A stretch of 63,758 nucleotides of DNA, the filler included, from Reclinomonas americana ATCC 50394 (taxonomy: Eukaryota): the NCBI GenBank assembly GCA_048213135.1. It is 4 parts of 2 records of this genome, joined end to end, with 100 filler letters (N's around TTAATTAATTAA, not from the genome) between each part and the next. Parts side by side here need not be neighbours in the genome. Positions count along the whole stretch, not along the records: positions 1 to 27,387 come from PS015030.1; 3 more parts are not named here. One strand, given 5' to 3'. A program made the position numbers and the translations under genes. Positions 1 to 63,758 of the stretch are shown piece by piece (position 1 is the stretch's first letter; every line of letters begins with the position of its first letter). The notes under the pieces are model-generated. The model searched no databases and had not been told where the DNA came from. It saw only the letters and a program-made list of their open reading frames with translations.

Positions 1-10909: not shown

Positions 10910-13900
10910 CTCCCCCTCCCCCTCATCATCATGGGCGGCGTCCGCGCCGACGACACCACCCCACGCCTCCCCCGCACCATGTGCGAGTCACTGGCCCGCG
11001 GCCTCCACGCCTCCGCCTACGTCGAATTCACCTACATGCTGCACTACGAGCCCGACGGCTCCCTCGGCGCCACCAGCTTCGACGTGGAGCGAGCGCTGGT
11101 CGAGGCCCTGGCCGTCAGCTCCTCGCCTCTCACCCCGCTCTCCGCCACCTCGCCCATGACGCCGTCGCCGTTTTCATCGCTCGGTTCTGCCTCTGCTTTT
11201 GGCGCCTCCTTTGCGGCCGTCATGGGTGCCGCTGGTGCCGGCAGCAGTGTCGGCAGCGGCGTCACTGGCATGCATTCGCCGGTGAGCAACAGCAGCGGCA
11301 CTGCGTCGCCGGTGCTGACGCAGGTGGCGACGTTTGCTTCGTCGCCCGGCTCCGTGTCGAGCATGTCGCGCCAGCGTGTCACCATTCGCGACGAGCGCCA
11401 GGTTTCGCTCGATGCCCTGCCGCCGCCGCAGATGGGGGCCTCCATGTCCATGTCGGCCTCGACCAAGACCAAGCCGGTGGCCACTTCCACCACGACGGCA
11501 ACGGCGACTCCAGCGCCCACGGCGGCGGCGGCCGCGGCCCCCACGCCGGCGGTGTCGGTGGCCTCTCGGTCGAACTCGAGTGGCAAGAGCCTCCTGCATC
11601 ACGCGCAGTCGACTCCCGATTTGAACCACGCGGCGGCACAGGCGGCCAAAGCCGAGAGTGCTGCGGGTAGCAGCAGACAGGTGAGACAGTAGTGTTTGTT
11701 CCTTGCGGGCGTTGATGCTGACCGACGTCCACAGACAAACCCGCGACACACCTCCATTTCGTCGCAAATGTCGGACGAGAGCGAGATTGTGGTGCCTGAG
11801 GTATGGAAAGGAGCGCGATATGCACATGTCTCCTTCTGCAGTTGAATAATTTGTGGTTGCTGTGCAGGATCCCGAGTACGAGGTGGAGCAGGAGCAGGTC
11901 CGCACGCTGCAGGTGAGAGAAGTGGTGTGGGCCTCAGCAAGAAAGCATCGCGCGCTCACTTGTGTTCGTTTCTCAGGCCAACATTGTGGCTCACGGACAC
12001 GGCCAGCATCGTGGCGAGTACGTGGAGTTGGATGAGAGGTTTTTGCTTCTACTCAGTCGGTGATTGCGGGCGGTGCTGTCGTGCTGACTCTTGTTGATGT
12101 TCACAGCACTATTACGAAGGAGCGCTATCTGGGCGAGGGTGCGAATGGCAAAGTGTTCATGGGCAGGGTGAGTTATTCGTTGACTGGCGGACTTTGTACG
12201 TGGCTTCCTCTTTCGCTCTCTCTATTTCTCTTTTCTCTCTCTGCGTGTGCATGCGCGCAAGGCTGGTCCCGTTCTCGTTCCTGTGCGCTGCTGTGTGCCA
12301 TTCTTGCACCCTGTGGAACAATGTCTCTTGCTACATTTCTCCTCCCTTTTCCCCACTCTTCCCCCTTCTCTTCTCTTCCCCTTCTCTTCCCCTTCTCTCC
12401 CCCTTCAATTCCCCTTCTCTTCCCCTTCTCTNNNNNNNNNNNNNNNNNNNNTGCTGGTTATTTCCTCCCTCTTGACTCTGCTGTACGGCCAAGGCGGATG
12501 TACGGTACAGCAGCTTCCCCTTCCTCTTCCCCTTCTCTCCCTTCATCCCCTTCTATTCCCCTCTCTCTCCTCTCTCTCTCCCCTCTCTCCCCTTCTCCCC
12601 TCTTCCCCTTCTCTTCCCCTTTCTCCCCTTTCTCTCCCTTCTCTCCCCCCTTCTCCCCCCCTTCTCCTTCTCCCTCCTTGCCTCCTTCTCCTTCTCCCCC
12701 TTCTTTCCCTGTCTCCACTCACTTCGCCTCCCAGCTGTACGGCACCGCCGTCGCTCTGAAAGAACTGATGGTCAACGACCCTGCGGCACTCGAGCAGGAG
12801 CTCCGTGTGCTCTCGCTGGCGCGCCATCCCGGCACTGTGAGCCTTATTGGCGCCTGCATGCACAGCAAGCCGCAGCTGTCCATTATTGTCACCGAGTACG
12901 TCAGCGGCGGTGACCTGAAGCACTGGCTCTATCGTGGCCCGGGAGTTGCGTTGTGAGGGACAGTGAGTGGTGGCAGTGTTTGTGCGCAGAGAGCCAACAC
13001 GTGTTGCGTTGCAGGTCGTGGCCTCCATTCGTCGGCGACTGGAGATGTGCCATCAGATTGCAAGCACGATGGCGTATTTGGTGCGTATGTTGGAGATGAG
13101 ATTTTACACTCGTTTTGTTTCTGATGCTCAACTGCTGTCTCCATGCGCAGCATTCGTGAGTCACCATGCCGCTGGGAATGAAGGTTATGCTAGCACTCAC
13201 TTGTATCTGTGTGCGCAGTCTCGGCATCGTCCATCGTGATCTCAAGCCTGAGAATGGTTCGTTTGTGTCACCTTTGTCTTGCTGCTCTTCGCACGTGCTG
13301 ATTGTTTTCATGGCTTGCCACAGTTCTGGGTGATCCGCCAAAGGTCGGCTCGCCAGGCGCACGTCTGCCTCAATACTTGTCTCTCACTCACCTTTCTGCA
13401 GGTGGCCGATTTCGGTCTCGCGCGCTTCACCAACAAGGAGGGCGAGTCGTTGCATGAATTCGGAGGTACAGCCACACTCCTGCTCGTCTTCGCCTTTTCG
13501 ACTGTTGCTGATGTGCGCCACTGTTTTTGTTGCAGGAACCGTGTTTTAGTTGCGCTTCGTGTTGGCGTGCTTGGCGTGAAGAGTCACGTGAGTAACCCGT
13601 CGTTTGTCGTGCAGCATGTCGCCTGAGGTGGCTCGTGGCGAGTCGTACGATGAGAAGGTTTGCGTGGTGTGTATTTTCTGACATGGCATCAGCTTTCACT
13701 CATGATGCGGATGCTTGTAGTGCGACGTCTACTCGTTTGGGTTTGTTCAAGTCACCTCGTTCCATATGCATTTCATGATACGTGTCTGACTCAACATTTG
13801 CGCGTTTGCTGCTATCGATGCGCAGTGTCATGTAAGTCTTCGTCATCGTTCGTCGTGCTTTTGTTTGTTCCTGACTGTGGAAATTGCTGCACAGGATGTG

Positions 13901-16900
13901 CGGTGCGGCATGCATACCTTTGTTCAGCCCGCACCGCTCGACAGTGATCTGACACGCTTTCCTCTGCAGAAATCATGTCGCGAGAGCGTCCGTACAATGG
14001 AACAGGTGTGACGAATCAGGTTCGTCGATGACGCTTTCACTTTTGCATGTCGTTCTGCGTTCAGGGAGCTCTGCGTTCCGCAGCCTTTTACTCGAATCCC
14101 TTGCACCTTCTGTCTCTCTTTCTCTCTGCGCATGTGTGAAGCTGCCTCTGCATGTCTCTCCTCTCTCTCTCTCTCTCGCCTCCTCGAACTTGATCTGCCT
14201 CAGTCTGTGAGTCTTCCACTCGCTCACACTCTGTGTTTCCTCCTTCGATGCGTTTCTTTTCTCTCTTGATTGATGCTGGTTATTTCCCTCCCTCTTGACT
14301 CTCTTCATACTCTCTTCCTGTTCTTTGTCTGTTCTCCTCTCGTCACGTTCTTTCCTCTCCTTTCCACATCCTCTCCTCTCCGCATCCCTTCCTCTTCATC
14401 TCGTTCCCCAGCTCCCATCGTCNNNNNNNNNNNNNNNNNNNNNNNNNNNNNNNNNNNNNNNNNNNNNNNNNNNNNNNNNNNNNNNNNNNNNNNNNNNNNN
14501 NNNNNNNNNNNNNNNNNNNNNNNNNNNNNNNNNNNNNNNNNNNNNNNNNNNNNNNNNNNNNNNNNNNNNNNNNNNNNNNNNNNNNNNNNNNNNNNNNNNN
14601 NNNNNNNNNNNNNCTATGTCCTCTTCCGTTCCTTCGTATCCTCCTCCTCCTCCTCTCTCTCTCTCTCTCTTATCTTCTTCCACTCTCCTCTCTCTCTCTC
14701 CTTTGCCATCGTCCTCTCATCCTCTTTCGCTCGCAGTTCGGCCTCCTCTACAAGGTCGCTCGTGATGGAATCCGGCCGACCGTCTCCGCCACAACTCCTG
14801 CATCGGTCTGTGCGCGCCACCAGCATCATCAAGTCTCGCGCCTCCCACAAACTCACGTGACCTCTCCCTTCCCCCAGATCAAGAGCCTGATTGAGAGATG
14901 TTGGAGCGGCTCCTCCAAGCACGATAACCACCGACCGCCGTTCCGCAAGGTTGGTTGCCTGTTGTATGAACACCCGCTTCTCGGTTGTTGCCAATCTCCA
15001 CCTGCGGCAGATTGTCAAGGAGCTGCGCAAGATTCTCGACTCGGATCCGACGATCGACGGAGACACTGCTGCGGCGCCCCTGATACCGCTGCCGCAACGA
15101 ACTCCGTCCGACATTGCGATGCCGCCGCTGTTGGTGGATCGTGTCAAGGGCCTGCTGGTTGGCGGTGCAATCGGCTGTGTGCTGGGTCTGGCCACAGCGC
15201 AGCTGACTGCGGAGCAAGCGCGACAGGCGGTGCGTTGACATGCCTGGTGGGGAGGTGATGACGGTTGAGGCGCTGATGCCGTTTCTTTGCAGTGTGGTGA
15301 CGGCGTGTTGAGCTATCAAGCGGGTTGGCGGCGATTCAAGGAGGAGTTTCGTGTGGTTCCAGAGCTGCAGTGATGCATTTGTCTCACATATTCCTGCTGC
15401 GACAGAATGCAAAAAGGCATCCACTCGGGTCTTTGGCTCCTCGGTGACTGGACCGATGCGTACGATATTCAGCTGGTCGGGTTGCTGTCGTTTCGTAGCG
15501 CTGCCTTCTTTTACTCCTTGCAATCTCGGCTGTTTTGTTGACCACCTGTTTTTTGTTTCGACAGCCTGTTGAGCAAAGACGGCCAGGCGGTGGCGCAAGA
15601 CTTTGGACGACGGCTTCAGCACTGGATCTCGCACGGTACGTGATGTGTAGTGAGCGAGGCAGCTGGCGGTGGTTGACGTCTGTTGCTTCTGTCTGTGCAG
15701 GCTTCCCTGACCCACCTTTCAACGACAAGAAGTCGCCGGGAGCGGTGAGTACTGAGCAAAGAAGACCGGCGGTGCAGCTGCGTGTATCTCACTCGGCTGT
15801 TGCGATGCCAGGGGCGAACCATTACTGCGTGTGCCAATCATCCACTCTTTGGCACGGACAAGACGCACCTGGTTGGACTGCACATTGTTGCGTGGAAGAG
15901 CAAGAGAGAGGACGAGAGCTTTATCAAGTGAGAAAACAGTGTGTCCGGAAGCAAGCAAGCGAGGATGCAGAGAAGCAAGTTTTGCAGATGCATGACTCCA
16001 ACATGTGCTCACTCACACGTATTTGTTCTCGTGCAGTGGTCCGACCCTTTCAAGGTACATTTTGCGTTGTGTGTTCCGCGCTGTCTCATTCAGTTGTGTT
16101 TATCGACGCACTCACAGGGCGCTTGCCGCCGCACCACCAATGGCTCCTTCATGCGCATCTCCACCCTCGCCATTCCGTACTACGACGAGGTTGGTAATGT
16201 TCGGCTCCCCGCGTGACCACTGCGGTGCACTCACACTTTGTTATTATGCGGCAGTGGGAGGTGGTGCGCGATCAGACCATTCCGCTGTGCATGGCGACGC
16301 ACGCCGATCCGCGTGCCATTGCCGCCTGCATTGCACTGGTTTCGATTCTCTCGCAGACTCTGTGTGGCGAGCGCGACCCCAATGTCATGTGCGTTACGCG
16401 ATGGGATAGTGAGGGTAGAAAAGTCTGTAAATCCAGGTGTGCTCAATCGTGTGCCTGCACAGTTTCACCACGGCCATCGATCGTGCCGTGTTTGAGATGG
16501 AACAGTACATCAAGCAGGTTCGTTGATGGGAAGGGGTTGAAGAGGAAAAGAATCCCTGCTATTTTCAGAGACTCATCTTCCTTCTCCTCCCCTTCCCCCT
16601 TCGGTCTACTCCCTTCGGTCTTCCCCCTTCGGTCTTCCCCTTCGGTCTTCCCCTCTACGGTCTTCCCCTCTTCGGTCTTCCCCTCTTCGGTCTTCCCCCN
16701 NNNNNNNNNNNNNNNNNNNNNNNNNNNNNNNNNNNNNNNNNNNNNNNNNNNNNNNNNNNNNNGGTCTTCCCCCTTTGGTCTTCCCCCTTTGGTCTTCCCC
16801 CTTTGGTCTTCCCCCTTTGGTCTTCCCCCTTCAGTCTTCCCCCTTTGGTCTTCCTCCCTTGCTCTTCCCCCTTTGCTCTTCCCCCTTCGTCTTCCCCTTT

Positions 16901-17673
16901 TCCCCTTTCCCCTTCCGTCTTCCCCTTCCGCCCCTCTCACCCTCACTTCCCCTTGCCTCATAGCTTCCCGCCCTCATGACCACTCTCCTGGCGAGCCTGA
17001 GCGAGTTGCCGGAGGTGCACGCAGAGTACAAGGACGAGGCCGTGCAGCTGCGCGAGTCCTTCGAGTCCAACTTCCCCGAGGCACAGCTGCGATGCACGCG
17101 TGAAGTTCTCGTGCGCTATTGCACGGCCGAGCTCGCCGACTTGCACCTGGATGAGGTGAGTGCATGGAAAGAGAGGGAGAGAGAGAGAGGGAAATGAGAG
17201 GAGTGAGTGCTGACATGAAACTCGTCAGCCGGAAATCAATTTTGTGTTCAAGTCGCTGGGTGTGGCCATGTGGACGCTGCGGCGCCTGATTGGCCGTCGC
17301 GAGAGCCGAGCGGAGATGGGTCCTGAGTTCTTCCAGGACACTCTCATGCAAATCATTCGCTGCGGCGGCGACGCCGACGCGAACGGCCTCATTTCGGGCA
17401 CGGTGATGGGGTGCTTTATTGGCTACTCTGCACTGGTAATCATTGCAAGGCTCGTCTATTTTTCTCCTCTCGTTACTTACTCTCTCTACCGCCCAGCCTC
17501 GCGATTGGGTGGGCGATTTGCGGTTCGGTCGGTGGCTGGAGGAGCAGAGCGAGCGCATGGCGGAGCTGGCGCATCGCACATCGCGTGTGAACTCGCCCGC
17601 AACAGCGGCCGCAGCGTCGGCAGCAGCCTCAGAGGAGACTAGTGATGCAACTGCTGCGGCGGCGGCGGAGTGA
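10910..17673 (+). CDS. Multidomain protein: putative degenerate Rho/Ras-like C-terminal half, Ser/Ala-rich linker, TKL-type protein kinase, ADP-ribosylglycohydrolase (ARH/DraG) domain; about 30 exons
   Basis: Spliced kinase motifs GEGANG, VALKE, HRDLKPEN, DFG, GTVFYMSPE, DVYSFG, CW..RPPF. Exon 15011-15229 runs from the kinase end (IVKELRKIL) into DRVKGLLVGGAIGCVLG. Then GDWTDAYD, NGSFMR, THADPR, GGDADANG, PRDW; stop TGA 17671-17673. The true start is probably upstream of 10910. Confidence 0.85.
16595..16930 (+). repeat. Intronic minisatellite, unit of about 14-15 nt (ttcggtcttcccc / ttggtcttccccct)
   Basis: More than 12 visible copies flanking an N gap. Confidence 0.85.
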
Positions 17674-18555
17674 AAGTGGGCGAGCTGATGTGCTAACGCG
17701 TAGGAGGAGGTGGTAGAAGCAGGTGTGCACTCGTGGTGCTCAGTCACTCCCACGGCAACATCATTTGCGCTGTGAGGTCGATGGGCTGAGGCAAACAGGG
17801 AGAAAGAGAGGGAAGAGAGAAGGAGAGGCAAGGTACGTGTGCGATCTCTTGGATGTCGGCCACGTCTCGTGTACTTGCAGGAATGTGCTGTACGAGAACC
17901 CGTGTCTCGGGGTGGCCAACCTGCCATGCAAGTGCCTGCACAGGTCAGAGATGCAGTCAAGGGAAAAGAGAATAAGCAAGGCCCGACTTCGAGGGTTGCC
18001 GTTGAACGGAGTCGCGGTTCAACAAAGGTTTCTGGCCTTCCTGACAAGCAAGCGCCCTGCCAAGGGTCAAGGATCTGAGATACAGTCAAGGAAAGAATGC
18101 AGAAGGCCCGACTTCGAAGGGTTGCTGACGAACCAAAGGGTTGAACTCCTGATGCAAGGATAAAATGGCCGATTTCAAGCGTGCAGAAAGCCCGACTTCG
18201 CCGGCTTGCCTGCCGCTCCCCCCACAGCGAATTGGAAGCCAAGAATTGAGTGCAAGCGACGTGCAATCGTCGTCCTCGCGTCCTCTTCCCACATTGTCAC
18301 CCTTCAATCATCTCCAAAGAAAGAAAAAGTTGCGCTCCATGTCACCATCTCACTGTGTGCCTCACTCACTCACTCACTGACACACACTCTCTCACACAGT
18401 GGCCGACGATCGACGACCACTAAGTTGCGTTCACTCTCTCTCTCACTCACTCTCTCTCTCTCTCACTCTCTCACTCTCTCTCTCTCTCTCACACAGGCGC
18501 CTCCTCTCGTCGCAACACGCCCACAGTGCTCAGCAAAGGCGAACAAGCAGTCGCC

Positions 18556-19753
18556 ATGGAAAAGTCAATCGAAGAGTCGATCCGCACAGCAGAGGAGCTG
18601 GGCAAGCGAGGAGANNNNNNNNNNNNNNNNNNNNGTACGAGCGCGCAGAGAGCTTACTACGACAGGTGCGCCACTCATGCAGAAGTCAGTCAGTCACATA
18701 AGACTGCGTCACAAATCGATTGTATTTCTACAGTGTGCAGAGACGCAAGAGACGAAGCTGCGATATCCGTCGAACGATCCGCGGTTTCTGCGCACGGCGT
18801 TGCTGATTGACGAGTGCATTATCGCGCGATTGCGCGCGGAGAACGATCGATTGCGGCGATTGTACAGGCAGGAGCGATCGCGAAATTTTTCGCCGAATCG
18901 CAAGGCGGTGATGGCCGCGTTGAAGAGTGTGACTGTTGCTGCTCCTGTTGTTGTTGCTGTTGCTGCTCCGCCAGTGGTGGTGCGCGCGCAGACACCGTCG
19001 TTGCCGGAGGCGACGGTGGAGATGGAGGGCGCGAGGCAGCGGACGGATGAGACGGCGGAGAAGCTGAGGAGACACAAGGGCGAGGTGCGGTGGGAGTGAT
19101 TCAATGCGCCTTTCCTTGCGTTCTTTTCCTGCTGTCTGCGTGTCACACACACACACACACACACACTCTCTCTCTCTCTCACTCTGCTTCCTGCTCGTTG
19201 TGCGACTGTCTCCATCGGTTTCGACTGCGGTGCTTCGTCTGTGCTCAATGCGCTTTTCCTTCAGTTCTCGTGGTCACTTGTCCCTCCACATTCCTCCTGT
19301 CTGCGTCTCGCACTCTCTCTCACTCTCACATACTCTACTTCCTGCTCGTTGCGTTTCTGTATTCATTGTTAACGGCTGCGCTGCTTCGTCTGTGCTCAAT
19401 GCGCCTTTCCTTCTGTTCTCGTGTTCGCCCGTCCCTCCACGTTCCTCTTATTTGCGTCTCGCACTCTCTCTCACTCTCGCTGCGCATCTGTCTTCATTGG
19501 TTTCGACTGTGCAGGTTCTCATTCGTCTCACCGGCGGGCCTTTCTTCTGTTCTTGTGATTGCCTTGTTTCATATCTCACTCTCGTCCTCCACCCTGTCTG
19601 CGTCTCGGATGCCTCCGTTGCTTTCCACTGCTAGTCTCTCTCTGTGAGAGATCCTGCTTGCTGTGTCTTCTTTGGGTTCGACTGGGCAGCAGCGTTCTCA
19701 TTCGTCTGTGATCAAGCGCGCCATTCTTCCTTTCTCGTGATCACCTTGTTTTC

Positions 19754-19798
<45 letters not shown>

Positions 19799-19993
19799 NN
19801 NNNNNNNNNNNNNNNNNNCGCCGCGCAGCTGGAGGAGACGGTACGGGAGGCGTCGCGGGCCAAGAAGCGGGCCGAGGATGCCGAGGCGCGGTTGCGGGCG
19901 GAGCGCGAGCGGTGTGCCGTGCTCGAGCAGCGCCTGCAGGTGCGGGAGAAGCGCGCTGAGTTGGTGGCCGTGGCGTCGCCGTCCGTCGTGTGA
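18556..19993 (+). CDS. Hypothetical coiled-coil protein
   Basis: ATG 18556 MEKSIEESIRTAEELGK; exon IARLRAENDRLRRLYRQE; last exon from 19829 LEETVREASRAKKRAEDAEARLRAERE..VV*. Confidence 0.6.
19100..19640 (+). repeat. Degenerate tandem repeat of about 150 nt (3-4 copies) inside an intron
   Basis: tcaatgcgcctttcctt..gtccctccac..tgcgtctcgcactctctc recurs at about 19101, 19245 and 19396, and weakly at about 19535. Confidence 0.75.
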
Positions 19994-20587
19994 GAAAAAA
20001 AAGGGAAAGGGTGAAAGGGGGAAGGGTGGTAAAGTGTTTTTTAGTTTGTTCAGCTCGGGGGGAGGGGAAGAGAAGCGAGAGAGAGAGAGAGAGAGAGAGA
20101 AGAAAGCGACGGCGATGTATAATGGCGAGCGAGTTGTGCGTTGATGAATTAGATGTGTTCAGTGAAGAGTAGAAAGAGGGAGAACAAGAGAGATTACCTA
20201 CCATAGGTTTTTTGATTGTCTCCTCGTTCTGTGCGCTGGAGAGACCACGAATCAGGGAAAAGCTGGTGCTGAGGTAGTGACTGAAAACAATGCCACAGAC
20301 GACGACAGTCTGCATCAGAGCAGCATCACTTCGATAGACACCGAGGAAGAGCCGTGGCGCCGGCCCGCCTGCTGCCGTGTGTCCTGAATCGAGAAGAGCA
20401 GTACTTGAGACATAATGGCGCAACATGCTTATAGTTTCTGTATAGAAACGTCACTGATCTCTCCTTTTTTTTATCGCGCCACTCTGCAATCTATTGGGAT
20501 TGTTGCAAGCAGAGCCATGGCTGTCGATGCGCTGGGCTAATCTACATCACCCGTCCCTCCATTGTCTTGCACTTATAAAATACACTG

Positions 20588-23500
20588 CTATGCAAAGTTA
20601 AACACCGATGTACCCGTCACGGGCGCCGCCGAGAACTCATTTTCATCCAGCTCGTCGTCCGACGAGGAGATGTAGCCACCGGTGGAGGTGGGTGCATCGG
20701 TGGTGGCCTCGATCACCGTCAGCCGATCGCGCTCCTTCATCTCCATGTCGGACACAATCACCGACAACTCTGCTGGGTCCAGTAAAGGCCGCTCCAGCGT
20801 GCCGAGCCGGCGGAAACTCGAGTTGGGGGCCATGGATCGTCGAAAAGCCGCAAACGAGCGGACTTCGTCGCGGGAGAGGCGTGAGCCGCACAGCAGCGAC
20901 CAGAAGCGACGGGTGTTCATGCGGAAGAAGATGTAGGCTTCGCAGTTGAGTGCGACGGCGGAGGAGGAGCTGACGAGGAGGGCCAGGGTGACGGCCGTGA
21001 GGTAGAAGGTCTGCGCGCAAAGGGGACGGTACGGAGGAAAAGGGAGGTGAGATGGGGAAAGCAAGAGAAGGAGAGCACTCGATCCATTCAACAGCGGCCG
21101 GCAAGCACTCAACGATTCCCAGCGCCAACTTGAAGGTGGCGGGACGCCTGGTGGATCCAATCACTGCCTCGAAAAAGTGCTCATACGTGTCGAACCGGAA
21201 GAAGACATCTGTGGGCGACGTTAACGACGAGAGAGATGGACACGACAAGGCGGAACTAACCCAGCAGCGTCACCATCAGCTGTAATCTGGTGAGCGAGAG
21301 AATCTCGTTCTTGGCAAACGGATGCAACTCGACGCGAGTGTTCTTGCGCAGAACGATCTCGCACACAACGTTGATGATAATGTACACAAACTGCATGCGT
21401 GTGGTGGGGAGGGTGAGTAGCATTCCAGCGGGCGGTGAGCAGGCGTATGTAACTTCAAATCTGCAATGCAAAATGTGAGAACAAAAAACACCTTTGCGTG
21501 CGGCACACCGACAGCGAACGCAACAGTTGCACGGTGATGTTCCACACACTGTAGCCGAGGACGTAGGGACCGGCATAGGTGCAAATGCCACCAAAAGCGA
21601 TGCCGGCTTTGTAGGCCCAGGAGAGAATGGCGAACACGAGACTGCAGGGCGATGAGGGGGTGAGTGTGGGGAGAGAGGGGGGCGTGGACGCGTGCGCAAA
21701 TCGTGGCGACCTTGGGATGCTGACAATGACCAGCGCCCAAAAGTAGAGCCAGCCGAGTTGATTGCGGTACTGTGAGGCAGGGAGTGAGGGGGGAGGGAAA
21801 GGAGGGAGGGAGAATGGGGGATAGTGGGAGAAAAGAGGGAAACGAGCGAACAGGAGAGAGAAGATGGAATGAGAGAGAGAGAGAGAGAGAGAGAGACGGA
21901 GGGAGGGACGAAGAGACGAGGTGGACAAAGAAAGAGAAACGAGCGAGCAGGAGAAAGAAGTGGGATAACGTGCAGGGGAACCGACAAGTAAAATGTGAGT
22001 GAGAAGTGAGATTCTAGAAGAGAGGGACGAGGAGAGCGAGAGTGGCATGACAGCGAGAATGGATGTGCAAGCAAGAGAGAGGGAGAGGACACGATGAGCA
22101 AGACAGCAAGCGACTGAGAATTGTGAGATAGAGCAACCGAATGAGAAAGAGGGCGACAGGAAAGAAAACAACTGCGAGAAACAAACAAGTCGACAAAACA
22201 CTGGGAGCGAGAGAAAGAGAGGGATGGAGAGAAAGGAAGACACGACGGGAACGACACATAGAGAAAGTGAGGACCAAATGCAAGAGAATTCGAAAGATGG
22301 AAGGGACACGGAGAGCAAGAGGAAACAGAAGCCGAAAGCGACAGAACAGATAAGAGAACGCGAGAAAACTGGGAGCGAGAGAACGGGAGCACGAGAAGAC
22401 AGTCAGAGACACTAAAGGCGATGACATGCGTGATCACAAACCCGCATGCACAGTTTGGTGTAAAACAATGGGAGGATCCTGTGTGACGAGGGCGAGTTAG
22501 GCGCAGCATGACGAGTCAGCATCGCTCAAGCACGCAACGCCTGCAACTGGTACACCAACTGACAGAGGAGAGGGGACAGCAGTGAGCAAAGGATCTCACA
22601 TATCACCCAGTCAACATTCACCCTCACCAGCGTATTCTGCGCAAAGTGAAACGTGAGGCGTGCAGCCGGCACGAACTGCCAGCAGGCGTTGTTGAGAGTG
22701 GGATTGATGGTGCGGACGATGAGTTCGATGGGGTACAGAGCGGGGATGCTCATCTGTTGTGTAAGGAGAGAGAGAAGGGAAGGAGAGGGCAGAGAGAAAG
22801 GGAGAGTGAGGGAGAGAGAGGGAGAGAGAAGTAAGGAAGAGTGGGAATGGATAAAGAGAGAGGAGAGATCATGAGAGAAAATGGAGAGAAATGGGGGGAC
22901 AGAGAAAGTGTGTGTGTGAGAGAGAGAGAGAGTGCGAAGGGAGAGCGAGGAGGAGGAAAAGCGAGAAACAAGAGGGACTGAGGGCGAAGGGAGAGAGAGA
23001 CACACAGACAGACATACAGACAGACACAGAGAGTGTGTCTGTGTGTGTGAAAGACATGCAGGCAGACAGGTACAAACAGTAGCAGAGAGGATGGAGAGAA
23101 GGAAGAACGAGAGAGGGGAGAGAGAAAAGGGACAGGCAGGTAGACGCACAGACAGACGGACAGACAGGCAAGCAGAGACATACAGATGCAGAGAGAGAGA
23201 GAGAGAGAGGCCAAGAAAAAGACAGAGAATTGCAATATCAGCATACAGGGGTCCGAGCGGACGACAATCTTTTCTCTGTCTCCCCACTCGCCATCAGCAG
23301 CTTGATGATTTGCCCGCGCTCTTTGCAAACACAGACAAGTGAGTGAGCAAGGAGAGCAATGTGAGAAAAATGTGAGCGCGCGAAACTTCCTGCAGAGATA
23401 TCCCTGTACATGATCTGAGTGTGTGCATGCAGAGAGAAGGCGAGTGAGTGAGAATGAGTGTGAGAATGAGTATGAGTGAGTGAGAAGAAATCTCCGCGAC

Positions 23501-23700
23501 TCTGCTCCTCACCATTCCACATAGTGTCTTGTAGGTGACAAAGGCGATCATTGCTGTGTGTGTGAGCAGAGTGGGTGAGTGAGAGAGAGAGAGAGAGTGA
23601 GCGGAGAATCACGGTCGCTCTGGACAGACCTCCACATGTCAGCATGAAGATGCTGCTCTGTATGGGTGTGTCGACCAGGTTGCTTGTGTTGGCCGGCATC
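20588..23700 (-). CDS. Multipass membrane protein, possibly distant OST-alpha/TMEM184-like; 5' end uncertain
   Basis: Hydrophobic exons MSIPALYPIELIVR, LGWLYFWALVIVSIP, YSVWNITVQLL, FVYIIINVVCEIV, FYLTAVTLALLV; acidic tail ending at 20588. The family assignment is only a loose pattern match. Confidence 0.55.
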
Positions 23701-23992
23701 TTGTGCGGGCCACACTCACACACACGCACACACAAGCACGCGAGAGAGAGTGAGTGTCCTGCGTCGTCCAGAAACTAACATGCATTGATCCGACGTTGCT
23801 TGACGCACAAAGACACACCAATGGATGACAGCAATAGGCTGGGGATCGAGCGGAGTCACTGGTCTCTGGCGACTGGATGAAGAACTGAACTGATAATGTC
23901 GACTTCCGCGCGACGTTGATATGTCTGAAATATTGATCGATTAGCGCCCGTGGCGGACAAGGCGCATATCAGATTTATTCCAACGATCACAC

Positions 23993-26190
23993 ATGTCTGC
24001 TCCACCGCCACCGCCACCACCACCACCACCAACACCGCCGGCCCCTCCTGCTCCTCGCGCTGCTGCTGCTGTCTCGCAGTCGTCACTGGATGGCGCACGC
24101 CGAGGTCTGCGCCACGTGGAGGCTCCGCCAGCCGCCGCCCCTGTGATTCTGCCCGAGTTTTGCACAGCGGATGTGGAGCAGTTTCAGCAGGCGGTGCTCG
24201 ACTGCAACATTGAGCGGTGGGTGCCGCGTCTCATGAGTCACGGCATCACCTTCCCCACCGAGTTCATGTCCATGACACCCGCCGAGGCGCGCGTCGTGGT
24301 GGCCAAGTACGAGCGTGAGCGGAGCAGCGCCATCGTCGGTGCCGCCTCTGGCTCNNNNNNNNNNNNNNNNNNNNNNNNNNNNNNNNNNNNNNNNNNNNNN
24401 NNNNNNNNNNNNNNNNNNNNNNNNNNNNNNNNNNNNNNNNNNNNNNNNNNNNNNNNNNNNNNNNNNNNNNNNNNNNNNNNNNNNNNNNNNNNNNNNNNNN
24501 NNNNNNNNNNNNNNNNNNNNNNNNNNNNNNNNNNNNNNNNNNNNNNNNNNNNNNNNNNNNNNNNNNNNNNNNNNNNNNNNNNNNNNNNNNNNNNNNNNNN
24601 NNNNNNNNNNNNNNNNNNNNNNNNNNNNNNNNNNNNNNNNNNNNNNNNNNNNNNNNNNNNNNNNNNNNNNNNNNNNNNNNNNNNNNNNNNNNNNNNNNNN
24701 NNNNNNNNNNNNNNNNNNNNNNNNNNNNNNNNNNNNNNNNNNNNNNNNNNNNNNNNNNNNNNNNNNNNNNNNNNNNNNNNNNNNNNNNNNNNNNNNNNNN
24801 NNNNNNNNNNNNNNNNNNNNNNNNNNNNNNNNNNNNNNNNNNNNNNNNNNNNNNNNNNNNNNNNNNNNNNNNNNNNNNNNNNNNNNGCCTGAATTCGAAC
24901 ACGAGGAGGCCACGCTCAAAAGCATGGAGGAGCGCCTGGAGGAGGTCATACAGCGTGTCAAGGATCAGTACGGGCATCTCTCGGAGTGCGGCCGCGACGT
25001 GGTGTTTGTCAGGCTCTCCTCGCGCAGTGCCAAGGACTCGTCTCTCGGCAGCGACCGATTTCGGCGAGCGTACCGTCGTATTGTGCTGGAGCGTGGCATC
25101 GATCCCCGACGACGACAACGGCAAGGTGGGCGCGCTGCTGGAGGCCGGCGCCGACCTGCTCAAGATGGCGCACGCGCACGAGGCCATCGAGTCGTTCGTG
25201 CGGAGCGAGCGCGTGTACATTGACTTGAAGCTGGCGCTGGAGCAGGGCGACAAGTTCGNNNNNNNNNNNNNNNNNNNNNNNNNNNNNNNNNNNNNNNNNN
25301 NNNNNNNNNNNNNNNNNNNNNNNNNNNNNNNNNNNNNNNNNNNNNNNNNNNNNNNNNNNNNNNNNNNNNNNNNNNNNNNNNNNNNNNNNNNNNNNNNNNN
25401 NNNNNNNNNNNNNNNNNNNNNNNNNNNNNNNNNNNNNNNNNNNNNNNNNNNNNNNNNNNNNNNNNNNNNNNNNNNNNNNNNNNNNNNNNNNNNNNNNNNN
25501 NNNNNNNNNNNNNNNNNNNNNNNNNNNNNNNNNNNNNNNNNNNNNNNNNNNNNNNNNNNNNNNNNNNNNNNNNNNNNNNNNNNNNNNNNNNNNNNNNNNN
25601 NNNNNNNNNNNNNNNNNNNNNNNNNNNNNNNNNNNNNNNNNNNNNNNNNNNNNNNNNNNNNNNNNNAAGTCAACTTTGTGGTGCGAGCGTGGGTGACGAT
25701 GCACGTGGAGGATGAGTACCGCGGCTTTGTCAACCACGGCCGCCTCAACGCCCTCTCCCAGTACAATCACCTCGTCATGTTCCCGCGGGTGGTCGAGCAA
25801 AAGGATGAGACGGCGCGACGCGTGCTCGAGTACTTTGACACCGAGGTATGTGGTGATGTCGGCTATGCTTGTGGCCATGTAAAGGCACATACTCAATGGA
25901 TGTGTGCGCGCGCGCTGCAGGTCCGCCCGTGCCTCAGCCCCGGCTTTGAGCGCTGTGTGATTGACTTTGCGGTGACTCCCGAACGCGTTTGGGTCATTGA
26001 GATCAACCCGTTCCTCGTGTCCACCGGCGACGCGCTGTTCAGCTGGGCCACCGACATGCCGTTGCTGGAGAACGGCCCGTTCGAGATGCGGGTGCGCACC
26101 GAAGTTATGCCCGGCCTGCGCACGACGCTGGAGTGGTCCGGGCGGGAGCTCGTCCGCTGGGGCGCCGAGGACTTTGCCCGCGACGAATGA
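23993..26190 (+). CDS. Cdc123/D123-like (R2K) ATP-grasp protein with an apparent 1-nt frameshift at 25104-25107
   Basis: FVRLSSRSAKD, SERVYIDL, VRAW..EYRGFV..LNALSQY, VIDF..VIEINPF..LFSW. Intron 25846-25920. Two gaps. Confidence 0.8.
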
Positions 26191-26336
26191 GAAGAGATAG
26201 GGAGAGAGAGAGAGAGAGAGCAAAGAGAGAGAGAGAGAGAGACATTGAAGCAGCGCATCTGGATCCATTAGTCTCGGATGAGCAAAGATCAAGTGGGAGA
26301 GTGATAAACGATATCAAGGCGCACCAGTGTCCTTGT

Positions 26337-26416
26337 GCAGAGGAGATTGTTGTTGACACTCGTGAGGAGGAAGTCGACGATGCAGCGATGAGGCGGTGGC
26401 GGGAGAGGCGAGGGTG
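26337..26416 (+). repeat. Partial copy of 27032-27110 (first exon of the downstream transporter gene)
   Basis: gcagaggagattgttgttgacactcgtgaggagga.gtcgacgatgcagcgatga occurs twice. Confidence 0.9.
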
Positions 26417-26950
26417 ACGAAAGGAGAAGAGATATAGAAGGGGGCAAGAAATGCACATTGCCTTGAGGGGAGACAGTATCGGCAATTTGTACATGTACAA
26501 AAACNNNNNNNNNNNNNNNNNNNNNNNNNNNNNNNNNNNNNNNNNNNNNNNNNNNNNNNNNNNNNNNNNNNNNNNNNNNNNNNNNNNNNNNNNNNNNNNN
26601 NNNNNNNNNNNNNNNNNNNNNNNNNNNNNNNNNNNNNNNNNNNNNNNNNNNNNNNNNNNNNNNNNNNNNNNNNNNNNNNNNNNNNNNNNNNNNNNNNNNN
26701 NNNNNNNNNNNNNNNNNCGAAAATGCTTGCTGTTTCGAACACTTCCTTTGCTTTTCACTGTCTCTTCTGCTGCATGAGGAAGAAGAAGTGCATAGCAGTC
26801 ACCACTGCCTTCTCAGCTCTACATTGCTGCAAACGATGTTGCAAGAGGGACATTCATCGTTTTGTGCATGCATTTTCGCTCGCTCTTGCACTCATTGTCA
26901 CCACTCCGTCCTTTGTCTCACTCTCACTCTTCTCATTCTCACTCAGTGAG

Positions 26951-27135
26951 ATGTCGCACTCACCTCACGCGGTGCCTATCAACGGCGCACCTCGCTTCTC
27001 CAAGCTCCCCGCGGGAAACGATGATGATGATGCAGAGGAGATTGTTGTTGACACTCGTGAGGAGGAGGTCGACGATGCAGCGATGAAGGCAGTGGCGGGA
27101 GAGGCGAGGGCGACTGTGTTGTATGCGAGGCGGTG
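26951..27135 (+). CDS. First exon of a probable FLVCR/SLC49-like MFS transporter, truncated by the scaffold end
   Basis: ATG, acidic N-tail, then VLYARRW followed by a gtgagt donor. YxRRW precedes TM1 in this family. Confidence 0.5.
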
Positions 27136-27431
27136 GTGAGTGTGTGTGTGAGAGAGAAAGAGAGTGAGATGAGTGATTTAGTGTGTGTGTGTGTGAATGA
27201 GTGTGTGTGTGTGAGAGAGAGAGAGTGTGTGTGTGTGTGTGTGTATGTGCATCGTGCATTGCCTCTCTCTCTCGCGTGTGTGTGCATTCTCTCATTCACT
27301 GTGCAGTCGGAGAATTACTCATTCAATGCTCACTCTGTCTCTCTTTCTCCTCCTCCACTCACTCTCTCTCAGTCTCTGCACTCTCTCNNNNNNNNNNNNN
27401 NNNNNNNNNNNNNNNNNNNNNNNNNNNNNNN

Positions 27432-27443
27432 TTAATTAATTAA
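27432..27443. other. Artificial scaffold linker TTAATTAATTAA (six-frame stop)
   Basis: Palindromic 12-mer flanked by N runs; identical copies at 54209 and 59811. Confidence 0.97.
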
Positions 27444-27489
27444 NNNNNNNNNNNNNNNNNNNNNNNNNNNNNNNNNNNNNNNNNNNNTG

Positions 27490-28481
27490 ATGGAGATGCC
27501 GGTCAAGCCGCTCGAGTTGGATGGCATCGCCGCGCAGGAGAATGTGGTGCCACCTCCTCCTCCGCCCCCACCACAACAGCAGGAGCACAAGGCGGCAGCT
27601 TCGAGCAAGGTAGTTGCTGAACATGCACGCACGCGCATCCCCTTCTTCCTCTCATCCCCCCTCCCCGCCCCACAGCCCTCTGGTATTCCTCTTCCTGGTT
27701 CTTTCACTGCTCGTCGGGCAGCAGCAGCTGCAGCCGCCGCCGCCGCCGCCTCCACGGTTTCTGTGGAGCCTGTCGGCGCCAATGGAGAAGACGAGAGTGT
27801 GGATGGACTGTCGGCACTGGAGATCAAGAAGCGGCAGCTCGCTCGGGTGCGCGCCGAACGCGTTCTGTTGCAGCAGCGACGCCGCCAGATGCAAGACGAG
27901 CAGAGCGGCGCCGCGGTTGCCACCGCCACTCCGACAAAGGCCACTTCACCGCCGCGGGCAGATCCGTCGCCTGCCAAGACCATTGTCCCCACCTCACCAG
28001 CCCCGGCGGAGGTAGTCGTCCCCTTCACTGCCAAAACGCCACTCGCCAAGCACCCCATCGCCAGCGCAGCAACACAATCTGCTGCTCCACACCTATCGTC
28101 AGCTTCATCTCGCCTGAGATGGGCACCGGTTCTGTGCGAGTACAGTGACGCCGACGATGCGCCGCGCTTCACACCGCATTTGCAAAAGACCGCCCCGCGT
28201 GTCATGTCCAGCGTGCTGCGCGTGGTGCGTGTGCTGACTGCCATTTCTTCACTCCCATCCATCCTCCTCTAACTCAATTCCCTCGCGCAGAAACACCCAA
28301 TTCCAGGCACCGTAATCGGCATTGGCATGCAGCGTCCAAAGCAGCACGCACGCCTCCGTTACAACAGCGCCAGCCCGTCAGGGCCGACTGTGCTTCATCC
28401 GCCCGCCAATGGCCGCGGAGCCAGTCGTGTACCGATTCTTCGCCCAGCGCGTACCGCCGCCCCCAGCGCCCCTGCGCGGTA
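27490..28481 (+). CDS. Hypothetical Pro/Ala-rich protein, 3' part
   Basis: 260-codon ORF with a short coiled coil (IKKRQLARVRAERVLLQQRRRQMQ). Probable intron at about 28225-28290 and a further open exon ending near 28481. Confidence 0.5.
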
Positions 28482-28607
28482 GGCGGCGTGTGACGACGTC
28501 GCAAACGCCTGTGTTTTGAATATTTTTGTGTGTCTTGTCTTCCTCCTCCTCTATCTGAAATCGCCGGTCGCCATGTATCTGTCGTCCTTGTTGCAACCTG
28601 CCGTCCG

Positions 28608-31707
<3,100 letters not shown>

Positions 31708-31832
31708 TCAAGGGTGTAAGCATGTCCTTTGTGTAAGGTTCTCATGCAGGACTTGGCCAGACCGGCGCTTTGTTTGATCTCCTTCTTCTTCTTCTTCTCC
31801 TCCCTTTCCCTTCCCCCATTCTTGTTGTACAC

Positions 31833-34800
31833 TCATTGATCATCATCTGCCTTCTCAACTTCGCCTTCCCCTTCAGCGACAAGTGCCAGCAGCGGGCGCC
31901 GAGGTGTCACTGCATGATGCAGGTCGAAAGTGGGCGAGTCCTCTTCGTCGGGCGATCCAGGCACCGGTGGCATCGCAAGAGGCTTCAAAACCAAGTCGTG
32001 GTGAGCGTGCCAGGTCAACGGCGACGTTGGCATGTGGCGGTGGTGCAATGATGCTGGTGGTGGCGACGGTGGCAACGGAGGCGGCGTTCGCAGAAGAGGG
32101 CCCACGCCAATTCCACTTTCGGGGCTGACACCGTCGAACGCGCATCGCACACTTTTGAGCTGCCGCTCGTGCTCGTCGCGCAGCCGCTTCTGCAGTCGCC
32201 GCTTGCGCAAGAACCACAACAGCAGCAGAAGCAGCAATAGGAGAAACAGCAGCGGCAGGACCACGCTGAGCGCAATCGCCCAGCTGGCGAGGCCGCGACT
32301 CCCTCCGCCACTGCTGCTGCTGCTGCTGGTATCTGTTGACGACGTCGAGATCGGACCTGCGGCGAAACAACGCGAGGGAGCTGCGTCAGTCACTGCGCGA
32401 CTTGTGTGCACTGCACATGTCACGCAACTCTGCAGTGTGAACTCGGCACTCCGAGCGACCACCGATGGTTGATCGGCATCCATCACCGTCGCCTGTCAGT
32501 CAGCAGCAACAAGTGAGTGTGTCTATTTGAGAAAGAAGAAGAGAGCAGAGCAGAGCAAATGTCACCTGATAAATGAGATCCTGACTGGCAAGCGACGAGG
32601 CCGCCGAGAAGCTGATGCTGTTAAACACGTCGTCGGCAGCAGCACGTGAACTCGTGCTGTTGCTCTCCGCTGTGTTCACACATTAGAAATGAGACGAAAA
32701 GTCCACCTCCAACCGACAGCAACAGCGTGGACACGCAACTGCACGTCGATGTAATGTTGAACGCTACGATCCAGAAATGCTGTGCACTGGCACCCGAAAC
32801 CACCACGTGATTGAGGCTGCCAATAACTGCAACGAAATCGCACACGGCAAGTTAGTTCACGGAGATCGCGACAGCATGGTAGCAGCATGCCACGAAACTC
32901 GCAGTCGACGGCAGGCCAATTACAGACGTCGCATTGGTCGCGACGCCACTGCCAGTGACAACGGCGGTCGAGTTACGCGGATTGGCAGTGAGCAATACGT
33001 GCACGCGCTGTGAGGCCGCGGCTCGACGCAGACACTGCCACTTGAGTGTGTAACCGTCCGTGTACTCGAGTACCGGAGTCGTTGTCGTGTTCGTGTTCAT
33101 GACGGGTTGCAACGGAGGAGCTGCGGAAGAAGAAGCCAACAGAGTCAGTGCAAGCATCAATGGATCACAGGAGAGGTGCTACAACAAGAGGTGGTGGCAC
33201 GATGCAAATACAAGCACCGTACTCTCAACCACATCAAGAAAACACAGTGGAGCCCTGAACACGTTGTGGTGGCACAATGCAAGGCGGTTCGATCTGATCA
33301 AGTCTCGTCCATGCACTCTGCTCTATGTCTCGCTTACTGCGTTCACGATGCAAATACAAACACCAGACGGTGCCTATGCCGACGTCGACTGTGCCTTCGA
33401 TCTGACCACCTCTCGTTCTGCCGCACTTGCCTCGTTCACCTTTCCTCTCATTGTCTCTCAGCCTCTATTTTCCTCCACCACACCGCCCTCCCACTTTCCC
33501 ATTACTATCCCTCCTATTATCGAATGCCTAACTCGTACTTAATTTCGTGCCTTCTCCGCCACTCCCTCTCTCCCAACTCACCCAACACTGACAGCACATC
33601 GGATAGAGCGGGGGGCATCGGCAACGCAGTACCCGAGTGCTCCAGGCCAACTTGCACTCCGTCACCAACCATCTCCGTCGGCATTGCGAACGTGAACCGC
33701 CGCGACTCTCGTGCACAGGCGGCATCCACACGGTCCGCCAGAACACGCCTTCGCGACCCCTGCTGCACAAACACTCGCAGACCGGCAGCATCGGTCACCG
33801 CGCTGTTGCACGACCACTCCACATTGGCCTCCTGGCCTGCATACAACGCGTCGAGCTTGGTCGACAGCACCGATGACACCGCCAGCACAAAGCCTGTGCG
33901 TGGAGAGAGAGAGAGAGTCAGCACAAAATCGCTACTTTTCAATTGCTGCAACACACAAACTGAGTACCAATCCTGCATTTACACACGCACTCCTCCTCTC
34001 TCTCTCATGAGTTGAGCGACTCTGCACTTCACTTGCAGAGAGAGTACATAAACACACTGATCTCTTCCCCCTCATCATCGAAGAAGCAAAGGGACTCGCT
34101 CTGCAGCTCCTCTCTTTCTGCGTCCCCTATCTCCCATTCATTTTCCATGCAAACTCTAATGCGCTCGATTTTCTCTTCTCATCCCTCCAGCCGCACTCTC
34201 CGTCTCCCTTTAGCGTACACTCTCCTCATGCGCCTTCCTCTCTTTCCATTTCCTCTCCTTCCCCTTCACTGTCCCCAAACCCCACATCGACTCGTTTTCT
34301 ATTCCCCTCCCTCCTGCCTCACTCACTGCCTATCTTTTCCTCGCACTCTCCTCATGCGAGTTCCTCTCTTCCCTCTCTTTCAACTTCCCCTCTCTCCCCC
34401 TTCCCCTCTTTCCCCTTTCCCCTCTTCACCCCTCTCCTCATCAAACTCACGTTGCACGGCAAATGACAGCGTCCTCAACGCCACGTTGCGCAGATTGTCG
34501 TACACCTCCACCTGATACGTGTCGGTCTTCACCTCGGCAGGCAGCGTCCACACATACACGTTCTTCGCGTCCCATTGCGGTGAACATCGCACCGGCGACA
34601 CCGCCGCCGTCGCCTCCACCGCCGACGATGTGAGGCTGCTGACGGCACGAATCAAGCGCAGCTGCATGGACCGCGTGGCGGGATTGTTGCACTGCCAACC
34701 GACTTCGATATCCTCACCGGCCACCACCACCGCCACGTCGCCATCGGCCGCCCGCACTGACGCATTGCGCAACTGCGTGCGATACAACTGCGGTACCTGG

Positions 34801-37800
34801 ATGGCCGCCGACTCGGCACTGGTGCGCACCGCGTCACGCACGAGTAGACCGATAGGCTGCGACGGCAGTGTCGCGTCGACACGCCAGTCGAACGCAGTCA
34901 CCGGGGAGGTGAGATCGCACACAAACGGATCGATTCGGCGCACAACAATCGTCGCTCCAGATGACTGCCGTGCAATGACCTCCACTGCCGTGATTTGCGG
35001 ATTGCCGAAACACTGGAAGCCGACGCGAATCAGTTCGCCGGTGAAGATTGGCGTCGTGCTGCTGATCACTGGGTACACCATGGCCAGTGCACGACGAACT
35101 GTCACGCTGACACCGTCGAAAACCGTGGTCGGCGACGAGCTCAACTGCACTCGCAGTGTCCACACGCCTTCAGTAGTCGTCGCTGGAGTAGCAAAGGACA
35201 CGGTCGGCCNNNNNNNNNNNNNNNNNNNNNNNNNNNNNNNNNNNNNNNNNNNNNNNNNNNNNNNNNNNNNNNNNNNNNNNNNNNNNNNNNNNNNNNNNNN
35301 NNNNNNNNNNNNNNNNNNNNNNNNNNNNNNNNNNNNNNNNNNNNNNNNNNNNNNNNNNNNNNNNNNNNNNNNNNNNNNNNNNNNNNNNNNNNNNNNNNNN
35401 NNNNNNNNNNNNNNNNNNNNNNNNNNNNNNNNNNNNNNNNNNNNNNNNNNNNNNNNNNNNNNNNNNNNNNNNNNNNNNNNNNNNNNNNNNNNNNNNNNNN
35501 NNNNNNNNNNNNNNNNNNNNNNNNNNNNNNNNNNNNNNNNNNNNNNNNNNNNNNNNNNNNNNNNNNNNNNNNNNNNNNNNNNNNNNNNNNNNNNNNNNNN
35601 NNNNNNNNNNNNNNNNNNNNNNNNNNNNNNNNNNNNNNNNNNNNNNNNNNNNNNNNNNNNNNNNNNNNNNNNNNNNNNNNTCGTCGCTCCACCGCCACCC
35701 ACAAGCAGCACATCAACATCGACCGATCCAGTCGCGCTGTCTTGCACGCACTGCACCGTTGCCTCGTATTGGTAGTTGTGATACAGGACCGTGCCGGCGG
35801 CAGGCGACGTCATCGTAAACGTCGGCGCTGTGAGATGTGTCAGCAAGAGGCAGACATCTCACACGCCCATCTGCATCACCTCAATAACTCACCAGACAAG
35901 ACAAAGGCCGACGACGTGGCAGTAGGTGCAAACGAGCCACCGTCCGTTCCCGTCACTCGCAGTACATACGACACACCAGTCGGCTGCGCGCCGACGACAG
36001 CCGGTCCCACCGTCAACGTGGTTCCTCCAAGCGCGCACGTCACAGCTTGAGATGGCACCACCACAACAGCAGCGCCACCTCCAGCCGGCAACACAGCCAC
36101 ACTGACGCCAGTCACCGACGGCAGGTTGCACTGCACTTGCAGTGTGATGGCGCTGACCTCAAACGCCGTCGGCGGTGTTGTCCACGGCAGCTGGAGAGAC
36201 GTCACACTGAACACGGACGCTGTGCACGACGCGCGGGTGAGCAGGTCAATCAACTGCTGTTTCTTCATTTCGTGCTCTCTCTCTTCTCTTCTTCACAGTC
36301 TCTCTCTCTCGTTCGCATCCCGCGTCTGCGGTTCGATGTCGTCTCGCCTTTGTATGCTCTCTATTCTCGTCTGTCGTCGTCAGGCGATTCTTCCTTGCTC
36401 TCTCGCTCCCACACACTCTCCCTCTCTATGTCCTCCCAATATCTCTCCCTTTCTCGGCCTCTCTCTCTCTCCCTCTTTTGCCCTGCCTCTCTCTCNNNNN
36501 NNNNNNNNNNNNNNNCGCCGCACTCGTTCCCGCAATCATTGCGTCAGCAGCATACACCAACTGCACCGTCAGTGACGTCCCCACAGGCAACATGCTCGTG
36601 CTCCACCACAGTAAACTCTCTGTCGCCGCACTGGCGCAGCTCAGTGGCGCACCCGTCTGCAACGTCACTCCGTTCGACGCCACCACATTCACCGCCGTCA
36701 CCAGCTGATGCGCGCAGCGCACACCAACATTGACGCGCTCCGGCCACACCGACACTATGCGCACCGTCAGCTGCCACGCGACCACCGTCACGCTGCTCGA
36801 ACTCGAGCGCTTGCTGCCAACAACAGCCGCATCACGTACCGACAACACCACCGACCCGCCCAGAGACACCAGTGCCGACGGCGGTCGCCAGTCCACCGTA
36901 ATAGAGCCACTCGGACACGCCGTCGCGCCATTCACAGTGCCAATCACAATCGGCGCCGTCGACATCGGTGCCGTCGCCTCCACCACCGCACTCGTGCCAA
37001 CGAGCGGATTCGCCACACAGCCGAATCGAACGCGATACAGCGTGTCCGTGCTGACAGTGCTCACCACAGTCGGCATGCCGCCGACAGTGATCACCACTGG
37101 CACCGGTGTGAACGTGTCTGCAACGGCACCCACTTGGCCGACGACACTCACCGCACCGCTCGCACCAAACACGAGTGCACTGTGCATCACCTCAATCGAC
37201 ACCGTGTACCCACCAGCCGCCGCACCGCCCATGGCCAATGACGCACGCGCCACAGTCCAACTCAGCGCCGTCGACGCACACACCGCGGTCGACGACGACG
37301 TCACTCGTGCCACCTCCACCGTATCCGCCGCATTCGCACTGCCTGTCACCGATACCAGCAGCCGCACGGAGCCGCCAGGCACATTGCACGTGTACGACAC
37401 GGAGTACGTGTAGCCCTCGTACACAGTGCTCGGAAACATGCCGCCCGTCGGAGTCGCACTCGCCGTCAGCACCTGCATCACGGACGACTGGCCCGCTGCG
37501 CCGGCATAGCCCGTCTGTTGCACTGACACCCGCGTGTTGTTCGATCCGCTCAGACTGCTGTTCACCGTCCACTGCGTCGTGTTTTCCACCGCCAAGTTGC
37601 CACACGTCGACGACACACCGGTCCCCACCGTTATCGTTCCATTCACCGTCACGTCGACGCTGCTGGTTGCTGCTCGTGCACACCGCCACCCAATCGTGTA
37701 CTGCACGCCCACAAACACCACACCACTGTGACCCGTCGGCACCACCACTCGAACACCCGTCACATCCATCGTGGGCAACGAAAACATCGCACTCGACGAC

Positions 37801-40800
37801 CGACTCGTCAGTCGCGGCAAGTCGGCCACATCCAGCGCCAGATCAACGGCCCCCGATAACGACACACTCGGCTGCCACACATACGTCTGGCTGGCGGCAC
37901 TCGGCCCGCACGTGGCCGCCACATTGCTGCCAATCACCGTCTCGGCACTCGCACTGGTCGCCGTCCGAACCGACACTTGCACGGCCGAGACAAGTGCGTT
38001 TCTACACGTGAACACGAGGCTGACACTGTCCGCTGACGCCACCGACACCGAGTTGACCACAATGCTGCTGAGGGACGACCCGAATGCAGACGATGTGCGG
38101 CTCAGCGACAGTCCGTCCACATCAATCAGCTGCACTTGCAGTTGATACGTGCCCGCAGCAGCCTCGTCCATACCCACCGCCACCCACACTCGTGAGTTGA
38201 GCGTGGCGCCTGCGTCGCACCGAGCCGGATAGGCTTCAAGAACAGCGCGCACGTTGCTGCTGTCACTCACACGCTGCACAGTCACCGCCACTCGAGCATT
38301 CACATCGCGTGACCAGCACCGCCATCGAAGAGTGTACTCGAAGCCGCGGAACACCATGCTTGGAATGCTGCTGCCATCGATCGTCAAGTCCTCTGCGGAG
38401 AAAAGAGAGCACGTGAGCACACCTCCAATTCGAATGCCTGTCGCAAGCTCTCCTTTGTTGGTTCTCTCCCTCTCTCTCGCCGCCAACAAATAACGCACCG
38501 ATCGCAATGGTTCCGGCTGATGTGTACGGTGATGTCGACGAGAAGCGGACGCACACAAGAAGCCCGTTGATCGCGGCCAACCCGTTCAAGCCAAGCACAA
38601 ACGAGATGCGAGTACTCGACACAAATGTCACACTGCTCGGCACGCGAGTCCACGCATCCGCCAGGTTGATCGGAGAGCACGACCGCGCAACAACAACCGC
38701 CTGCACATCTCCACCTGCCGTGAGGTCCGTGAACGATTGACCGTTGATGTTGAACGACTGCTGCGACCCAACACCGCCAATACTGACAGCAGCAGGTGAC
38801 ACGGACGAGAACCCAGCTGTGCACATCAAAGAACACACACATGTATCCACACAAGTGAGTCGATTGATCATTCGACCAAAGAAAAAGCACCACGATACGA
38901 ACCCACGTCAAGTGTGCCGACGCTGGAAAACGGCGCTCCTGTTCCCCATGATGCACATATCTGGTACGTGCCAGACACGCTGCTCAGTCCCAGATACGGA
39001 ACACCCAGACTGATACTATTGTTCGTGATGGCTGTCGCCGTGAGCGTGGCCACAGACGGCCCACTAGCACACGAGGCACGAAGTACAAACGATGTCGACA
39101 ACAGGCTGCCCACGTAACCCCCGCCACCAGTTAATGTCACCGCCCTCGGCGTCAGATCTCGCAGCACCATTGCTGGACTTATAGTGGTTGTCGACAGGGA
39201 GTAAATGCCGAGCGGCGCAAACATTGACGGAGGTTGATTGGGAATCTGGGTGCACAAGTAGTACANNNNNNNNNNNNNNNNNNNNGACCTCTGTGACACC
39301 GGCTCTGGTCTTCATCAATGCTAGCAACTCGTGAGTTTGCTGAAGAGTGATGTACCCAAGATGGCGAATTTGGATCTCATGATGCCACTTCGTCTCACAG
39401 TCACACGGTGCAAGTTGGAGGCAGTGGATTTTTAGCATCGTTTGCCAGCGACGCTTCCCTGTTTGTGGTGTCGTCGTCGTGTGCGGCCGCGGCACCGACA
39501 GCAGTCATGTCAACGTCGACACAGTCGACGCAGTATGTGGACGCGCAGACGTTGACAACCAGCGTCGTGAGTGCATCAGCGACGACGCCAGCTGGCAACT
39601 ATCAGCTGTGTGAGTTTGGGGGAGAGAAGGGAGGAGAACATGCTGTTCGTCAGCTTGAGTGTCACTTGCTTCGTTCTCACGCCCGGGTGTTTGCGCACAG
39701 GCATTCGGTGGACGACTGGTGCGACATACGAAAGTGCTGGCTCACTGGCGCTGGCTTCTGTCTCAAGCATCACGCCGCCGATTTTTCCCGCGGGGTACAG
39801 CACGCAGCTGCAGATCTCGGGTGGTGGCTTCTTGGCGTCGCTGCAGGCACTGACGCGCATGCTGGTGTTGACCAGCGGCTCGTGCAGTGTTAGCGCGGAC
39901 ACGACTGCGGGTGTGGGTGGGACAGTCGATTCAGTGACGGGCTCGACAGCCATGAGAGTGACGGTGCTGCCGAGTGGATCGTCGACGGGCGGCGTGTATC
40001 GCGTGTGCATGCGTGCTTCTGCCGCCTCTGGTGTTCCGTATGAGGATACGTACTCGGCTGGTGTCACCGTGGGTGAGTGCACATGCCCTCGTTTTTCTTT
40101 CGTTTGCTTATCTATCTCACGGTGTGAAATGATATGTGTGTGTGAGCAGCATCATTCTCTTCGCTCGTTCCCAGTTCGATTCTGGCCGGCGTCGGTGTGA
40201 CACACCAGCTTCGTGTGTCGGGAACTGGCTTGCTACCGCCTGGTGCACGCACGGTGCCGACAGACCCAGTGGCATTGGTGGTGGATGCTGCGTCCAACCC
40301 GACTTGTAGCAACGCCGACATTTCCGCCGTGCGATACACGACGTCGTTGTCGTCGGCCAGCACCACGCAGTTGGTATTTGGCTTCGATGCCACCGGCGTG
40401 TCGACTAACGTCTATCGACTGTGCGTGCGATTGTGGCCGACCCTCGGATATGTGGATGCAGGCCAGATTGGCGTGTTTTCAGTGTCGGGGGCTTCGCCGT
40501 CGGCGATTCCGGCTCTCGCTGGGCAGACGGAGGTGCTGAATGGCAGCGGGTTTGGTGGCACGCTGATTGTGTTTGTGACATCGGACAGCGCATGTATGGT
40601 ACCGACGACCGTGGGAGTGACTGTTGGGTCAGTCACGTCAACTACCGCGTCGTTGACGGTGAACGGAAGTGGCCAGACTGGCGGCANNNNNNNNNNNNNN
40701 NNNNNNNNNNNNNNNNNNNNNNNNNNNNNNNNNNNNNNNNNNNNNNNNNNNNNNNNNNNNNNNNNNNNNNNNNNNNNNNNNNNNNNNNNNNNNNNNNNNN

Positions 40801-43800
40801 NNNNNNNNNNNNNNNNNNNNNNNNNNNNNNNNNNNNNNNNNNNNNNNNNNNNNNNNNNNNNNNNNNNNNNNNNNNNNNNNNNNNNNNNNNNNNNNNNNNN
40901 NNNNNNNNNNNNNNNNNNNNNNNNNNNNNNNNNNNNNNNNNNNNNNNNNNNNNNNNNNNNNNNNNNNNNNNNNNNNNNNNNNNNNNNNNNNNNNNNNNNN
41001 NNNNNNNNNNNNNNNNNNNNNNNNNNNNNNNNNNNNNNNNNNNNNNNNNNNGCACGGGCAATGTTAACCACGCCGAGTGAACCAGCGACTGCCGACGCGC
41101 TCCACCGAATGCTGTGCGCATCGACACCAACAATCAGTGATCCATGGAAACGCACGACAAGCACGAGACTCTCCATACAGACGCACCAGAGAGTGTAGGC
41201 GCCAGATGGAATGCTGGACGTGTCGAGCGTGGCTTGCATCAGCGATGCACTGGTGTACGTGCCCGTCACGGAAGCAGACGTTGCTTGTGCAACACTCTCC
41301 CGACACCCAAAGCTGAGAGCACCGCTGTCCGATCCAAACACATTGACAAACAGAGTGCCACTGATCGTGATCTGTGCCGTCGCTGAGGACCCAATCACAG
41401 CCGGCGACAGGCTGAATGATGGAATCGCAATGGAGATCAACGCCGCCCAGCTCGTGCACGCCGAAATCGGTCTGTGAGTGTGCACAGTGAGGATGAGCAA
41501 TGGTACTGCAGCAGCGCAGACAAACAACACAAACACAGTGCGCACCGCACGCAAAGCGTGTACGTTCCCACCGCCAGCGACGACGAATCAAACGTGAACG
41601 TCGAGCTGGTCGTCGATGGGTACGACGCTGTGATTGCCACTGACGATGAAGCCGCTGCGCACGTAGCGCCAGACGACAGTGCATACGCTTGCGAGTCGGA
41701 CGACAAGTTGGGCAACGACGTGCCGGTCACCGTCACGACCTCCGACGCACGTCGGAACAGCGCGAGCGGTGACACTTGCGTGACGGCAACTAAAAGAATG
41801 AAGGAGGCGCAACAAATCAGGAGACCACACCGAGCGGAAGAGATTGCGAGCAACGAGACCGCACCTGACGACTGCACAGACCCAGCATCATAATACGGTG
41901 ACGAAGACGACATGCGACCACACACTCGGTACGTGGTGGCCGGCATCAGCAACGATCCGTTGATGGTGGCAAGAACTTGCGTATTCGACACCACTGTCGC
42001 TGGGAGAGAGAAGGCCACTGTGAACCTGCAACACAGAATGTGAGACGAGCGGTGGAGCAGAAGATGCGAGAATCAATTGCACTTCTTTCTTTCTTTCTCT
42101 CTCTCTCACACACACTCTTTCTCTTCTCTTCCCGATCACCACTCACCCCGTGTTGCACGTCGTGGCACTCAGCACCACCGCTTGCGCATCCGCTCCCACA
42201 TTCTGCGCGCTGTCCGTGCGCGTCAGTGACAGGCACTGACCGGCAACTTGGAACACGTTGGCCGGAGTCGACGCCGTGAATGTGGCCTCCGCAGTGAAGT
42301 ATTGCACGGCACCCCACTGCGTCGTCAGACCAATGTTCGACACGGCGCGGAAGTAGTACACACTCCGCAGAGTCAAGCCGCTGATTGTCGCCGTGATCGG
42401 AACTGTGCCCGCCGCCGATACCGTTGCTGGCACTGCAGCCACTTTGGTCGCAGTCGGTGCAATGATACGGCGAACCACTTGATTCGTTTGGTCTGCACGT
42501 GCAAGAGAGATTGTTGAGACACAAAAATCACTTGACGAGATACCNNNNNNNNNNNNNNNNNNNNNNNNNNNNNNNNNNNNNNNNNNNNNNNNNNNNNNNN
42601 NNNNNNNNNNNNNNNNNNNNNNNNNNNNNNNNNNNNNNNNNNNNNNNNNNNNNNNNNNNNNNNNNNNNNNNNNNNNNNNNNNNNNNNNNNNNNNNNNNNN
42701 NNNNNNNNNNNNNNNNNNNNNNNNNNNNNNNNNNNNNNNNNNNNNNNNNNNNNNNNNNNNNNNNNNNNNNNNNNNNNNNNNNNNNNNNNNNNNNNNNNNN
42801 NNNNNNNNNNNNNNNNNNNNNNNNNNNNNNNNNNNNNNNNNNNNNNNNNNNNNNNNNNNNNNNNNNNNNNNNNNNNNNNNNNNNNNNNNNNNNNNNNNNN
42901 NNNNNNNNNNNNNNNNNNNNNNNNNNNNNNNNNNNNNNNNNNNNNNNNNNNNNNNNNNNNNNNNNNNNNNNNNNNNNNNNNNNNNNNNNNNNNNNNNNNN
43001 NNNNNNNNNNNNNNNNNNNNNNNNNNNNNNNNNNNNNNNNNNNNNNNNNNNNNNNNNNNNNNNNNNNNNNNNNNNNNNNNNNNNNNNNNNNNNNNNNNNN
43101 NNNNNNNNNNNNNNNNNNNNNNNNNNNNNNNNNNNNNNNNNNNNNNNNNNNNNNNNNNNNNNNNNNNNNNNNNNNNNNNNNNNNNNNNNNNNNNNNNNNN
43201 NNNNNNNNNNNNNNNNNNNNNNNNNNNNNNNNNNNNNNNNNNNNNNNNNNNNNNNNNNNNNNNNNNNNNNNNNNNNNNNNNNNNNNNNNNNNNNNNNNNN
43301 NNNNNNNNNNNNNNNNNNNNNNNNNNNNNNNNNNNNNNNNNNNNNNNNNNNNNNNNNNNNNNNNNNNNNNNNNNNNNNNNNNNNNNNNNNNNNNNNNNNN
43401 NNNNNNNNNNNNNNNNNNNNNNNNGACACGGCAAACGTGCAGGTACATACCACACACATACACAAATCCGCTGCTCGCATCGTATGTGATTGCGGTCTGC
43501 ACAGAGGGATGGTACAATGAGATCAGAGAGGCAGAGGTCTACGAAAGAGAGAGAGAGAGAGAAACAGACAGTACCGGATTGTTGAAGCGAGCCGAAGTCG
43601 TCGATCCATCCGTGAACCCATTGTCTCCAGCAATGCCAGCCAGAGTCGATGTCACACCAGCAGATGTGATCAGTCGAATCAAATGGTTGCTCGTCTGCCA
43701 GATGCACACACCACGTGTGAGGTCAGCATGCGCACAGATAACGGAGAGAAGAGCAGCCCCTCAAACCAAGCACGCAACATCAGCTACATACACATTGTAC

Positions 43801-46800
43801 GTCGCAACGTCCACAAAGACGCCTGCTGGCGAGCGAAACTTGGCCGTCCCTCGCGCACCGTCAGTGGACCCAAGACTCCCCTTCACACCAGCAAATGTGC
43901 TGACCAGATTTGTGCTGAAGTCGATCTGTCGAATGGCATGATTGCTACGGTCGGCGATGAACAGAAGCAGCCGAGTCGTGTCGTAGTAGAGGCCGTAAGG
44001 TCCATTGAAGCGAGCTGCTGTGCTGTTGCCATCCGCCGTGCCAGACACTCCCACAGCGCCGAATATGCGTGTCACCACGCCGGCGTACGTCACAGTGCTG
44101 CAGCGTGCACACGCGTCAGAGAAGCACGTGCCATGAATGACTGACAATATCGTGTGCACACCGAATCGTGTGATTGCCGGTGTCACTGACAAAGAGCACT
44201 TGGTTACCGGCGTCGATGCCGATACCTCCAGGACTTGTGAACGCTGCCGCAGTGCCCGTACCATCTGCACTACCTGGCGACGCAGGCTGTCCCGCAACAG
44301 TGGTGACAACACCGCCAGACGTGATCTGCCGGATAATGTGATTTCCCGTCTGCGAAATACCACGAGTCACAGATGTCAGTCGTCTTACAAGCGGCGCACA
44401 CCGTTGAGAGAGCGAAAAGGCAACGAACATCTGCCACATAGACATTGCCGGTGCTAGGATCCACGACCGCATCACGTGGGCTGCAGCGACGTGTGAGGTG
44501 CACTGACGTTCGATGCAAGGCATTGCGTGAGTGCCTGACTCACTTGTTGAAGCGAGACGCCGTGTTTGTGCCATCCAAGTAGCCACGAACGCCAACAAGG
44601 CCAGCAAACGCCGTCACCACAGCGCCAGTGGTCATGCGACGAATGACCAGGTTGCTGTGCAGCGAGGACAAGTCAGCACAATGCATACAGTCTACAAATA
44701 CAGAGGGAGAGAGGGCAAGAGTGGGGGGAACACCGAGGACACGGAAATGCTTCGCACCTCGTGTCAACCACATAGAACGTGGATGCACCGTCGAAAGCAA
44801 GGCCCTGTTTGTGTCCCACAATCAAAGTCAGCAAACGCACAGTGCAGACTACCAACGCATACTAAGAATCACACCTGCGGGTTCTGGAATCGTGCAGATG
44901 TACCGGTTCCGAGTGACGACCCCTGTGAAGCTGGCGAGCCGGCAAACACCGCCACACTTGACGAGAAGTTGACCACATTGGTGGTGTACTCGAAGCCAGT
45001 GGTCAGCGTGCCGAGACCAGTTGTGTCCACTGACCCACTCAACACGGCTGTGCTGTCGGTGATGCTGCTCACGCTCACTGTTGTCGTCTGTTGCGCAGCC
45101 ACCGACCGCACAGTGAAACCAAACACACTACTCGAAGCCGTGATGCCGGCACTAGTGGCCATTGCTTGCACAAAGTACGTGCTGTTCAACGGCAGTCCAG
45201 TCAGTGTTGCGGTGACCGTCACGGTTCCCGTGCCAGTGATTCCAGTCGGTGTCGCAGTGACCGTGTTGGACGTGGGTACCAGCACCTCGCGGATCTGATT
45301 GTTGAAACTGTGCGCGGAGGACACACAAGTGAGCGCAAGAAAAATGAGAGACACAAATGAATGGAGCAACGAGAAGAATGACTCACGTGTCTGCGATAAC
45401 GACGTTGCCGGTGCTATCCGTCGTCACACCAAATGGATAGTAAAAGCGACCACTTGCAATTGGGCCGTTGGTCGCCGCCGGATTAGTGGTACCGGTGTAA
45501 GAAGTCACGACGGCCCCCGGAACGGTGACACGCCGAATCTGATGATTGCCGGGGTCAGCCACGTACATCGCGTCATCAGTTGTCGTCAGTGCCAGGCCAA
45601 CTGGTCCCTGGAACCTCGCCGATGTACCAGTGGCATTGGTAGACCCGGCAGTGGTCGACCCGGCAAATGTCGTCACAACACCGGCCGACGTGATGGCGCG
45701 CAGCTGCCGATTGCCCGTATCGGCCACATACAACACGCTGCTCGGCTGGTGGAACACAACGCCAGAGGGCGCTGTATGGGACGAACGCGGTGAGTGACGG
45801 AGAACGGGAGACAGACGGAAGCAAATGACAACTCAACTGTTGAACCTGGCCGCCGTGCCAGTGGCATTTGTGGTGCCAGATACACCCGCACCACCCGCAA
45901 ACGTGGACACCGACAGCGTCGCAATATTGATCTTGCGAATCGTGTGCGACAAAGTATCTGCCACGTACAACGTAGTCACTGCGTCGTCAACTGCCACATC
46001 GCGTGGTCCATTGAAGCTGCCCGGTGTGCCGTCAGCCGTGCCTGGTGTGTCCGGTGTGCCAGCTATCGTGGTCACCGCGCCAGCCAACGTGATCTGCCGT
46101 CGTATGCGTGTGTCAGCAGGACGGCAAAACCCAATCAAGATCACAAGTGAACACACAACTCGACGAATGGTATGCGACCCCGAATCCGCCACATATATCA
46201 CATCATTTGCGTCGATGCAGATGCCTTGCGGACCGTTGAATCGCGCGCTGGTACCAACAGCATTGTCAGTGCTTCCAGGCGTGAGCGCCAGACCGGCGAA
46301 GGTGGTCACGGCACCCACGGAAGTCACTCGACGGATGGTGTGGTTTTGCGTCTGTAGACGGTGAAGAGAATCATGAGCCGATATGAGAGCGGACACTCGC
46401 ACAGGGTGGAGCGACGCAACGTCAGCCACGTATGCATTGCCGGAGGAATCACACGCCACATCCGTGGGGAAGTTGAAGCGCGCGGTGGTACCGGAGGCAT
46501 CAACTGCACCGGCATTCGAAATCTTGCCGGCGAGCGACGAGACGGTCAGCGTGGCCACATCAACCTTGCGAATGTTGTTGTTGCCCGAGTCGGCAACGTA
46601 CATATTGCCACTGCCGTCAAAGGTGATGCCGCGAGGTGTGTTGAAGCGAGCGCTAGTGCCGACGCCGTCTTGGAAGCCGAATGCCACGTTGGTTCCTGCC
46701 TCCCGCAAAATACGACAAGAAAGACACGAGGCATCATTCAGTACAGACATTGGTTTCCAGTGAGAAACTCCACCAACGTACCGAGAATAGTTGCGGTCGT

Positions 46801-48264
46801 GAGAGTGTTCGTGTCCAGAGTACGAATGGTCTGATTGCTCGATTCGCTATAGTACAGTACGCCATTGTACAGGCAGAAATTGGTGCCGCCATTCAGTCGT
46901 GCAGCGGTGCCGGTACCGTCGGTGGTGCCGCCAGTGCCCATGAGACCGAACACGGTGGTCACGACACCGGCCATTGTGACCTGTCGCGGAGATATGAGGC
47001 AACATCAGAACGAGGGTGGAGGGTGGGTGAGAGATATCATCGCATCTCACCTTGCGAACGACACGATTCGACACGTCCAGCACCCAAACCACGTTCTTGG
47101 CAGCGTCATATGCCACATCCCAAGGCTACAGCACATCCCAGTGAGTGAGCTCTTCCCAGAAAAAACACATCACCCTCCGTCTCCGGGGTGTACTCACAGC
47201 GTTGAAGAGCGCCGCACTGCCAGTACCGTCCGATTGGCCGGCTGTACCAGCTGTTCCTGCAAGCGTGGTGACCACAGCCGCGGGGGAGACCAATCGAATG
47301 GTGTTGCTGTCGGTCTGCATGAACGGGCGACAGGGTGTGAGCATGTGAGAGACGTCGACAAGAAGAACAAGACCACGCAACATCGGCCACGATCACACTG
47401 CCATCGACAGTGTATATGTCGAGGCCACTTGGGTTCTGTGCGAAGCAATGTAGAGTGAGAATTTGATGATGATCTTGAGCATTTGCGCTGCATCATCATA
47501 CCTGAAATCGAGCAGCCGTGCCCGTGCCGTCCACAGTGCCGGCGGTGCCAGCGAGACCAGCGACTGAAGTGACAACGGCCGACGTGGAGATTGAGCGGAT
47601 AGTCGAGTTGCCCGACTGCATGCACGAGAGGGGGAAAGAGGTGAGAAAGGAAGGGGAATGCGTGACGAGACACAGCGAATGACACAGCTCGAAAACACAT
47701 GCCGCGGATTGGAATAAGATGCACACATGCACACACGACATGTGTTGATTATCGCACGCAACATCGGCAACCCACAGAGTGCCACTCGCATCCACCACAA
47801 TGTCACGAGGACCACTGAACCGTGCCGCTGCATCACCATGACATGGGTCACAACACAGCTCACTGCGCAAGCACAGCGCGAGAGAGAAACGAACCGGTGC
47901 CTGTGCCATCGGTAGAACCGGCTGAGCTGCTGGTAGAGCCAGCGAATGTCGTCACCACGCCGGCGGCAGTCACTTGGCGGATGGAGTTGCTGAATCTGTG
48001 ACGTGAAAGAGAGATAGAGAGAGCTGCTTTCAGTATGACAGCGACGAGAGAGAGGGAGACAGAGAGAGAGAGACAGAGAGAGAGAGAGAAGCGTAACAAT
48101 GCAGTCTCACATATCTGCACACCACACACACACGTGTCCTTACAGAGAGAGAGAAAAGGCATACAAAGGCAGCCCACCAGCACGTTGATGCGCTCTTAAC
48201 GTTGTGAGGCCACAAAGAATGCAGTGAAGAGGCGGGACAGCGTAGAAGGGACGACGGACATCGA

Positions 48265-48301
<37 letters not shown>

Positions 48302-48857
48302 TCGCGTCTTCGATGGACAGTGCCTCAAGCATACGATAGCGAGAGGGGAAACGAGCACAGAAGAGGGTGCGCGTGAGACAGAGAGGGAGGGAGATGAAGG
48401 GAGAGAGCGCGCGAGAGACAAGCAGCTTGACAAAGGTGCTTGTTGAAGAAGAGCACCCGAAACACAAGCAGCGAGACCAGGAAGACCAACGCAAGAAAAG
48501 CGCTCCTCACCGATCGGCCACATAGATGACTCCTGCCGACGTCGACGTGATACCCAACAATCCGTTGAACGTCGCCGCAGCGCCAGTAGCATTCGTTTGC
48601 CCGCCCGTCTGCGCCTGTCCCGCCAGCGACACCACCGTCGACGAGTACGCACTCTGATCTGTCGCATACTGAAACGTGACAGTCGTCGCTGCGCCTCCAT
48701 TCGCACTCGCGAACGCCGTGAACAAAACCGATCCATTTTGCACGTTGGCCATCGGCGTGTTGAGCACAGTCGCCGATTGCGCATTGGCGAGGAGAATGAA
48801 TGATGATGGCCACGATAGCGAGAGGAGGCAGAGGAGCGCAATCAACAGCGGTGACAT
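31833..48857 (-). CDS. Giant type I cell-surface protein: signal peptide, two NHL-repeat arrays nested in FN3-like modules, about 9 IPT/TIG-like repeats, further Ig-like repeats, TM helix, Pro-rich tail
   Basis: ATG 48857 MSPLLIALLCLLSLSW. Many NHL units (ARFN.P.GI..D..G..YVAD..N..IR); YxxCxR repeats; WxC repeats; TM WAIALSVVLPLLFLLLLLLLLLWFL-RKRR. Continuity across gaps is assumed, and 39286-40686 is inverted. Confidence 0.7.
39286..40686 (+). CDS. IPT/TIG-like repeat exons of the giant surface protein, inverted relative to the flanks
   Basis: YQLC|IRWTTGATYESAG, YRVCMRAS and YRLCVRLWPTLGYVDAG match the repeat type on the minus strand either side. The segment is bounded by gaps. Confidence 0.7.
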
Positions 48858-48935
48858 CAGCGTTAGATGATGATCACTATGAGACCTGAGCACATACACG
48901 CGACAGAGTGTGAGTGACAGCCAGTGAGCGAGGTG

Positions 48936-48983
<48 letters not shown>

Positions 48984-62412: not shown

Positions 62413-63423
62413 CTATTGATTGGCGGTGGCATCGACGAGGCGCGGCGGCGGCGCAGATGCCAGCGGGTGACCGCAGCGGTCGGCCAGCCACACCTCGTAC
62501 GAGCAAATGGGAGCCACGGCCCTGTGCGAGGCGCATGAGCTTGCAAAGCATCACCGCAACAAGCGAGAGCAGCGTACCAGTGGTAATACACAAAGGGCTT
62601 CTTGGAGACGACGCGACGCAGCTCGCCGTCGACCGGAATCCACTTGTCGCTCACCACAAAGTGGATCAGGTGCTCCACAAAATCAATGGCGTGCACGTCG
62701 TGCAACTGCGCGCACAACAAGCGAAGGGTGTGAGGCACGCGCTTCGAAGGGACGGAGTACAGAAAAAACATGGAGAACAAAGCACCTCGGTGCTGTCAAA
62801 ATACTCCAGCAACTCGGCTGCGACGGTGGGATCCGTCAAGTTGGCCGGCGTCGGGTCGTAGGAGCCATAGAGCACACCATAGTCGTGGAGGCACGGGAGC
62901 GGCGTCGAAATCTCCATGCCGTAGTCCTCCAGCGCACCCATGGCGGCCCACGCAAAATCGGCGCATGTGACGGACTTCATCTGCCAGTCCGTCGGCCACT
63001 CGCCAAACACATTCCACAACCTGCCAGAAGCACACACGGGTGAGCGACGTGCACAAAGTCATTGAGGAAGAAGGAAAACAACAAGCCACCTGTAATTGGT
63101 GAATAGATCCGGCTGTGCACGAGCCATCGGCAGCCACTCCTTCATGAAACGATTGTACGCCGTGCCGGACACGGTGGCAATCTTCAAGCGCAGTTGCCAG
63201 TACCGATGCGAGAGCGAATTCATGGCGCAAATGCCAGCTGTGGGGGGGAGAAGCGGCGTGGGTGCGAGTGAGAGTGGAGGGGAGGAAGTGCGAGGGAGAC
63301 TGACCGCGATCGCAGTACACCACGTCGTGGTCTCCGTTGGGTTTGGCGTATACGAACGGGAAGGTGGCGTTTTGGATGCTGTACACGGCGTCGAGCTCGA
63401 CGGTGGCGTTCTGGCCGGTCTTG
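62413..63423 (-). CDS. CLN5: CLN5 homologue, 3' part
   Basis: NATFP..VVYCDR|AGIC..YW..IATVSG..YN..W..Y|RLWNV..SVTCADF..L..YG..LYGSYDP..KPFVYY. This follows the CLN5 order NCTFP/WCNQGAAC/VATISG/YETWNV/SYDCSKF/LYSGEP. Confidence 0.8.
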
Positions 63424-63720
63424 CTGCAGGGGGCGAGAAGGGGAAGGGGGGTGAGGAAAGAGGGTAAGGGGGCGGAGAAAGGAAGGTGAGGGGGAAGGAA
63501 GGAAAGGGGAAAAGAGGAGTAGAATCGTGCACGACGAGGGAGAATGGGAGAGGGGCGAGAAAACAACGGCAGAAACGCACGCGCTGTCGAGGGGTGGATG
63601 AAGCAGGAGATGATCGATTGTTGAGCCTTCCTCCCTTCTCACACTCTCGCAATCACTGCTTGCGAGGCACACAAGACAGACCTCTCTCTATCCTTCCTCT
63701 CTCTCTCTCTCTTGTCCCTC

Positions 63721-63758
<38 letters not shown>

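What the first reader, a model, noticed from the sequence alone, without database searches (positions are those of the whole stretch)
12107..17673. TKL kinase fused to an ADP-ribosylglycohydrolase (ARH/DraG) domain
Seen: hand-splicing gives a complete kinase, and one exon (15011-15229) encodes both the kinase's last helix and the first ARH helix (DRVKGLLVGGAIG). The fusion is therefore not an artefact of joining neighbouring genes. All later ARH blocks follow (WTD, NGSFMR, THADPR, GGDAD). Known: ARH/DraG enzymes bind or remove ADP-ribose and are usually stand-alone in eukaryotes. Inference: a signalling module coupling ADP-ribose or ADP-ribosylation to phosphorylation, possibly an immune or stress sensor. 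I do not know a characterised protein with this architecture. It is invisible in the ORF track because of microexons.
Basis: partly seen in the sequence, partly recalled or inferred. Interest (0 to 1): 0.88.

Follow-up and report, generated by a model that had tools for sequence, protein, structure and literature searches.

The report
Kinase fused to degenerate ADP-ribosylhydrolase domain
An intron-rich eukaryotic gene appears to encode one long protein that joins an intact-looking protein kinase to an ADP-ribose-hydrolase-type domain that has lost several residues needed for catalysis, so that domain more likely regulates than hydrolyses.

Summary
I built a 32-exon model on the + strand (10931-17673, 1015 codons). 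All 31 introns are GT-AG and 27 are 54-85 nt long. Exon 20 (15011-15229) is one open 73-codon frame. Its first nine codons continue the last kinase helix. Codons 40-72 match the start of an ARH profile (17.3 bits; 0 of 200 shuffles reach it). The spliced ARH part matches a profile of 30 eukaryotic ARH proteins over positions 10-345 of 348 (254.3 bits). Pfam PF03747 and PF07714 pass their cut-offs on single exons.

Three corrections apply.
- The gene starts about 1.2 kb upstream of the reported start.
- Four microexons of 5-8 nt are needed.
- Three of the seven magnesium-site residues that are critical in human ARH3 are alanine here (equivalents of E41, D78 and T317). The domain is therefore probably a pseudo-hydrolase.

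The kinase motifs are intact. No kinase was found in any of the 36 ARH relatives I scanned, and four literature searches found no such fusion. No transcript data could be obtained, so the splicing is inferred. I rate this a new domain combination of known families, of moderate interest.

The parts
10931..11680 (+). Exon 1: ATG and 250 codons of Ser/Thr/Ala/Pro-rich N-terminal region, starting Met-Gly-Gly
   Evidence: Open frame from ATG 10931 to donor gtgaga. GC3 is 0.836 in this frame against 0.61/0.66 at the other positions. No Pfam match.
11735..11800 (+). Exon 2 (66 nt)
   Evidence: cag|...|gtatgg, phase 0; preceding intron 54 nt.
11868..11912 (+). Exon 3 (45 nt)
   Evidence: gcag|...|gtgaga.
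11977..12038 (+). Exon 4 (62 nt); supplies the two bases that complete the first codon of exon 5
   Evidence: tcag|...|gttttt.
12107..12167 (+). Exon 5: kinase Gly-rich loop (GEGANGKV)
   Evidence: Reading; motif at 12132-12155.
12735..12944 (+). Exon 6: kinase N-lobe (VALK lysine, helix C Glu, hinge)
   Evidence: PF07714 E 3.3e-8, 33.6 bits; PF00069 20.9 bits. PDB hits are CSF1R, KIT, TNNI3K and Pto.
13015..13080 (+). Exon 7: helix E up to ...AYL
13151..13155 (+). Exon 8: 5-nt microexon (gives His-Ser before LGIVHRD)
   Evidence: gcag|CATTC|gtgagt with flanking introns of 70 and 63 nt. It restores the frame and the spacing before HRD.
13219..13256 (+). Exon 9: catalytic loop HRDLKPEN
   Evidence: Motif at 13232-13255.
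13324..13343 (+). Exon 10 (20 nt)
   Evidence: acag|...|gtcggc.
13402..13465 (+). Exon 11: DFG and activation segment
   Evidence: Motif at 13408-13425.
13536..13542 (+). Exon 12: 7-nt microexon (Gly-Thr-Val before MSPE)
   Evidence: gcag|GAACCGT|gtttta with flanking introns of 70 and 72 nt; needed for the frame.
13615..13657 (+). Exon 13: SPE (APE-type) motif
13721..13740 (+). Exon 14 (20 nt): DVYSFG
13826..13831 (+). Exon 15: 6-nt microexon
   Evidence: gcag|TGTCAT|gtaagt. Together with exon 16 it gives the four residues between SFG and Glu.
13895..13902 (+). Exon 16: 8-nt microexon
   Evidence: acag|GATGTGCG|gtgcgg.
13970..14019 (+). Exon 17 (50 nt)
   Evidence: Donor gttcgt at 14020 keeps phase 0. 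The next intron is 717 nt and holds a 191-N gap.
14737..14805 (+). Exon 18: kinase subdomain X-XI
14878..14949 (+). Exon 19: ...ERCW...RPPFRK (kinase C-lobe end)
   Evidence: No Pfam or PDB hit on its own.
15011..15229 (+). Exon 20, the fusion exon: last kinase helix (9 codons), 30-residue linker, then the first ARH helix with the degenerate Gly-Cys and Ala617 sites
   Evidence: 73 codons without a stop. ARH profile positions 9-41 align to exon residues 40-72 at 17.3 bits; 0 of 200 shuffles reach this.
15293..15345 (+). Exon 21 (donor ambiguous: 15345 preferred, 15369 or 15350 possible)
   Evidence: Enumeration of in-frame GT/AG pairs: 15345/15406 gives 254.3 bits and a 60-nt intron with a cag acceptor.
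15406..15489 (+). Exon 22: GDWTDAYD (the TDD motif with its second Asp replaced by Ala663, codon 15458-15460)
15565..15635 (+). Exon 23
   Evidence: Collinear with ARH homologues.
15701..15744 (+). Exon 24
15812..15871 (+). Exon 25
16037..16054 (+). Exon 26 (18 nt)
16118..16189 (+). Exon 27: NGSFMR
16255..16388 (+). Exon 28: THADPR (Thr-His motif kept); donor ambiguous (16388 preferred, 16361 possible)
   Evidence: PF03747 E 0.012 on 16255-16359. Donor 16388 gtgcgt gives 250.8 bits and a 74-nt intron.
16463..16517 (+). Exon 29
   Evidence: The next intron is 446 nt and holds a 63-N gap.
16964..17155 (+). Exon 30: helical insert of this ARH subfamily
   Evidence: Aligned to P0069, P0002 and P0045.
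17229..17435 (+). Exon 31: GGDADANG (Asp-x-Asp kept; Thr replaced by Ala939, codon 17379-17381)
   Evidence: PF03747 E 1.5e-8, 35.1 bits; DraG alignment.
17497..17673 (+). Exon 32: end of the ARH domain, Ala-rich tail, stop TGA at 17671-17673

Best explanation
One gene (10931-17673, + strand, 32 exons) encodes a protein of about 1015 residues. Its parts are:
- a low-complexity N-terminal region that starts Met-Gly-Gly;
- a TK/TKL-like Ser/Thr protein kinase with every catalytic motif in place (about residues 309-563);
- a 30-residue linker;
- a full-length ARH-fold domain (595-982) derived from a eukaryotic family of stand-alone ADP-ribosylhydrolases.

The ARH domain keeps the fold, the Thr-His motif and four of the seven magnesium-site residues. 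The equivalents of ARH3 E41, D78 and T317 are alanine. I therefore read it as a pseudo-hydrolase that serves the kinase as a regulatory, ligand-binding or targeting module, not as an enzyme that removes ADP-ribose.

Shown: the continuous frame, homology of both domains, and the substitutions.
Inferred: the splicing itself, kinase activity, loss of hydrolase activity, and any regulatory coupling between the two domains.
For: - 31 of 31 introns are GT-AG with Y at acceptor -3, and codon-position GC shows strong periodicity.
- The junction exon is one open frame in gap-free sequence.
- The ARH profile matches at 254.3 bits over positions 10-345 of 348. The match to the Rhodelphis homologue P0069 is a single domain of 152.1 bits. 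P0091 scores 161.4 bits.
- Pfam matches above cut-off are found on single exons.
- The kinase motifs GEGANGKV, VALK, HRDLKPEN, DFG and SPE, and the ...CW...RP... end, are all present with normal spacing.
- At 47 profile columns that are at least 80% conserved, the model agrees at 34. Six of the 13 differences fall in the three metal-site motifs.
- Among 36 homologues covering all seven sites, 20 read E-T-D-D-D-D-T and 9 more differ only by Ser/Thr swaps. This protein reads A-T-D-A-D-D-A.
- The ARH3 metal ligands, and the loss of activity in D77A, D78A, D314A and D316A, come from passages of PMC8141533 (Table 2, Fig. 3 legend) and PMC9738213 (Fig. 1 legend).
Against: - There is no transcript evidence. 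Splicing, including four microexons of 5-8 nt, rests on motif restoration and splice consensus alone.
- Only exon 6 of the kinase has a database match. The other kinase exons gave nothing on their own, and a whole-domain Pfam scan of the spliced product was not possible.
- Ala at the T317-equivalent position occurs in 10 of 90 relatives, so that change alone may be tolerated.
- Each metal site keeps most of its ligands, so residual or altered activity cannot be excluded.
- No orthologue was found, so conservation of the fusion is unknown.
- Three introns hold N gaps that could hide small in-frame exons.
Confidence: 0.6

Rival explanations
1. The protein is a true bifunctional enzyme. The ARH domain still hydrolyses an ADP-ribose conjugate or another ribose conjugate, perhaps with one metal ion or a different catalytic residue, and so couples de-ADP-ribosylation to phosphorylation.
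For: The Thr-His motif, the D77, D314 and D316 equivalents, the NG..MR motif and the whole fold are retained. Ala at the T317 position is seen in 10 of 90 relatives. The ARH review notes that lack of activity in ARH2 could reflect untested substrates (PMC9738213, conclusions passage).
Against: The E41 and D78 equivalents are Ala. These columns are Glu in 32 of 36 and Asp in 33 of 40 relatives. D78A impairs ARH3 (PMC8141533). The near-invariant Asp of the Gly-Asp motif (35 of 36) is Cys.
Confidence: 0.2
2. The fusion is an artefact of gene modelling. Kinase and ARH are made as separate products, for instance an ARH-only transcript that starts at the in-frame ATG at 15119-15121, six codons before the ARH domain, and a kinase transcript that ends by intron retention.
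For: An in-frame Met lies just upstream of the ARH start. Stand-alone relatives carry N-terminal extensions of about 100 residues (P0091). No RNA data are available.
Against: The kinase frame has no stop before the ARH start. Retaining intron 20 would still add the first ARH helix before a stop at 15236-15238 (ORF 14891-15238). The gap between the last kinase helix and the ARH start is only 30 codons inside one exon. There is no room for a promoter other than inside coding sequence.
Confidence: 0.1
3. It is a young, lineage-specific chimeric gene that is drifting. The ARH part is a decaying passenger without function.
For: No orthologue or second copy was found. The active-site residues are lost.
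Against: Thirteen ARH exons keep frame and splice sites. The ARH part has GC3 of 0.729, like the kinase part at 0.702. 34 of 47 conserved columns are kept, and the losses concentrate at the metal site rather than being spread along the domain.
Confidence: 0.1

Closest known systems
Eukaryotic stand-alone ARH proteins of the GDWTDDTD / THADPR / GGDADTNG type (P0091 from a marine transcriptome/metagenome cluster, P0069 Rhodelphis limneticus, P0045 Lacrimia lanifica, P0093 Mucochytrium quahogii, P0040 Entamoeba invadens)
   Same: Homologous over the whole ARH domain, with collinear motifs and the same helical insert. Sources are given.
   Different: They are 350-570 residues long and carry ARH alone, or zf-UBP plus ARH in P0069; none has a kinase. 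Most keep the full metal site. Best identity to exon 31 is 45-53%.
Human ARH3 (ADPRHL2/ADPRS) and bacterial DraG
   Same: Same Pfam family and fold. The subfamily profile hits DraG (E 1e-35) and ARH3 (E about 1e-24) in the PDB.
   Different: Those are active binuclear-metal hydrolases. Here the E41, D78 and T317 equivalents are Ala (PMC9738213, PMC8141533 passages).
ARH2 / ADPRHL1, the vertebrate cardiac ARH pseudoenzyme
   Same: An ARH-fold protein that differs at the critical magnesium-site motifs and shows no hydrolase activity (PMC9738213, section 5 passage). An abstract seen only in a search listing links it to the ROCK kinase pathway (PMC10601310).
   Different: It is stand-alone, belongs to the ARH1 branch and is not fused to a kinase. 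The resemblance is functional analogy, not orthology.
TK/TKL-like protein kinases of protists with unusual accessory domains
   Same: The kinase N-lobe scores better with PF07714 than with PF00069. Its best solved relatives are CSF1R/KIT, TNNI3K and Pto. It has a Ser/Thr-type catalytic loop.
   Different: I found no described kinase with an ARH accessory domain. Group assignment was not tested on the whole domain.
mt-SAF23 of trypanosome mitoribosome assembly intermediates (PDB 6sga, 9hny)
   Same: An ARH-fold protein used in a non-hydrolase, structural role. It is hit by the subfamily profile at E about 7e-9.
   Different: It is a distant relative in a different cellular context with no kinase. 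Its structural role is recalled, not read here.

Membership tests
ADP-ribosylglycohydrolase superfamily (Pfam PF03747) | Pfam match at or above the gathering score | tested here: met
   Exon 31 alone scores 35.1 bits against a cut-off of 26.2, profile 232-284. Exon 28 scores 15.8 bits at profile 146-173, collinear.
ADP-ribosylglycohydrolase superfamily (Pfam PF03747) | Full-length domain, N-terminal Gly-rich helix to C-terminal helix, in collinear order | tested here: met
   A profile of 30 homologues matches at positions 10-345 of 348, 254.3 bits, residues 595-982. Exon 20 supplies positions 9-41.
Catalytically active ARH hydrolases (ARH1, ARH3, DraG type) | Seven magnesium-site residues (ARH3 E41, T76, D77, D78, D314, D316, T317) | tested here: not met
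   The model reads A617, T661, D662, A663, D936, D938, A939, so 4 of 7 are kept. Residue roles come from PMC9738213 and PMC8141533 passages. The mapping to ARH3 is by motif (TDDT, DxDT), not by a printed alignment to ARH3.
Catalytically active ARH hydrolases (ARH1, ARH3, DraG type) | Conserved Thr-His motif | tested here: met
   Thr and His are kept; these columns are T in 58 of 59 and H in 58 of 59 relatives. The motif's role is from a PMC9503650 passage.
Catalytically active ARH hydrolases (ARH1, ARH3, DraG type) | Hydrolysis of an ADP-ribose conjugate | not testable with these tools
   Needs a biochemical assay.
Eukaryotic protein kinase superfamily (PF07714 / PF00069) | Pfam match at or above the gathering score | tested here: met
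   PF07714 scores 33.6 bits against a cut-off of 23.1 on exon 6 only. PF00069 scores 20.9 bits, below its cut-off of 31.7. Other kinase exons are too short to score.
Eukaryotic protein kinase superfamily (PF07714 / PF00069) | Catalytic motifs: Gly-rich loop, VAIK Lys, helix C Glu, HRD Asp, catalytic Asn, DFG, APE | tested here: met
   Read directly from the spliced translation: GEGANGKV, VALK, EQELRVL, HRDLKPEN, DFG, SPE. Which residues are required is recalled knowledge.
TKL kinase group | Group-level classification of the whole kinase domain | tested here: inconclusive
   Only the N-lobe exon could be searched. PF07714 scores above PF00069, and PDB neighbours mix TK, TKL and Pto. No group classifier was run.
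Kinase-ARH fusion as a known architecture | Other proteins carrying both PF00069/PF07714 and PF03747 | tested here: inconclusive
   0 of 36 ARH relatives scanned carry a kinase. The search for longer proteins gave one hit, EAD1-AAA_16-TPR-ARH. InterPro and EukProt architecture tables were not available.

The most novel reading that the evidence does not exclude
The catalytically dead ARH domain keeps its nucleotide pocket and acts as a receptor for ADP-ribose or a derivative such as O-acetyl-ADP-ribose or a protein-linked ADP-ribose. Binding would switch or localise the attached, possibly N-myristoylated, kinase. That would be a one-protein transducer from NAD-derived signals to phosphorylation in a eukaryote, a mechanism not described so far.
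Probability: 0.15. Interest if true: 0.8.

Novelty: new variant of a known kind. Interest (0 to 1): 0.45.

Why it matters
ARH-fold proteins are known as erasers of ADP-ribosylation and, in a few cases, as pseudoenzymes of unclear function. A kinase covalently tied to a degenerate ARH domain would offer a testable case of what such a pseudoenzyme does. It may read ADP-ribose-type ligands or dock onto ADP-ribosylated partners to direct phosphorylation.

The case is limited by three things. It rests on a single genomic locus, it has no orthologue, and it has no transcript support. Unusual kinase accessory domains are also common in protists (recalled). The locus further shows how microexons of 5-8 nt can hide a complete kinase from ORF-based annotation.

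Tried and rejected
- Whole genome of the window: none is held, so paralogues could not be sought. tblastn of the model against the window found no second copy; the only outside HSP had E 0.37.
- RNA evidence: no RNA holder was listed for 14737-16560, so read laying could not be used.
- The search for homologous proteins with the fusion exon, with exon 31, and with alignment A1 in 'longer' mode: nothing, nothing, and one unrelated STAND-type ARH protein. The tool itself calls such blanks weak evidence.
- Representatives search with exon 31: 90 hits, none at E 1e-10 or better, so no orthologue.
- Metagenome scan with exon 31: one AT-rich contig with an intron-less ARH-only gene, 24% identical, no kinase.
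- Pfam and PDB searches on short kinase exons, on 14737-14949 read through its 72-nt stop-free intron, and on the fusion exon alone gave no significant family hit.
- ESM Atlas with the fusion exon gave only weak leads, best 0.84, with a PF03747 cluster at 0.83.
- Earlier findings of this scan: nothing on this genome or sequence.
- Alternative splice choices rejected or left open. A 36-nt intron 15370-15405 and an aag acceptor at 15416 score 250.8 and 254.2 bits, against 254.3 for the 60-nt cag solution. Donor 16361 scores 244.7 against 250.8 for 16388. I considered, from reading the sequence, a single 136-nt GC-AG intron in place of the 5-nt microexon. I rejected it because it loses the His-Ser before the catalytic loop and fits neither the intron length nor the GT rule of the other 31 introns.
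- Structure or complex prediction of the spliced protein was not attempted, because those tools take only unspliced window translations.
- Supplementary files of the papers were not consulted.
Full report
**What is there.** The window is a GC-rich (56.8%), gap-ridden eukaryotic scaffold with 26 runs of N. Between 10931 and 17673 on the + strand I could build one gene model of 32 exons and 1015 codons.
- All 31 introns begin GT and end AG. The base before AG is C in 29 and T in 2.
- In the final model 27 of 31 introns are 54-85 nt long. The other four are 165, 446, 567 and 717 nt. The three longest hold CT-rich low-complexity repeats and N gaps.
- GC content at codon positions 1/2/3 is 0.626/0.504/0.752, against 0.53 in the introns. 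The same periodicity holds separately for exon 1, the kinase part and the ARH part.

**The kinase.** Exon 6 (12735-12944) matches PF07714 at E 3.3e-8 (33.6 bits, cut-off 23.1) and PF00069 at 20.9 bits. Its best solved relatives are CSF1R and KIT, then TNNI3K and Pto.

The other kinase exons are 5 to 72 nt long and give no database hit on their own. The spliced translation nevertheless reads the full set of motifs with ordinary spacing: GEGANGKV, VALK, a helix C glutamate, HRDLKPEN, DFG, SPE, DVYSFG, and a ...CW...RPPFRK end followed by IVKELRKIL.

Four microexons of 5, 7, 6 and 8 nt are required. Each lies between a YAG and a GT and is flanked by introns of 63-85 nt. Each restores both the frame and a conserved spacing: His-Ser before the catalytic loop, Gly-Thr before the SPE motif, and four residues between SFG and Glu. 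That these motifs define an active kinase is recalled knowledge. I could not run a whole-domain profile, because the tools take only unspliced window translations.

**The junction.** Exon 20 (15011-15229) is a 73-codon frame without a stop.
- Its first nine codons continue the helix begun in exon 19.
- A 30-residue linker follows.
- Residues 40-72 align to positions 9-41 of a profile built from 30 ARH homologues, scoring 17.3 bits. None of 200 shuffles of the exon exceeds 1.8 bits.

On its own the exon gives no significant Pfam or PDB hit, which fits the degenerate N-terminal motif described below. The junction lies in gap-free sequence (14614-16699), so scaffolding did not make it. The kinase frame has no stop before the ARH start. 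Even retention of intron 20 would add the first ARH helix before the stop at 15236-15238.

**The ARH domain.** PF03747 matches exon 31 (17229-17435) at E 1.5e-8 (35.1 bits, cut-off 26.2, profile 232-284). It also matches 16255-16359 at E 0.012 (profile 146-173), in collinear order.

An exhaustive search of 1.84 billion representative proteins with exon 31 gave 90 hits. The best had E 3.6e-8 and none reached 1e-10, so no orthologue is on record. The spliced protein aligns with these relatives over the whole domain:
- 152.1 bits in one stretch with P0069 from Rhodelphis;
- 161.4 bits with P0091;
- 254.3 bits against the profile of 30 relatives, positions 10-345 of 348, residues 595-982.

The relatives are eukaryotic: Rhodelphis, a diplonemid, a labyrinthulomycete, a chytrid, Entamoeba, Polysphondylium, a mussel and marine transcriptomes. 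The profile also finds MJ1187, DraG and ARH3 among solved structures.

**The active site is degenerate.** At 47 profile columns that are at least 80% conserved among the relatives, this protein agrees at 34. Six of the 13 differences fall in the three metal-site motifs.
- The near-invariant Asp of the N-terminal Gly-Asp motif (35 of 36) is Cys610.
- The following Glu (32 of 36) is Ala617.
- The second Asp of the Thr-Asp-Asp motif (33 of 40) is Ala663, and the next Thr (36 of 40) is Tyr.
- The Thr after Asp-x-Asp (76 of 90; Ala in 10) is Ala939.

In human ARH3 the corresponding residues E41, T76, D77, D78, D314, D316 and T317 are described as critical for ADP-ribose binding and activity (PMC9738213, Fig. 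1 legend, passage seen). T76, D77, D78 and D316 hold one magnesium ion and D314, D316 and T317 hold the other. D77A, D78A, D314A and D316A all impair hydrolysis (PMC8141533, Table 2 and Fig. 3 legend).

This protein therefore keeps four of the seven residues. I mapped it to ARH3 by motif, not by a printed alignment. Among 36 relatives that cover all seven sites, 20 carry the full set, 9 differ only by Ser/Thr swaps and 7 are degenerate in various ways. Loss of the site thus recurs in this family. The Thr-His motif, said to act with the metal site in catalysis (PMC9503650 passage), is kept.

**Is the architecture known?** All 22 of the 90 hits longer than 372 residues were scanned against Pfam, together with 10 shorter hits, three cluster members and one protein from another search. 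That makes 36 proteins, and none carries a kinase domain. One has zf-UBP plus ARH, one has two ARH domains, and one has EAD1-AAA_16-TPR-ARH. The 58 unscanned hits are all 357 residues or shorter, too short to hold both domains, though some could be fragments.

Four full-text searches found no paper describing a kinase-ARH fusion. This census is narrow. It covers only close relatives of this ARH subfamily, and I had no access to InterPro architecture tables.

**How it most likely works.** The kinase looks competent. The ARH domain looks like a folded pseudo-hydrolase. The most economical reading is that the ARH domain regulates or targets the kinase. It might bind ADP-ribose or a related ligand, or dock on a partner. 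This step is inference.

A precedent for a non-catalytic ARH is vertebrate ARH2/ADPRHL1, which differs at the same motifs and has shown no activity (PMC9738213, section 5 passage). An abstract seen only in a search listing links ARH2/ADPRHL1 to the ROCK kinase pathway (PMC10601310).

Three rivals remain, and none can be settled without RNA and biochemistry:
- residual or altered hydrolase activity;
- separate products from an internal ATG at 15119-15121;
- a drifting young chimera.

**Corrections to the finding.**
- The gene starts at 10931, not 12107. Exon 5 begins in phase 2 and needs upstream sequence.
- About 308 N-terminal residues without any Pfam match precede the kinase.
- Two donor sites (exons 21 and 28) are ambiguous, but every option stays in frame.
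- Neighbouring genes encode DUF5054, trefoil plus EGF, NHL-repeat and Frag1/DRAM proteins. None relates to ADP-ribosylation.

**Verdict.** The fusion is probably real and not described in what I could search, but the ARH half is unlikely to remove ADP-ribose. It is a new domain combination of two known families. Interest is moderate (0.45), because it rests on one locus, has no transcript, has no orthologue, and belongs to a kind of organism in which odd kinase fusions are common.

Noticed in passing
13151-13155, 13536-13542, 13826-13831, 13895-13902: Four microexons of 5, 7, 6 and 8 nt lie within 800 bases of one kinase domain. Each is flanked by introns of 63-85 nt. An extreme case of exon fragmentation that hides the kinase from ORF-based annotation.
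   Followed up: partly
12168-12734, 14020-14736, 16518-16963: The three longest introns (567, 717 and 446 nt) are filled with CT-rich, near-tandem low-complexity repeats and each holds an assembly gap. The other introns are almost uniformly 54-85 nt.
   Followed up: no
10931-10951: The predicted protein starts Met-Gly-Gly-Val-Arg-Ala-Asp. This fits the recalled N-myristoylation pattern (Gly at position 2, small residue at position 6), which would place the kinase at a membrane.
   Followed up: no
15119-15121: An in-frame ATG lies six codons before the ARH domain start. It could serve an ARH-only isoform if an internal transcription start exists.
   Followed up: no
proteins P0018, P0036, P0038, P0039, P0064, P0082, P0085: Seven of 36 full-coverage relatives of this ARH subfamily also lack one or more metal-site residues. 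Pseudo-hydrolases therefore seem to arise repeatedly in this eukaryotic family.
   Followed up: partly
proteins P0069 and P0095: Other ARH fusions were seen: zf-UBP plus ARH in Rhodelphis limneticus, and EAD1-AAA_16-TPR-ARH, a STAND-type architecture, in a metagenome protein.
   Followed up: no
3417-4316 (-), 7325-7753 (-), 43764-46846 (-), 61378-61857 (+): Neighbouring open frames match DUF5054, trefoil plus teneurin-like EGF, NHL repeats and Frag1/DRAM/Sfk1. None is linked to ADP-ribose metabolism.
   Followed up: partly
9973-10500: The region upstream of the gene is made of simple repeats: GTCG-type units, GA runs and CA runs. It follows a 553-N gap, so the promoter region is poorly resolved.
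   Followed up: no
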